Translations under genes and position numbers: made by a program
Shown here: in pieces, positions 1 to 64,000 of the stretch
Layout of the letters: each line of letters starts with the position of its first letter
How positions within the stretch are numbered: the stretch's first letter is position 1
NCBI GenBank assembly: GCA_963848135.1
Contig: CAWKCK010000003.1
Location: forward strand, 372,001-436,000
Length of the DNA: 64,000 bases
Reading direction: 5' to 3'
DNA from: an uncultured delta proteobacterium
GTDB lineage: Bacteria; Desulfobacterota; Desulfobacteria; Desulfobacterales; SG8-13
The notes under the pieces: generated by a model
Told to the model about the DNA's origin: nothing
Databases searched by the model: none
The model's input: only the letters and a program-made list of their open reading frames with translations

Positions 1-886
1 ACCCGACACAAACTTCAGAACGCTGATTGTAGACTTCGAAGCAGGGTTTGCCCTCAAGGTCTCCGAACATTTTCTTTAAGACAGCATTGGCCCACAAGGT
101 ACGATAATCCCGCGAAATGACCGCCAGTCCCGCACCAATGCTGCGGGTAATTCGATCCAGGGTATCCCGTTCAACCTTTAGGGCCTCTTCGGCCTCCTTG
201 CGGATCTCTATTTCCTGCCGCAGTTCTTCACGCGTTTTGAGGAGATCGGCCTGTTCCCGTTTTAGGGTTTCCTTGGCGATTCTTTCCTTTTCAGCCGACG
301 CCTGAAGTCCGTGCACCAGCACAGAAACCGATATGGCCGCACCGGCATTTAGAACCAGAAAATTGGCCCCCGCTGCAATGGCGCGTGCCTTACTGGCAAA
401 AAATGGCAGATCGGCCGCCAGATTGCCGTTGATTGCCATCCAGCCAACAACGCCCAAAGAAATCCCGTTCACGATAACCGCCGCGAGAGCGGCTTTCAGG
501 CCGAGCAGCAGGCCCGTGAATACAGCAACGGCAAACAGCCAGGCCGGACCACCGCTCAGAGGACCCAAGTGTACTGTCACCCAAATTCCAATCCCAAGCA
601 TTACCAGCAGAATTCCGGTTGCCCGCAATTCATACGACCACTGGCGGGAGATGGCCAGGACGATCACGCCCAGATACATGCAGACGTCAAATAAGATCAG
701 GCCCCACAATTTTTCAGATATGGCGAGGGCGAGGGCAGGGATAAGCGCCACAAGACCCAGGATTAGGGCCGTACCGAGCAAGGCGTGCAAAATGAGTTCG
801 CGCCAGTAAACCAGGCCATCTTCACGGTTAACAGTGGAGGGAATGAATAGTTTTCTGAAAACAGATAGGATGGTGCTGACGATCAT
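1..886 (-). CDS. N-terminal part of a membrane-anchored PAS-domain sensor (probably histidine kinase); runs off the window edge
   Basis: Not in the ORF track. Manual translation from ATG at 886: MIVSTILSVFRKLF..., several hydrophobic helices, a coiled coil (EKERIAKETLKREQADLLKTREELRQEIEIRKEAEEALK), then a PAS-like start (LDRITRSIGAGLAVISRDYRTLWAN...GKPCFEVY). No stop before base 1. Confidence 0.8.
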   Translation of the reverse strand, partial: MIVSTILSVFRKLFIPSTVNREDGLVYWRELILHALLGTALILGLVALIPALALAISEKLWGLILFDVCMYLGVIVLAISRQWSYELRATGILLVMLGIGIWVTVHLGPLSGGPAWLFAVAVFTGLLLGLKAALAAVIVNGISLGVVGWMAINGNLAADLPFFASKARAIAAGANFLVLNAGAAISVSVLVHGLQASAEKERIAKETLKREQADLLKTREELRQEIEIRKEAEEALKVERDTLDRITRSIGAGLAVISRDYRTLWANAVLKKMFGDLEGKPCFEVYNQRSEVCVG

Positions 887-1134
887 TGGATAACTTGTGG
901 GTCGTGCAATTTTAATATTTCGGCAACCACCTGAACAACATTCAGCTTGGAGGCCGGATCACTTTGCCTGATTAAGTATATTCGGGTTGAATCCGACAGG
1001 TTCCTCTCGCAACATCGCGGCCATTCAATCTGACAATATAACCCGAAATCGAGCTAAAAATCAATTGATAAGTTTTGAACTTATTGACTTTTTTACTTTT
1101 TTTGCTATGATGGCCCGCAGATTGATATCAATGA

Positions 1135-1383
1135 TTACTTTCTAACCTTGCGGTAAATAAACAGGAGCAGCACAGCCCCACCGACAGCAATAACAAGACT
1201 TCGAATATCCAAGCCGGTGACTTTCCCGAAACCGACTAAGGTACCGAGCCATCCCCCGACCACAGCGCCGGCAATACCGAGAAGCGTGGTAACGAACAGA
1301 CCCCCCGGATCCTTGCCCGGCATGATCCATTTGGCTAATGCACCGACAATCAACCCCAGTACAATCCACATGATGAATCCCAT
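1135..1383 (-). CDS. GlsB/YeaQ/YmgE family (transglycosylase-associated) small membrane protein
   Basis: 82 aa, three Gly-rich TM helices; WIVLGLIVGALAKWIMPGKDPGG signature. Confidence 0.9.
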   Translation of the reverse strand: MGFIMWIVLGLIVGALAKWIMPGKDPGGLFVTTLLGIAGAVVGGWLGTLVGFGKVTGLDIRSLVIAVGGAVLLLFIYRKVRK

Positions 1384-1624
1384 AATTTTACCCCTTTGTT
1401 ATCAGATGGTTAATCGCTTAGCGCGCTGCGGAAAGAAATACGCAAATTCTAAAAATCAAATCTATTTGCCCGTCAGTTCCATGAGCATCGGCGAATACTC
1501 ATTGGGATCAGACCGATAGGAACGGAAAAAACCAACCATGCTCTCTACCCGCTCGGTAATGAATAAAAATCGAGCGTTTCCAATTCATCGGATACTACAA
1601 AGAATCAGAAGTCGTCTGAATGCT

Positions 1625-1652
1625 TTGACAATGCGCATCATAATACCATAAT
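1625..1652 (+). promoter_or_regulatory. putative sigma70 promoter of the patatin gene
   Basis: TTGACA-16nt-CATAAT. Confidence 0.55.
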
Positions 1653-1793
1653 GCTACATTAGCAAACGCGAGACGTCTCATGGGTCAACTCGGTGCCTGA
1701 TCCGCACAAAAAAATGATGGCAATGGCGATCGCAGCTATTGTCGATAGCCCTTATTTACAATGATAGCAGCGTTCTTTGCCCGGGAGGAAGAA

Positions 1794-2723
1794 ATGAAAA
1801 AGTACCGTGTTCTCGCTCTTGATGGCGGAGGAATCCGCGGTCTGGTGACGACCCTTCTGCTTCAGCGTATTGTTTCCGTCCCTGGATTAGAAAACTTCCT
1901 CGAAGACATCGACCTGGTGGCCGGAACATCTTCGGGGGGACTTATTGCCCTTGGCATCGCGCATCAGGTGAATTTGGCAAAACTCCGTGATCTTTTTATC
2001 AATAGCGGTCCCAGGATCTTCGACGACTCCTGGTTGGACGATCTCGTAGATCTCGGTAAATTAAGGGGTGCTGATTACGCGATCACGCCTTTACGCCGGG
2101 AGCTACAAAAATTGTTTGGGTCTGCCTCCTTGGGCCAACTGAAAAAGCGGGTGCTGATTACATCTTTCGACCTCGACAACGAAGATCCTCACCGACGAAC
2201 CTGGAAACCGAAACTTTTCCACAATTTTTCCGGACAAGGCAACGACAGAAGCACACCGATATACAAAGTTGGCCTGTACACGAGCGCCGCACCGACCTAT
2301 TTCCCCTCCGTGGACGGATATATCGACGGCGGCGTCTATGCCTCAAACCCCAGCATGTGCGCCCTCGCTCAAACCCAGGATCGAAGATACAGGCCCGCGC
2401 CATCTATGGACCGGATCACCCTTCTTTCCCTCGGAACCGGAACCAGCCTCCAGTACATTAGGGGTCGCTCTCATGACTGGGGATATGTTCAGTGGGTCAA
2501 ACCCTTGATGAATCTCATGCTGGACGGAACGACAGGAATCGCTGATTATCAGTGCCGACAAATTCTCAATGACAGATACCACCGCCTTGCGCCTGCTTTT
2601 CCGACGGGTCGATCGGTTCCCATGGATGACGCGACCAATATTCCCTATCTGATTGAATTCGCCGAGTCGATCTCCATCCGGAAAACGGTTAACTGGATAG
2701 ACAAACACTGGCGTGAAAAATGA
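1794..2723 (+). CDS. patatin-like phospholipase
   Basis: DGGGIRG oxyanion motif, GTSSG nucleophile elbow, SAAPTYF and DGG motifs; GGAGG RBS before ATG 1794. Confidence 0.92.
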   Translation: MKKYRVLALDGGGIRGLVTTLLLQRIVSVPGLENFLEDIDLVAGTSSGGLIALGIAHQVNLAKLRDLFINSGPRIFDDSWLDDLVDLGKLRGADYAITPLRRELQKLFGSASLGQLKKRVLITSFDLDNEDPHRRTWKPKLFHNFSGQGNDRSTPIYKVGLYTSAAPTYFPSVDGYIDGGVYASNPSMCALAQTQDRRYRPAPSMDRITLLSLGTGTSLQYIRGRSHDWGYVQWVKPLMNLMLDGTTGIADYQCRQILNDRYHRLAPAFPTGRSVPMDDATNIPYLIEFAESISIRKTVNWIDKHWREK

Positions 2724-2790
2724 AATGATTCCCAATTGAGATGCCGCTTTTGATAATGAACAGAATGACAACATAAACCGTAAAGGCAAA

Positions 2791-4029
2791 TCAGACCGTC
2801 TTCAGATATTCCCGAATAATCAAGGCTGCCGTGCTGCCTTCACCGGCGGCACTGACGACTTGCTTGGTGCTGCCGTCTCGCACATCACCCGCTGCAAAAA
2901 TACCTGGCAAGCTTGTTTCCAGCAGATGGGGCTCTCTTTCCAGTTCCCGATGCTGTTGGTTTAGGTGCGTCAATGAATGGCCGGTGACAATATAGCCCCA
3001 ACGGTCGAGCAATATGTCGCCATTTTTTAGAAATCCGGTGTTCGGAATCTGGCCGATGAAAATGAATGCGCCGTCGACGGGAATAATCTCCTCAACCGCG
3101 GTTGTGTTATCAACCGTTTTGAGTTGTGTCAATTTACTACCAGCGCCCTGGAATTCTTTGACTTCAGTGTTCCAGCGCACCTCTATTTTTTCATGACTCA
3201 ACACCTTTTCCTGGATGAATTGAGTGGCGGTGAAGTGGTCGCCCCGGGCCAGTATAACAACATGGTCAGCAAATTTCGTCAGCAAAAGACTTTCTTCGGT
3301 GGCGCTGTTGCCCCCACCGATGACGGCCACCTTTTTACCCTTGTAGAATGGGCCGTCACAGGTTGCGCAAAAATGAACCCCGGCCCCGAGGTAGTCTGTC
3401 TCACCTGGTACATTCAGGCGCTTGTATCTGCTGCCGGTGGAGATCAAAATCGCACTCGCGCTATAACTGGCGCCATTAGCGGTATCGATGCAATGATAGT
3501 TCCCGTGCTGACGAATACCGGTTACGTCCTGAGCCTGAAGTAGCTCGACACCGAAACGTTCAGCCTGCTGGCGCAGCCTCAGCGCAAAATCGGCGCCAGA
3601 AACACCTTCCGGAAATCCGGGCATGTTGTCCAGTTTTTCCGTCCCGGCAGACTGCCCGCCAAAGGCGGCCCTTTCGACGACCAGAGTATCAATCGCCTCA
3701 CGGGCAGTATAGAGTGCGGCGGTCAAACCGGCTGGCCCGCCTCCGATGACAATCAAATCGTAGTGGCTTCGGCTGGCCTCGGTTTTAAGTCCCAACTTGG
3801 CTGCCAATTCGGCGTTGGTGGGCTCAACCAAAAACGAGTTGTCTTTAAAGACGATGGTCGGAATGATCCGTTTACCTTTGTTCTTTGCAATAACCAGCCT
3901 CTCGGCGTCCACGTCCGCTTCGATGTCCACCCATGTATAGGGAATTTGATGTTCACCGAGAAACATCTTGCTTCGTCGGCAATCCGGACACCAATGGGCC
4001 CCGTAAACGATGATATCTTCGGCATTCAT
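2791..4029 (-). CDS. glutaredoxin-like domain fused to thioredoxin-disulfide reductase
   Basis: N-terminal WCPDC...IPTIVF domain; then GGGPAG (FAD), CATC redox pair, GGGNSA, GIFAAGD; start 4029 has AGAGGAG RBS. Confidence 0.9.
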   Translation of the reverse strand: MNAEDIIVYGAHWCPDCRRSKMFLGEHQIPYTWVDIEADVDAERLVIAKNKGKRIIPTIVFKDNSFLVEPTNAELAAKLGLKTEASRSHYDLIVIGGGPAGLTAALYTAREAIDTLVVERAAFGGQSAGTEKLDNMPGFPEGVSGADFALRLRQQAERFGVELLQAQDVTGIRQHGNYHCIDTANGASYSASAILISTGSRYKRLNVPGETDYLGAGVHFCATCDGPFYKGKKVAVIGGGNSATEESLLLTKFADHVVILARGDHFTATQFIQEKVLSHEKIEVRWNTEVKEFQGAGSKLTQLKTVDNTTAVEEIIPVDGAFIFIGQIPNTGFLKNGDILLDRWGYIVTGHSLTHLNQQHRELEREPHLLETSLPGIFAAGDVRDGSTKQVVSAAGEGSTAALIIREYLKTV

Positions 4030-4164
4030 ATCGTTTTCTCCTCTCTTGATTTTTTTCAAGGTCACATGGCCAGCCACCAATAATGAGTATAAGCACTTGA
4101 CGAACAAGCTGCAGAATGATTGTAATCATCCGCAGTGAAGAAATAATGATAAGGAAGAGCTTTC

Positions 4165-4791
4165 ATGAGTATAGAAACGTATGGTGCCTTTTTTCTATCA
4201 GCGGCGATCGTTCTGGTCATACCCGGCCCGACCATCATTCTGGTAATCAGCCATTCGGTCAGCCAGGGACGGCGGGCCGTATGGCCACTTGTGGCCGGCG
4301 TTACTCTCGGTGATTTTACGGCCATGACCCTGTCACTTTTGGGACTCGGGGCCATCCTTTCAGCTTCCGCAGCCTTATTTTCTGTTTTGAAATGGATCGG
4401 TGCGATTTATCTCGTTTATCTTGGTATTAAACTCTGGCGTTCAACACCGCAACCATCCGCCATGCGGGCTACAGATATGGCGACCACTCATCACCGCCTC
4501 TTCACGCACGCGTATATTGTCACGTCTCTTAATCCCAAGAGCATTGTCTTTTTTGTCGCTTTTTTACCACAGTTTATCGATCACACGGCCCCGCTTGCTT
4601 TTCAACTTATCCTGATGGGACTCACATTTTTAATTCTCGCAGCGATTAACGCCACCGTGTATGGGCTTTTTGCCGGCCATTTACGCGACGTGCTGCAACA
4701 CGTCACCGTTCTGCGCTGGTTCAACCGCTGTGGGGGCAGCGCGCTGATCGGTGCCGGTATCTTCACAGCCACCTTTCAGCGGTCTTCGTGA
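4165..4791 (+). CDS. LysE/RhtB family translocator
   Basis: IPGP, LKWIGAIYLVYLG and LNPK...FF.AFLPQF motifs. Confidence 0.92.
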   Translation: MSIETYGAFFLSAAIVLVIPGPTIILVISHSVSQGRRAVWPLVAGVTLGDFTAMTLSLLGLGAILSASAALFSVLKWIGAIYLVYLGIKLWRSTPQPSAMRATDMATTHHRLFTHAYIVTSLNPKSIVFFVAFLPQFIDHTAPLAFQLILMGLTFLILAAINATVYGLFAGHLRDVLQHVTVLRWFNRCGGSALIGAGIFTATFQRSS

Positions 4792-4853
4792 CAGAGAGCC
4801 TCTTTTATTGTCGCCAATCGTAAGAAAATGCACCCAAAATCAGGAGAGTAAAA

Positions 4854-5345
4854 ATGGGCGACCGCAAAACGGATATCATACAAAATCTCGAAACGAACCA
4901 GGTAGAGACCGTGGCTTTTTTCAAATCACTCTCGCCAGAATATCTCAGCGTGCGGGTCTATCAGCAAGATACGGATTGGACGATCAAACTCGTGCTGGCG
5001 CATTTCGTCACGATTGAACGGTCGATGCAATGGTTGTTTAAAAATATCCTTTCAGGTGGCCCGGGGTCACCCAAAGATTTTGACATCGAGCGGTTTAATC
5101 GCACGCAACCGAAAAAACTTGCCGGTCTCTCCCTCGATGAACTGATCCGTCAGTTCGAAGCTGTGCGTTCAGACACAATCTTAATCGTCAAAGATATGTC
5201 AGAGGAGGATCTTGACCGCGAGGGCTGGCACGTATTTCATGGACAAGACACGCTTGAAAGGTTTATCCGCTGGGCCTATGAGCATGTCAACCTTCACTTT
5301 GCTGATATTCGAAAAGTCATTGATGTTACAGATAACGCACATTGA
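4854..5345 (+). CDS. DinB-superfamily protein
   Basis: WTIKLVLAH near the N-terminus and HxxxH (HVNLH) near the C-terminus; AGGAG RBS. Confidence 0.8.
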   Translation: MGDRKTDIIQNLETNQVETVAFFKSLSPEYLSVRVYQQDTDWTIKLVLAHFVTIERSMQWLFKNILSGGPGSPKDFDIERFNRTQPKKLAGLSLDELIRQFEAVRSDTILIVKDMSEEDLDREGWHVFHGQDTLERFIRWAYEHVNLHFADIRKVIDVTDNAH

Positions 5346-5369
5346 AAAAGCGTCGGTCAAGCGACAATA

Positions 5370-5864
5370 TCAGATGAGCCGTTTATTGCTGCCGGGACGA
5401 CACAAAAGAAAATTTACCGCTTTCATACTCATGACGACCTTTTCGTCCTGATTCAGCACTTCGATAAGAGAACGAACAATGCCACGATCCGGCTTTGAGC
5501 GCGAGCGTTTGGTTTCCATGATGGACACTCGGATCGAGAGTGCATCTCCGGGACGGACGGGCCTGGTCCAGCGCAGCTCGTCTACGCCCGGAGAACCGAG
5601 GCTGGCCACTCCTGACAGGTAATGTTCGACGAAGAGCCGCATCATCAGGCTGGCCGTATGCCAGCCGGAAGCAATGAGGCCACCGAAAACGGTAGACTTC
5701 GCCGCCAACGGATCTGTGTGGAAGCTCTGGGGGTCAAACTGGGTCCCGAAAGCAATTATATCCTCTTCCGTAACCGAAATCGCGCCGAATTCATAAACAG
5801 CACCATCAACATAATCCTCATAGTAGCGCTCTTCCACCGGTACACCGAAACTGGAGTTCTTCAT
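5370..5864 (-). CDS. MaoC family dehydratase (hot-dog fold)
   Basis: FDPQSFH, FGGLIASGWHT, LRWTRPVRPGD. Confidence 0.92.
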   Translation of the reverse strand: MKNSSFGVPVEERYYEDYVDGAVYEFGAISVTEEDIIAFGTQFDPQSFHTDPLAAKSTVFGGLIASGWHTASLMMRLFVEHYLSGVASLGSPGVDELRWTRPVRPGDALSIRVSIMETKRSRSKPDRGIVRSLIEVLNQDEKVVMSMKAVNFLLCRPGSNKRLI

Positions 5865-6031
5865 CTTATTATTCTCTCTTCCACAATTGGTAGCAGGCGT
5901 AAAAACATGAAAATTTTAATGCTATATCTATAAAAACACAAGGCACCACATTGGAGCCTGTTGGTCGCTATGACCATTTTACTTGTTTTGGATTTTAATT
6001 TGATTTCCCTTGAAAACGGATAGGAAGTTAA

Positions 6032-6337
6032 ATGGGAAGAATTTGGATATTACCGCGAGAGTCTGCCGTCACCGAATTGGAAATCGTCGGCATAGATAAT
6101 GCGTCCCTCCCTCTGCAGTATATGGCCGACTATTCCATTATAGCGCTTCGGGTCGATAAGTTTGAAGTCGCCCAAAGCCTCCTTGAGAACGATTACTTTC
6201 AACTCAACAACACTCCCGCAGGGTTAAATGTTCTTGTTGAAGATGTCACAAGCTTACAGAAAATCGTGCAGTTGGTCGAGACCCACGGTATCAATGTCGA
6301 ATTCACAGACATCATCACTCAAATCTATCAGGGGTGA
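6032..6337 (+). CDS. hypothetical protein (alpha/beta, possibly ACT-like)
   Basis: 101-aa ORF with AGGA RBS, divergent from maoC-like gene; no diagnostic motif. Confidence 0.65.
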   Translation: MGRIWILPRESAVTELEIVGIDNASLPLQYMADYSIIALRVDKFEVAQSLLENDYFQLNNTPAGLNVLVEDVTSLQKIVQLVETHGINVEFTDIITQIYQG

Positions 6338-6493
6338 TAGATACAGGAACCTGCCGGTGGCAGGAATACATAACTGAATAGGATTTGTGAAGAGTCCAGG
6401 ATTGTCACTCCTCGTGACATAGACATGGAGGAAAACACCCATGGAATTGACCGAAATCTATCAAAAAGGCAAATCCGTTTTAAAGGAAATGGA

Positions 6494-7783
6494 TCAATTT
6501 TTTAATTCTTTTAATTTTGTGCCCATGGGCATCAACGACTTCGGTTCGAAGTCGAGTGTGGCCAGATGGTCGGATACCGTCTCGGCGCGGCGGATCAACG
6601 CCACACTGCCATCGGTATGCAACAGGAATTCTTGGGGCCGCAGTCGACCATTGTAGTTAAATCCCATAGCGTGTCCATGAGCGCCGGTATCATGGATACA
6701 AAGGATGTCGCCGTTTTCGATTTTCGGCAGCCGTCTCAACGTGGCAAACTTATCATTGTTTTCGCACAGGGATCCGACCACATCCACGCTTTCGTATTCT
6801 GCCGCATTCTCTTTACCGGGTACCGTGATGTGGTGGTAAGCGCCGTACATGGCCGGTCGCATCAGAGCTGACATGGAGGCATCCACGCCCACGTATTTTC
6901 GATAGGTATCCTTGCGATTGATAGCCGTCACCACGAGGACCCCGTGGGGTCCAGTCATATAACGGCCGCTTTCCATGTAAAGCTTTGGCGTGTATCCATT
7001 ACGCCCTTTGAAGGCCGCGAACGCCCGCCCGATACCCTCTGACATGGCTTCCAGTTCGAGCGGCAGCTCATCCGGACGGTATGGTATACCCAAACCACCG
7101 CCGATATTCACGAAGTCAAAAACGATGTTCAACTCGCGTCCGATCCATTCGGAAATTTCCAGCAGCATTTCAGCCGTCTGTACCATGTAGCGATAATCGC
7201 GTTCATTTGACACCAGCATGGTGTGCAGGCCGAATTGCCGCGCGCCCCTTTCCATCGCCAGGCAATACGCATCGATAATCTGGTCGTGAGCCACGCCGTA
7301 TTTGGCCTCCACCGGATTACCGATAATACTGTTGCCGGTGCGGCGAGGGCCGGGGTTGTAGCGAAAACAAATCAACTCCGGCATTGCGGGCACCTTAGGG
7401 ACCAGTGAAATGTCGTCCAGATTCAAGATACACCCGCCATCGCGGGCGGCAACCTCGAACTCTTCATTCGAGGTGTTGTTTGACGTAAACATGATATCCG
7501 CGTGACGAGCACCCTCCCGGCGGCTTAAGAGCAACTCGGCTATGGAACTGCAATCGAATCCAAAACCCATCTTTCGCATGATATTCAGGATGCTGGGGTT
7601 CGGCAGGGCTTTGACGGCAAAGTATTCACGAAATCCGTCAAAGTGACCAAAGGCATTTTTTAGGTCCCGGGCTGTCTTGCGAATGCCCGTTTCGTCGTAA
7701 ATGTGAAAGGGCGTTCCAAATTCTTCGGATATCTCCATCAGCAGTGGATAGAGGCGATTTTCAAATGACGGTGACATCGGCAT
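6494..7783 (-). CDS. lysA: diaminopimelate decarboxylase
   Basis: TPFHIYD, FAVKA (PLP lysine), NIGGG, ESGRY, GSLCE, GAHG..M.FNYN; 3 nt from dapL. Confidence 0.95.
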   Translation of the reverse strand: MPMSPSFENRLYPLLMEISEEFGTPFHIYDETGIRKTARDLKNAFGHFDGFREYFAVKALPNPSILNIMRKMGFGFDCSSIAELLLSRREGARHADIMFTSNNTSNEEFEVAARDGGCILNLDDISLVPKVPAMPELICFRYNPGPRRTGNSIIGNPVEAKYGVAHDQIIDAYCLAMERGARQFGLHTMLVSNERDYRYMVQTAEMLLEISEWIGRELNIVFDFVNIGGGLGIPYRPDELPLELEAMSEGIGRAFAAFKGRNGYTPKLYMESGRYMTGPHGVLVVTAINRKDTYRKYVGVDASMSALMRPAMYGAYHHITVPGKENAAEYESVDVVGSLCENNDKFATLRRLPKIENGDILCIHDTGAHGHAMGFNYNGRLRPQEFLLHTDGSVALIRRAETVSDHLATLDFEPKSLMPMGTKLKELKN

Positions 7784-7786
7784 GAT

Positions 7787-9019
7787 TTATATCGCCCCTC
7801 TCAGCGCTTCGGAAACGCGTTGCATAGCTTTTTGAACATTTTCACAGGAGTTGAAGGCACTGATTCGGATAAAGCCTTGCCCGCATTTTCCGAAGCCGGC
7901 ACCGGGTGTGCAAACGACCCCTGCCTTTTCAAGTAACAGGTCAAAGAACTGCCACGAGTCGGTCCGTCCGTCCACCCAGATGTAAGGAGAATTCTCTCCG
8001 CCGATACACTCGTAACCAAGAGCGGTCATCTCCCGTCGGATGAGATCGGCGTTTGCCAGATAGTAATCGATCAATTCCCTGGTTTGACTCCGGCCCTCGT
8101 CGCTGTATACCGCCTCAGCGGCCCGCTGGACCGGGTAGGACACGCTGTTGAATTTGGTCGTGTGTCTTCGATTCCACAGGGTATGGACACTGTGCGTCTC
8201 ACCGGTTTTAGTGAACGCCCGGCAGGACTTGGGAACCACCGTAAATGCGCAACGGGTACCGGTGAAGCCGGCTGTTTTTGAAAAGCTCCTGAATTCGATA
8301 GCCACCTCCCGTGCGCCTTCGATCTCGTAAATCGATCGGGGCAGGCTCTTATCACGGATAAAAGACTCGTACGCAGCGTCGAAAAGAATCAGGGCCTGGT
8401 TGTTATGGGCATAATCAACCCACTCCCTGAGCACGGGTTTGGTGATCGTTGCCCCGGTGGGATTGTTGGGGAAGCAGAGATAGATCAGGTCCACCGGCTC
8501 TGTCGGCAATTCGGGCACGAAACTGTTGGCGCGATTTCCCTCGAGGTAAACGATGCCGCTGTATCGACCATCGCTGTGAGTGCCAGTTCTACCGGCCATC
8601 ACGTTGGTATCGAGATAGACGGGATAAACCGGATCGGGAATCGCAACGGTAATGTCGGTGGCAAAAATTTCCTGAATATTGCCTGTATCACACTTGGCCC
8701 CATCGCTGACGAAAATTTCATCCGGAGCAATATCCGCTCCCAGGCGTTGAAATTCGTATTTAGCGATCTTTTCCCGTAAAAAAGGATACCCCTGTTCGGG
8801 TCCGTATCCGTGGAATGAGGCATCCACAGCCATTTCGTCCACGGCATTTTGAAACGCCTTTATACAGGCATCGGGTAGTGCTCGGGTGACATCCCCGATG
8901 CCAAGTTTGATAATTTCTCTTTCCGGATGGGCTTGCTGAAAAGCCGCCACCCGTTTGGCAATATCCGAAAACAGATAAGAGGCCTTAAGTTTGAGGTAAT
9001 TTTCGTTTATCGTGATCAT
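7787..9019 (-). CDS. dapL: LL-diaminopimelate aminotransferase
   Basis: [45 protein letters not shown]. Confidence 0.96.
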
Positions 9020-9107
9020 CTCATCTCCTCACATTGACTTATCGAATTCAAAATCAGTATTGTCGAAATCGTGCCATCATTAAACAGGAGCACCCCGCAA
9101 GTGGCGC

Positions 9108-9136
9108 AATATGCAGTCAACGAATTCCTTTGTCAA
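9108..9136 (-). promoter_or_regulatory. putative sigma70 promoter of dapL-lysA
   Basis: TTGACA-17nt-CATATT on the minus strand. Confidence 0.55.
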
Positions 9137-9406
9137 TTGGAATACGGGCCATTTCCTTGTAGGTATTGAGCACGATGACCGTACGGATGGGGCGGATGCC
9201 CTCAACGGCGCTGATCTTATATCAAGAATTATAGTCTATTTATTTGCATAGACCAGAATTAAATTTTCATATTTAGCAATTCTGGCGCCGGAAGACAAAC
9301 GCGATCAGTTTGATGAGAATAACAGCCTACCGGTTTGACCCGTTCCGAAATGATAAGATTTAATATTACGCTGCAGGTAGCTTTATCAAGGAAGGTGGGC
9401 CTGAAA

Positions 9407-9523
9407 TTAAGCTTTGGTGATCTCCTCGAACATCTCTTTTGGTGCTCCGCAAATCGGGCATTTCAGGGGAGGTTCATCTCCATCATGAATGTAGCCGCAA
9501 ATGACACACCGCCAGCGTTTCAT
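9407..9523 (-). CDS. 38-aa stand-alone rubredoxin-like protein
   Basis: Below ORF-track cutoff. [38 protein letters not shown]; two CxxCG knuckles; GGAGGG RBS 7 nt upstream. Confidence 0.9.
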
Positions 9524-9670
9524 TTTTAATCCCTCCATCGGCTTTGTTTCGCTTCAAGTTGGTAACGATTATCTCACTATCCCTGGTATCACCGTCACAC
9601 CTATTCATTCCCAATCGGACGGATCTGACGGTTGGCCATTTTCAACGACAGGCCATTTGTTCATGACCTA

Positions 9671-10579
9671 TCAAAAAAGGGGCCCGGTTCGAACACTGAC
9701 CGCATCCGGGTGAAGGAAATGGCGATCGATAGATTTTTCTATATCCCGTTGAGAAGGAAGGCCTGAAGCACCAAAGCCCCGCGTGGATAGCGTGGCGGCT
9801 GCCACGGCGAATCGACCGGCAGCGATCGGATCGCTGTGATCGAGGTAGCTATCCAGGAATGCCGCCGCAAAAACATCGCCTGCCCCTGTTGAATCGACAA
9901 CGGTCACTTTTGGTGCCGACACTTGAATCAAACGGGTGCCGTCATAAATTCGGGCGCCTTCGGCACCCTGAGTGATAATGGAAATTTTAGGCCCCATTCG
10001 ATGCATCCGTACCAATGCCGCGTCAATATCGCCAGTCGAAGTTATGAGCCGGGCCTCCCGGGCGTCGACCTTCAGTATGTCACAATGGCAGATCGCTGTT
10101 TTGGCCGCTGGTCCCATACGCTCAACCACCCGGTTTTCGGCTGTCAGATAGCGGAGGAAACCCTGGGCATCCAGCAACGCCAATCCTTTGCGACCCGCTG
10201 TCAGTATGGCAGGATCGGCTTCCTGCAACACCGGACCCACCAGCAGGGCTGGCGACTTAAACACTTCCGGCGGCATGGCGCTTATATGGAGCCTAGCGCC
10301 GCACTTGGCGTACTGACACCGCTCCCCACCGGTATAGTCATTTTCGAAATGCGTCACCGGGCCGTTGATAGAAAAGTGTCGGACATTGACACCCTGCTCT
10401 TCGAAACGGCGTTTTACCAGCGCATCACCGCAGCCGACAACAGCCACCGGCCGTAAAAGCCGCGCCATGAGTAAAGCCGCATACCAAACGGTTCCGCCGA
10501 TAGTATCCACTTCGTCATCGCGAGTGCGTATCTTGTCACGGGTCGGATTACCGATCAAGTAAATCATGGTTGGATGCAT
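9671..10579 (-). CDS. PfkB/ribokinase family carbohydrate kinase
   Basis: IGG near N-terminus, ITQGAEGA, DSTGAGDVF signature. Confidence 0.9.
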   Translation of the reverse strand: MHPTMIYLIGNPTRDKIRTRDDEVDTIGGTVWYAALLMARLLRPVAVVGCGDALVKRRFEEQGVNVRHFSINGPVTHFENDYTGGERCQYAKCGARLHISAMPPEVFKSPALLVGPVLQEADPAILTAGRKGLALLDAQGFLRYLTAENRVVERMGPAAKTAICHCDILKVDAREARLITSTGDIDAALVRMHRMGPKISIITQGAEGARIYDGTRLIQVSAPKVTVVDSTGAGDVFAAAFLDSYLDHSDPIAAGRFAVAAATLSTRGFGASGLPSQRDIEKSIDRHFLHPDAVSVRTGPLF

Positions 10580-10585
10580 ATCGGT

Positions 10586-10963
10586 TCAATAACCATGCTC
10601 ACCGGTCGTAATCAATACGAGTCTGCCGTTTTCGAAGGTCAGGTAACGGATCAGCTTGTGGGTACCGAGGTTATAAATCCATCTCTCAAAGGTAACAAAT
10701 TCCTTCACCAAAACCGGTGTGCGGTATCTGTGGCGTTCCCGCTCAAAATCATCATTATAATAATAGGGCGCGAAATAGTCGTAAACGCGTTCCTCGTGCC
10801 ATATGTCAATGTGAGTGGGTTCTCCGCACTCAGCCAACACCCTGGGTTTCAAATCCCCTGCGGATACCAGTTTGGTGCCGCATCTGAAGCCACTGGCCTT
10901 GACCGGCGACCCGGTATTAAGACCGATGAAAACGGTGAAAAATATTAAGATTAATTTTCTCAT
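10586..10963 (-). CDS. exported small protein, DUF2845-like
   Basis: Signal peptide then FRCGTKLVSAGD...VLAECGEP...ERWIYNLG...LTFENGRL. Confidence 0.8.
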   Translation of the reverse strand: MRKLILIFFTVFIGLNTGSPVKASGFRCGTKLVSAGDLKPRVLAECGEPTHIDIWHEERVYDYFAPYYYNDDFERERHRYRTPVLVKEFVTFERWIYNLGTHKLIRYLTFENGRLVLITTGEHGY

Positions 10964-11117
10964 CTTCTCACTCCTTGCCGGTTCTTATCCTCTTAAAGAT
11001 AATCGCAAACGGACGATTGTTCAAGAACCGCCGCATCTCACACAGCCTATCGCTCTGGGCAGAAAAGACGGATGAGCATTTTGACACTGAGAGACTTATT
11101 GTTTAATATTTTAGGCA

Positions 11118-12167
11118 ATGATTTATTGGATCGACAATAGGGGAATAATTGACCCTCATATCAATCTGGCAATCGAGGAATTCTGCCTGCGGAACCTACC
11201 TACGGACAGATCGTTCTTTATCGTGTATGCCAACCGGCCATCGGTGATTATCGGTCGGCACCAAAATATTCTCGAGGAGGTCGATCTTCGCTTTGCTGAA
11301 CAGGCAGAGCTTCAAGTGGTAAGACGGATTTCAGGCGGTGGGGCCGTCTATCACGATTTGGGTAACCTCAATTTTTGCTTTATCCACAGGTATAATCGCC
11401 GGAGCCTGTCTAACGTCCGCCAAACGATCACTCCGATTCGCTCCGCTTTGGCGGAAATGGGTGTACGCGCTGAATTCAACGGTAAAAACGATCTGTTTAT
11501 CGCTGAAAAAAAGATTTCCGGTAATGCCCAATTTTCGAATACAAAGCGGATTCTCGTCCATGGAACGCTTTTATTCGACAGTAATCTTGATTATCTGAAA
11601 CGGGCCCTGAGCGCACAAACTGACCACATTACTTCTATGGCACGAAAATCGGTGCCGAGTGGGGTCACTAACATTTCGCCCTTTTTGATAACCAGGATCG
11701 ATTTAAAGGCGTTTCGTAGACGGTTAATAGAAACTGTGGCCGGCCAATTTGGAGGGATGCAAACCGTTCACCTTGAAGAAAACCAGTGGCAGAAGATCAG
11801 GCGCCTATCCGAGGAGAAATACCGTACCTGGGGCTGGAATTACGGCAAAGCACCTGTTTTTCGAATTAATCGGCGCGGTGATGGTCCCCTCGACCGGTTG
11901 GGATATTCGATCGATGTGGAAAACGGTTGTATTACCGTGATCCGCTTTGAGCAGGAAGGCACGAGAGCCAAAGATATTTCAAGGATAGAGAACGAATTGT
12001 TGGGCACCCCCTTCCGTCGCGAGGCCATCACTGCCCGGTTAAATCAGCTCGAATTAAATGTGTTCGGCGGTGCGCTCAGCGTGGATCAATTGACCGACTT
12101 TCTAACTGTTGACTTCGGTCGCAGCCGCCGACCCATTTTACAATCCCCCCATCGTGACCTATCTTAG
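11118..12167 (+). CDS. lplA: lipoate-protein ligase A
   Basis: NLAIEE, IIGRHQN, RRISGGGAVYHDLGN, KKISGNAQ, HGTLL, WNYG. Confidence 0.92.
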   Translation: MIYWIDNRGIIDPHINLAIEEFCLRNLPTDRSFFIVYANRPSVIIGRHQNILEEVDLRFAEQAELQVVRRISGGGAVYHDLGNLNFCFIHRYNRRSLSNVRQTITPIRSALAEMGVRAEFNGKNDLFIAEKKISGNAQFSNTKRILVHGTLLFDSNLDYLKRALSAQTDHITSMARKSVPSGVTNISPFLITRIDLKAFRRRLIETVAGQFGGMQTVHLEENQWQKIRRLSEEKYRTWGWNYGKAPVFRINRRGDGPLDRLGYSIDVENGCITVIRFEQEGTRAKDISRIENELLGTPFRREAITARLNQLELNVFGGALSVDQLTDFLTVDFGRSRRPILQSPHRDLS

Positions 12168-12307
12168 GGACTTAATTGACCGTCACACCAGATCGCGCCG
12201 CAGCATGATCTATAACGTCCACAATTGCGGCCGACCTCAATGTCCGGGTGACAGGATGAATAAACTGGATGAGGAAAACTTGCTCAAATCGCCGGAGGAC
12301 TTTTCGT

Positions 12308-15300
12308 ATGCGCCAATTGTTATTAAAATCTCTATCAATACTGCTGTTCGCATCATTGGTTGTGATCCCAAATGTTCGCGCGGCTTTGCAAACCAACATA
12401 GATGTAAAGGAATTCTCGCTTGAAAACGGTATGGTTTTTCTGGTTGTCGAGCGGTCAACCATGCCCCAGGTGGCGGTGAGGCTCGCCATTCGCGCCGGGT
12501 CGGCTCACGAAGAGGTGGGAAAAACCGGCATTGCTCACCTTTTAGAGCATATGATGTTCAAGGGAACCAAGAACTTCGGCACCTTGGATGTCGGCAAAGA
12601 CCGAGAACTCCAGGAAAAAATCGAAGCGGCTTATCAAATTATCATAGGGGAAGAACAAAAGCGCCAGCCTGACATCGATCTTATTCGGGTAAAGCAGGCC
12701 GAAATGGATCGCCTGCGGCAGGAAGTTCAAAAAATTTACGTACCGCAGGCATTCTCCTCCCAGTTAGGAAAAAACGGCGCTGTCGGCATCAATGCGTTCA
12801 CCACCAAGGATCAGACCCAATACATTGCGTCAGTGCCAGCGGATATGCTGGAACAGTGGTTTTCGATCATCAGCGAACAGCTTTTCGAACCCTCCTGGCG
12901 GGAGTTTTATGTGGAGAAAGAGGTGGTGCAAAGAGAATGGGCTTTTCGATATGTAAACAACCCGAACGGAGCGGCCTGGCTCGATCTGGCAGCGTCCGCT
13001 TACACGGCCCATCCTTACCGCAATCCAACCATCGGTTGGCCGGCCGACATGGAAAAATTCAACACCACAGATGCCATGGCTTTTCACCGCCGGTATTACA
13101 ACCCAACAAATGCCGTCTGCGTTTTGGTCGGTGATTTGTCGGTCGCAGATGCCCGCCGGCTCGCCAAGACCTATTTCGACCGTTATCCCGCCGGGCCCAG
13201 GAGCCCGGAAACGATCACCGCAGAACCGCCCCAAGAGGGCCCTCGGCAGAGTGTGCGCTATCTCAAGGGAGCACGGACGCCTCTGGTCCGAATTGGATTT
13301 CACAGTACCCAAATGGGTATCAAGGATTTTTACGCGCTGGATGTGATGACCATGGTGCTCGCTCAAGGCCGTAGTGCCCGTTTAACTCAGGATATCATCA
13401 ACAAAGGCCTGGCGGTCGAAGCCTGGGCGGCCAACCCGGACAGCCGCTACGGCGAGCTGTTCATCCTTGGCGGGTCCCCCAACGAACCGGCTTCCCTGAA
13501 ATCCGGACAGCTGCCTGAAGAAGAAAGACGCAAGATTTATCTGGACGCTTGCCGGAACCTGGAGATTTTATTACTTGAACAGGCGACAAAACTAAAAGAT
13601 CAACCCGTTTCGCAAAAAGACCTGGAACGCATCAAGAAGATGAACGAAAAAGATTTCATCGAGCGGATGCGGAGCAATGAAAGTTTGGCCGGGACATTGG
13701 CAACTCTGGAAGTACAGGTCGGATGGCGCTATTTAAACACCTATCTTGAACGCATCGCCGCCATAACCGCTGAAGAGGTTCAAGACGTCGCCCGAAAATA
13801 TATTCGCATCGAAAACATGACCAGCGTGTATGTTATTCCAGGGGGAAAACCGGACAAAACCCCGGCGACATACACAGAAGTGCGTACCGCCGACGGTTCG
13901 GCTGCGGCCCGTCTCGTCCGGCCGGATCGTTTCAGAAACAATTCCGTTTATCCGACCCCGGATAATTGGAAACATCCGTTGTCATTTGACCGTAAACCCG
14001 TCACGGTGAATTATCCAAAGGGCGAACTCATTCCCGTCGGCGATGCCACAATGGTCTACATACAGGACAGGGAGTTGCCGCTGGTTGATGTATCCATTCT
14101 GGTCAAAGCCGGTGAGGTGGATATCGACCCGTCAAGAACAGGTCTGGCAGAAATTCTTACCAACAGTTTAATTACCGCAGGCACTAAAATACATCCGCCC
14201 GAGATTCTGGCGCGGGTGATGGATGAGAATGCCATCGAGGCATCCGTTTCCGTCGGCGAGGAAGATACGACTGTCAAGTTATCAGTTCTCAGGAATGACT
14301 GGGAAATGGGGCTGGCCTTGCTGGAGGAAATTTTAACACAGCCGGCATTCAAGCCCGAGGTGATCGATGTCGTCAAAGAACAAAGCCTCATCGGTCTCAA
14401 GCGCCAAGGGGAGAATGCCCAAGCAGTGGCGATGCGGGAGGGGTTGATATGGCATTTCAGCGGTCATCCCTACGGAAGGGACCCCTTACTGGGACTGGAG
14501 ACGATTCCCAACATCACCCGTCGAGATCTAACCGATTTCCTTCAAACGTATTTTGTCCCTTCAAATATGGTTGTCGCGGTAACCGGAGACATAACGAAGG
14601 AAGCGGCCGTGCTAGGCATCAGAAAACTTCTGGCCGCTTTACCTAAAAAGCCGGCACCGGGACGCAAGCTTGAGGACCCGGTTCCCAACCCGCCCGTTTT
14701 GGTTCTTATCAACAAACCAGGCCAAGTCCAAACGCAGGTAATACTGGCGCTGAACGGCGTCAAACGTTCGAATCCCGACTTCTGGAAACTCAGGCTTCTG
14801 ACGGACATCTTCGGGGGCAGTGATTCACTGATGTACACCCGTCTGCGAGATGACCTGGGCCTGGTGTATTCCGCCGGATTTTTCCAGACCTACAAATGGA
14901 ATGCCGGCCTGTTGCTGGGCTATATTGGTTGCAGAGCAGATCAAACCCGCACAGCAATTGAAGAAACCATTCGGCTCATGCAGACACTGCGTGAACGGAT
15001 ACCCCCGGATGAACTGGAACGAAAGCGCCTCGAAGCGCTTAACAGTTTCGTCTTCAATGTCGATACCCCGAGTATGCTGGCAAGTACTTACAGCCAATAC
15101 CACATGCGCGGTGAGCCGTTGGACACGCTGGACAGAATTCAAGTGGCTTATATCGACGCAACCGATGCCGATCTTCTGAACTTGGCCCGACGGCACCTGG
15201 ATCCAAAAGCTATTCAAGTGATTGTCGTCGGGGACAAAAACACCACCGTAACAGGGGAGGCAACCGCAGGCCGAACCCTGGCAGAAGATCTCGTGCTTCT

Positions 15301-15346
15301 GGCACACGAACTCGGTCTGCCCTTCAAAGAAATCGACTTGCGCTGA
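12308..15346 (+). CDS. exported M16 (insulinase/pitrilysin-like) zinc peptidase, fused two-half type
   Basis: Signal peptide; inverted zincin HLLEH, NAFT, HPYR/HPYG, LRDDLGLVYS in second half; GGAGGA RBS before 12308. Confidence 0.92.
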   Translation: MRQLLLKSLSILLFASLVVIPNVRAALQTNIDVKEFSLENGMVFLVVERSTMPQVAVRLAIRAGSAHEEVGKTGIAHLLEHMMFKGTKNFGTLDVGKDRELQEKIEAAYQIIIGEEQKRQPDIDLIRVKQAEMDRLRQEVQKIYVPQAFSSQLGKNGAVGINAFTTKDQTQYIASVPADMLEQWFSIISEQLFEPSWREFYVEKEVVQREWAFRYVNNPNGAAWLDLAASAYTAHPYRNPTIGWPADMEKFNTTDAMAFHRRYYNPTNAVCVLVGDLSVADARRLAKTYFDRYPAGPRSPETITAEPPQEGPRQSVRYLKGARTPLVRIGFHSTQMGIKDFYALDVMTMVLAQGRSARLTQDIINKGLAVEAWAANPDSRYGELFILGGSPNEPASLKSGQLPEEERRKIYLDACRNLEILLLEQATKLKDQPVSQKDLERIKKMNEKDFIERMRSNESLAGTLATLEVQVGWRYLNTYLERIAAITAEEVQDVARKYIRIENMTSVYVIPGGKPDKTPATYTEVRTADGSAAARLVRPDRFRNNSVYPTPDNWKHPLSFDRKPVTVNYPKGELIPVGDATMVYIQDRELPLVDVSILVKAGEVDIDPSRTGLAEILTNSLITAGTKIHPPEILARVMDENAIEASVSVGEEDTTVKLSVLRNDWEMGLALLEEILTQPAFKPEVIDVVKEQSLIGLKRQGENAQAVAMREGLIWHFSGHPYGRDPLLGLETIPNITRRDLTDFLQTYFVPSNMVVAVTGDITKEAAVLGIRKLLAALPKKPAPGRKLEDPVPNPPVLVLINKPGQVQTQVILALNGVKRSNPDFWKLRLLTDIFGGSDSLMYTRLRDDLGLVYSAGFFQTYKWNAGLLLGYIGCRADQTRTAIEETIRLMQTLRERIPPDELERKRLEALNSFVFNVDTPSMLASTYSQYHMRGEPLDTLDRIQVAYIDATDADLLNLARRHLDPKAIQVIVVGDKNTTVTGEATAGRTLAEDLVLLAHELGLPFKEIDLR

Positions 15347-15403
15347 AAATGGAAGGCTTTCGGGCCAATACAAAGAAGTTAAATCCCGGCCACTTTTGGC
15401 CAC

Positions 15404-15507
15404 TTACTAATGGGGTTATAAGCCACCCGACGTGTAGTAATTCTAAATCCTTGATCAACGCTCTCGGAAGAGATGTGGCGTCGGGTAGGAAATGACCCCC
15501 TTAGTAA
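15404..15507. repeat. 104-bp element with 29-bp imperfect inverted arms between convergent genes
   Basis: TTACTAATGGGGTTATAAGCCACCCGACG ... CGTCGGGTAGGAAATGACCCCCTTAGTAA. Confidence 0.7.
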
Positions 15508-15524
15508 TTCTCTGATGGGCGCCT

Positions 15525-15740
15525 TCAGGGTTTTGATCTCTTTAATACATCGAAATGACCGTGCCAGGCACAGTTGATACAGTAAGTCTCTGACTCGTCA
15601 CGAACCGCTGGGATTTCAGAACTGTCAACTTCAGAATCAAATTGGATTTCACCTTCTGTGCACTTGAACTTGAAATAGTTATACTCGTCTTCAGGGTCTT
15701 TGATGTAAAAGTATTCAGATTGGCACAAGGGGCATTTCAT
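15525..15740 (-). CDS. small acidic Cys-rich protein (putative zinc/iron ribbon)
   Basis: CPLC and CINC pairs plus one extra Cys; AAGGA RBS; directly downstream of sppA. Confidence 0.8.
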   Translation of the reverse strand: MKCPLCQSEYFYIKDPEDEYNYFKFKCTEGEIQFDSEVDSSEIPAVRDESETYCINCAWHGHFDVLKRSKP

Positions 15741-15777
15741 CGGTTACAATCCTTATAGCTATGTTATGTTTTGTATT

Positions 15778-17634
15778 TTAATTTCCAAAAGCAACGCAAG
15801 ACACGCATAGGGCATAAACGTGCCCGGGGTCGTTAAATGGGAAGAGGCGATCGATACGTTGCTTATCTCGTCCGGAAAGGAAGCTGCGGATTCCGGAAAT
15901 CGCTATTGGCGGGATGCCTTCGGCGGTTATATTGATAACCATCCGTTTAATTCTACGATGGAGTCGCTCTGTGGGGGATACAGGCTTTTCAACATATACC
16001 ACATTATATAAGTCCAACTTGGCCATCTGGGCGGCGCTCCTAACGGCGTCCGCCAAACCGCCCAATTTGTCGATCAGCCCCAGATCAAGGGCCGTCGGTG
16101 CCGCCCATACCCGCCCCTGAGCTATTTTTTCCACGTTATCGAAAGACATATGACGCCCCGTCGCCACCCGGTCGATGAACCGCTGGTACCCTCGCGAGAT
16201 ACCAAGTTCCAAAGCGTTGGAAAGCAGGGGATTGAGTGGGCGTGTAATGTCGAATGCCCCTGAAAGCCGGGTTGTTCCGACCCCATCTGTTGTAATCCCA
16301 ATAGCGTCAAGCGACCGGTTAATGGTGGGCAGGGCGGCAAAGATACCGATGGAACCGGTAATGGTTGTGGGGGATGCCCAAATTTCATCAGCAGCCACAG
16401 AGATCCAGTACGCGCCCGATGCGGCGATTGAGCTCATGGAAACGACCACCGGTTTGCCGATCATTCGCGTCAATTCAAGTTCTCTTCGAATAATCTCCGA
16501 AGCCATTGCGCTGCCGCCACCGCTGTTGATCCTTAACACCACGGTTTTTACCTGCTCGTCTTCTCGCACTTGACGAATGAGTTCGGATATTGATTCACCG
16601 CCGATTCGACCCGCCGGCTGCTTCCCGTCCATTATGATCCCTTCAGCCACAATGACCGCCACGTGACCTTGACCGGGCCGAATTCTTCGCATTTTAGGTA
16701 GTGAAATTTCGGCATATTTTTCAAACGACACGCTTCTGTAATTGATACCGTCTTCTTCTTCACCAACCAGCTCAATCAGCTCTCTTCGAACTTCGTCTCT
16801 GCTTTTCAAGTCGTCCACCAACCCGAAATTTAGTGCCATACGCGCCGCATCGCCATCGACCGCTTTCAGATTGATATCGATGTTGTTTATATAGTCATCG
16901 ATGAGATTTGTCGGTATCGAACGCTGCGTCGCGACCTCCGAAGTATAGGTATCCCAAAGGGTCGTCAACCAGGCGGAATTGGATTCCCTGTCCGCTGTGG
17001 ACATATCATTGCGTAATAAGGGTTCCAAAGCAGATTTGTAAGTTCCTTTCCTGAAAACATGAAAGTCGACCTGAAGTTTGTCGAGCGCATGTTTAATATA
17101 TTGCCGGTAGACGCCGAATCCGCTGAGCCAGACCTGACCCATGGGGTGAAGGTAAAGTTTGTCGGCGTGCGCAGCCAGAAAATATTGCTGCTGGTTAAAC
17201 CCGTTTCCGCTGGCAATAACCGTCTTGCCACTTTCTTTGAAGCGGGTGAGGGCCGCGCCAATTTCCTGCAGCTGGCTGATCCCAACAGATCCCAGATTTT
17301 CTAACTCGAGGACCAGGGCGCTGATATTATTATCCGTTCGGGCATGATCGATGGTGTCGATAAGATCTCGCAGTACGGTTTCGGTACCTGTGGATACATC
17401 CAAGACGCGGTCTATAAGCAAGGGTTCAGCGGATTGTTCAACGATTTTACCGGCCGGAGCGAGTGTCAGTGCGACCTTTTGGGGTACGCTTTTCACTAGA
17501 CTCGAAACCAATAAAACCGCAAGAAAAAATACCAGCAACAAAAAGAAAAGGTTAAAGACGATTTGCCGCAGGGTCGTCACGGCATGCCAAAAAGAACGGA
17601 TCACTTTTCCGATAGTCTTGAGAATTTTTAACAT
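15778..17634 (-). CDS. sppA: signal peptide peptidase SppA, long (67K-type) form
   Basis: N-terminal TM, GTYKSALEP, RINSGGGS, AASGAYW, TGSIG, AQGRVW. Confidence 0.93.
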   Translation of the reverse strand: MLKILKTIGKVIRSFWHAVTTLRQIVFNLFFLLLVFFLAVLLVSSLVKSVPQKVALTLAPAGKIVEQSAEPLLIDRVLDVSTGTETVLRDLIDTIDHARTDNNISALVLELENLGSVGISQLQEIGAALTRFKESGKTVIASGNGFNQQQYFLAAHADKLYLHPMGQVWLSGFGVYRQYIKHALDKLQVDFHVFRKGTYKSALEPLLRNDMSTADRESNSAWLTTLWDTYTSEVATQRSIPTNLIDDYINNIDINLKAVDGDAARMALNFGLVDDLKSRDEVRRELIELVGEEEDGINYRSVSFEKYAEISLPKMRRIRPGQGHVAVIVAEGIIMDGKQPAGRIGGESISELIRQVREDEQVKTVVLRINSGGGSAMASEIIRRELELTRMIGKPVVVSMSSIAASGAYWISVAADEIWASPTTITGSIGIFAALPTINRSLDAIGITTDGVGTTRLSGAFDITRPLNPLLSNALELGISRGYQRFIDRVATGRHMSFDNVEKIAQGRVWAAPTALDLGLIDKLGGLADAVRSAAQMAKLDLYNVVYVEKPVSPTERLHRRIKRMVINITAEGIPPIAISGIRSFLSGRDKQRIDRLFPFNDPGHVYALCVSCVAFGN

Positions 17635-17880
17635 TGAAGCGTATTCTCTTTATTGGAAGTTGTTGAGGAATGGATACCCTATTTCCTATCGCGCGTCAGG
17701 TATGGCACATATGTTGTTGCCGGATAGGGAACTGATTACGACCGTTTCCTGTTTTTTCCGAATTTCATAAAAATTCACTAAGCTACTGACATTTTAGAGG
17801 TTAACGTAACCATTGATCTCCAGAATACAAGGGAAACGGGATAACCCCCTCTATTAAATTGATCACCCGCAGTGCCAATC

Positions 17881-17980
17881 ATTATTAATGATTAAAATTA
17901 TATTAAGTAATATACAGTTTATATAAATATATTATATTGACTAATTCTTTTTCGATTATATATTGGTGGTAATAAAAATA
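17881..17980 (+). promoter_or_regulatory. very AT-rich dnaK promoter region
   Basis: TTGACT(17937)-16nt-TATATT; no CIRCE inverted repeat seen. Confidence 0.55.
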
Positions 17981-18059
17981 CGGAAAGGCCACGGAATCAT
18001 TTTTTATAGAAACCATCGGATTCTATCTACGACCTTTCCTTAATAAGGAGGAATATGCA

Positions 18060-19973
18060 ATGAGTAAGGTTATCGGTATAGATCTCGGTACGACCAATTC
18101 CTGCATCGCCGTAATGGAGAACGGGGAAGCCGCCGTAATCACCAACGCTGAAGGTGGTCGGACGACGCCGTCCATGGTCGCCATTACGGACAAGGGCGAG
18201 CGGCTCGTCGGCCAAATAGCCAAGCGGCAGGCCGTCACAAACCCCGAGAATACTGTTTTCGGTGTTAAACGATTGATCGGACGAATGTATGAATCTGCTG
18301 AGGTTAAGGGAGATGCGCGTAATTTACCGTTTCAAATCGAAAAAGCCCCCAACGGAGATGTCCATATCAACTTGCGTGGCAAAACGTATAGTCCGGCTGA
18401 AATTTCGTCATATATCTTATCGAACATCAAAAAATCAGCCGAAGAATATCTGGGTGAGGCTATATCAGATGCCGTCATCACAGTTCCGGCCTACTTCAGC
18501 GATAGCCAGAGGCAGGCCACCAAGGATGCCGGAAAAATCGCCGGACTCAACGTCTTGAGAATCATCAATGAACCAACCGCTGCTTCCCTGGCCTACGGTC
18601 TTGACAAAAATAAAGACGAAAAAATCGCCGTTTTCGATCTTGGTGGCGGCACGTTCGATATTTCCATTCTAGATATCGGTGATGGCGTGTTTGAAGTCAA
18701 AGCCACAAATGGTGACACCCATTTGGGCGGTGAAGATTTCGATCTCAAACTGATCGATTTTATTGCAGATGAATTTAAAAAGGAACAGGGGATTGACCTG
18801 CGGGGGGATAAAATGGCCTTGCAACGCCTTAAGGAGGCCGCCGAAAAAGCGAAGATGGAACTGTCAGGTTCAGTGGAAACCGACATCAATCTGCCATTTA
18901 TCACGGCGGATGCCGTTGGCCCCAAACATCTGAACATGAAAATCTCCCGCTCAAAACTCGAAGCGCTGGTTTCACCATTGCTCGATATGCTCGAAGGTCC
19001 CTGCCTTACAGCTCTCAAAGATGCCGGGATAAAACCGGCTGAGATTGATGAAGTCATCCTCGTGGGCGGAATGACCCGGATGCCGGCGGTTCAGACCCGT
19101 GTTGAAAAAATTTTCGGTAAATCGCCCAACAAAAGCGTCAATCCGGATGAGGTTGTCGCTCTTGGCGCAGCGGTTCAGGGTGCCGTATTGACCGGCGATG
19201 TTAAGGATGTTCTGCTTCTGGATGTGACCCCATTATCGCTGGGCATTGAAACTCTCGGTGGTGTCATGACCAGATTGATCGAAAAAAATACTACAATTCC
19301 ATCCCGGAAAAGCGAAATATTTTCAACTGCGGAGGACAATCAACCGGCGGTCTCCATCCATGTTCTTCAAGGAGAACGGGAAATGGCTATCAACAATAAA
19401 ACTCTGGGGCGATTCGAGTTGGTGGGTATTTCCCCTGCGCCCAGGGGAGCACCACAAATCGAGGTGACCTTCGATATCGATGCCAATGGCATTGTGGAGG
19501 TGTCCGCCACAGATAAGGCGACGGGCAAGGCGCAATCGATTCAAATTTCCCATTCCTCTGGTCTCTCAAAAGAAGAGATCAATCAGTTGGTAAAGGACGC
19601 TCAGTTACACGCGAAAGAAGACCGCCTGAAGCGCGAGCAGGTGGATGCCCACAATGCGGCGGAAGCACTAATTTACAGTACAGAAAAGTCTTTGAATGAT
19701 CTGGGAGACCGCCTGGAAACAAGCGCAAGGTCTGCCACAGAAACAGCCATCACCAACTTGAAAGACGCCTTGGAAAGAGGCAGAACAGCCGATGAGATCA
19801 AGCGCCTGACAGAAGCGCTACGGGATTCTTCACACCGACTGGCTGAAGGGGCCTATCGACAAACGCCAAATCCCGGAGCCGGACCCAGCGGGCCGGGCCC
19901 TCAAGAGTCCCAAAAGCATTCTTCACATAGTAAGGAAGACGTCGTCGATGCCGAGTATGAGGAGGTCGGTTAA
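18060..19973 (+). CDS. dnaK: Hsp70 chaperone DnaK
   Basis: [38 protein letters not shown]-terminal DAEYEEV; AAGGAGG RBS. Confidence 0.97.
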
Positions 19974-19998
19974 CCACAGTCCCCTTACACACAATCGC

Positions 19999-20044
19999 AC
20001 AGGCGGGCGACGATGGTCATTCGTTGCCTGCCTGTATGTTTTTT
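19999..20044 (+). terminator. intrinsic terminator after dnaK
   Basis: ACAGGCGGGCGACGA-loop-TCGTTGCCTGCCTGT followed by a T run. Confidence 0.8.
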
Positions 20045-20150
20045 AGACAGGCAGACGTGCGTACTTAGAATGTCTATCGGATCTTCCAACACGAATTTGG
20101 GTTCATTTACAGGGTTATTGTTCAGCACAATCTCTACGAATACTATCAGA

Positions 20151-20201
20151 TAATAAAAATATATATTGCATTACTTTAAATTTTGATTAAATTTAAGTAA
20201 T
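20151..20201 (+). promoter_or_regulatory. promoter with overlapping inverted repeat upstream of tandem-RHH gene
   Basis: TTGCAT-16nt-TAAATT overlapped by ATTACTT-N18-AAGTAAT. Confidence 0.55.
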
Positions 20202-20239
20202 CTAATGTCGTAGTGATTAACTACTGTAAGAGAGGCCGT

Positions 20240-20833
20240 ATGAATAACGAGGACAACAAGGCCCTCACCGGCAAAGAGTTACCCCAACCGTCATCACGCG
20301 ACCTGCGGGGGCGACAGTCGGTTCGTGCCACATTTAAACTGTCATCCAGGGCCATCGAGACCATGAGTGCCGTTTCGATTCATCTCGGTATCAAGCAGAA
20401 ATCAATTTTCGATCATCTGGTCGAGGACATAAGGGCTCTCGAAATGATCGCTCGCGATGTCCAGGAAGGAAAAATAGATCTACCCAGCCGCGTTCAAAAA
20501 ACCTTCGTTCTTAGCCGCCGAACGCTGGACTGCCTTGAACGGGCGGCCAAGAATTATCAGGCATCCCGAGACGCACTTGTCGAATATTCGATCCAGCGGT
20601 TGCTGCCGGTTATTAAAAAAGAGAAAAAAAAGCACCGAATGCGTAAGGAGCTTCTGGAGCAGATCAATCTGTTCCTTGTCACCGGTGAACAAATTCTTGA
20701 TGCGGGGCAAGAAGCACTGGGGGAGGAAGATCCTGTGTTCAATGAGTTTGCCCGGGCCATGACCAACCTGATGGCTGCCCGTGAAAGTATCGCCGAATTT
20801 ATCAATAGGGGAAGAATTATCGAACGCTTTTAA
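20240..20833 (+). CDS. hypothetical protein with two ribbon-helix-helix-like repeats and a C-terminal helical hairpin
   Basis: Gapless internal repeat VRATFKLSSRAIETM...GIKQKSIF / VQKTFVLSRRTLDCL...QASRDALV; GAGAGG RBS before ATG 20240. Confidence 0.75.
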   Translation: MNNEDNKALTGKELPQPSSRDLRGRQSVRATFKLSSRAIETMSAVSIHLGIKQKSIFDHLVEDIRALEMIARDVQEGKIDLPSRVQKTFVLSRRTLDCLERAAKNYQASRDALVEYSIQRLLPVIKKEKKKHRMRKELLEQINLFLVTGEQILDAGQEALGEEDPVFNEFARAMTNLMAARESIAEFINRGRIIERF

Positions 20834-21061
20834 GAGTCAACAAGGCCCCATACGAATATGCCGATGTAAACGGCATCCCCCTTTCTTCCGGACCAGTAAA
20901 AGCCGGAACCGATAGACGCTCACACCAGGAATACCGATCTAGCCACCACCAGGCTTGACAGGGTTCATCAGATACCTACTTTGTTAAATATGGAGCCGCA
21001 GGACTGACGGCCTGGCCACGCAACCACCCGCATGTGAGACTCAATACCCCTTCAAATAACG

Positions 21062-22246
21062 ATGAATACAAAATCCGGCACAAGGTATTCGATTTCATGG
21101 AAGTCCAAGGTAGCGGACATTGATGAGTCGGCCTGGAATACGCTGGCTCTGCCGTTGAAAACTCCGCTACTGGAATGGGAATGGCTTCGCCTGCTCGAGG
21201 ACTCTGGGAGTGTCTGTCTTGAAACCGGATGGTTGCCGGTTCATCTGACAGTGTGGTCGGGTGAACGCCTCGCCGCTGCCGCTCCAATGTACATCAAAGG
21301 TCACAGCGACGGCGAATTCGTCTTCGACCATGCCTGGGCTGATGTGGCGAAGCGTCTGGGTGTCCGCTATTATCCCAAGCTATTGGGAATGAGCCCATTC
21401 TCGCCAATTGTCGGCTACCGGTTCCTGATCGATCCCGGCGAAAATCAATCGCAGATAACCCGACTGATGGTGAATGCCATAGACCAGTTCTGCCATACGA
21501 ACAGACTCAGCGGCTGCAGCTTTCTATTTGTCGACCCGGAGTGGAAGGCGCAGATGGAAGATTTGGGATTCATCAGTTGGCGGCATCAAAGCTATGCCTG
21601 GAAAAACAGGGGCTTTAAGACTTTCGAGGACTACCTGGCCCAGTTCAATACCAATCAGCGCCGAAACATCCGCCGGGAACGCCGGACTCCCAATCAGGCA
21701 GGGGTGCAAATCAAGGCTCTTACCGGTGCACAGATTCCTCAGCATCTTTTTTCGCTGATGCATGACTACTATGCCCATACCAATGACAAATTTGGACCTT
21801 GGGGGTGTAAATATCTAACGAAAAAATTCTTCGAAGGGTTGTACCATCGCTACCGCCATCGCGTACTGCTCATGGCGGCCTACGACAATCACAACCATGA
21901 TCTGCCGGTAGGACTTTCTTTTCTTTTGGTTAAAAACGACCAAATGTATGGGCGCTATTGGGGCAGTGCAAAAATGGTCAATCACCTACACTTCAATGCG
22001 TGTTATTATAGCCCCATCGAGTGGGCCATCGAAAATGCCATCTCGTGCTTCGATCCGGGGGCCGGTTCAACTCACAAAATCCGCCGCGGATTTGAGGCGG
22101 TAGCGAATCACAGCTTGCATCGGTATTACGACCCCCGCATGCTCCAGATTCTTGAAATGCATATTGACGAAATCAACTCGCTGGAGCAACGTCACATTGA
22201 AGAATTAAACGCTACGTTACCCCTTTCTAAATCTTTTCGCAACTGA
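21062..22246 (+). CDS. FemAB-like GNAT family protein (DUF482-type)
   Basis: LEDSGSV...GW.P.H, KGHSDGEFVFDHAWA, YYPKL, YGRYWG, LHFNACYY, HKIRRGF. Confidence 0.88.
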   Translation: MNTKSGTRYSISWKSKVADIDESAWNTLALPLKTPLLEWEWLRLLEDSGSVCLETGWLPVHLTVWSGERLAAAAPMYIKGHSDGEFVFDHAWADVAKRLGVRYYPKLLGMSPFSPIVGYRFLIDPGENQSQITRLMVNAIDQFCHTNRLSGCSFLFVDPEWKAQMEDLGFISWRHQSYAWKNRGFKTFEDYLAQFNTNQRRNIRRERRTPNQAGVQIKALTGAQIPQHLFSLMHDYYAHTNDKFGPWGCKYLTKKFFEGLYHRYRHRVLLMAAYDNHNHDLPVGLSFLLVKNDQMYGRYWGSAKMVNHLHFNACYYSPIEWAIENAISCFDPGAGSTHKIRRGFEAVANHSLHRYYDPRMLQILEMHIDEINSLEQRHIEELNATLPLSKSFRN

Positions 22247-22258
22247 ACCCGCTATCGG

Positions 22259-22705
22259 TTACCTTACCAGGTGGCGTATCCCGGGATTTTGAAGGTTTTC
22301 ATGTCCCAAATGCCAATTTCCCCTATCGTCCCTGACACCCTGGAGCCTCCCTTTATTTAAATATTCCTCGACGCCTTTCTCGGTCAGGTAGGTGAGTTTG
22401 CTGAATTCTGCAACGGAATAGGTCTTGCCTGGCGGCTCTGGTTGCTGTTTATTAACCTTTTCCCCGAGCGCTGTCTGGACCAGATGCACCCGGCCGGCCG
22501 ATATTGAGGTCGTCTTTTCACCGGGTGTATTCGCCAGCGCCTTAACAGCTTTGGCTTTGATTTCGTTTTTGTCGATCAACCATTTTCCGGAAACCTTGAC
22601 GCCTTTTATCTTGCCCTCTCGAACCAACCGACCCACGGCTGAGACAGAGATGCCCGTCATTTCTGAAAACTCCCGGGTTGATAAGGATGGGGATTTTTTC
22701 GTCAT
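22259..22705 (-). CDS. protein with two excisionase/MerR-like HTH domains
   Basis: LSTREFSEMTGISVSAVGRLVREGKIKG...W and YSVAEFSKLTYLTEKGVEEYLNKGRLQG...W; alternative start 22729. Confidence 0.8.
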   Translation of the reverse strand: MTKKSPSLSTREFSEMTGISVSAVGRLVREGKIKGVKVSGKWLIDKNEIKAKAVKALANTPGEKTTSISAGRVHLVQTALGEKVNKQQPEPPGKTYSVAEFSKLTYLTEKGVEEYLNKGRLQGVRDDRGNWHLGHENLQNPGIRHLVR

Positions 22706-23086
22706 CACTCGTAATCCTTTCATTCTCATCGATTATTGGAAACAGCATACCACACAGCTCTATTGGAAAGGGTATTGTATGCCTTGGTCCGGTCGGCGTC
22801 AAGAAGCATGCATTCATCGGTCGGCGCCATTAAACAAGAATTGCGATTGCCGTATATTCAACGCGATAGTGCACCAGAAGGTTGCAACGCGTCAGCGAAA
22901 ATTGCTTTTAACGATTGATACCGAATCAAGCTGATGCAAGGGTGTCTCAGCGCTGGTGGTGTCAATTTGTATCAATTCATGCTAAAGGGCAATTTTTAAA
23001 CGGTCAGGATTCGGCCGTAACGTCTGGAAACAACAACTCGAAACATCCTGAGCCTTGCCAGTGTGTCCCACCGGCTAAGATCTTAA

Positions 23087-24022
23087 ATGCAGAGACGTTT
23101 ATATTTGCAATCCACCCGTTCAAACTGGCTCCCATTTATTGCTCTCATCACGGCCATGGTTCTGTGGGCCAGTTCATTTATCGCCCTGAAACTCGCATTT
23201 CGCAGTTATCATCCGATGGTCGTTATCTTCGGCCGCTTGGGCGTTGCCAGCATTTGCTTCCTGATTTTTATGCGCCAGTTCAAGGGCACTAGACTTTACC
23301 GCGGTGATTGGAAACCGATCCTTTTTCTGTCCTTTTGTGAACCTTGCCTCTATTTCCTTTTCGAGGCCAAGGCGCTTGAACACACCACAGCTTCTCAGGC
23401 AGGCATGGTCTCAGCCCTTCTGCCCCTTATGGTCGCTATTGGTGCTCGAATCTTTTTAAAAGAAACGATAACCCTAAGAACATTGGCTGGCTTCACAATG
23501 GCCATTTGCGGGGCCGGATGGATGAGCGTGAGCGGACAACCCACTGACCATGCACCCAATCCGGTGTTGGGTAATTTTCTGGAATTCATCGCCATGATGT
23601 GTGCCGTCGGCTATATTATCACCCTGAAACGCCTTACTGCCCGATATTCTCCCTTTCTTTTGACGGCATTCCAGGCTTTTGTCGGCAGCCTGTTCTACTT
23701 CCCGATCTTATTTCTACCGTCCACCATTCTGCCGGTTCGGTTCGATTTCAGCGGGGCAATGGCCGTGGCGTACCTCGGCGCTTTCATCAGCTTCGGCGCT
23801 TATGGTCTTTACAATTTCGGACTTAGCCGCGTTCCCGCCAGTCAGGCATCGGCTTTTATCAACTTGATCCCTATTTTTTCCGTATTTTTGGGTTGGCTGA
23901 TTTTGAATGAAAAATTCACTCCCCAGCAATATATCGCCGCCCTTTTGATCCTGACCGGTATCTTTTGCACACAAAGTCAATCGATGCGACCGAATAAACG
24001 ACCGACGGTCAAACCAGAATAA
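23087..24022 (+). CDS. DMT/EamA family transporter
   Basis: About ten TM helices; LWASSF, FLKE, F.NLIP...GWLILNE. Confidence 0.92.
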   Translation: MQRRLYLQSTRSNWLPFIALITAMVLWASSFIALKLAFRSYHPMVVIFGRLGVASICFLIFMRQFKGTRLYRGDWKPILFLSFCEPCLYFLFEAKALEHTTASQAGMVSALLPLMVAIGARIFLKETITLRTLAGFTMAICGAGWMSVSGQPTDHAPNPVLGNFLEFIAMMCAVGYIITLKRLTARYSPFLLTAFQAFVGSLFYFPILFLPSTILPVRFDFSGAMAVAYLGAFISFGAYGLYNFGLSRVPASQASAFINLIPIFSVFLGWLILNEKFTPQQYIAALLILTGIFCTQSQSMRPNKRPTVKPE

Positions 24023-24115
24023 AAAATATCCTACCCTTGGGTATCTTTAAATCGGATGTTTGATGACGTTTATACCGCCTTTCAAAAAAATTCCGAAATA
24101 CGGAATGATGGTATA

Positions 24116-24168
24116 AGTGGTTGTAGAAAAAAACATTCGAATAACGGAACGTTTTTTTGACAACCACT
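24116..24168. repeat. long imperfect hairpin between convergent genes
   Basis: AGTGGTTGTAGAAAAAAACATTCG-AATAA-CGGAACGTTTTTTTGACAACCACT. Confidence 0.7.
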
Positions 24169-24363
24169 ATATGCGAACATCCACGGGTAGAGAGACTTGG
24201 ACGGCGTTCAATGAATTTTATAGACCCAAAATGGAAACGACAGCATCATATCACTTAGCACTATCGGGGATTGATGAATGCAACGGCGGCGTGATTCTTC
24301 GACATGGAACGGAAGACATGCTGGAGAAAGCAAAGCGGAATAAATTTGAGGGCCGACACCGAA

Positions 24364-24609
24364 TCAGTATATTAAATCGGCACCCTTTTGAGTCAGCCTT
24401 AGATTGGAGCCTGATCCGTTTGTGTGTTCGACCAATCCGTTTGAAACGAGTTCCTTGACGGCCTTCTTGAAGACTTTCTTTTCCTGAATATCCAAGTCTT
24501 CGACATAGTCGGTTTCCAACCATTGCGGTGGCAGTGTGTCGTTCTCTATGCCCAGCGAGCGAAATTTGTCGAGGATTTCCCTTTTGATGGTCTTTTTATC
24601 CTTGTGCAT
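24364..24609 (-). CDS. small hypothetical protein, winged-helix-like
   Basis: GGAGGAG RBS; AVKELVSNGLVE...LRLTQKG pattern. Confidence 0.8.
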   Translation of the reverse strand: MHKDKKTIKREILDKFRSLGIENDTLPPQWLETDYVEDLDIQEKKVFKKAVKELVSNGLVEHTNGSGSNLRLTQKGADLIY

Positions 24610-24820
24610 TTACTCCTCCAGTATGGCACAACCGGTTTTCGCGTACAGAGGTAGAATTTTTGTAAAACCCGGCGATTCGACAAGGTTACGGGTCAAGATT
24701 CAGTCAGCTACACTGTGGTGCAAATTCAACACATTGATATTATGTTGGATTGATATCACATTGGCGACTTTCGCGCAAACAGATATTAATATTTTGCATT
24801 TATTTACGAGCAAACGCAGG

Positions 24821-25621
24821 CTATGAAACCGGCTTCAGACTGGCCCGGATTTGAGACAACTTCTCGGGAGATGTCGCGATAAGGTGCCCCTCTATTCTCT
24901 GGCCGTTGAGGTAATCGTTCAGAAAGAAGTCCCGGCCGTCAATTCGGCAGTATTTACCGGCCGCAGCCTCGATGATCACCCGTGCCGCGGCGAGATCCTG
25001 GAAAGACTCATTGGCGACAATCGCGGCGTCTGCCCGCCCCATCGCGACGTAACAGACATGGGCCGATGTGCATCCCAACGATCTGATCTTACCCGGGAAA
25101 CTCGTGGTAAAAATGCTGTGAAAACGTGAAAAAGTCAATAATAGGCTTTCGTCGTTGATGGTCTCGATTCCGGAAACTTGGATCCGTTCATTGCCCCAAT
25201 AAGCGTTCTGCCCGGCCCGGGCATGGAACAAATCGCCGGTTGCTGGCATGAAAAAAACACCGAATACCGGCCAAAAGTTTTCGATCAGCGCGATAGAACT
25301 TCCCCATATGGGGATTCCAGCCTGGAAGTTGGCAACGCCGTCCAGGGGGTCGAATATCCATAAATAGCGCTCTTTCTCGTGTGAGTAATCGGTGCTCTCG
25401 AAGTTGTCTTTAAAGAGGTGGTGTCCAGGAAAGCGTTTCCGTAATTCGTTTTGAAAAAATTGAGACAACTGCAGTTCCGCTTCGGTGATCAGATCTTCGT
25501 CAAAACGGGTGGTTCGTCGCCCTTTGCCATAATAAAACAGGGCTTTTTCGCCGACTTCGTGGATAATATCCATTGCAAATCCGGTAAATTCCTCAATTCC
25601 ATAACCTTGCTCTACTGCCAT
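24821..25621 (-). CDS. inositol-monophosphatase family protein (atypical active site)
   Basis: WIFDPLDG.ANF, RSLG, YVAMGRAD, DLAAA..IIEAAAG; AAGGAGG RBS. Confidence 0.85.
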   Translation of the reverse strand: MAVEQGYGIEEFTGFAMDIIHEVGEKALFYYGKGRRTTRFDEDLITEAELQLSQFFQNELRKRFPGHHLFKDNFESTDYSHEKERYLWIFDPLDGVANFQAGIPIWGSSIALIENFWPVFGVFFMPATGDLFHARAGQNAYWGNERIQVSGIETINDESLLLTFSRFHSIFTTSFPGKIRSLGCTSAHVCYVAMGRADAAIVANESFQDLAAARVIIEAAAGKYCRIDGRDFFLNDYLNGQRIEGHLIATSPEKLSQIRASLKPVS

Positions 25622-25798
25622 TTGACCTCCTTGGCTTCATGTCTGCAGTGACCGGGAAAATGATGATGCGATTGAATAAGGGATGCAGCGAAGGCATCCG
25701 GTGAATGCTGGGAAAATGTCATATGATCGATGAGGTGGATGTTTCCGACGAACCGTATCCAGCAATCCGTTTGTGGACGGCAGTCCCGCATTTTGCCT

Positions 25799-26689
25799 TT
25801 AAAAATCATAGGGTGTCAGGCTCTCATAACCGTCTTCGGTGACCAGTATGGTTTGTTCATATTGAGCCGACAGTGATCCATCACGGGTCACTGCCGTCCA
25901 TCCGTCATCTAAGATTTTGAGATATTTTTCACCGAGATTAATCATGGGCTCAATGGTAAACACCATACCGGGTACCAGGGCGATGCCCTCGCCCTTTCGA
26001 CCGAAATGTGGCACTTGGGGGGGCTCATGGAATTCATACCCAACGCCGTGTCCGACAAATTCCCGAACCACCGAGCAACCCTGACGTTCAGCATATTCCT
26101 GAATGGCGAAACCGATATCACCGAGGGTATTACCAGGCATCACCTGCTCTATACCCCGCCTGAGGCATTCCTGTGCCACGGTGACTATTTTGCCGGCATC
26201 CGGACCTGGGTTGCCGACAAAATACGTTTTGTTGGCATCCGCGAAATAGCCATCCAGGATCGTTGTAATATCGACATTGACAATATCACCGTCCTGAAGT
26301 TGCCGTTCTCCGGGTATACCATGGCAGATAACCTCGTTGACCGACACACAGACGCTTTTGGGAAAGCCGCGGTAGTTCAACGGCGCTGGCGTACCGCCTT
26401 TTTTCAGGGTGTATTCATGGACCAGGGTGTTGATGGTTTCAGTGGCAGTGCCGGGGCGGATAATGTCCTCCACCAGATCGAGAGTTTCCAATACCAAATT
26501 ACCGGCCATACGGATTCCTTCGATCCCTGTGGCGTCCTTTAAACGAATTTTGTACTTTCGCTCGTAAACGGTCCCCATGCCGTTCTGCCTTTCCGGACTG
26601 TTACCAAGACAACACTTTTTGTATTTCAAACCGCTGCCGCATGGGCAGGGGTCGTTCCGTCCAACTTTTAAATTTGTCATTATCTTCAT
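25799..26689 (-). CDS. map: type I methionine aminopeptidase with N-terminal SEC-C motif
   Basis: [56 protein letters not shown]. Confidence 0.95.
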
Positions 26690-26888
26690 TTGATCCCATT
26701 TCAGTTTTTCGTATATTATTGCCGGACATAACCCTCAGGCTAATAAAAGCGATATATGATGCTTTGCTGCTGAAATCAATGTAAATTTAAGCCCCAACAT
26801 ATCCAGTGCTGATACACGCTTATAGTGGATCCGTTTATGCGCCGCCGGCAATGATAATATCTCGAAAACCTGACTCTGCTACCACATT

Positions 26889-27854
26889 TCAGGATCCGGT
26901 CGTGATATTGACCTTCTCTTTAATTGGATCCTGATAACCCTGTTTGGCCGCAAATCCGACCCAGCCGTCGAGAGTCTCAATGGCCAGAATGTCAAATTGC
27001 CGCTTTCGCATGGCCAGGACAACCCGTTCTCTATGCTGCGGAATGATGCCGGAACAAATAAATATTCCCCCCTGTTCCATTACACGGTGCAGGTCGTCGA
27101 TAAGCTCTATAATGACGTTGGTGAGAATGTTGGCGACCACGATATCAAAGCGTCTCGATACCGCATTCAACAAGTGGCTCAGGATGGTCAGGCAACGCTC
27201 CGGCTGAACCCCGTTTCGGACCAGATTCTCGGCAGCAATCGACAGCGCCGCTTCATCTGTATCAACGGCAACAATCGACCCGGCACCATATTTGGCCGCT
27301 GCGATGGAAAGAATTCCAGACCCCGTGCCAACATCCAAAAACGTGCTGCCTTTAACCATGAACGCTTGAATCAACCGGAGGCATAATATGGTGGTCGGGT
27401 GGGTACCGGTGCCAAAAGCCATCCCCGGATCAATATCAATAACCATGGTTCCAGGGTCCGCGATCACACTTTCCCAAGATGGTTTTATGATCAGGTCCCG
27501 GCTGACCTTCACGGGCCTGAAAAATTCTTTCCAGGATTCAGCCCAATCTTCTTCGTCGATTTCACGATATTTCAACTTTATGTCGAAATCGTTATCCTCG
27601 CTGAGGTGCTTCTGCTGCTGGTAAAGTCTCGCAAGACGTTCGTGGCCACTTTTACTTACCGGTAGGTATCCGGTAACCGCAGGGCGATCAGGACGCTCGA
27701 CAGCGTTCTCTGCCCAGCCTTCGAACGGTGTCAGTTCAGGATCCTCGATCACAACACCGGTTGACCCCAGGTCATAGAATACACTTGCGATCAAGTCGGT
27801 CACCTGATCACCGTGGCTGCCGTGAATTTCGATTCTAACTTCTATCCATTTCAT
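26889..27854 (-). CDS. prmA: ribosomal protein L11 methyltransferase
   Basis: Typical N-domain, EEDWAESWK, DPGMAFGTGTHPTT, DVGTGSGIL, ANIL. Confidence 0.92.
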   Translation of the reverse strand: MKWIEVRIEIHGSHGDQVTDLIASVFYDLGSTGVVIEDPELTPFEGWAENAVERPDRPAVTGYLPVSKSGHERLARLYQQQKHLSEDNDFDIKLKYREIDEEDWAESWKEFFRPVKVSRDLIIKPSWESVIADPGTMVIDIDPGMAFGTGTHPTTILCLRLIQAFMVKGSTFLDVGTGSGILSIAAAKYGAGSIVAVDTDEAALSIAAENLVRNGVQPERCLTILSHLLNAVSRRFDIVVANILTNVIIELIDDLHRVMEQGGIFICSGIIPQHRERVVLAMRKRQFDILAIETLDGWVGFAAKQGYQDPIKEKVNITTGS

Positions 27855-28192
27855 ATGGCTCTTCGGTATGTATATTGCATATTTTATGCCTTTTCAACCG
27901 CTTGGCGCGGTCTGTAAATATCTGAGTGCGGTTAGCCGCATCACTTCTGCGTATGCGCCGCGCTGGTTTAATGACTGTTTTACATTACCTTTTGTCAAGG
28001 TTTTGACAGCACAATCGTTTTTTCAGAAGCGCCGATATACCTGAATACGGCAAGAAATACGGGCGGTCAATCTGATCTGCTGTTATGGAAAGGTGCTTGA
28101 TCCCGCGATAGCGGAATTTGACCCCGCTACCAATGAAAATGCTCTTGATGGTTTAAAGCTGACAATACCAGGGTACACGTCTTAAGGCAAAG

Positions 28193-31126
28193 ATGAGTGT
28201 TGACGACGGAAAAATCGATGTTACCGGGCCAATATACAACAGCCGGATCACAAAAACCTACTTGAGCTACCTGGCGACCCATTATCCGGCCATTGATTGC
28301 GACTCTCTACTGGAATGTGCTGGAATGACCCGCTATCAAGTGGAAGATCCCGCACATTGGTTTTCTCAGGTGCAGGTCGACCAGTTTCATGACATTATCT
28401 CTGAGCGGACCGGCAACCCCCTAATATCGAGAGAAGCCGGGCGCTATGTCAGTTCCTCAAAAGGGATCGGAGCGGTTAAGCAGCATTTCTTAGGGTATCT
28501 GAGCCCGGCCTTCGCATATCTGGCTGCCGGCAAAGTGGTTAGTCATTTCAGCCGGGCAACGATAAACACCGCCCGTAAGCTGAGCCACAACAAGATTGAA
28601 ATCACCTGCACCCAGCTCCCAGGCATCCAGGAAAAGCCCTACCAGTGCCAAAATCGCATCGGAAACCTTGAAGCCATGGCAGAGGTGTTTACCGGTAAAT
28701 TCGCCCAGGTGGACCACCCGACATGTTTCCATCGGGGAAAGACCTTTTGCCGCTATATCGTCACCTGGGATAACGCGCCGTCAGGTGTCTGGAAACGGAC
28801 ACGCAACTACGTAACAGCCGGACTCGCGTTAGTTAACCTGATCAGTCTTTTCTTCATGCCACCGGGGTTTGCTTTAGCGGGAGCACTTTTAAGCTTGATG
28901 GCAATAATGCTCCTAACCTTGATGACAAGTCAGTCCGAAAAGCAAGACCTTATCAAGACTGTTGAAACGCAGAAACAGGCTGCCCAGGAACATCTCGAAC
29001 AACTAAGCATTCGCTATAACCATGCCCTGTTGGTACAGGAAATCGGCCAGGCAACATCCGCCGTAAAAGATATCACAGCATTGATTGCCGCCGTCATGCA
29101 GATTATGGCCAAACGGCTCGATTTCGACCGCGGCGTCATTATGTTGGCCAACAGGGACAATACACGCCTGATATACATTGATGGTTATGGTTACAACAAA
29201 GAGCACGAAGATGTATTGCGCGATACCCAATTTCACATAGACCGGCCTGATGCCCAGGGAATTTTCGTACGTGCCTTTTTGGATAAAAAACCTTATCTGC
29301 TGCAAAACCTTCTGTCCAAGCAAAGCATGTTATCTCAAAGAAGCCTGAAGCTGGCTCATCAAATGGGCGTCAAGTCAATAATTTGCGTCCCTATCGTTTA
29401 TGAAAATGAGTCGCTCGGAATCCTGGCTGTCGATACTGTAAAATCGGAGCGGCTATTGACCCAAAGCGACATGAATCTTCTGCAGGGAGTCTCCTCCCAG
29501 GCCGCCATAAGCATTACCAACGCCCGCTCTTTTCAAAAGCTCCAGGTCAGTGAAGAAAAATACCGCACCATCCTTGAGAGTATCGATGATAGTTATTTTG
29601 AAGTCGATCTCAGTGGGAACCTTACCTTTTTTAATGAATCGACGTGCCGAATGCTCGGTTATTCGCGCCATGATCTCATGGGCGTAAATTATAGACGCAT
29701 CATGGATGCGGATACAGCTGGAAAGTTATTTCGTACCTTCAACGCCGTCTATCGCTCCGGCCAGACAACTGAAGCATTGGATTGGAAAATGATCCGTAGA
29801 GACCATTCGGAATGTTTCGTACAAGCACTGATTTCGCCGATACGAAACACTGACGACACTCCGGTTGGATTTCGCGGTGTCGCGCGGGATATGACAGAAA
29901 GACTTCAATCTGAAAAAGAGCGTAAGTTTCTCGAGGCTCGACTGCAACAGGCTGAAAAAATGCAAGCTATCGGCACACTCGCTGGTGGTGTCGCGCATGA
30001 CCTCAACAATGTTTTATCCGGCCTTGTGAGTTATCCCGAGTTGCTATTAATGGATCTACCGGCAGATAGTCCGTTGAGAAAACCGATTCTCACGATTCAA
30101 AAATCTGGTGAACGGGCATCAGCTATCGTTCAAGATCTGCTGACACTGGCCCGACGTGGTGTCGCCATTTCGGATGTCATCAACCTTAACCAGATCGCAA
30201 CCGACTATCTTAACAGCCCCGAGCATGAAAAAATCCTTTCTCTCAATCCAGATGTCCAGATTCAGACTCAATTGGCCCCAAATCTGCTGAACATGATCGG
30301 CTCACCGGTGCATCTGTCAAAATCATTGATGAACATCCTCTACAATGCCGCTGAAGCCCTGCCGGCCGGTGGTCGGATACAGGTTAATACAGAAAACCTG
30401 TATGTGGACCGTCACATAGACGGGTATGACGAAATACCGCCGGGTGAGTACGTGGTGCTCTCCATCGCCGACAACGGAATCGGGATTTCGCGTGCGGATC
30501 TCAAACGGATCTTCGAACCGTTTTATACCAAGAAGGTTATGGGGCGCAGTGGGTCCGGCTTGGGCATGGCGGTCGTCTGGGGATGCGTCAAAGACCACAA
30601 GGGCTTCATCGACGTGCAGAGCCGTCTCGGCAAGGGAACGACGTTCACACTCTACTTTCCGGCAACCCGTAAAACCATCGAAAAAAAAGCCGAACCTTTT
30701 ACGCTGGAAAAAATCAAAGGCCACGGAGAATCGATCCTGATTGTCGACGATATCGCCGAGCAACGCGAAATTGCGTCGGAATTACTAACGAAAATCGGTT
30801 ACAAGGTCGCGACGGCGCCCAGCGGAGAGGCCGCAGTGGACTATCTTCGATCAAACCGGGTAAACTTGGTGGTTCTCGACATGATCATGGAACCCGGTAT
30901 GGATGGCCTGGAGACGTATAAACACATTCTGGCCCTGCATCCCAATCAAAAAGCGATTATCGCCAGCGGTTTCTCCGAGACAGCACTTGTCAGGGAAGCC
31001 CAGAATCTCGGTGCGGGCGCCTATGTGAAAAAACCTTATACGGCCGAAGAAATCGGTGTCGCGATTCACCGGATGCTCAAATCCTCGCCAGGTTCGGCCC
31101 GCCGAATTTCTCCTTCGGCGGGTTGA
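28193..31126 (+). CDS. hybrid sensor histidine kinase (V4R-like N-domain, 2 TM, GAF, PAS, HisKA, HATPase, REC)
   Basis: LAGGVAHDLNN H-box, NAAEA, DNGIG, FEPFYTKK, GSGLG, receiver VDD...LDM...KP. Confidence 0.93.
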   Translation: MSVDDGKIDVTGPIYNSRITKTYLSYLATHYPAIDCDSLLECAGMTRYQVEDPAHWFSQVQVDQFHDIISERTGNPLISREAGRYVSSSKGIGAVKQHFLGYLSPAFAYLAAGKVVSHFSRATINTARKLSHNKIEITCTQLPGIQEKPYQCQNRIGNLEAMAEVFTGKFAQVDHPTCFHRGKTFCRYIVTWDNAPSGVWKRTRNYVTAGLALVNLISLFFMPPGFALAGALLSLMAIMLLTLMTSQSEKQDLIKTVETQKQAAQEHLEQLSIRYNHALLVQEIGQATSAVKDITALIAAVMQIMAKRLDFDRGVIMLANRDNTRLIYIDGYGYNKEHEDVLRDTQFHIDRPDAQGIFVRAFLDKKPYLLQNLLSKQSMLSQRSLKLAHQMGVKSIICVPIVYENESLGILAVDTVKSERLLTQSDMNLLQGVSSQAAISITNARSFQKLQVSEEKYRTILESIDDSYFEVDLSGNLTFFNESTCRMLGYSRHDLMGVNYRRIMDADTAGKLFRTFNAVYRSGQTTEALDWKMIRRDHSECFVQALISPIRNTDDTPVGFRGVARDMTERLQSEKERKFLEARLQQAEKMQAIGTLAGGVAHDLNNVLSGLVSYPELLLMDLPADSPLRKPILTIQKSGERASAIVQDLLTLARRGVAISDVINLNQIATDYLNSPEHEKILSLNPDVQIQTQLAPNLLNMIGSPVHLSKSLMNILYNAAEALPAGGRIQVNTENLYVDRHIDGYDEIPPGEYVVLSIADNGIGISRADLKRIFEPFYTKKVMGRSGSGLGMAVVWGCVKDHKGFIDVQSRLGKGTTFTLYFPATRKTIEKKAEPFTLEKIKGHGESILIVDDIAEQREIASELLTKIGYKVATAPSGEAAVDYLRSNRVNLVVLDMIMEPGMDGLETYKHILALHPNQKAIIASGFSETALVREAQNLGAGAYVKKPYTAEEIGVAIHRMLKSSPGSARRISPSAG

Positions 31127-32393
31127 AGTACCCGTGGTGCAAATCAGGAAATTTTTTCTTTATTTTATCGACAAGGACCTTCATCCCGATCCCATTTCCC
31201 TGTGAGGAAACTTTTTCCATTGCCTTCCAATACCGGAGAGGATCAAAGTTCAGATTGCGCCACTGAATCATCTGAATCGGATGTCTCCGAATGAACGCTT
31301 CCAAAGCTTGTGCTTCTTCCGGGGTATCCGTGAACCCGGGAAGATTGAGGTAGTTGAGTGCGACGTTGACCCCGCGATTCAGGGCCAAATCAATACTTTC
31401 GACCACATCGGCAAAGCCGTATTCCCGGGGACGAAAGTATGCGTCGTAGCACTCTTTCCTCACACTGTTGAGGCTTACCCGAATACTATCCAATCCGGCA
31501 TCAATCAGTCGTTTTAATGCTTCGGGGCGACTTCCGTTCGTGTTGACGTTGATTGTTCCCTGGCGGGTTTCTTGGCGAATCAGGCGAATGGCCGGCTCAA
31601 TCACATCGACAGCCAGAAGTGGTTCCCCCTCGCATCCCTGCCCGAAGCTAACCACAGCCCTCCCAACACATTTGATGTGCGCCAGAGCCACTTGCGCAAT
31701 CTCCACCGGTGATGGTGTGAAACCAATCCGGTCCTGACTATGGGGGATTTCAGTGCCGTCCTGACGCGAAAGGCATCCGCGGCATCTGGCATTACAGCCT
31801 CTCGCTGTTGGCAGGGGGGCTTCGAATCTTTGAAGAAAAAAATTCTTTGCTGCCGGGCACCCATATTTCTGGGCGCAGGACTCCAAGTGGTGGCGCAGCC
31901 GGTTGTCAGGCAGTTGCCGGCGTTTGGATTCGATGCCGGCGGTGACCTCTTGTTGCGGCATGTAGCGTAGGTCTTGCCTTTTTTCATGATCAATCCGAAA
32001 TACCGCCGATCGGATTCCCTCTCGAAACCAACCGGCGGCTCCGTATGAAAATAGCGGCAGGGCGCCGGTGCTCTCCCTTTCTCCGTATGCACAAATTGAA
32101 TGGACAACGAATCCCGGAGAATTAAATACGGACACCGGGTAGAGCGGTTCACCCGGGTGATAGGGGTCTTCATACAGATGTTCGAAACTTTTTCTTCGGA
32201 TGTTGAATAGAACCGGGAATCTGTCAGGCAAGTACATCAGCTCGCTGCCGAAGGGCAGGGGGGCGGTGTTATTCATGGAAAGTGGTGCGAGTTGACGTCC
32301 GTGCATCCCCACAGCCGCATAACCATCGAGTTCAAAAATTTCGCCTTTGTGATTGGCCACCAGAGCGGTCAGCATTCGGTTCGTCTGTTGCAT
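31077..32393 (-). CDS. radical SAM protein of unknown function
   Basis: CNARCRGC motif, SFGQGCEGEP, NTNGS, RVSLNS; TGATG-coupled to upstream moaB. Confidence 0.88.
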   Translation of the reverse strand: MQQTNRMLTALVANHKGEIFELDGYAAVGMHGRQLAPLSMNNTAPLPFGSELMYLPDRFPVLFNIRRKSFEHLYEDPYHPGEPLYPVSVFNSPGFVVHSICAYGERESTGALPLFSYGAAGWFREGIRSAVFRIDHEKRQDLRYMPQQEVTAGIESKRRQLPDNRLRHHLESCAQKYGCPAAKNFFLQRFEAPLPTARGCNARCRGCLSRQDGTEIPHSQDRIGFTPSPVEIAQVALAHIKCVGRAVVSFGQGCEGEPLLAVDVIEPAIRLIRQETRQGTINVNTNGSRPEALKRLIDAGLDSIRVSLNSVRKECYDAYFRPREYGFADVVESIDLALNRGVNVALNYLNLPGFTDTPEEAQALEAFIRRHPIQMIQWRNLNFDPLRYWKAMEKVSSQGNGIGMKVLVDKIKKKFPDLHHGYFNPPKEKFGGPNLARI

Positions 32394-32908
32394 CAGCGTT
32401 TCTGCGTGTGATGAGCGAGATGGCCGAGCTCGGGGAAGATGAGAGATTTGCAGGCAAGCCGGCAGGCATTCAAACTACCCGGTAGACAAAACACGACGGT
32501 CTTGCGGACAACTCCGGCCATCGCTCGACTCAGCAAGGCCGCCGAACCAATTTCGCCATAGCTGAGTTGGGCGAATAACGGCCCGAAAGCTGTCAGCTCT
32601 TTTTGAATCATGGGGCGCAGGGATTCGATAGTCACATCCTCAGCCGTTATACCTGTACCTCCGGTAATTAACAAGGCCTGGGGTTGGACGTCCCGAACGA
32701 TTTTCGACACCGCTTCGGCGATGGCATCGGCATCGTCTGAAACCAATTGTCGACATTCAACCACGTGCCCTGCTTGTAAGGCCTGGTTTTCGATCCATTG
32801 ACCGCTTTCGTCGATATCAAGCGTTCGGGTTGTCGAAACGGTCAGTATCGCAATGGTCACCGATTTCGGGGCGTTCTTTTTATGTTCGTGTGTACCCATG
32901 GTCGTCAT
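32393..32908 (-). CDS. moaB: MoaB/MogA molybdopterin adenylyltransferase family
   Basis: ILTVS, DESG, TGGTG...DVT, LSRA, LPGS. Confidence 0.9.
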   Translation of the reverse strand: MTTMGTHEHKKNAPKSVTIAILTVSTTRTLDIDESGQWIENQALQAGHVVECRQLVSDDADAIAEAVSKIVRDVQPQALLITGGTGITAEDVTIESLRPMIQKELTAFGPLFAQLSYGEIGSAALLSRAMAGVVRKTVVFCLPGSLNACRLACKSLIFPELGHLAHHTQKR

Positions 32909-33037
32909 GTACCTCTTCTATCGTTTCAATTGATTTTTCGTCTATTGCCGCTATATCGATAGAAAGTCGGCCTTTGACAAAACCGCCGGTGGGCCTAATC
33001 CTTAACCTATGCTATAATCGTTTTTAAATCAATTTCA

Positions 33038-33688
33038 ATGTCTGAAAGTCGGTCTCGTGTGCATAAAACCTGTAGCGGCATCATACTGGCCGGAGGCCTA
33101 AATACGCGGTTCTCCGGAAAGGAAAAGGCGTTTATCACCATCGGCGGCAAACGCATTATGGACCGTCTCTACGAACTCTTTCGAAATATGTTTGCCAATG
33201 TCATTATCGTCACCAACGATCCGGTAAAATATTTGGAATGGGATGCTCATATTGTTACCGATATTTTTCCCATCCGCAGTTCTCTTTCCGGAATTCATGC
33301 CGGTCTCACCTATACACAAACACCCCATGCTTTCATTACCGCTTGTGATGCGCCTTTTTTACAGAAGGACATCGTGGAAAAAATACTTGAGGGCCTTTCA
33401 GATGACATTGATGTGGTCATACCGGAAACGGCCGCGGGGATGGAGCCCCTGTGTGCCGCATATTCGATTCGATGCCTGGAAACGATTGATCACCACCTGA
33501 AAAGCGACAAACTGAAAATTCAGATGTTTTTCAGAAAAATGCGCGTACGACGCATTTCGGAACAGACTTTACGTCGTGTCGACCCGCACCTGGCTTCGTT
33601 TTTTAATGTAAACTCACCCTCAGATCTCGTCCAAGCCGAAACGGTCTGGTCCACAATATTCAAACCAACGTCAACGAACAATAGTTGA
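33038..33688 (+). CDS. mobA: molybdenum cofactor guanylyltransferase
   Basis: ILAGG...RF...KA, ACDAPF, EPLCAAY, FFNVNSP. Confidence 0.92.
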   Translation: MSESRSRVHKTCSGIILAGGLNTRFSGKEKAFITIGGKRIMDRLYELFRNMFANVIIVTNDPVKYLEWDAHIVTDIFPIRSSLSGIHAGLTYTQTPHAFITACDAPFLQKDIVEKILEGLSDDIDVVIPETAAGMEPLCAAYSIRCLETIDHHLKSDKLKIQMFFRKMRVRRISEQTLRRVDPHLASFFNVNSPSDLVQAETVWSTIFKPTSTNNS

Positions 33689-33694
33689 GGAAAC

Positions 33695-34174
33695 ATGGCT
33701 GAATTTACTCACATTGACGCCGATGGCAAGGTTCGCATGGTCGATGTCACCGGCAAAGAACCGACACAGCGCACAGCCGTTGCGATGGGCAGGATCGTCA
33801 TGCAAACGACCACCCTTGAAAAAATACTCGAGGGACGCGTGACAAAGGGTAATGTTCTGGAAACGGCCCGTATCGCCGGAGTGATGGCGGCAAAAAAGAC
33901 CTCCGGACTCATCCCCATGTGCCATCCCCTGGCATTGACTTTCATCCAGGTCGATTTTCGCCCGGACCGCAAGACCTCTTCGATCGAGATTGAAGCGACC
34001 GTGCGCTTGGTCGGCCGAACTGGCGTCGAAATGGAGGCACTGACTGCCGTGGCAACAGCCGCATTGACCGTTTACGATATGTGCAAATCACACGATCGCG
34101 AGATGAACATTACCGATATTCACCTAATTGAGAAATCGGGTGGTAAAAGCGGTCATTACCGAAGCCAAAGTTGA
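33695..34174 (+). CDS. moaC: cyclic pyranopterin monophosphate synthase
   Basis: MVDV, LIPMCHPL, TGVEMEAL, YDMCK, KSGG. Confidence 0.96.
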   Translation: MAEFTHIDADGKVRMVDVTGKEPTQRTAVAMGRIVMQTTTLEKILEGRVTKGNVLETARIAGVMAAKKTSGLIPMCHPLALTFIQVDFRPDRKTSSIEIEATVRLVGRTGVEMEALTAVATAALTVYDMCKSHDREMNITDIHLIEKSGGKSGHYRSQS

Positions 34175-34223
34175 CAATCACAATTTAGGGCTCATGCTCG
34201 CCCACACATGCTATGAGGGAATA

Positions 34224-35492
34224 ATGTTCACTACGAACCTGCCGTCAAACAAGCACCGCCCGCCGGAGTACAACCGGGATACCAGCGACGTGTTTTCTGT
34301 CCACTGTCGCCTGGTTCGGATAGCACTCCTGATCGCCTTTGGCATATGCTTTGCCGGATGCGCAGCCCCTGAAAAACCTCCCCTGCAGACCCTCTCTGTC
34401 GCCAGATATCCTGACTTCGAGGACGACATGCAATATGACGGATTGGAACATAGTATTCGACAGAGCCTGTCCTATCTGAAACGCGTTCCGCTCGACAGAG
34501 AGTTCCGTTTCGGAGACAACCGCTATAGCACTGCACATATGATCCGGTCCTTGGAAACCTTTCTCGCGTATGTTCAAACCCAGCCATCGCAGAGCGATTT
34601 AAATCGTTACATTCGCGACCATTACCAAGTGTACCGATCGGTTGGCAGCGGCCCGGATAACGATGTTCTTTTTACGGGATATTACGAGCCTTTCCTGGAA
34701 GCGAGACGGTTGCCCAACAATCAATACCGGGTGCCAATTCTGGGGCGTCCGGTTGATTTGGTGACCGTTGACCTGGCCGCTTTTTCATCGAAGTATCACG
34801 GAGAAAAACTCACCGGACGTTTGGCCGGCCGCACCGTTGTTCCGTATTTTGAACGCAAGGACATAGAAGGGGAAGATGCTCTTGGTGGAAAAGCCCCGGT
34901 GTTGGCATGGCTGGAAGATCCGGTGGATCTCTTCTTTCTACAAATTCAAGGTTCCGGGCGGGTTTCCCTGGAAGATGGTGAAGCCTTGAACGTGCACTAT
35001 GATTCAACCAACGGTCACCCCTATCGCAGTATTGGCCGACTTTTGATCGACAGGGGCGAAATACCTCTCTCTGAAATGTCAATGCAGCGCATCCGTGCCT
35101 ACCTTGCGGCCCACCCTGAGCAGACGCGTGATATCTTGGATCATAACCCCAGTTATGTATTCTTCAGGCTCGAAGAAGATGGACCTCTCGGCTTCCTTAA
35201 CGTAAAACTGACACCGGGCCGCTCCATTGCCCTCGACTTTCGTTTGTTTCCGCTGCCCGCCCTGTCTTACATTGAAACAATGAAACCGATTCTCGATGGC
35301 AATGGTGAAATAATTCGGTGGGAAAACTTCAACCGCTTTGTTGTCAGCCAGGACACCGGCGGTGCCATTCGCGGCCCAGGCCGTGCGGATATCTTCTGGG
35401 GCAACGGCCCTTACGCTGAGGTGGCTGCCGGGCACATGCGCCAGCGAGGCAATTTGTATATGATGATTTTAAGGCCGGAAGACGGCCAGTGA
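34224..35492 (+). CDS. mltA: membrane-bound lytic murein transglycosylase A (lipoprotein)
   Basis: Lipobox FAGC; FTGYYEP, LQIQGSG, NPSYVFF, QDTGGAIRG...ADIFWG; start uncertain. Confidence 0.92.
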   Translation: MFTTNLPSNKHRPPEYNRDTSDVFSVHCRLVRIALLIAFGICFAGCAAPEKPPLQTLSVARYPDFEDDMQYDGLEHSIRQSLSYLKRVPLDREFRFGDNRYSTAHMIRSLETFLAYVQTQPSQSDLNRYIRDHYQVYRSVGSGPDNDVLFTGYYEPFLEARRLPNNQYRVPILGRPVDLVTVDLAAFSSKYHGEKLTGRLAGRTVVPYFERKDIEGEDALGGKAPVLAWLEDPVDLFFLQIQGSGRVSLEDGEALNVHYDSTNGHPYRSIGRLLIDRGEIPLSEMSMQRIRAYLAAHPEQTRDILDHNPSYVFFRLEEDGPLGFLNVKLTPGRSIALDFRLFPLPALSYIETMKPILDGNGEIIRWENFNRFVVSQDTGGAIRGPGRADIFWGNGPYAEVAAGHMRQRGNLYMMILRPEDGQ

Positions 35493-35517
35493 TCTGTTCG
35501 CAAAGAGCCGTCGCGTT

Positions 35518-35904
35518 TTACCAAAGCTTTCGGATGCGCTCGATGGCTTCGGCGATTTTAAGGCGGAGGAAACCCAGAGAGACGTCGTTGCCGAAGGTGG
35601 TAATCAGCAGCATTTCTTCATTTATTTTACTGAAGTGCAGATTTTCGTCCTGACCTTTGTGAAAGAGCAGGGAAAACTCATCTTCTCCGACGATTTTGGC
35701 CATGGCGTCAACCGCTCCGAAGTTTCCAGCCGCCAGCGCCGCCAGCAAATAAATATCGCAATGCGCGTCTTTGCCGCAGCTGTTTGCAATAATGTGTCCG
35801 GATAGATCCACCACCAGCGCTATTTTGACCCCGATGGCAATTAGGTCGTTCTTTATCACTGATTCGGTTTTTTCTAATTGTTCCTGATCGAACGCCTGTA
35901 TCAT
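35518..35904 (-). CDS. roadblock/LC7 (MglB-like) protein
   Basis: ALVVDLSGH, LAALAAGNFGA, F..LFHKG, SLGFLRL. Confidence 0.85.
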   Translation of the reverse strand: MIQAFDQEQLEKTESVIKNDLIAIGVKIALVVDLSGHIIANSCGKDAHCDIYLLAALAAGNFGAVDAMAKIVGEDEFSLLFHKGQDENLHFSKINEEMLLITTFGNDVSLGFLRLKIAEAIERIRKLW

Positions 35905-36141
35905 TCCTGCTCATCCCCGCTGGAAATGACAATCACTTTAAACCGCGTAAATTTAACAAAAATCAATTTTTCAATCAAGCGATTTCAGAGCCGTATTTCT
36001 ATTGGTCTTGACAGTTTAGGCGAAACCCAGTACTAAATGTTGCTTTTGAAGTATCGGATACGGTTCAATTGAAGTTACTGAATTTCCCATCGGATTCTGT
36101 AGATCCGGCCTTTACGATCGGTAATCTGCAAGGAGATACCC

Positions 36142-36591
36142 ATGTTTGGCATCGGCATGCCGGAAATGCTGCTTATTCTGGCAATTGCGCTCATTGTCAT
36201 CGGTCCTAAAAAACTGCCGGATCTCGCCAAATCTTTAGGGCGAGCACTGCGTGAATTCAAAAAGGCCACCAGCGAACTAAAAGATTCGATGGAGTTTGAC
36301 AGCGAGCTGAAAGATGTCAAAAAGAGTTTCACCGACATCAGCACCGACATCGAAGGCTCTCTAAAAGATCAGAACGGCCCTGCGACCGACAAGGATGGCA
36401 TCCAAAAACCTGATCCAAAGGTTGCGGCCCTTGAGGATTCATATGAAACCTGGAAACAGGCCGCTTCCACAACGAGTCAAAAATCTTCAGCATCCCTAAT
36501 AAAGAATCAGGGTGCGGATCCACCGTCAACAACCGCCGACCCAGACCGTCACAGAAAATCAGAAGAGGAAGGATCGGAACGTGATGGATGA
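36142..36591 (+). CDS. tatB: twin-arginine translocase TatA/TatB subunit
   Basis: MFGIGMPE...GPKKLPDLAKSLG..LREFKKA with long tail; overlaps tatC start. Confidence 0.85.
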   Translation: MFGIGMPEMLLILAIALIVIGPKKLPDLAKSLGRALREFKKATSELKDSMEFDSELKDVKKSFTDISTDIEGSLKDQNGPATDKDGIQKPDPKVAALEDSYETWKQAASTTSQKSSASLIKNQGADPPSTTADPDRHRKSEEEGSERDG

Positions 36592-37357
36592 CGATTCGAA
36601 ACTTCCTTTTACGACCCATCTGGAGGAACTTCGTAAACGCCTGATTGTCTGTTTTATTGCGGTCGGAATCGGTTTTCTCCTCTCTTACGGTTTTAAGGAA
36701 TATCTTTTTCAAATACTGGTCCACCCATTGGTGAAAGTAATGAAGCCCGGTGACAGCCTCATATTCACCGGATTGCCGGAAGCCTTCTTCACCTACCTCA
36801 AGGTGGCATTTCTTGCCGCCTTGATGTTGGCTGCACCCATAATCATTTATCAATTCTGGATGTTTGTCGCTCCCGGTCTTTACGATAGGGAAAAGCGTCT
36901 CATGCTGCCGATCGTTTTTCTTTCCTCCGTATTCTTTATCGGGGGCGCTCTGTTCGGCTATTTTATCGTCTTCCCCTGGGGATTCAAATTTTTCCTCGGC
37001 TTTGCCACCGAAACCATCCGCCCCATGCCTTCGATGAAAGAATACCTCGGGTTCTCAGCTAAACTGCTGCTGGCTTTCGGTCTTGTCTTCGAACTGCCCC
37101 TGGTGCTCACTTTTTTAGCCAGGCTCGGCATTGTATCGGTTGATTTCCTCAAGAAAAACAGAAAGTACGCACTGCTCCTCTTTTTCGTTGGTGCCGCCTT
37201 ACTGACGCCGCCGGATGTGGTTACCCAAATAATGATGGCCCTGCCTTTGATGGTTCTGTATGAAATCAGTATCTTGGGTGCCCGGATGTTCGGAAAGAAG
37301 AAACCTGGCGTAGATGCAGAACATAAAGGCTCCGCCCCGGCCGGGTCCGGAGACTGA
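36584..37357 (+). CDS. tatC: twin-arginine translocase TatC
   Basis: HLEELRKRL, FVAPGLY, FELP, LTPPD. Confidence 0.96.
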   Translation: MDDDSKLPFTTHLEELRKRLIVCFIAVGIGFLLSYGFKEYLFQILVHPLVKVMKPGDSLIFTGLPEAFFTYLKVAFLAALMLAAPIIIYQFWMFVAPGLYDREKRLMLPIVFLSSVFFIGGALFGYFIVFPWGFKFFLGFATETIRPMPSMKEYLGFSAKLLLAFGLVFELPLVLTFLARLGIVSVDFLKKNRKYALLLFFVGAALLTPPDVVTQIMMALPLMVLYEISILGARMFGKKKPGVDAEHKGSAPAGSGD

Positions 37358-37746
37358 TCCGGCAATCACACTCCAAATCTGCCAATTACGCATCAGATCA
37401 CTTGAGAAATGATTGTTCTTTACATTATTTATTGTAAACCAAAACTCCGCACGACACGTCCAATCAACAAATAGAGAAGCCGAAATGCACGACACTGCCA
37501 GCGGTAACTCGTATATTGGTTAAAAATTTCGATACACTCCGCCATGCGCTAAGCTCTCAGACCGCGGCAATTGCCGTTGACAAGAGACCATCGGCTTGCT
37601 ATTCAAGGCGACGAATCAGGAGGCCATTGATGCAGGCTGCGAGCAGAAGAGTGTGTTGGGTCAGAGGCGATATGCCTGCGAATTTTGCTTCTATTGATAA
37701 ATCGGTAAATATTTCATCTCATCCGGAAAGGAGGTCGAAACATCTT

Positions 37747-38226
37747 ATGAAAACACGTTCGTTGTTGATTTCCATGGTCATCGGGGCAGCGGTCATTTTT
37801 CTTGCTACCGGCATTTACGCCGGAAACCAAGCGCCGGATATGATCAAAATGGACAACCCGGCCTACAAGGAACACAAAAAAGGTATCGTCGAATTCAGCC
37901 ACACAAAACACGCCGTTGATTACGCAAAAAAAGCGCCTGACCAGTACAAGGACGGCTGCGGGGCCTGTCACCACGACGACAAAGGCAAACCACTGACAGA
38001 CCTGAAGATCGGCGACGAGGTCAAGAGTTGTTTCGATTGTCACAGCAAACCGAGCGAAAAACCCAAGGGCAAAGATGCTCCCAAGCTCTCCAAGAAAGAG
38101 AAACTGGAATATCACGCCGAAGCCATCCACGAGAATTGCCGGGGATGCCACAAAGACTACAACAAGGCCAATAAGACTAAAGCAGCCCCCACAACCTGCA
38201 CTAAGTGCCATCCGAAAACGAAATAA
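37747..38226 (+). CDS. periplasmic tetraheme cytochrome c3
   Basis: Signal peptide, FSHTKH, four CxxCH (CGACH, CFDCH, CRGCH, CTKCH), Lys-rich; AAGGAGG RBS. Confidence 0.94.
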   Translation: MKTRSLLISMVIGAAVIFLATGIYAGNQAPDMIKMDNPAYKEHKKGIVEFSHTKHAVDYAKKAPDQYKDGCGACHHDDKGKPLTDLKIGDEVKSCFDCHSKPSEKPKGKDAPKLSKKEKLEYHAEAIHENCRGCHKDYNKANKTKAAPTTCTKCHPKTK

Positions 38227-38257
38227 GACACAATTTTTCGTACCTGTCTTCAACGAT

Positions 38258-38306
38258 AAACAAATCCGCCGGTAACATAATCGCCAGTTACCGGCGGATT
38301 TGTTTT
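38258..38306. terminator. bidirectional terminator between cytochrome c3 and the dsr operon end
   Basis: AAACAAATCCGCCGGTAAC-loop-GTTACCGGCGGATTTGTTT perfect stem. Confidence 0.85.
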
Positions 38307-38363
38307 GGAACCAACGCGCTTACAACCTTAGACCCTGTTTGGTTAAGGGCCCGTGCTGCCGAA

Positions 38364-39287
38364 TCAAGCCATAGGCCCAAGCCGTAATACGATGCTGGCC
38401 CAGCCCTTTTCCTCTTCAGACCAAACGTTGTGCAAACGGCATTCAGAATAGGCTTTGAGAAGACCCGTTTGCTCATCACTTTTGATGCCGGACAGGACCA
38501 GAGCGCCGTCGGGTTCAAGAAGTCCGGCCATTGTTTCCCGCATGCTCAAGAGAGTTGGGTATCGCAAATTGGCTATTATTAGGTTAAATGGCGCGGTAGG
38601 AACCAAGCGATGCGGAGGGTCGTCCGTAACAGAGAACCGCGTTTCGAGATTGTTAAGCTGTGCATTGCCTGTCGCCTCGGCCCTGGCGCAGGCATCCCGA
38701 TCGACCCCCACAGCCCGATTGATTCCCAGTTTTAGAGCGGCAATAGCCAGGATACCCGATCCGGTGCCGATGTCCAGAGCCACTGTCACTCTCCCGGATT
38801 TCCGCCACTTAATGTTATTCTGGAAAACCGCCTCGAGACCGCGTAGCGCCAGGCGAGTGGTGGGATGTCGGCCGCAGCCAAACGCCGCACCGGGCTGCAC
38901 CCGGAGCGCCACGCTATCATCATTCTCGACCGGTGAGGCCACCCATCCAGAAGGCATGAGAAAAATCCGATGACCCACCCGCATCGGTCGATGCAAAGAC
39001 ACCTCCAGAAAACTGCTGCCGTATTCATAGGTGTAGGACAGTTCACCCCTGGTCACCAGGTCACTGATGATCCGGCGAGCAACCGAATATGAAATTTTGA
39101 AGCGATCGGAAATGAATTTTTTCAGCGCACCAGCGCTGACTTTTTGGAGACTTTCGGCCACGTAATCCACCGCGGCCGCCTGAACGTCACCGAACCGTTT
39201 ATCGAGGATAGAAGAGGGAGCCCGCGATCTTTTCTCTCGGCAGGCATATCTGAGAGGTAAATTCGGGGAGTCAGATGGCTTTGTCAT
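38364..39287 (-). CDS. PrmA-like class I SAM methyltransferase with N-terminal winged-helix-like domain
   Basis: PGAAFGCGRHPTT, DIGTGSGIL, IIANL, LSGI; N-terminus unlike the PrmA at 26889. Confidence 0.85.
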   Translation of the reverse strand: MTKPSDSPNLPLRYACREKRSRAPSSILDKRFGDVQAAAVDYVAESLQKVSAGALKKFISDRFKISYSVARRIISDLVTRGELSYTYEYGSSFLEVSLHRPMRVGHRIFLMPSGWVASPVENDDSVALRVQPGAAFGCGRHPTTRLALRGLEAVFQNNIKWRKSGRVTVALDIGTGSGILAIAALKLGINRAVGVDRDACARAEATGNAQLNNLETRFSVTDDPPHRLVPTAPFNLIIANLRYPTLLSMRETMAGLLEPDGALVLSGIKSDEQTGLLKAYSECRLHNVWSEEEKGWASIVLRLGPMA

Positions 39288-39332
39288 GAGATGGGGGGCC
39301 GCACGGATCCGATAGTGAAATCGTAGCCAAAG

Positions 39333-40760
39333 TTACGAATCAGATTTCCGTCGATATACTTTTGCCGCATGAACGACGGCCGCGGCCCATCCTGGCGATC
39401 CGAGGGCATGAAGGTGGGTGTACGTGGCCAGGACATTCCTGTAGCTAACGCCATCTCGACCCTTCCATATTCCGTTACCGCGTTCCATTCTGAAAACAAG
39501 ATCCTCATCCTGACCCTCCCAGGCAAGGACACGGGAATAATGAAATTCGTGCCCACGGTGCTGACTGCCAACTTCAAAATAGGGATTTTCCCCTTCGACG
39601 CTAATGACCGTGTAGCCGTGCCCCTGGGGTCGCTTTGAAAAACCATAGCTGATGGGAAGCACTCCGGTCATCGGATAGGTTTTTTCTTTCAGGATCAACT
39701 CCCTGCCCAGGTACATGAGTCCGCCGCATTCCGCATAGATCGGCAAGCCATTTTCAGCGAGGCGCTTCAATTCCTTGCGAAAACGGGCATTTTGGGCCAG
39801 GGCTTCAGCATGGGTTTCCGGAAAACCACCGCCGATGTATATCCCGTCGACCACCGGGATCGTATCTGTTTTCAGTGGGCTAAAAAAAATGGTTTCGGCC
39901 CCAGCGGCTGCGAGTGCTTCTAGATTTTCGGGGTAGTAAAACTGAAACGCCGAATCCCGGATGACACCGATCTTCGGTCTAATGCGATTCACTTCCGACA
40001 ATGGCTTCGGATCCGCAGCCCGAATGTCGATCTGCGGGCTCACCGGTTGAATGGCGGGTGCCCTGCCGGCGATATCCATTAGTGCCACGAGATCGACACG
40101 TTGTTCGACGACCGTTGCGATGGCCTCCACAGACTCCTGGGCCCAACTGTGCTCCGGTGTGGGGACCAGCCCCATGTGTCGCTCCGGAAAATCCTGTTTC
40201 CTGAGTTTCGGCACCGCACCCAAAACGGGAATTCCGCAATGGACTTCAATACTCTGGCGCAGGATGTTTTCATGTCGCGACCCGGCCACGCGGTTTAGGA
40301 TCACGCCTTTTATGGTAACATCAGGATCGAATTGATCACATCCCGCCACCACTGCGGCCATGGTACGGGTAGTCTTGGTCACGTCAAGGCAAAGCACAAC
40401 CGGGGCATGGAGTAATTTGGCGAGTTCAGCGGTACTGGTGGAGCCGTCGATATCGATCCCATCGTAAAGGCCACGATTGCCTTCGATGACAGAAATGGCA
40501 TGGGGGGAGGATCGGGTCAGAAAGGACGATAGAACTCGGCGTGGCGGAACCATATACGTGTCGAGATTATAACAAGGCTGACCCGCCGCCATGGCAAGCC
40601 AGCCCGCGTCGATGTAATCCGGACCCTTTTTAAACGGTAAAACCGCGTTTCCACGCCGCCGAAGTGCAGCAATGATTCCGATGGAAAGGATGGTCTTTCC
40701 CGATCCGCCGCGCAAGGCCGACATTACTATTCTGGGGAACACGAAACCATCCTGCGGCAT
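39333..40760 (-). CDS. dsrN: cobyrinate a,c-diamide synthase homolog (siroheme amidase DsrN)
   Basis: GGSGKT, KKGPDYID, EGNRGLYDG, PERHMGL, GGFPE, AECGG; follows dsrD. Confidence 0.92.
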   Translation of the reverse strand: MPQDGFVFPRIVMSALRGGSGKTILSIGIIAALRRRGNAVLPFKKGPDYIDAGWLAMAAGQPCYNLDTYMVPPRRVLSSFLTRSSPHAISVIEGNRGLYDGIDIDGSTSTAELAKLLHAPVVLCLDVTKTTRTMAAVVAGCDQFDPDVTIKGVILNRVAGSRHENILRQSIEVHCGIPVLGAVPKLRKQDFPERHMGLVPTPEHSWAQESVEAIATVVEQRVDLVALMDIAGRAPAIQPVSPQIDIRAADPKPLSEVNRIRPKIGVIRDSAFQFYYPENLEALAAAGAETIFFSPLKTDTIPVVDGIYIGGGFPETHAEALAQNARFRKELKRLAENGLPIYAECGGLMYLGRELILKEKTYPMTGVLPISYGFSKRPQGHGYTVISVEGENPYFEVGSQHRGHEFHYSRVLAWEGQDEDLVFRMERGNGIWKGRDGVSYRNVLATYTHLHALGSPGWAAAVVHAAKVYRRKSDS

Positions 40761-40829
40761 CGGTGTATTTCAATAAGCAGACTGCGATACGCTCTATGGT
40801 TGCGGGTTATAGATGGAAAACACTCTTTC

Positions 40830-41069
40830 TTAGTCTTCGTGTTCAGCCCCGGCCTGTTTGCCGGTTCCAGGAAGACCGTACATGGACGTGCTTCCGCTGG
40901 ACCAATATTCCAGCACCTGCTCCTGAACCAATTTATTGATTATTTTCTTAGCGTCTCTCGGCTTGGACCCGAGGATTTTGGCCAAATCGTTGAAGTAGAA
41001 TTTTGACTTGGTTTTCTGCTTCTTCATCAGCGCTTCGACAATTTTCTGTTTTGCCTCTTCGTATTCCAT
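40830..41069 (-). CDS. dsrD: dissimilatory sulfite reductase protein D
   Basis: KSKFYFND, LEYWSSGSTSMYGL; follows dsrB. Confidence 0.96.
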   Translation of the reverse strand: MEYEEAKQKIVEALMKKQKTKSKFYFNDLAKILGSKPRDAKKIINKLVQEQVLEYWSSGSTSMYGLPGTGKQAGAEHED

Positions 41070-41089
41070 ATCAACCCCTTTTCAGAGAA

Positions 41090-41118
41090 TTCAGGGGGCA
41101 TGGTGGGTGCCCCCTGAA
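41090..41118. other. stem-loop between dsrB and dsrD
   Basis: TTCAGGGGGCA-N7-TGCCCCCTGAA perfect 11-bp stem. Confidence 0.8.
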
Positions 41119-41134
41119 ATATTCGGCTACTAAT

Positions 41135-42280
41135 CTAGAACTTGAACTGAGTGGTCTGGCGCCAAGTGAAGTAAGCCGGATCGCGGAAATCATCAATCAG
41201 GTGATGGGTGAAATCGAGTTCGCACTTCTCGAAAAACCGCTCCCAACCAATGCGTTCAGCCCATTCGCCCAGACGTTCGTACTTCCGTGCATCACCGGCA
41301 TAGGTCTCGGTGATCTTCTTGATGACCGCGGTTGTCTCGGGCCAACGCGGCGCGTTGTTCGGCAGAAATGCCACGACAACCTTGGAGAACTTCGGTGCGC
41401 TAATGCGGTTGGATACCTTGCCACCCGCCATGATGACGATACCGTCGCCTTCCTTGTCGGCCAGCGGCAGGGCCGGGCACATGGTGTAGCAGTTGCCGCA
41501 GAACATACAGCGATCGTTGTTGACGGCGACGCTGTTGACCTTGGCACCACCCACTTCGGTCTTGGACGGCTTGATGGCCGCCGTGGGGCAGGACGCAATC
41601 GCCAGGGGAATTTCGCACATCTTGTCGAGATACTCGTGGTCGATCATCGGCGGTTTGCGGTGGTAGCCCAGAATGGCGATGTCGGAGCAGTGAACCGCAC
41701 CGCACATGTTCAGGCAGCAGGCCAGAGAAATACGCAATTTGGCCGGCATGCTGTGGGATTTGAAGTAGTCGAACATCTCGTCCATGACGGCCTTGACCGG
41801 ACCAGAGGCGTCTGTGGCCGGGGTGTGGCAGTGGAGCCATCCCTGGGTATGGACAATGTTCGTGATCGATGTTCCGGTGCCGCCCACCGGGAATTTGTAG
41901 CTGCCGGCCGCAAACTTGCGGCTTTCCAGGTCTTTGACCAGCGGATCGACCTTCGATTCGTTGTCGACCATGAACTCGATGTTGTTGCGGGTGGTCCAAC
42001 GGACGTAGCCATCGCAATGCTTCTCCGAGATCTCGCAAATTTCACGAATGAGAGCGGTGCTCATCAAGCGGGCACCGCCACAACGGACGGTAAATACCTT
42101 GTCTCCGGACTCGGCCACATGTACCAGAACACCGGGTTTCAGAACCTCGTGATACAGCCATTTGCCCTTGTTGTTGGCAATGACCGGGGGGTAAAATTCG
42201 TCGTATTTTCGGGGACCGATATCGCTGATGCGGTTTTCCATCGGTTTATCTTTATTATATCCAGATGATATGAATGCCAT
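41135..42280 (-). CDS. dsrB: dissimilatory sulfite reductase beta subunit
   Basis: [47 protein letters not shown]. Confidence 0.98.
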
Positions 42281-42294
42281 GGTGATTGCCCCTC

Positions 42295-43608
42295 CTATCT
42301 GCTGTGTTTTTTCCTGAATGCGTCAACATCGCGCTCCCAACCGCCCTCGACCTCATCTTCTTTCCAGAAAATGTATGGGTTGGATCGCGGTTCGATCACA
42401 TGGCGGGCATCCGGCTTGATTCCGGTCGCCTCGAGCAACTTCTGGAAGCCCTGGCGTTTCATAAGTTCGCCCAGCCGCTCGCGGTTCTTGCCTTCCTCCA
42501 TCCACCAATCCCAAATGGCCTCGATCACTTCCTTGATCTCGTCATAGGGTTCTTCCGCCTTCACAAAGGGAACCAGCAGGGACCCCATCTGGGCACCGTC
42601 GAGAATCGGCGCTTTGGCGCCGACCAGCATCGAAAGGCCTCTGTCGTCACCGATTCTGAGGGCCCGCGGCATAACGTTGATGCAGTGCATGCAGCGGTTG
42701 CATTCTTTGTCGTCGATCATCAACTTGTTGTCTTCCATCCACATGCACCTCGTGGGGCACAGCGCATTGACCTCTTTGTTGATGTTGAAGGGACCCCAGT
42801 CGCGGCCGCTGTGGTCGTTGGCATTCGGGGCAATCTCACCGCCGATATAGGCCTGTACGGCTTCCTGGTCGATCTTGATGTCGTCCTTCCAGGTCCCGAT
42901 GAAGGAAATGTCCGCCCGGGCGATCGAGGCCACGCAGCAGTTGGGGCAGCCGTCAAACTTGAACTTGAATTTATAGGGGAAGGCCGGACGATGAAGCTCG
43001 TCCTGGTATTCCTGGGTCAGGGTGTAGCATAGTGCCTGGGTGTCATAGCAGGCATACTCACAACGGGCCTGGCCGATACAGTCGGCGGGGGTCCGCAGGT
43101 TGGAGCCGGATCCACCCAGGTCCTGGTTCATATTGTGGGTCAGTTCGTAGAAAATTTCTTCCAACTGCGGGGTGGTGGTCCCCAGAAAAATGATGTCCCC
43201 GGTGGAACCGTGCATATTGGTGACGCCGCTACCGCGAAAGTCCCAGATGTCGCATAACTGCTTCAGAAAGTCGGCCGTGTAAAACTTGCCGCCCGGTTGA
43301 GCGACCCGCATGGTATGGAAGTGCGCCACACTGGGAAATTTATCCGGCTGGTCGCAGTAACGCCCGATGACGCCGCCGCCGTAGCCGAAAACACCGACGA
43401 TACCACCGTGTTTCCAGTGCGTCTCCCCGTCCACAAAGGAGAGCTCCAGCAATCCTAAAAGGTCATCGACGACATCGACGGGAACCTGGAATTCGATGCC
43501 TTCGGCGTTTTTGGCCCGTTTTTCGGCCTGGAATTTCAGGTCCGAAACGAAGCTTGGCCACGGCCCAGACTCAAGCTGGTCCAGCAAAGGGGTTTTATGT
43601 TTCGCCAT
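42295..43608 (-). CDS. dsrA: dissimilatory sulfite reductase alpha subunit
   Basis: [22 protein letters not shown]...GCPNCC siroheme/FeS motif, CMHCIN. Confidence 0.98.
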
Positions 43609-43759
43609 CTTTTTACCTCCATTGAATTAAAAGAAAATTAACCGTTAAACCTCTATTTCAACGCTGTGATGCCCCGGCGGGCGTTCGTTGTCACCTCCTC
43701 TCACAGATTTTATTCTATCGCGTGGGTATCATGTTTATGTATTTAAATTGCAAGGGGCA

Positions 43760-43789
43760 GATATAAAATGATTGACCGCCCTTGTCAAT
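43760..43789 (-). promoter_or_regulatory. putative dsrA promoter with palindrome over the -35 box
   Basis: TTGACA-17nt-TATATC; ATTGAC-N7-GTCAAT at 43771-43789. Confidence 0.55.
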
Positions 43790-43869
43790 AAAAAAGCTCG
43801 AGATTACAGGGGTCAACGGATGAAATGATTGAAACCCGCCGTGACTTTCACCCATTTGTGGTGGGTCGT

Positions 43870-45072
43870 TTACTGATACACTTTATATTGCGGTTGCCCT
43901 CTCTTCCGCGGCAAGAGATTGATCGCGCGGCACAAGGTTTCGCCATGATGCTTTAAATGTTTGCGAATCATTTTGCTCTCATGTGTCTGCCTGAAGGACC
44001 GCTCGAAGACGGCCTCAAGCAAAGCATTGGACTCTGCACCGGTCAGCGACTTCAGATAGGCAACGAAAATTTCCGGCAGCTCTTGAGGAATGCGATGGCT
44101 GTCAACCTGGAGCAAGAGGCCGTCGAAAAACCCATCCAGTGCGGCCGCAACGGCGGCATCACCCGCCCAGGCCATCGCACCTACGCCGTCAAGGCGGTCC
44201 AGCCGCATCTTTAGGGTAAGGTTGAGCAAGAAGATCAACAGGGCCTGGAAGATTGTTTCGGCATCGGTTCCTGTCCCATCGAAAAGGGGGGCGTATTTTC
44301 TGACAGTTATTAGTCGCACCTTGACATTCCGACCCTCGGTTTTAACGATAAAGTCGCCGGCAGAGTGGTGCCAGGAAAACACCTGCTCGAAGGTTTCCAA
44401 ATTGTAGTATGCGGTTAGGATCTGTGCGGCCTGATGGTAAACAAGGCAACGGTCCTGCTTGGATAGCCGGTGGACCCCGTTCAGAGAATCCCAGACGAGG
44501 AGTCGGTCGTTTCCTTCGGCCGGCTTTCCCGAAAGATGGAACTCGTGGTATCCATCCAGCCACTGCCCGATAAACATTTCCACCCGGTTAGAGCCATCCG
44601 GTAGAAGCTCCGATCCGCTTGAATACACCTGTGGCAGAAATTGATACGGGAAGCGGTGGTTGAGCGAACGGATGTTGACGAAATCCTGTGGAAGGTAAGA
44701 TCGCCCGATAGCTGCCACGGCCACATTGATGACAAAATATAATTGACGACCGTCAACATCAACGGTCAACCGGGCGGGATGGTAATACTGACCATGCTTT
44801 TCGAGACAGATATTTATGGCCCCCAGGTCCCGGGCGGTGACAGTTTGCCCGGTTTGATCGCGAATGGCGCAGGCCAGATTCGAAAAGCGATCCCGTTCGA
44901 TAAAGCTACGAATCGCAGTGAAATACGCACCATAGGTTGTCGTTGAATCTCGCCCGTTTGCATCCGGGTGTAGGATCTCATGGGGAGTGGTGGGGAGGGC
45001 CCGGTTCCAAACCGGATCGTTTTCCGCGATGGGGGCGTCGTTTGCAAATAGAAAGAATGTCGTTTGCGGCAT
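43870..45072 (-). CDS. hypothetical protein, predicted degenerate protein-kinase-like fold
   Basis: Order of elements matches a kinase fold (see findings); start 45072 (AGGGA) preferred over 45150. Confidence 0.7.
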   Translation of the reverse strand: MPQTTFFLFANDAPIAENDPVWNRALPTTPHEILHPDANGRDSTTTYGAYFTAIRSFIERDRFSNLACAIRDQTGQTVTARDLGAINICLEKHGQYYHPARLTVDVDGRQLYFVINVAVAAIGRSYLPQDFVNIRSLNHRFPYQFLPQVYSSGSELLPDGSNRVEMFIGQWLDGYHEFHLSGKPAEGNDRLLVWDSLNGVHRLSKQDRCLVYHQAAQILTAYYNLETFEQVFSWHHSAGDFIVKTEGRNVKVRLITVRKYAPLFDGTGTDAETIFQALLIFLLNLTLKMRLDRLDGVGAMAWAGDAAVAAALDGFFDGLLLQVDSHRIPQELPEIFVAYLKSLTGAESNALLEAVFERSFRQTHESKMIRKHLKHHGETLCRAINLLPRKRGQPQYKVYQ

Positions 45073-45230
45073 AAAAGCGTCCCTGGGCAACCCACCGGAG
45101 TTGGGCCACAGGTCGATAAACATTGGGCTTTTCGTACCTGTTACTTGCAAAAAGTGCGGCTACAGCAAAAATTCGAGGGTACAATTGAACGGACGAATAC
45201 GTGCCGGTTTACTCTACACCAAATCAACGC

Positions 45231-45854
45231 TTACGGGCGATTGCGTTCAATTTCGCTTAATATTTCCGGAGCAACGGCGTAGCCCAGTTCGACAGCCTTA
45301 TCGCCGTGTGTCACGGCTTTAGCATATTGTCCCTTTTCGAGGTAGGCAATAGCGAGATTGTTGTGGGCTGGGGCAAAACCCGGCTGAAGTTCGACGACTT
45401 TCAGGTTGGTTTCGATGCTGTCATCGATCCGGCCCTTCATCAGGTAGGCATTGGCCAAAGTGGTCAATCCCTGCACAAATCGGAAATTAAAATAAGTGGC
45501 CCTTTCCAGAGCCGTAATTGCCTCGTCGATATTTCCCCGTTGGAGTTCGACAAATCCGATATTACCATACCCCTCGGAGAACCCGGGCCGCACCTTGACC
45601 GCCTGCCTGTTGTAGTTCAGACACTTTTCTATGTCTCCGCGCTGTAAACTGATCCCGCCCAGTTGCACGTATGCTTCCGCCAGATTGAAACTGCATTCAA
45701 TCGCCTTGTGAAACTCTTTCTCGGCCTCGTCATACTTCTTCTGCCCCGCCAGGGCGACCCCGAGGTTGTAATGTGATACGCCACAATCGGGATTGGAAGC
45801 GATAGCGGTCCGCTGCTTGGCGATGTATTCCTGAACATTTTTTGCCTGTGCCAT
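45231..45854 (-). CDS. tetratricopeptide repeat protein
   Basis: Repeated TPR patterns (HYNLGVAL, AYVQLG, YGNIG, AHNNLA); AAGGAG RBS before 45854. Confidence 0.9.
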   Translation of the reverse strand: MAQAKNVQEYIAKQRTAIASNPDCGVSHYNLGVALAGQKKYDEAEKEFHKAIECSFNLAEAYVQLGGISLQRGDIEKCLNYNRQAVKVRPGFSEGYGNIGFVELQRGNIDEAITALERATYFNFRFVQGLTTLANAYLMKGRIDDSIETNLKVVELQPGFAPAHNNLAIAYLEKGQYAKAVTHGDKAVELGYAVAPEILSEIERNRP

Positions 45855-46109
45855 AGCGTGTTGATCTCCTTGTTCAAAAAAACGGATTAGATGAACCACC
45901 CAATTATCGGGGCACCCAGATCATCCGTCGCTAATTTTAGAAAATCTTTCTTGTAATATGCTTGGTGCGGAAAGTCAACATATGCCAGGCGTCGCCGAAA
46001 GCATTTTCTGTGCTAACTTATTTTAATCAGACGCATTTTGACTTGACAAGCACCCCCCTTTTCTCTACCGTATCGATTATCCTGACACCTTGCACAGAAA
46101 GGGGGGACC

Positions 46110-47144
46110 ATGCTGGAAGGATCCCACACAGCCATCATCACGCCGTTTGCCGGTGACACCGTCGATTACGACGGTCTCAACAAGCTGGTTGATTTTCAAA
46201 TACGCAATGGCATCAATGGGGTTCTGGCCGTCGGTACGACCGGAGAAAGTCCGGTGTTAACCTGGCAGGAACACAACCTCGTGGTCGAAGCCGTTGCCAA
46301 GCGCACCCGAGATAAATGCCTCTGTATTGCCGGTACCGGCAGTAACAACACGCGCGAGGCTCTGGTGGCGACCGAACATGCCGTTAAAACAGGGGTCAAT
46401 GCGGTCCTTCTGGTCGATCCCTATTACAATGGTCCCAGCTCCCTGGAAATTAGAAATGAATACGTTGCGCCGGTTGCGAGGGCTTTTCCAGAAGTCCAGG
46501 TCATCCCTTATGTCATCCCCGGACGAACGGGTGCCCAGCTTTTACCGGAAGATCTGGCTTTGCTCAGAAAGGCCTATCCGAATGTCGGCACAGTAAAAGA
46601 GGCCACCGGTAATCTCGATAACATGAAACGCACGCGGGCCTGCTGCGGACCGGACTTTACCATTCTTTCCGGCGACGACGGCATGACGGTCACCATGATG
46701 ACCGATTCACAGATCAAGGCGGCCGGAGTCGTTTCCGTCGCCAGTAATGTGGCCCCCGGAGCCGTCGTTCGCATGGTAAAGCTGCTGCAGCAAGGAGAGG
46801 AAAACGAAGCGCTAAAGTTGTCCGCTGCCCTGAAGCCTTTATTTGATTTGGTGACCGTAAAAACCATGGAGAAAACGCCTTTCGGTGATGTTGTCTGCCG
46901 GGCCCGTAACCCACTGGCCATCAAAGCACTGATGACCATTCTGGGGATGCCCTCGGGCGGGTGCCGCCAGCCTTTGGGAAAAATGACCCGCCAGGGGATC
47001 GAGACCGTCCTTGCAGCGGCGCGAACCATTCAGGCAAAGAATCCCGAGATCTTGGCACCCGTGGAAGATTTTTTTAAAGTCGATATATCAGAACGCCTGG
47101 AAAACCCGGCGATTTGGGAAAATCTATGCTACAGTGAATACTAG
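46110..47144 (+). CDS. dapA: 4-hydroxy-tetrahydrodipicolinate synthase (long form)
   Basis: TAIITPF, GTTGES, GTGSNNT, PYYN, Y.IPGRTG, KEATG, SGDD. Confidence 0.93.
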   Translation: MLEGSHTAIITPFAGDTVDYDGLNKLVDFQIRNGINGVLAVGTTGESPVLTWQEHNLVVEAVAKRTRDKCLCIAGTGSNNTREALVATEHAVKTGVNAVLLVDPYYNGPSSLEIRNEYVAPVARAFPEVQVIPYVIPGRTGAQLLPEDLALLRKAYPNVGTVKEATGNLDNMKRTRACCGPDFTILSGDDGMTVTMMTDSQIKAAGVVSVASNVAPGAVVRMVKLLQQGEENEALKLSAALKPLFDLVTVKTMEKTPFGDVVCRARNPLAIKALMTILGMPSGGCRQPLGKMTRQGIETVLAAARTIQAKNPEILAPVEDFFKVDISERLENPAIWENLCYSEY

Positions 47145-47165
47145 CCATCGCGTTTGCAACAGTAT

Positions 47166-47211
47166 AAACGGATTGTCCCATCGGCGATTGTCGGTGGGAC
47201 AATCCGTTTTT
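47166..47211. terminator. terminator after dapA (probably bidirectional)
   Basis: AAACGGATTGTCCCATCGG-loop-TCGGTGGGACAATCCGTTTTT. Confidence 0.85.
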
Positions 47212-47347
47212 ATGCGCTCTATCGAAGTCTGCGCTCTATGCCGATAAATACGGGAGGGAAGATTTTGAAATCTTCGAAACGGCAGCGGAAGGGGTGATCG
47301 GAAACGGCATAACCAGCTGATATACTATATAGCACAAGAAGAGATGG

Positions 47348-48151
47348 CTATGAATTTTTCATCTGGCGTTTTGCAACTTCCTCGTCATCGACTTGAAAAT
47401 CCCCCTGTTTGAACAGCAGCCACTTCATCCATTTCAACCCGAATCTCAACCGCGCGATCTCATCTTCCCTGATGGCATTCAGTGTCTGGGGATCGACTTT
47501 ATAGAGGGATAAGAAGGAACTATCAAAAATAAATGACCTGAACGTGTCGATATCATAGCTGACCATGAAGAACATCTTCTTGGTCTTCTCGGTCAGTTTT
47601 ACATTCGGCGGAAAGGACCGCTTCCTGACCACAAGGTCAGTCCATTCGGCGTTTATCTCGTCACGGACATCGATGCCCTGATCTTCTCTCCATTCACGGA
47701 CAGTCCAGACCTGTTCCTCTTCGAACCCAAGGCAGTGGGGTTCATTGACAAAAAAATAGAAACCAGAATTATCTGCACCTTCCTGATAACTCAGCGAAGC
47801 AACACCCAGCGGATAGTACCGGCAGGCTGAGGGACGATCTTCATAAATCATGCAGCCGTCATCTTTTACAAAGGGGCAAGATTGCTGCTCGTCGTCTAAA
47901 AGTTTGAGTGTCACCACAGGCAGATCCGTTTTGTCGAGAAGCTGAAGATCCGTGTATATCGCTAAAAATTGGTCCGATGGCAGCTGTAACCGATTTTTGA
48001 GACGAATGATGTCGTAGGGGGTCAGAACAATATTGATGCCGCGACAGCATTTAGTAAAACAGGCAACATCTTTATGACATTTAAATTTGAAACGATTGTC
48101 AAGGCTGAGACGAATCGGTTCTATATCTGTTTTGTCTTCCGTTTTTTCCAT
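47348..48151 (-). CDS. YkgJ family cysteine-cluster protein
   Basis: C-x5-CFTKCC, CPF...GC.IYEDRPSACRYYP, HCLG. Confidence 0.88.
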   Translation of the reverse strand: MEKTEDKTDIEPIRLSLDNRFKFKCHKDVACFTKCCRGINIVLTPYDIIRLKNRLQLPSDQFLAIYTDLQLLDKTDLPVVTLKLLDDEQQSCPFVKDDGCMIYEDRPSACRYYPLGVASLSYQEGADNSGFYFFVNEPHCLGFEEEQVWTVREWREDQGIDVRDEINAEWTDLVVRKRSFPPNVKLTEKTKKMFFMVSYDIDTFRSFIFDSSFLSLYKVDPQTLNAIREDEIARLRFGLKWMKWLLFKQGDFQVDDEEVAKRQMKNS

Positions 48152-48450
48152 GTTGGGCCTTTCTCTCGAAATTGAAGCGCGTTCATTAAAAGAAATTGTA
48201 TATGCCCGGGGACATTAACTGAGGCATAGCGCCATGTCAACCTTGAGCGATGCGCTGAGATGTAGTACTGTTTCGAATTGATGGCTCCGCGCCTGAAAAC
48301 CTTTGCTCTGTGGCTGATACCGGCAAAATAGGTCTTGATTTAACCTCTAAATCTACTATATCGCTAGATAATATCGATACAATCCATACGCGATGTATTC
48401 ATCACTCGAATCCCATGACGCACGCATGCGGTCAACAAGAAGGAGGAAAA

Positions 48451-49515
48451 ATGCAACTAACCATCGAGAAAGCCAACCAGCTGAAACCAAAACCGAATGA
48501 CAACAAACTCGGATTTGGCTCATTCTTCACGGACCACATGTTCAATATGGACTATTCACCGGACAAAGGTTGGCACAATCCGCGTATTGAACCTTACGGC
48601 CCAATCGCTCTGGATCCGGCGACGATGGTTCTGCATTACGGGCAGGGCGTCTTTGAAGGCCTAAAAGCCTACCGGTCAAAAACCGGCGGCATACAGCTTT
48701 TTCGTCCGCGGGACAATATTAAACGCCTTAACCGTTCCTCCCGGCGCCTTTGCATTCCCGAAATTGATGAAGGTTTTTTGCTGGGCGCATTGAAACAATT
48801 CATATCTATTGAAAGGGACTGGGTGCCGCAGGCACCCGAAACCTCACTCTATATTCGGCCGGCAATTATTGCCACAGATCCTTTCCTGGGTGTAAGGGCG
48901 TCTAACACCTACCGGTTATTCATCATTCTTTCTCCCGTGGGTGCTTACTATCCCGAAGGTTTCAACCCGATAAAAATCTGGGTGACCCGAAAATTCGTGC
49001 GAGCTGTGCGAGGTGGTGTCGGCGAAGCCAAAACTCTTGGCAACTATGCGGCTAGCCTCCTGGCCGGAAACGAAGCCCACAAGGAAGGGTACACTCAGGT
49101 TCTGTGGTTGGACGGTGTCGAGCAGAAGTATCTCGAAGAAGTTGGATCCATGAATATATTTTTTGTCATTGATGGAGAAATCATTACACCGGCGCTGAAC
49201 GGCAGCATTCTCCCCGGCATCACCAGAGATTCGGTCATCCAATTGGCCCGACATTGGAAAATGCCCGTCTCCGAAAAGTTGATAAGTATCGACGAGCTGC
49301 TAAAAGCCAACAGTGATGGAAAGCTGAGTGAAATCTTCGGCTCAGGAACGGCTGCCGTCATCTCACCGGTGGGTGAAATCAAGTACGGTGATCAGGCATA
49401 CCAGATAGGTGACGGGTCGGTCGGCCCCATCGCCAATAAATTCTACACCGCAATCACCGATATACAATACGGTCACGATGCGGATCCCATGGGCTGGATT
49501 GAAACAGTAGTGTGA
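48451..49515 (+). CDS. ilvE: branched-chain amino acid aminotransferase
   Basis: FTDHM, LHYGQGVFEGLKAY, LYIRP, K..GNY, EEVGSMN, ILPGITR, GTAAVISP; AAGGAGG RBS. Confidence 0.95.
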   Translation: MQLTIEKANQLKPKPNDNKLGFGSFFTDHMFNMDYSPDKGWHNPRIEPYGPIALDPATMVLHYGQGVFEGLKAYRSKTGGIQLFRPRDNIKRLNRSSRRLCIPEIDEGFLLGALKQFISIERDWVPQAPETSLYIRPAIIATDPFLGVRASNTYRLFIILSPVGAYYPEGFNPIKIWVTRKFVRAVRGGVGEAKTLGNYAASLLAGNEAHKEGYTQVLWLDGVEQKYLEEVGSMNIFFVIDGEIITPALNGSILPGITRDSVIQLARHWKMPVSEKLISIDELLKANSDGKLSEIFGSGTAAVISPVGEIKYGDQAYQIGDGSVGPIANKFYTAITDIQYGHDADPMGWIETVV

Positions 49516-49569
49516 GAAGATCTGTTTTGCCGTCTGTCAGGAAAGTATAATAAAGGATGTCGTCATCCA

Positions 49570-50976
49570 ATGAAACCAGATAAAGACTTGAAGCAACTTC
49601 CCGCTTTTGACGCCAAACTGAAAAAGGCCGGGCTGCCATCGGTGGTGGCCGATCTTTTCCGTTATTATTACCGCAAAGTCGCCACCGGTGAAACAGGCTT
49701 AATTTACGATCACGATATTGAGCCTGTGGCACCCGGTACCATTGAATCTTCAGAAAACCTTACGCATTGCAGGACCTGCGGAATTAAGAGTTTTGGAAAA
49801 GCCGTGCGGATTACACTCAACGGCGGGCTGGGAACCAGTATGGGATTGACCGGTGCCAAAAGCCTCCTGAAGGTGAAAGATGGAAAATCGTTTCTCGAAA
49901 TTATCGTTCATCAGACCCGTCAAAGGGGTGTCAAGCTCGCTCTGATGAACAGTTTCAACACCCACTCGGAAACGCTCTCCGCGCTGAAAAGTATCGATCC
50001 TAACGCCACGGCGCTGACATTTTTACAGCACAAGTTTCCCAAGATTCTACAGGACGGTCTCGGACCGGCCGTCTGGCCCCAAAACCCGGCTCTTGAATGG
50101 AATCCCCCCGGACATGGTGATGTTTATACGGCTCTTTATTCTTCCGGATTGCTAAAAAAATTATTGGACGACGGAATAACTTACGCGTTTATCTCTAATT
50201 CGGACAACCTCGGCGCCGACATGGACCCCGATCTGCTGGGCTTCTTTACCGAAAACAACTTCCCCTTCATGATGGAGGTCGCCGAAAAAACAATCGCCGA
50301 TGTCAAAGGGGGACACCTGGCCCGGCTGAAAAACGGACAGCTTATATTGAGAGAAATCGCCCAGTGTCCTGAAGAAGAACTGTCCACCTGCATGGACATG
50401 AACCGCTATTGTTTTTTCAATACCAACAACATCTGGGTCAATTTAGCGTATTTAAAAGACCTGATTATAAGAAAAAAAGCCGTCCATCTACCGATGATCC
50501 TCAATCCGAAAACACTTGATCCGCGTGATGTAACCAGCCCCGGAGTCTACCAGGTTGAAACAGCAATGGGTGCGGCGATATCACTTTTCGAAGGCGCTTC
50601 AGCGGTCAAAGTTCCGCGCTCACGTTTCCTGCCGGTGAAAAAATGCAACGACCTTCTGGCAGTACGATCGGATTGTTTTGAGTTCGATCAAAATAGCGGC
50701 AGTCTCCGGATCAACCCGAAACGCATTAAGAATGGTCGACCCGAAACAGTTCACATCGATCTTGATCCCCGCTATTACGGCAACATTGATCTTTTGGAAC
50801 ATCGTTTCAATGATGGCGTACCCTCTCTCGTCGACTGTGATGCCTTGACTGTTGAAGGTGATGTGCACTTCGAGGGCAGCGTTACCATTTCCGGTCACGT
50901 TCGCATCACAAACAGACGGAACACCCGTGCGGTCATAAAACACGGTACTGTCATCGACCAGGATCTCAATTTTTAA
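49570..50976 (+). CDS. UTP-glucose-1-phosphate uridylyltransferase, eukaryote-type UDPGP family (not GalU)
   Basis: LNGGLGTSMG...KS, LMNSFNT, PPGHGD, SNSDNLGA, DVKGG, FNTNN, ETAMGAAI, RFLPVK. Confidence 0.92.
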   Translation: MKPDKDLKQLPAFDAKLKKAGLPSVVADLFRYYYRKVATGETGLIYDHDIEPVAPGTIESSENLTHCRTCGIKSFGKAVRITLNGGLGTSMGLTGAKSLLKVKDGKSFLEIIVHQTRQRGVKLALMNSFNTHSETLSALKSIDPNATALTFLQHKFPKILQDGLGPAVWPQNPALEWNPPGHGDVYTALYSSGLLKKLLDDGITYAFISNSDNLGADMDPDLLGFFTENNFPFMMEVAEKTIADVKGGHLARLKNGQLILREIAQCPEEELSTCMDMNRYCFFNTNNIWVNLAYLKDLIIRKKAVHLPMILNPKTLDPRDVTSPGVYQVETAMGAAISLFEGASAVKVPRSRFLPVKKCNDLLAVRSDCFEFDQNSGSLRINPKRIKNGRPETVHIDLDPRYYGNIDLLEHRFNDGVPSLVDCDALTVEGDVHFEGSVTISGHVRITNRRNTRAVIKHGTVIDQDLNF

Positions 50977-51069
50977 CGTGCGTTTTTCTTATCAGTGCAC
51001 ACTGCCGTATATGATCTGCTCTTTCTCCTGCCGCACAACAGGTGAATCGCAACAGGAAGCTGACTGGCC

Positions 51070-54000
51070 ATGACCGTAAACGATTGGCTCGAACAAAAAC
51101 CGGATCCCGGCTTGCATCTTCTGAAGTTCTGTGGAGATACACAGACATTTACATTGACCCTGGATCAACCCCATCCGGGAAAAGCCTGGCTGAGAGCCAA
51201 CATCGGATCCGCAGCGACCTCCCGCCAGGAAATAATCCGTAACGTCCACAACGAAGAGGCTCCCCTGGGACGCGACTGGTTCGACTGGCCCATGGTCAGG
51301 ATTGCCCCAAACCAATTTCGCATCACCCTCCCGCTGTGTGAGATCGGGCACTTTGAAGCCAAATGCTTCTTTCTGGGGGAACACGACGACGAACCCGCCT
51401 GGCCCCCCGGAAACAATACCGCGGTCAACGTCGCGCCCGCAGACACATGTTGTGCGAACATAATCTATAATGCATTTGTGCGGCAGTTCGGGCCCAATAT
51501 ATCGGGCGCGTTCCAATCGCCTGTAAACCCAGCACAAATTGTCGCCCTGGATCAGGCCGGATTCTCCGTTATTCCCCCGTCCGGTACCTTTCGCGATTTG
51601 ATCAAAAAATTGGACTTTATCATCGGAGAACTTGGGTGCCGGTTCCTCCAACTCTTACCCATTCACCCTACACCGACGACATACGGGCGGATGGGACGAT
51701 TCGGAAGCCCCTATGCTGCTTTAAGCTTTACCGCTGTTGACCCAGCATTGGCTGAATTTGATCCAACGGCAACGCCATTGGAGCAATTCATAGAACTGGT
51801 CGATGCCGTTCACGCACGACATGCCAAATTACTTATCGACATCGCTATCAATCATACCGGTTGGGCCGCAAGTTTGCATGAATCCCATCCCGAATGGCTG
51901 GTGAGGGACGATTCCGGCCAGATCGAGGTTCCGGGGGCTTGGGGCGTCCGCTGGGAGGATCTCACCAAGCTCGACTATTCTCAAAAGGACCTCTGGGTGT
52001 ATATGGCGGAGGTACTCCTGACCTGGTGCCGCAGGGGGGTCGATGGTTTCCGCTGCGATGCCGGTTACATGATTCCGATCAATGCCTGGATTTATATCAT
52101 TGCCCGTATAAGGGCCCAGTTTCCGGACACGATTTTTTTCCTCGAGGGTTTGGGAGGCAAACTTTCGGTCACCCGGGATCTCCTCAATCGGGCAGGGTTC
52201 AATTGGGCCTATTCCGAACTCTTTCAAAATTATGACCGCAGCCAAATCGAACATTTTCTGCCGGGAGTCGACGAAATCTCAACCCATGACGGAATCATGG
52301 TCCATTTTGCCGAAACGCATGACAACCTCCGGCTGGCCGCCCAGTCGAATAGCTATGCCCGCATGCGCACCGCATTTTGCGCGCTTTTTTCCCACAACGG
52401 CGCGTTTGGTTTTGCCAACGGAGTGGAATGGTTCGCAACCGAAAAAATCAATGTTCATGATGCCGCTCCCCTGAACTGGGATTCCTCCACCAATCAGGTC
52501 AGCGATATCCGCCGCCTCAATGCCCTTTTGTATGACCATCCGGTCTTCGGTGACGGTACGAATAGCACTATGGTTCAGCATGGCGAAGGAAATTTTCTGG
52601 TTCTTTTGCGCTCCCACCAAACATCCGGTAAAAAATTGGTCGTTCTCGTCAATCTTGATGATCAGGCGGCGGTCGCTGCGACCTGGAATGCTGAAGCAAC
52701 GGGTATGACAGATTCACGATTCCTGGACCTTTTGACTGGCAACTGGGTAACGGCCGAAGGATCGGCTGATCTGTTCGTCTTCAAGCTGAATCCTGGTGAG
52801 GTCCTGTGTCTTTCACAGGATGAACTTGATCTGGAGCGGGTCAATCGCGCTGTCAATCGTTTTGGGCAACAACCCGATCGGGTATTATGGCAGCGATATC
52901 GTACCAAGGCCCTGGAAGTGTTTATATACCATAATCAATTCGGTGATCTGGGGTCGTTCGAACCGGATTCAGCGGCGCGACAATTGAGACGTGACCCAAG
53001 GGCTTTTTGCCGTCAACTCAATCCGGTCGGCCGTGAATCGAAAGTCATCAACTGGCACTGGCCGCAGGATCAATTTCGAGAGGTCATGTTGCCGCCGGGA
53101 CACTTTCTCTTGATTCAAGTCGATGCCCCTTTTCGTTCGGAAATTTTGAACAAAGGTGTCACGCATAGATGTGAGGAAGGCCTACCTGGGGAACATGGAA
53201 CTTACTTTGCTCTCGTCGCGCCCCCCGAGCCGGCGCGCAAACAGCGTTCTATGACGTTGAAAATCCGTATTTACGACCGTGAAGGTACCCGGCACATCCA
53301 AGCCCCATTGCTGTTTTTAGCCAAACCTGAAGACGTAAAGGTGAAACGCGTTTTCAGTCGGCCGGATTTGTTGAAGAGGTCTTATCTATATCTGGGTACC
53401 AATGGCCGTGGTGGCATGCTGCGGGCGAGTATCCGTTGGGGTGACCTCAACAGCCGATATGATGCCCTGCTGGCCGCCAACCTGAACCCAAGGATTCCGG
53501 AAGACCGTCGGATCCTCTTCACCCGCTGCCGCGCCTGGCTGGTCTACCAGGGATACTCCCAGGAAATCGGCAATGACTGTATGATCGCCTTTCACTATGC
53601 CTATGGGCAAACGGGATCTTGGCAGTTTCAGATACCGACCGGTCAGGGGGAATCGATAGGCCTGAACATCGCCGTTGAGATGATCCCGGGGAAAAACACC
53701 GTGCAGCTGTCTTTTTACCGCCGCCAGGCGGGCTCAGCACCCCGCCGCCTGGCAGATCATCTTCCAGTTCAGCTGATTCTCCGTCCGGATATTGAAATGC
53801 GCAATTTTCATGAAACCACCAAAGCCTATTTGGGACCTGAAAAGCTCTGGCCAGCGGCCATTCAGTGTCAACCCGACGGTTTCGTATTTACTCCCGAGGC
53901 TGAGACTGCGCTGGAAATGACGCTTCCCACAGCAACTTTTGTGTCAGAGCCCGAATGGTACTACATGGTACACCGGCCCCTGGAATCCGAACGCGGCCTG

Positions 54001-55413
54001 GATTCCAAATCGGATCTGTTCAGCCCGGGTTATTTCTCCCTCGAACTCACTGGTGGCCAGACAAAGGTCCTGGTCGCCGGCGCCCTTGAAGATACTGAAA
54101 ATAGTGACTTCGTCAGTGAAAAAGAATTTGACATTGACCTCAACGATAAACAGGATCGATACACGCGCTTTATGGGCAAATCAAAGACATTGCCCCTGAT
54201 TGAGGCTCTTAAATCAACTCTGGATCAATACATTGTTCGGCGCGGAGATCTAAAATCGGTTATAGCGGGATATCCATGGTTTCTCGACTGGGGCCGTGAT
54301 TCACTTATCGTCGTTCGAGGAATGATCGCTGCGGGTCGTAAGGAAGAGGCCCGGGCGGTTCTAAAACTGTTTGGGCAATTCGAAAAAGACGGTACCATAC
54401 CGAATATGATCCATGGGAACAATGCCGGAAACCGTGATACATCGGATGCACCCCTTTGGTTTTTCATAGCATGCGAAGACCTGGTGGTCGACGAAGGAAA
54501 AGAAGAATTTCTGGAAAACATCTGGGGGGGCCGAAAGCTTCGCAATATTCTTTATGCTATTGCCCATGCACTGATCAAAGGCACCCAAAATGGAATTCGA
54601 ATGGATCCGAATTCCGGTTTGCTTTTCAGTCCGGCCCATTTCACCTGGATGGACACCAGTTATCCGGCCGGCACCCCCCGGGAAGGCTACCCGATAGAAA
54701 TTCAGGCCCTGTGGTACCGAGCGCTTGAGTTCCTTGCTCGGATTGACGTTGTTAACCGCAAAATGTGGCATGAAAGGGCCCTGCAGGTCCGATCTTCAAT
54801 CACCGAACTATTCTTCATGGACGATAAAGGATACTTTTCTGATTGCCTCCATGCGTCATCCGGAACACCGGCGGGTTCCGCCCAACCGGATGACGCCCTG
54901 AGGCCCAATCAACTCTTGGCGTTGACTTTAAAAGCGATCATAGATGAAAAGATCGCCTTTTCGGTTTTGGCGGCTTGTGAAGAACTGCTTGTGCCGGGAG
55001 CCATTAGAAGCCTCGCCGATCGGGAGGTCGCATACCCTCTTGCTATAATCCACAACGGCAATCCCGTTAACACCCCTCATACCCCCTACCAGGGCCGATA
55101 TATGGGGGATGAAGACACCAGCAGAAAACCAGCCTATCACAACGGAACAGCCTGGACCTGGTTGTTCCCCTCTTTTAGTGAGGCCTGGTTCGGATCATAC
55201 GGGGAAGAGGGTCGCCAGACCGCGTTGGCCTGGCTCGGAAGCAGCATTCGGTTAATCAACCAGGGCTGCATCGGCCACGTACCGGAAATCCTGGATGGCG
55301 ACTTTCCCCATACCCCGCGGGGGTGCGATGCACAAGCTTGGGGGGTCAGCGAGTTGCTGCGGGTCTTGACTCTCCTGGACCCAGCAACCCATGGCAAACC
55401 CGCTGGCCGGTAA
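51070..55413 (+). CDS. bifunctional-type glycogen debranching enzyme (GH13 domain + amylo-alpha-1,6-glucosidase)
   Basis: GH13 triad GFRCDAG / FLEG / THDN; C-terminal WGRD, TWMD, RPNQ, YHNG, QAWG. Confidence 0.88.
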   Translation: MTVNDWLEQKPDPGLHLLKFCGDTQTFTLTLDQPHPGKAWLRANIGSAATSRQEIIRNVHNEEAPLGRDWFDWPMVRIAPNQFRITLPLCEIGHFEAKCFFLGEHDDEPAWPPGNNTAVNVAPADTCCANIIYNAFVRQFGPNISGAFQSPVNPAQIVALDQAGFSVIPPSGTFRDLIKKLDFIIGELGCRFLQLLPIHPTPTTYGRMGRFGSPYAALSFTAVDPALAEFDPTATPLEQFIELVDAVHARHAKLLIDIAINHTGWAASLHESHPEWLVRDDSGQIEVPGAWGVRWEDLTKLDYSQKDLWVYMAEVLLTWCRRGVDGFRCDAGYMIPINAWIYIIARIRAQFPDTIFFLEGLGGKLSVTRDLLNRAGFNWAYSELFQNYDRSQIEHFLPGVDEISTHDGIMVHFAETHDNLRLAAQSNSYARMRTAFCALFSHNGAFGFANGVEWFATEKINVHDAAPLNWDSSTNQVSDIRRLNALLYDHPVFGDGTNSTMVQHGEGNFLVLLRSHQTSGKKLVVLVNLDDQAAVAATWNAEATGMTDSRFLDLLTGNWVTAEGSADLFVFKLNPGEVLCLSQDELDLERVNRAVNRFGQQPDRVLWQRYRTKALEVFIYHNQFGDLGSFEPDSAARQLRRDPRAFCRQLNPVGRESKVINWHWPQDQFREVMLPPGHFLLIQVDAPFRSEILNKGVTHRCEEGLPGEHGTYFALVAPPEPARKQRSMTLKIRIYDREGTRHIQAPLLFLAKPEDVKVKRVFSRPDLLKRSYLYLGTNGRGGMLRASIRWGDLNSRYDALLAANLNPRIPEDRRILFTRCRAWLVYQGYSQEIGNDCMIAFHYAYGQTGSWQFQIPTGQGESIGLNIAVEMIPGKNTVQLSFYRRQAGSAPRRLADHLPVQLILRPDIEMRNFHETTKAYLGPEKLWPAAIQCQPDGFVFTPEAETALEMTLPTATFVSEPEWYYMVHRPLESERGLDSKSDLFSPGYFSLELTGGQTKVLVAGALEDTENSDFVSEKEFDIDLNDKQDRYTRFMGKSKTLPLIEALKSTLDQYIVRRGDLKSVIAGYPWFLDWGRDSLIVVRGMIAAGRKEEARAVLKLFGQFEKDGTIPNMIHGNNAGNRDTSDAPLWFFIACEDLVVDEGKEEFLENIWGGRKLRNILYAIAHALIKGTQNGIRMDPNSGLLFSPAHFTWMDTSYPAGTPREGYPIEIQALWYRALEFLARIDVVNRKMWHERALQVRSSITELFFMDDKGYFSDCLHASSGTPAGSAQPDDALRPNQLLALTLKAIIDEKIAFSVLAACEELLVPGAIRSLADREVAYPLAIIHNGNPVNTPHTPYQGRYMGDEDTSRKPAYHNGTAWTWLFPSFSEAWFGSYGEEGRQTALAWLGSSIRLINQGCIGHVPEILDGDFPHTPRGCDAQAWGVSELLRVLTLLDPATHGKPAGR

Positions 55414-55594
55414 AAAGAATGTGATCGGAGGTCGATTTAGAAAGGTCGGTTCTTTTATGCACCCATCAAGTCATCCTAAAACGAATCTTCACTTTCCCAA
55501 AAATGGCTGTCGTGTTAGAAGTTCTGGTACTAATATACATAGGCGTCAGCATCGCCTTTGTTTAAACAATATACAGGCGTGATCAAAAGGATGC

Positions 55595-58156
55595 ATGGTT
55601 ATGAACCGTTTCAAAACCTTCCAAGTTTTCCCCAATACCCCCAAACCGCTTCTGTTTCTGGAAACCCTGGCGCGCAATATGTGGTGGTGCTGGAATTTAG
55701 ATGCCATCGAACTTTTCCGTAGGATCGACCCCCGGCTCTGGGAAGATTCAGGCCGAAACCCGATTGTTTTCTCGACGATGATTCGCCAAGACCGGCTTGA
55801 AAGCCTGGCGAAAGATGACAGCTTCCTGGCCCACATGGAACGGGTGAAACGAAAGTTCGAAAACCAGATACTAAAACCAGTAGAAAGTCCACAATCCATT
55901 TATGGTAGTGACGACATCATCGCCTATTTTTCCATGGAATTTGGTATTCATGAAAGTTTACCGCTATTCGCCGGCGGCTTGGGCGTTCTCTCGGGTGATC
56001 ATCTCAAGGCATCATCAGACCTGGGACTCCCCTTGGTCGCCGTCGGGATTCTCTACCGACAGGGCTATTTCCACCAGTTTCTCGACCCGTCAGGATGGCA
56101 GCAGGAAGAATATCCGGAAACCGACCTTTATCATCTTCCTGTACGGCGGGCCAAGGACCCATCGGGAAACGATGTGTCGGTGACCGTTGTGGGACCGACC
56201 GGCCCCATTCATGCCATTGTTTGGTTGCTCATGGTCGGGCGAATCCCACTCTACCTCTTGGATACCAATACCCCGGAAAATCCACCAGAAGTCAGGGAAA
56301 TCACCTCTCGGCTATACGGCGGAGATCAAAAGCTCCGGCTGAGACAGGAAATTTTACTCGGCATCGGTGGTATGCGGGCGTTGACTTCTATGGGCATCGA
56401 ACCCAGCGTGGTTCACATGAATGAAGGCCACAGCGCTTTTGCCGGACTGGAACGGTTGGCGACAATTATAAAAAAACACAGTATCGACCTGAAAACCGCC
56501 CTGGAAATCGTGCCGCGATCGACGGTTTTTACGACGCACACACCGGTGGCTGCCGGTCACGACGAATTTCCGATCGACAGCGTCCGACCCTATCTGACGC
56601 CGTATGAGGAAAAACTCGGAGCCACCATCAGAGAGATTCTCTCATGGGGTCAGGCTCCTGGATCCGGAACGGAGAGCCCGCTTTCCATGTTCGTTCTGGG
56701 AATACGCCTGGCGCAATATTGCAACGGGGTCAGCCGGTTACACGGTGCGGTGGCGCGACGTATGTGGGCCCACGTTTGGCCGGGAAGGCCTGAAGATGAG
56801 GTGCCGATCATCCATATAACCAACGGCGTCCATATTTCATCCTGGATATCGGTTGAAAACGCACTTCTCTTTGAACGGTATCTTGGGCCGGAGTGGCATT
56901 TGCATACCTGGAACAAGAATATGTCCGATCGCATCGACGAGATTTATGATGAAGAGTTGTGGCGCTCTCACGAAATGGCCCGCTCACGCCTCATCCGAAC
57001 ATGTCGCAGCCTGATGGTCAAACAGTACGCAAGACGCAATGCGCCGCGCTCAATGATGGAAACGGCGGAATCGGTTCTGGAACAGGAAGTTCTCACCATC
57101 GGCTTTGCCCGTCGCTTTGCCACCTATAAAAGGGCAACCCTGCTGCTACAAGACCCAGACCGGTTTGAAAGACTCCTCACTTCTGCCACCCAACCGGTAC
57201 AAATCATATTTGCGGGAAAAGCACACCCGAATGACAATGAAGGCAAAGAGTTGATCAAGCGTCTGGTCGGCTTTTCGAGGCGCCCAACCGTGCGTCACCG
57301 GGTCGTTTTTATTGAAGATTACGACATCCATCTCGCCCGCCACCTTATTCAGGGTGTGGATGTCTGGCTGAACAACCCGCGACGCCCGATGGAAGCTTGC
57401 GGAACGTCCGGGATGAAAGCCGCCGCCAACGGGGTTCTCAATCTCAGCATCCTGGACGGCTGGTGGTGCGAGGGGTTCGGAGAGGATCGGGGGTGGCGGA
57501 TCGGCAACGGTGAAGAATACGACGATCACCTCTATCAGGATGCCATAGAGAGTCAAGCCCTATACAATATTTTGGAAAATGACGTGATTCCCTGCTTCTA
57601 CGAAAGAAAAAATGGCGATGCGCCGGCGCGCTGGATTCAAATGATGAAGGGCTCGATGAAAATGGCCATGCGAGATTTCTGTGCCCAATGCATGGTTAAA
57701 CGCTATGAGGATACATTTTATGTCGAGGCTTCCAAACAGTATCATGAACTCATGAACAATTCGGCCGAAGTGGCCAAAAATATTTACCGACAACGCGAAC
57801 GTCTCGGAAATTTGTGGGAAGATATCAGGGTACAACCGCCGGAGATGGATGACACCGGACCTTTTAGGGTCGGCGATACCCTGACGGTTTCCGCCGTAGT
57901 AGAGCTTGGAGAACTTCGGCCGGATGAAGTCGATGTCGAGCTTTACTATGGAAGCATGAGATCTGTCGATGCGCTGACTGCCAGCAGAACCAAAATGATG
58001 GACGTGGCGGAGGAACGGGGAAGCGGTTTTTATCGATACGCATGTTCGGTTACCTGTGATTCATCGGGAAGGTTCGGTTGCACAGCCCGGGTCACGCCCC
58101 GTGGTGATCAACGGATAAAGTTCATACCCGGATTGTTAACCTGGGCATCCAAATGA
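55595..58156 (+). CDS. glgP: alpha-glucan (glycogen) phosphorylase
   Basis: YFSMEFG, GGLG.LSGDHLK, HMNEGH, ARRFATYKR, EACGTSGMK (PLP). Confidence 0.95.
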   Translation: MVMNRFKTFQVFPNTPKPLLFLETLARNMWWCWNLDAIELFRRIDPRLWEDSGRNPIVFSTMIRQDRLESLAKDDSFLAHMERVKRKFENQILKPVESPQSIYGSDDIIAYFSMEFGIHESLPLFAGGLGVLSGDHLKASSDLGLPLVAVGILYRQGYFHQFLDPSGWQQEEYPETDLYHLPVRRAKDPSGNDVSVTVVGPTGPIHAIVWLLMVGRIPLYLLDTNTPENPPEVREITSRLYGGDQKLRLRQEILLGIGGMRALTSMGIEPSVVHMNEGHSAFAGLERLATIIKKHSIDLKTALEIVPRSTVFTTHTPVAAGHDEFPIDSVRPYLTPYEEKLGATIREILSWGQAPGSGTESPLSMFVLGIRLAQYCNGVSRLHGAVARRMWAHVWPGRPEDEVPIIHITNGVHISSWISVENALLFERYLGPEWHLHTWNKNMSDRIDEIYDEELWRSHEMARSRLIRTCRSLMVKQYARRNAPRSMMETAESVLEQEVLTIGFARRFATYKRATLLLQDPDRFERLLTSATQPVQIIFAGKAHPNDNEGKELIKRLVGFSRRPTVRHRVVFIEDYDIHLARHLIQGVDVWLNNPRRPMEACGTSGMKAAANGVLNLSILDGWWCEGFGEDRGWRIGNGEEYDDHLYQDAIESQALYNILENDVIPCFYERKNGDAPARWIQMMKGSMKMAMRDFCAQCMVKRYEDTFYVEASKQYHELMNNSAEVAKNIYRQRERLGNLWEDIRVQPPEMDDTGPFRVGDTLTVSAVVELGELRPDEVDVELYYGSMRSVDALTASRTKMMDVAEERGSGFYRYACSVTCDSSGRFGCTARVTPRGDQRIKFIPGLLTWASK

Positions 58157-58238
58157 TTTCGCAAAGATTACAAAAGCAGCGCTTGGCGGTGTTTGTTTTT
58201 TTGACTTCGGTAAGAAATAAAAGAAAGGACTCCCATTG

Positions 58239-59798
58239 ATGGACCAAAGGGCAACAGCAAACCCGCGGGTTCTCATCGTCACCCCAGAGGTCACCTACCT
58301 GCCGGATCGCATGGGGAGCCTTGCCAACTATTTCACGGCCAAATCCGGCGGCCTGGCCGATGTATCGGCGGCGTTGATCAATGCTCTGGCCGACCAAGGG
58401 GTGGATGTTCACGTTGCCATTCCAAATTATCGCACGATATTCAGCGACCGTACCGCACCGTTTCTTAAAACCGAGCTGCGAAAAATCCGTCGTAAAATGG
58501 GCGAAGAACGGATACATCTGGCAGAAGACCGGGCCTTTTTTTATTTGAATCGGGTTTACTCCGCATACGGCGAAGAGAATATCAAGCTCGCTTTGGCGTT
58601 CCAGCGTGAGGTCATGAATAATATCGTCCCGCGCGTGGAACCGGATTTGATTCATTGCAATGACTGGATGACCGGTCTGGTCCCCGCCATGGCCCGGGAA
58701 ATGGGAATTCCATGCCTTTTTACTGTTCACAACCTCTACTCCGTCAAGGCCACACTGGCCCAAATCGAAGACAGAGGGATTGACGGAGCGTTCTTCTGGC
58801 GCAACCTTTTCTTTGAACAAATGGCCACCGGTTATGAATCCGCGCGCAGTTCCAACCCGGTTGACCTGCTCACCAGCGGTGTCTTCGCCGCCCATTTCAT
58901 CAACACGGTTAGCCCCAATTTTCTGAAAGAGATCATCGAAAGCCGTCACGTTTTTGTCCAGCCGCATTTACGTCAGGAAATCATCAACAAATGTCACGCC
59001 GGTTGTGCCACGGGTATCCTCAATGCACCGGATCCCGTCTTTGATCCGCGCACAGACCGGGACCTGAAGTGCGTCTATGGATCCGATAATCACATTACGG
59101 GTAAAAGAGAAAACAAGCGTTTCCTGCAACGCAACCTCGGACTGGTTGAAGACCCCGATGCACCACTGTTTTTTTGGCCATCGCGCCTGGATCCCGTCCA
59201 AAAAGGCTGCCAATTGCTCGCGGATATTTTCTACCAGTTAATTTCAACCTATTGGCGTCAGAACCTGCAGGTCGTATTCGTGGCTGATGGACCCTATCAA
59301 AGGGTGTTTCAGGATATCGTAAACCAGCACCACTTCCTGAAAAGGGTGGCGGTCTGTGACTTCAATGAACAGTTGGAACACCTGTCTTATGGCGCCTCCG
59401 ATTTCATCCTCATGCCTTCACTATACGAGCCCTGTGGCCTCCCGCAGATGATTGCTCCGATTTACGGATCGTTACCGGTAGCGCATGACACGGGTGGCAT
59501 CCACGATACTGTCGCGCCTATGAATGTTGAGGGTAACGGCGGCAACGGTTTCCTTTTCACGGTATTCGACCCGAACGGTCTTCTGTGGGCCATACACGAA
59601 GCCATGAAATTTTATGGGTTGCCACAGAAAGTAAAAGCGCAACAAATCGCCCGCGTCATGGATGCCAGCGCTGCGGCTTTTACCCACGAAAATACAGCCC
59701 ATGCCTACATCGGTCTCTACGAAAGAATGCTAAAAAGACCCTTGATCAACACACCGGACCCAACGCCATCGGCACCTTTGGCCCCGGCAGAAGCTTGA
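58239..59798 (+). CDS. glgA: GT5 glycogen synthase (divergent)
   Basis: KSGGLADV, HCNDW, TVHN, TVSP, SRL...QKG, MPSLYEPCGLPQM, TGGI.DTV. Confidence 0.9.
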   Translation: MDQRATANPRVLIVTPEVTYLPDRMGSLANYFTAKSGGLADVSAALINALADQGVDVHVAIPNYRTIFSDRTAPFLKTELRKIRRKMGEERIHLAEDRAFFYLNRVYSAYGEENIKLALAFQREVMNNIVPRVEPDLIHCNDWMTGLVPAMAREMGIPCLFTVHNLYSVKATLAQIEDRGIDGAFFWRNLFFEQMATGYESARSSNPVDLLTSGVFAAHFINTVSPNFLKEIIESRHVFVQPHLRQEIINKCHAGCATGILNAPDPVFDPRTDRDLKCVYGSDNHITGKRENKRFLQRNLGLVEDPDAPLFFWPSRLDPVQKGCQLLADIFYQLISTYWRQNLQVVFVADGPYQRVFQDIVNQHHFLKRVAVCDFNEQLEHLSYGASDFILMPSLYEPCGLPQMIAPIYGSLPVAHDTGGIHDTVAPMNVEGNGGNGFLFTVFDPNGLLWAIHEAMKFYGLPQKVKAQQIARVMDASAAAFTHENTAHAYIGLYERMLKRPLINTPDPTPSAPLAPAEA

Positions 59799-59863
59799 CC
59801 TTTAGACCTCGATAAAAATGGTGCCGCAATCTCATCGACCCCTCTATCAAATCGGGCGCCCAT

Positions 59864-61882
59864 ATGAAGACAATCGAAAGCCTCGTGCAGAAGTTGATCG
59901 AAAGAGACCCCCTTCTCGTTCCTTACTCCGATCGTCTGCAAAGGCGTTTGGAGCGTATCGAAGAAACCGAATCCCGTTTAACCGGCGGCCAGATCAGCCT
60001 GAATGACTTTGCCAGCGGTCATGAGTACTTCGGTTTGCATTTTCGCCAAAATGAGTGGGTCTTGCGAGAGTGGGCTCCGTATGCCGACGCCGTTTTTCTG
60101 GTTGGAGACATCACGGACTGGAAGGAAAGAAAGGCTTTTGCACTGGATAAAATCGACCGGGACGGTGTCTGGGAAATTCGTCTGCCATCAGACAAACTCA
60201 CCCATCGCGACCTTTACCGGCTGCGGATACACTGGCCGGGCGGATCTGGTGACCGGATTCCCGCATATGCCCGCCGGGTGGTTCAGGACCCGGACACCCT
60301 GATCTTCAGCGCTCAAGTGTGGCACCCGCCAGTTTCGTACCGATGGAAACATGGTGCCAACCGACACCCAGAAACACCGGCGCTGATTTATGAAGCGCAC
60401 GTGGGCATGGCACTATCGGAAGAAAAAGTCGGTAGTTTTAGAGAGTTTACCTTGGGCATCCTGCCGCGCATCGTGGCCGCAGGCTATACGACGCTGCAGT
60501 TGATGGCGATCATGGAGCACCCCTATTACGGTTCTTTTGGATACCAGGTTTCGAGTTTCTTCGCACCATCCTCACGCTTTGGTACACCGGATGATTTAAA
60601 GATCCTCGTCGATACCGCCCATGGTTACGGATTGACCGTTACTATGGATCTGGTTCACTCTCATGCCGTATCCAATGAAGTTGAAGGGCTCAGCCGGTTT
60701 GATGGAACCGTATACCAGTATTTTCATGACGGTGAACGGGGACAACACAAGGCTTGGGACTCGCGCTGCTTCGACTACGCCAAGCCCCAGGTGCTGCATT
60801 TTCTTTTGTCAAATTGCCGCTATTGGCTGGATGAGTTCCGGTTTGACGGCTTTCGATTCGATGGCATCACCAGTATGATCTATCGCCACCACGGCCTTGG
60901 AATGGCATTTACATCCTACAGCGATTACTTTGGTGACACCGTGGACGAGGACGCGCTTACTTACCTGGGCCTGGCCAATCGCCTCATCCACTCCGAGCGG
61001 CCGAACGCCATCACGATTGCCGAAGATGTGAGCGGATTGCCGGGATTGGCGGTTCCACAAGCCGAAGGCGGTATCGGTTTTGATTACCGCTTTGCCATGG
61101 GGATCCCGGATTTCTGGATCCGCCTGATCAAAGAGACCAAAGACGAGGACTGGCCAATTGGCCAGCTCTGGTTTGAACTGAACAATCGCAGATCCGATGA
61201 GAAGACCATCAGCTATGCCGAATCCCATGACCAGGCATTGGTGGGGGATCAATCGATTATTTTCCGGTTGATTGGGGCCGAAATGTATACGCGCATGCAG
61301 ATTTCCGATAACAATCTGCATGTCACTCGCGGGCTGGCGCTACACAAGATCATCCGACTGATCACCATGGCCACAGCAGGGTCCGGTTACCTTAATTTTA
61401 TGGGAAATGAATTCGGTCACCCGGAATGGATCGATTTTCCCAGGCAGGGCAACAACTGGTCTTATCGTTATGCCCGCCGGCAATGGGGTCTGGTTGACGA
61501 CATCAATCTCAGATACCACCAGTTGGCAGCCTTCGATCGGCAGATGATCGCCCTGGCTCACAGGTTCAGCATCTTTGAATGCGCTTGGTCGCAGTTATTG
61601 TACGAACACGAAGGGGATAAGGTCCTCGCGATGGCGAGACAGGGCCTTGTCTTCGTATTCAACTTTCATCCCGAGCGATCTCGCACCGATTATAAAATCG
61701 ATGCGCCCGCTGGAAAGTATAGCATGGTTCTTAACAGTGACGACGTCAAATATGGTGGTCATGGTCGACTGGCGCCAGATCAAGAACACTTCACCACCCT
61801 CGAAGATGGACGCGTTAAAAAAGAACGGCTGAGCCTCTATTTGCCCAGTCGAACCGGATTTGTCCTTCAACGGGTTGGGTAA
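59864..61882 (+). CDS. glgB: 1,4-alpha-glucan branching enzyme, GH13_8 type
   Basis: IYEAHVGM, EHPYYGSFGYQV, GFRFDG, AEDVSG, YAESHDQALVGD, YLNFMGNEFGHPEWIDFPR. Confidence 0.94.
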   Translation: MKTIESLVQKLIERDPLLVPYSDRLQRRLERIEETESRLTGGQISLNDFASGHEYFGLHFRQNEWVLREWAPYADAVFLVGDITDWKERKAFALDKIDRDGVWEIRLPSDKLTHRDLYRLRIHWPGGSGDRIPAYARRVVQDPDTLIFSAQVWHPPVSYRWKHGANRHPETPALIYEAHVGMALSEEKVGSFREFTLGILPRIVAAGYTTLQLMAIMEHPYYGSFGYQVSSFFAPSSRFGTPDDLKILVDTAHGYGLTVTMDLVHSHAVSNEVEGLSRFDGTVYQYFHDGERGQHKAWDSRCFDYAKPQVLHFLLSNCRYWLDEFRFDGFRFDGITSMIYRHHGLGMAFTSYSDYFGDTVDEDALTYLGLANRLIHSERPNAITIAEDVSGLPGLAVPQAEGGIGFDYRFAMGIPDFWIRLIKETKDEDWPIGQLWFELNNRRSDEKTISYAESHDQALVGDQSIIFRLIGAEMYTRMQISDNNLHVTRGLALHKIIRLITMATAGSGYLNFMGNEFGHPEWIDFPRQGNNWSYRYARRQWGLVDDINLRYHQLAAFDRQMIALAHRFSIFECAWSQLLYEHEGDKVLAMARQGLVFVFNFHPERSRTDYKIDAPAGKYSMVLNSDDVKYGGHGRLAPDQEHFTTLEDGRVKKERLSLYLPSRTGFVLQRVG

Positions 61883-61933
61883 AAATATTGGAAGAGAGGG
61901 TGTGGCTATTTGCGGGATGTCGTCCGAAGGTTG

Positions 61934-62518
61934 TCAGTACTTGAAAGAATAATAAAACTTTAATACCCGCTCAACATAGTCTTCTGTCTCTTTGTACGGG
62001 GGAATCGAATTGTTGTAACGTTCCACCGCTGTCGGACCGGCATTGTAGGCCGCCAGAGACAGGGGCAGTTGGCCGTCAAAACGATCAAGCATTTCCCGAA
62101 AATATCGCGTGCCCCCAAGAATATTTTCCATTGGATCGAAGGGATCGTGGATATCCATGGCTCTGACATTTTCTGGCATGAGCTGCATCAAACCCAGGGC
62201 GCCTTTTTTTGACACTGCCCGCGGGTTGAAATCCGATTCCGCTTTGATTATCGCCTTGAGCAAAGGGTAGGCAACACCGTACAATTCGGCGGCTTTTCGA
62301 ATATGGCTGTCAAAGCTCTTGGGTGAGTAAACCTGTGATGTGAAAACTTTTTTCTCTTTGATGTAAAGGCGGTAGTCGGCGTCAGATGTGGTTGGTGCAT
62401 TGGTAAAGTGAACAACGCCATTATGATCGATGTACATGTAAATATCAGCCTGGAGAGGTAACGGCGCAAACCCAAGCATCAAGACCATCGTCGCTATCCC
62501 TGCAACAAAAAATTTCAA
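61934..62518 (-). CDS. exported SLT-domain lytic transglycosylase
   Basis: Signal peptide, IY.Y.D..GVVHFTN, AES.FNP.AVS.KGA.GLMQ, AAYNAG, ET..YV. Confidence 0.92.
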   Translation of the reverse strand: MKFFVAGIATMVLMLGFAPLPLQADIYMYIDHNGVVHFTNAPTTSDADYRLYIKEKKVFTSQVYSPKSFDSHIRKAAELYGVAYPLLKAIIKAESDFNPRAVSKKGALGLMQLMPENVRAMDIHDPFDPMENILGGTRYFREMLDRFDGQLPLSLAAYNAGPTAVERYNNSIPPYKETEDYVERVLKFYYSFKY

Positions 62519-62831
62519 CGTGCACGCCCCCGTTCATCTCTCGGACAGATTCCGGCGCATAATATTTTTAAACAGCGAGTCCCGGCCGGCAAGATTCCAT
62601 CGAATTCTTTTTACAGTTAAATAATAGATGTCATCAATCGATATATGATACACGTTTTCTTGAAACGACTCAAGCGATTTTGAAGTAAAACAGCTGTTTC
62701 GCTCCACGATAATGTGCCGGATAAACATAAAGTTCGCCTTCGAACGGCAGGCCATTATCAGCACTTCGCCCGCTATTTACGAATCTCTACCGTGCTTATC
62801 CAGACGATAAAATATTTATTAACTGCGCGGA

Positions 62832-64000
62832 TTAAAAAAGCTTGAGTTGAACTTGACGGGCTGAATCTTTAGATGCTCTGGATGAAAGCGGTCGATTCGG
62901 CGTTTCGCGTGTTTTCAAGCGATGTTCTATATCGTCGATGAACGGTGTTGGTCGTCGTTGCTGATAACGACCAAATATCCGCCGTTTCAAGGCATAGGTC
63001 AAATAGAGGCGCTCTTTTGCTCTTGTCATGGCGACATAAAACAATCGTCTTTCTTCCTCAATATCATTGAAGTGACCGTCTTTCGGTTTGTGCGGAATGA
63101 GATCGGCCTCACATCCTGTTATGAAAACAACCGGAAACTCGAGACCTTTGGCAGCATGCATGGTCATTAGAGCCACTTTCTGTGATTTTTCATCGTAAAG
63201 ATCCGTGTCGGTTTGCAGGTCGAACTTGTTAAAAAAAGCGGATGGGTCCTTCATCCCATCGCCGGCCATACCTATCAACCGCTCGTATTCATTCATAAAT
63301 TCACCATTCTCTTCAATGAATACACTCGGCAAGCGGTCGAAAAGAAGTTTGAGTTGTTGCTGAACCCCATGCTGTTTGAGTTGGTCGAAAAGCGCTTGGT
63401 TCTGTCTGGAAAACGCCGCCAGACAGTTTTGATCTTCTCTTTTGATGGACTTCAGGGGCAGTCTCACCACCCGGTACAAAGCTTCTGCCAGATCGATACG
63501 AAGTTGTATCGCCCATTCAAAGAAGCGATTTAGGGCTGGTCGAGTCACGGGAAGACCAAGGACCGAAACCAAGCGTTCCAGGTCCAGATAGGATCCGACC
63601 CCGTGGATCACTTTCAGCCAGGATATCAGCAAGATTGTACCCTGCTGATTCATGATAAGCGCCTTGTCGATGGCTTGGCAGGGAATGCCGGTCTTTTGCA
63701 TGACCTCAGCGATTATTTCACCCTGGGAACGGGTTCGGTAAAGAATGGCAAAGTCTGAAAACCCATAAGACCGCCGGGGATTAGTCCCATCGACTCTTCC
63801 GAAGTCTATGGCATCGAATCCAAGGCCCCCGATCAAGCGTTCAATTTTCTTTCCCACAACAACCGCTTCGGCCCGTTCCGAGTGCGTTTCGATAATAGAT
63901 ACGGTTCTTTTGCCATCGATGCCAGAATATACACGGACGCGGTCATCCCTTGCGGCGTCACCGGTCTTGGTCACAGATATCAACTGATGGGCAGCATCCA
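62832..64000 (-). CDS. C-terminal part of a UvrD/Rep/PcrA family helicase; start lies outside the window
   Basis: AILYR, LMTMHAAKGLEF, EERRLFYVAMTRA; frame stays open to the window edge (...DAAHQLISVTK). Confidence 0.92.
   Translation of the reverse strand, partial: DAAHQLISVTKTGDAARDDRVRVYSGIDGKRTVSIIETHSERAEAVVVGKKIERLIGGLGFDAIDFGRVDGTNPRRSYGFSDFAILYRTRSQGEIIAEVMQKTGIPCQAIDKALIMNQQGTILLISWLKVIHGVGSYLDLERLVSVLGLPVTRPALNRFFEWAIQLRIDLAEALYRVVRLPLKSIKREDQNCLAAFSRQNQALFDQLKQHGVQQQLKLLFDRLPSVFIEENGEFMNEYERLIGMAGDGMKDPSAFFNKFDLQTDTDLYDEKSQKVALMTMHAAKGLEFPVVFITGCEADLIPHKPKDGHFNDIEEERRLFYVAMTRAKERLYLTYALKRRIFGRYQQRRPTPFIDDIEHRLKTRETPNRPLSSRASKDSARQVQLKLF

Follow-up and report, generated by a model that had tools for sequence, protein, structure and literature searches.

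A predicted tandem-RHH protein encoded beside a second dnaK gene as candidate autoregulated repressor of a chaperone and protease regulon

What controls a dnaK gene that stands apart from its usual partners? In the DNA analysed here, a stretch of 64,000 nucleotides from an uncultured delta proteobacterium (the window), a complete dnaK lies between a divergently transcribed sppA and a short gene, orfX, which is in turn followed by a FemAB-like gene (Table 1). Textbook control of the bacterial heat-shock response rests on sigma-32, HrcA, HspR, CtsR and RheA. An earlier note on this DNA, made from its letters alone, had described a dnaK without adjoining grpE, dnaJ or hrcA and without CIRCE, and had proposed that orfX, read as two RHH repeats in one chain, controls both this dnaK and itself. 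The description of the locus was accurate: grpE, dnaJ and hrcA are missing among the immediate neighbours (sppA, orfX and the FemAB-like gene), and a scan of the window for CIRCE gave 0 matches with up to 3 mismatches allowed. An intrinsic terminator lies 3' of dnaK, and orfX is therefore a separate transcription unit at this locus.

Table 1. Features of the dnaK2-orfX locus, in window coordinates
Feature	Position	Strand	Details
sppA (67K signal peptide peptidase)	15778-17634	-	PF01343 222.8 bits; TIGR00705 517.7 bits, cut-off 311.45
Candidate operator O1, ATTATT-N19-AGTAAT	17881-17911		sppA-dnaK2 intergenic; second-best PWM score in genome, 27.0 bits
Putative sigma-70-like dnaK2 promoter, TTGACT-16-TATATT	17937-17964	+	consensus scan 10/12; tentative
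Weak operator-like site overlapping dnaK2 promoter	17944-17973		PWM scan 6.2 bits; tentative
dnaK2	18060-19973	+	637 aa; PF00012 863 bits; TIGR02350 957.9 bits, cut-off 822.55
Intrinsic terminator after dnaK2	19999-20045	+	15-pair stem (9 G-C pairs), then T run
Candidate orfX operator, TTGC-ATTACT-N20-AGTAAT	20166-20205, core 20170-20201		best PWM score in genome, 32.5 bits
orfX	20240-20833	+	197 aa; next gene after dnaK2
orfX predicted domains			residues 1-24 disordered; 27-76 RHH repeat 1; 84-119 RHH repeat 2; 122-196 helical hairpin
Tandem RHH module, residues 27-119	20318-20596	+	predicted structure
Helical hairpin, residues 122-196	20603-20827	+	predicted antiparallel homodimer
FemAB-like gene	21062-22246		downstream neighbour of orfX

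The dnaK of the window is lone at this locus but not in the genome. It is a full-length equivalog match to TIGR02350 (Table 1) and to NF001413 (991.7 bits, cut-off 648), and a second locus, which the earlier note had suggested looking for, is present in the genome, where grpE (C17:1196077-1196562) lies directly 5' of a dnaK of 640 aa. The two DnaK proteins are 73% identical. The gene in the window is hence a second paralogue, dnaK2, with the canonical grpE-dnaK1 pair elsewhere. Two DnaK matches (E≤1e-150), some of the second ones partial, were found in 18 of 30 orfX-positive genomes vs 2 of 11 orfX-negative ones.

The orfX reading frame starts at ATG 20240 and not at GTG 20213, and all 28 homologues that were aligned share M1. 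The protein belongs to no Pfam or NCBIfam family: the curated RHH families gave no sequence-profile match, and the only Pfam match at E≤1 was DUF2203 (E 0.26, below cut-off). It follows that it does not match the models for HrcA, HspR or CtsR either, provided that the libraries hold them. A profile of its N-domain found nothing meaningful among PDB sequences (best E 0.58, an unrelated regulator), and in the ESM Atlas the matches were confined to members of the unnamed orfX family, apart from a weak lead (0.88) to DUF1564. The orfX family comprises 5716 proteins at E≤0.01 and is present in 382 species genomes.

Structure prediction was more telling than sequence profiles. With the full-length AF2 model (pLDDT 81.9) as query, PDB representatives gave nothing beyond generic helical hairpins that matched residues 121-197, and the N-domain was therefore modelled alone. 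The N-terminal 109 residues gave a single-chain double RHH (pLDDT 83.5, pTM 0.76), in which the strand at residues 27-35 and helices at 36-49 and 53-60 form repeat 1, and the strand at 84-92 and helices at 93-105 and 110-119 form repeat 2. When this model was compared with 48,161 PDB representatives using VIA-align, only 6 reached Z≥5. The best of them, 9f0x_E, which comes from the F-plasmid relaxosome and has 113 residues, aligned over 96 residues (Z 8.6, rmsd 3.1); the others include 1u9p, a permuted single-chain Arc (Z 6.2), and 4hv0, AvtR (Z 5.2). Many single classical RHH domains matched repeat 2 (Z 3-4, rmsd 1.2-2.9), and Foldseek returned 9f10_E with probability 1.00 (E 6e-3). By the strand-helix-helix order of its modelled repeats, the N-domain belongs to the RHH fold superfamily, and the model places it among single-chain tandem pseudo-dimers of the TraY type. 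The RHH fold proposed earlier is thus recovered by prediction as two repeats in one chain, with structural matches to tandem and single RHH proteins alike. The two gapless repeats themselves fared less evenly: they do align, at an offset of 57 residues, with a BLOSUM62 score of 31 over 40 residues that 17 of 500 shuffles reached, yet over 30 residues, where the score is 26, 92 of 500 shuffles did as well. Judged from sequence alone the internal repeat is weak, and it is the predicted structure, not the sequence statistics, that confirms it.

The C-terminal hairpin adds a further level to this picture. Complex prediction with two copies of residues 118-197 reached 0.83 in 3 of 3 runs vs 0.23 for the best of three controls, with a partner pLDDT of 90, 100% contact agreement between runs, and self-contacts 145-145 and 177-177. 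Of 30 proteins with structures solved as pairs, 20 attain this mark, as does 1 of 23 solved as single chains. The working unit of orfX is hence predicted to be a dimer of pseudo-dimers held together by the hairpin. The single-chain pseudo-dimer of the earlier proposal holds within the chain, in the model, and is amended by this predicted dimerisation.

A conserved inverted repeat, TTGC-ATTACT-N19-20-AGTAAT, lies upstream of orfX, and a variant, ATTATT-N19-AGTAAT, lies upstream of dnaK2, where O1 is 148 bp 5' of the start codon. These are 2 inverted-repeat sites in the window vs 0.04 expected, so that the same signal stands before both genes, as the proposed link of orfX to both promoters demands. 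The PWM scan covered the 6.03-Mb genome, in which the two sites rank first and second; the looser pattern ATTAYT-N18-21-RGTAAT has 5 matches genome-wide, O1 among them. Eleven sites score ≥20 bits, vs 4 in a reversed-genome control, and five of the 11 precede orfX, dnaK2/sppA, lon, a tandem hsp20 pair and clpB. At grpE-dnaK1 and at the other hsp20 copies of the genome, all PWM scores stayed below 5 bits. Two high-scoring orphan sites (C18:525307 and C4:232661) have no notable ORF and no Rfam match at gathering score, and may be chance matches. The genome also encodes a sigma-32-like factor (NF005143, 264 bits, cut-off 241), and some of the same response may be under its control. RNA runs contained only 0.05 of the sampled words.

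The inferred orfX promoter, TTGCAT (20166-20171), a 16-nt spacer and TAAATT (20188-20193), sits inside the operator arms; it was read by eye, and the consensus scan did not call it. Correspondingly, the consensus of orfX upstream sites with a spacer of 20 has TTgc 5' of the left arm and TataaT within the spacer. Since the left arm overlaps the -35-like TTGCAT, one could suspect that the motif is the signature of an alternative sigma promoter, or simply AT-rich context, with no operator and no part for orfX. The inverted repeat is indeed AT-rich, as are the regions that hold it, and its rate of background matches is real and not negligible. Promoters, however, are not dyad-symmetric, whereas the signal is (TGCATTACT ... 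AGTAATGCA, from sites upstream of hsp20, of lon and of genes outside the order), and its right arm, 23-24 nt past TTGCAT, is too distant for a -10 element. Moreover, divergent gene pairs are served by one site, and the spacer varies while the arms are conserved. We consider this explanation extremely unlikely.

Gene neighbours tell a similar story across relatives. Neighbours up to 1.5 kb from the orfX homologue were tallied at 80 loci in other species: 32 have dnaK, 21 have hsp20 and 9 have sppA; at least one of the three is present at 55 loci, in varying arrangements, and 25 have no chaperone gene beside orfX. The expected link to chaperone genes in other genomes is therefore there, in most loci. 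At many related loci sppA is divergent from dnaK or orfX, which makes it a possible regulon member through the intergenic region that it has in common with dnaK2.

The operator follows the gene as well. Of 81 regions upstream of orfX, 69 contain it, and in 58 of them the arms are 19-20 nt apart; upstream of dnaK it occurs in 24 of 31 regions (30 related loci plus the window). Thirty orfX-positive genomes hold 50 sites of the strict pattern, vs 33 for the reversed pattern: 22 are beside orfX, 10 beside hsp20 and/or dnaK and 3 beside clpB, and the remaining 15 are at unrelated genes or within coding sequence. In orfX-negative genomes the strict pattern is depleted (3 sites vs 12 control matches). 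Likewise, 6 of 20 hsp20 upstream regions in five orfX-positive genomes of five families carry a site of ≥16 bits, with at least one in each genome, vs 0 of 18 in five orfX-negative genomes (maximum 8.5 bits). Outside the order, homologues 37-51% identical to orfX are divergent from hsp20, with a 27-31-bit site in between. Other targets are narrower. For lon, a site of ≥15.8 bits occurs at a fixed distance in 12 of 17 orthologues, with the arms kept and the spacer variable, and in 0 of 12 other Lon paralogues. For clpB, sites of ≥20 bits were found at 6 of 30 loci, all within the window's own family; we rejected clpB as a universal target, as outside that family no upstream site reaches 10 bits. 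The presence of clpB and lon in the regulon is thus confined to the window's own family. One candidate operator precedes several chaperone and protease genes together with the gene of the putative regulator, the arrangement by which a heat-shock regulon would be recognised from sequence. The proposal that orfX regulates dnaK and itself gains computational support, within a regulon that appears wider than first thought, extending to hsp20, clpB and one lon paralogue.

These data also bear on whether orfX is the reader of the operator. Another protein might read the inverted repeat, with orfX a mere co-regulated member, for instance an RHH-like nucleoid- or chaperone-associated protein, and a site before orfX is expected whether orfX is regulator or target. 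Against this, the hsp20 operator is present only in genomes that carry orfX, the strict pattern is depleted in those that do not, and gene and operator travel jointly down to 37% identity. In addition, the predicted fold of orfX is of a DNA-reading type, the two heads of its predicted antiparallel dimer fit a two-armed inverted operator, and the loci examined showed no other conserved gene that could encode the regulator. A different reader is in our judgement very unlikely. We also considered orfX as a genome-by-genome substitute for HrcA and rejected the idea: a search of 41 genomes of the order, orfX-positive and orfX-negative alike, gave no HrcA (PF01628), and with HrcA missing from all of them there is no complementary pattern of the two genes.

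From the computed fold and dimer, the conservation and gene content of the operator sites, and their co-occurrence with orfX, we infer that orfX binds the operator, as well as the direction of its control and the stress signal. Our preferred reading, to which we give a probability of about three in four, is that orfX is a transcription factor of a new family, a putative DNA-binding, autoregulated repressor of a regulon made of dnaK2, hsp20, clpB and lon. The two RHH repeats would pair within the chain to make one pseudo-dimeric DNA-reading ribbon, which would recognise (TTGC)ATTACT, an asymmetric half-site. The C-terminal hairpins of two chains would then form an antiparallel four-helix bundle, which sets the reading heads at opposite ends, so that they could jointly occupy ATTACT-N19-20-AGTAAT. 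The half-site centres are 25-26 bp apart, or ~2.4 helical turns; on straight DNA the heads would then sit on almost opposite sides of the helix, which counts against the model. At the orfX promoter the left arm lies over the -35 and the right arm just past the -10, so that binding should block RNA polymerase, and orfX is most likely an autoregulated repressor. The presumed targets are dnaK2 (through a site common with the divergent sppA), the two tandem hsp20 genes, clpB and one lon paralogue; the housekeeping grpE-dnaK1 pair has no such operator. Heat or unfolded protein would presumably lift repression, either because orfX or its coiled-coil dimer is destabilised, or because a chaperone that keeps it active, possibly DnaK2, is titrated.

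The direction of control could nevertheless be different at dnaK2. The predicted -35 (17937) begins 26 bp beyond the end of O1, and at that distance O1 could serve an activator no less than a repressor; at many related loci the dnaK sites are 110-230 bp 5' of the start codon. orfX might then act as an activator or dual regulator, recruiting RNA polymerase from upstream of the -35 and repressing only itself. Wherever a promoter is legible, however, the arms bracket the -35 and -10: this is the case for orfX promoters, and also for the dnaK promoters of five loci (L041, L045, L050, L070 and L074), where TTGC-ATTACT-N20-AGTAAT brackets the two elements. The dnaK2 promoter, on which the distance from O1 depends, is a consensus match only, and other promoters may exist. 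To our knowledge, the dedicated heat-shock transcription factors of bacteria (HrcA, HspR, CtsR and RheA) are repressors, which also counts against activation. We regard this alternative as improbable and retain repression as the preferred reading.

A bolder extension of the repressor reading, which is conceivable but which we would not back at even odds, makes orfX a self-contained protein thermometer paired with DnaK2 as sensor chaperone, a system that would have arisen in HrcA-less Desulfobacterales-type bacteria with a duplicated DnaK. Rising temperature would relax the antiparallel coiled-coil hairpin, on which the distance between the RHH heads depends; alternatively, orfX would need DnaK2, and free DnaK2 capacity would be read out on the hsp20, dnaK2, clpB and lon promoters. 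If the thermometer holds, orfX would join HrcA, HspR, CtsR and RheA as a bacterial heat-shock repressor of a fifth class, with a structure unrelated to theirs.

In the open-access and bioRxiv literature searched, neither a heat-shock regulator of the RHH type nor any account of the orfX family came up. The single-chain double-RHH fold predicted for orfX is itself rare. A large, environmentally dominant group of sulfate reducers without HrcA appears to use an unrelated heat-shock regulator, and a widespread 'hypothetical protein' gains a proposed function. The orfX regulon would account for a second dnaK being retained in such genomes, its operator could serve to annotate stress regulons in metagenome-assembled genomes, and a 197-aa protein with a ~40-bp operator would offer a compact system in which to study how RHH proteins are wired to stress sensing.

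Among known systems, HspR of Streptomyces, Mycobacterium and Helicobacter is a dedicated repressor whose gene adjoins dnaK. It acts at an inverted repeat that overlaps the promoter, regulates dnaK, clpB and lon-type genes as well as its own expression, and has DnaK as a feedback partner. Like hspR, orfX adjoins dnaK and is a candidate for self-control, with clpB and lon as putative targets. HspR, however, is a helix-turn-helix protein of the MerR family that reads HAIR (CTTGAGT-N7-ACTCAAG), whereas orfX belongs to no Pfam or NCBIfam family, is a predicted tandem RHH, and has a candidate operator with a much longer spacer. In RheA, the hsp18 repressor of Streptomyces albus, and in TlpA of Salmonella, an autoregulated repressor doubles as the thermometer. 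The RheA gene and a small heat-shock gene are divergent, and in TlpA the unfolding of a coiled coil registers temperature. orfX is similarly often divergent from hsp20, and its predicted dimerisation hairpin is coiled-coil-like, yet the family scans (Pfam and NCBIfam) revealed no sequence relation to either. HrcA, which works through CIRCE, is a negative regulator of chaperone operons; the likeness is a conserved inverted repeat before chaperone genes, repression by orfX being putative. PMC545781 reports HrcA in most delta-proteobacteria studied, with groESL as its constant target; this order, in contrast, lacks it in the genomes scanned, the window has no CIRCE, and the orfX operator motif differs from CIRCE in sequence.

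In architecture the closest likeness is to F TraY, described as a monomer whose single chain makes up the complete RHH-dimer fold (PMC12117103). Chain 9f0x_E is probably TraY, judging from the number and size of chains E/F/G and the three TraY molecules that the paper describes. Like TraY, engineered single-chain Arc, AvtR and VirC2, orfX is predicted to carry two RHH repeats per polypeptide and with them a whole RHH-dimer fold. Unlike TraY, an accessory protein of the conjugative-plasmid relaxosome, orfX has a chromosomal context beside chaperone genes; its identity to the TraY-type matches is 11-15%, and neither sequence nor plasmid context makes it a TraY homologue. As the matched chain has only 113 residues, TraY appears to be without a C-terminal hairpin of the orfX type. 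With Arc, MetJ, CopG, NikR, omega and antitoxins, orfX would have in common its reading element, a two-stranded antiparallel ribbon for the major groove. The classical RHH repressors build this ribbon from two chains, whereas orfX is predicted to build it within one and then to dimerise through a separate domain.

As the earlier note had observed, the dnaK in the window (dnaK2) has none of grpE, dnaJ or hrcA among its immediate neighbours, which are sppA, orfX and a FemAB-like gene, and no CIRCE element was found in the window with up to three mismatches allowed. dnaK2 matches PF00012 (863 bits) and TIGR02350 (957.9 bits, cut-off 822.55). Its description as a lone dnaK holds at this locus and fails genome-wide: the note had proposed to look for a second grpE-dnaK-dnaJ locus, and on contig C17 of the same assembly (6.03 Mb, 98.65% complete) a canonical grpE is directly followed by another dnaK (dnaK1). 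The two DnaK proteins share 73% identity, and each scores above the cut-offs of the DnaK equivalog models. A sigma-32-like factor is also encoded in the genome (264 bits to NF005143, with a cut-off of 241), and HrcA was not found in it.

Features of the dnaK2 locus, operator sites of at least 20 bits in the same genome, and retropepsin-like genes at orfX loci of other species
Feature	Position	Strand	Site score (bits)	Remarks
Zinc-ribbon-like gene	window 15525-15740	-		71 aa, cysteine-rich; directly downstream of sppA
sppA	window 15778-17634			upstream of dnaK2, divergent; TIGR00705 at 517.7 bits
Second candidate operator	window 17881-17911		27.0	ATTATT-N19-AGTAAT; between dnaK2 and divergent sppA, 148 bp before dnaK2
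dnaK2	window 18060-19973	+		637 aa, full-length DnaK
Strong intrinsic terminator	window 19999-20035			followed by T run; downstream of dnaK2
Candidate orfX operator	window 20170-20201 (core)		32.5	TTGC-ATTACT-N20-AGTAAT; ~40 bp before orfX start codon
orfX	window 20240-20833			197 aa; between terminator and FemAB-like gene
FemAB-like gene				downstream of orfX
Two-HTH gene	window 22259-22729	-		156 aa; HTH_17 at residues 16-58, MerR-like region 104-147
Site at flavodoxin-like gene with 73-aa ORF	C17:644738-644768		26.7	
Site without nearby ORF	C18:525307-525337		24.3	ATTACT-N19-AGTAAT
Site at a Lon protease gene	gene C17:876967-879423		23.8	81 bp upstream
Site without nearby ORF	C4:232661		23.5	
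Site at dnaN			22.8	
Site at sigma-54 activator			22.6	
Site at tandem hsp20 pair			22.3	
Site at HPr-kinase-like gene			21.0	
Site at clpB			20.1	84 bp upstream
Retropepsin-like gene	L035:6638-8560			
Retropepsin-like gene	L039:6588-8675			
Retropepsin-like gene	L050:7036-8961			
Retropepsin-like gene	L084:6560-8473			

We searched for HrcA (PF01628) in 41 genomes drawn from the genus, the family and the order; 22 of these have a completeness of 90% or more and no more than 5% contamination. None gave a match, orfX-positive or orfX-negative alike, and the same search was positive in 7/14 control genomes. The accessible text of a delta-proteobacterial regulon comparison reports no heat-shock systems besides sigma-32 and HrcA/CIRCE, and gives HrcA as missing in Desulfotalea (PMC545781). 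Two dnaK matches (E≤1e-150) were found in 18 of the 30 genomes that carry orfX versus 2 of the 11 that do not; in the latter two the second match is 59% identical in one and partial in the other, and some second matches in orfX-positive genomes are likewise partial.

We placed the orfX start codon at the ATG at 20240 because M1 is invariant in 28 homologues. The protein has no Pfam family above cut-off, no NCBIfam family and no PDB sequence match. Its family counts 5716 proteins at E≤0.01 (90% clusters), or 627 clusters at 50% identity and E≤0.001; among the proteins listed, those bearing a name are 'hypothetical protein', bar one JGI label. Homologues gave 382 matching stretches in GTDB species genomes, nearly all Desulfobacterales-type by record title. 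The two gapless repeats described in the earlier note do align, at an offset of 57 residues, and are weak by sequence (score 31 over 40 residues, equalled by 17/500 shuffles). The question of the double repeat is settled by the predicted structure. The full-length AF2 model (pLDDT 81.9, N-terminus disordered) shows strand-helix-helix twice, the ribbon-helix-helix (RHH) pattern that had been proposed: strand 27-35 with helices 36-49 and 53-60, plus a helix 64-76, then strand 84-92 with helices 93-105 and 110-119, and finally a long helical hairpin (122-160 and 165-196).

Folded alone, the N-terminal 109 residues reached pLDDT 83.5 and pTM 0.76. Compared with 48,161 PDB representatives, this model matched only six chains at Z≥5: 9f0x_E (Z 8.6, rmsd 3.1, 96 residues aligned), DndE (7x4e, 6.3), a permuted single-chain Arc (6.2), 6oaw_B (5.9), AvtR (5.2) and a DndE mutant (5wtu, 5.1). 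Below Z 5 came VirC2, MJ0366 and then many classical single RHH domains; SvtR, PutA, CopA, TacA, AmrZ, NikR, omega and Arc fit repeat 2 at Z 3-4. Foldseek was concordant (9f10_E, probability 1.00, E 6e-3). From their number and size, we infer that chains E, F and G of the 9f0x/9f10-type entries are TraY; the accessible text of the paper on these entries describes three TraY molecules per complex, and F-plasmid TraY as a monomer holding the entire RHH-dimer fold within one polypeptide (PMC12117103).

Two copies of residues 118-197 were predicted to form a homodimer, with a score of 0.83 in each of three runs (controls: best of three, 0.23), a partner pLDDT of 90 and 100% contact agreement between runs; the score mark was reached by 20/30 proteins solved as pairs and 1/23 solved as single chains. 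Because the predicted contacts include 145-145 and 177-177 with themselves and 138-152 across chains, they indicate an antiparallel four-helix bundle, which would set two RHH heads at opposite ends. On these models, orfX would be a single-chain double-RHH head joined to a dimerising hairpin.

The candidate operator ahead of orfX is an inverted repeat whose loose form occurs in 69/81 orfX upstream regions from other species; the spacer is 19 or 20 nt long in 58 of these 69. The consensus has TTgc preceding the left arm and TataaT within the spacer, so that the arms bracket a TTGCAT-16/17-TAnnnT promoter, read by eye and not called by a consensus scan. The window holds two operator sites versus 0.04 expected from shuffles, and with a weight matrix built from orthologous orfX sites these are the two best matches in the whole genome. 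This lends support to the earlier inference of an RHH pseudo-dimer controlling this dnaK and itself. Among 31 dnaK upstream regions, one from the window and 30 from related loci, 24 carry the motif, and the seven without it include loci with orfX directly before dnaK, apparently operons with the site ahead of orfX.

At 20 bits or more the genome contains 11 sites versus 4 in a reversed-genome control, so about a third of them may be chance. The candidate regulon comprises hsp20, dnaK2, clpB, lon and orfX, perhaps with sppA; no site of at least 5 bits was found at grpE-dnaK1, the other three hsp20 copies or the rpoH-like gene. The third-best site lies directly downstream of the tandem hsp20 pair and precedes the 73-aa ORF and the flavodoxin-like gene (643905-644348, minus strand). 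The perfect site on C18 is identical, letter for letter, at G007:C12:61650-61680 in a sister genome; the 1.3-kb stretch around it has no ORF of at least 90 aa and no Rfam match, and the site may mark a further regulon member, a small gene or RNA that has escaped annotation, or be chance.

Conservation was examined target by target. Of the five Lon paralogues in this genome, a single one bears the operator. Close orthologues of this paralogue (≥79% identity) were detected only within the family to which the genome belongs; the site is present in 12/17 of them, scoring 15.8-27.6 bits and lying between -62 and -106, and its arms (TTGCATTATT ... GGTAATGCAG) are conserved and its spacer varies. Among other Lon paralogues 0/12 exceeded 5 bits. 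For clpB, sites scoring 20-31 bits and lying between -82 and -145 were found at 6/30 loci, all in the same family; other members of it keep the left arm only, and outside it the maximum is 9.3 bits. Upstream of hsp20, sites of at least 16 bits were found for 6/20 genes in five orfX-positive genomes from five families, at least one per genome, versus 0/18 (maximum 8.5 bits) in five orfX-negative genomes.

The dyad operator co-occurs with the orfX gene: the strict pattern ATTACT-N18-21-AGTAAT was found 50 times in the 30 orfX-positive genomes (33 for a reversed-pattern control) and 3 times in the 11 orfX-negative ones (12 for the control). Sorted by coordinate comparison, with 20 further sites annotated, 22 of the 50 lie beside orfX, 10 beside hsp20 and/or dnaK (9 with hsp20, 3 with dnaK; two are common to a divergent pair, one also adjoins an HtrA-like protease) and 3 beside clpB; the other 15 divide equally into sites in coding sequence, unfetched sites and sites beside unrelated or unnamed ORFs. 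In a related genome (G003:C4:479172-480128), a perfect strict site lies 336 bp beyond a second, diverged orfX copy of 46% identity and is itself followed by a 156-aa ORF without a Pfam match.

Homologues of orfX do sit beside chaperone genes, as had been proposed for checking. Of 80 loci in other species, 32 have dnaK no more than 1.5 kb from orfX, 21 have hsp20 and 9 have sppA at such a distance; 25 had none of these, 8 of them with less than 500 bp of flank on one side. The order varies (dnaK before orfX, orfX before dnaK, divergent, or two orfX copies flanking dnaK), which argues for selection and against inheritance of gene order as the sole cause. The neighbours of orfX are unrelated at loci that lack an adjacent chaperone gene. 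In 4/15 such loci a gene lying convergent just after orfX encodes a protein of 637-695 aa that ends in a retropepsin-like aspartyl protease domain; two of the four proteins also have an N-terminal zinc ribbon. In the closest related loci the two-HTH protein keeps its place after the FemAB-like gene (L009-L014, L016, L021, L022), and the zinc-ribbon-like protein is kept after sppA in L009-L011 and L016-L018 (58-88% identity). In an even phylum sample, 7/251 genomes had a homologue: the window's own, two in the same order and four outside it. Five copies from these four were examined. Four of them, at 37-51% identity to orfX, are transcribed away from a set of one to three hsp20 genes, and an operator of 27-31 bits lies in the gap; one of the four also shares an operon with dnaK. 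The remaining copy, at just 24% identity, is not next to a chaperone gene, and its site scores no more than 15 bits.

We put at about three in four the probability that orfX is an operator-binding regulator of a chaperone and protease regulon, and somewhat lower that it is a repressor. Each RHH head would read one asymmetric operator arm, which fits the two different strands of the pseudo-dimer (RATFKL and QKTFVL, both nearly invariant), and an antiparallel dimer would span the 25-26 bp between arm centres. Sitting on the -35 and -10 elements, orfX would repress transcription. At some promoters it may instead act as an activator: the strong dnaK2 site in the window lies upstream of the predicted -35. 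If orfX is a repressor, heat or unfolded protein could lift repression either because orfX or its coiled coil is intrinsically unstable or because DnaK2 is titrated away.

HspR, which acts through HAIR, is a repressor whose gene adjoins dnaK; it controls dnaK, clpB and lon as well as its own gene. RheA is divergent from a small hsp gene. orfX is like the former in logic, lying beside dnaK with dnaK, clpB, lon and its own gene as predicted targets, and resembles the latter in its divergence from small hsp genes. It belongs to neither family by sequence (Pfam, NCBIfam), its operator is also different, and its predicted fold resembles that of TraY. Searches of open-access papers and preprints turned up neither a heat-shock regulator of RHH type nor any account of the orfX family, and orfX would bring a new protein family and fold to a regulatory role that is already known.
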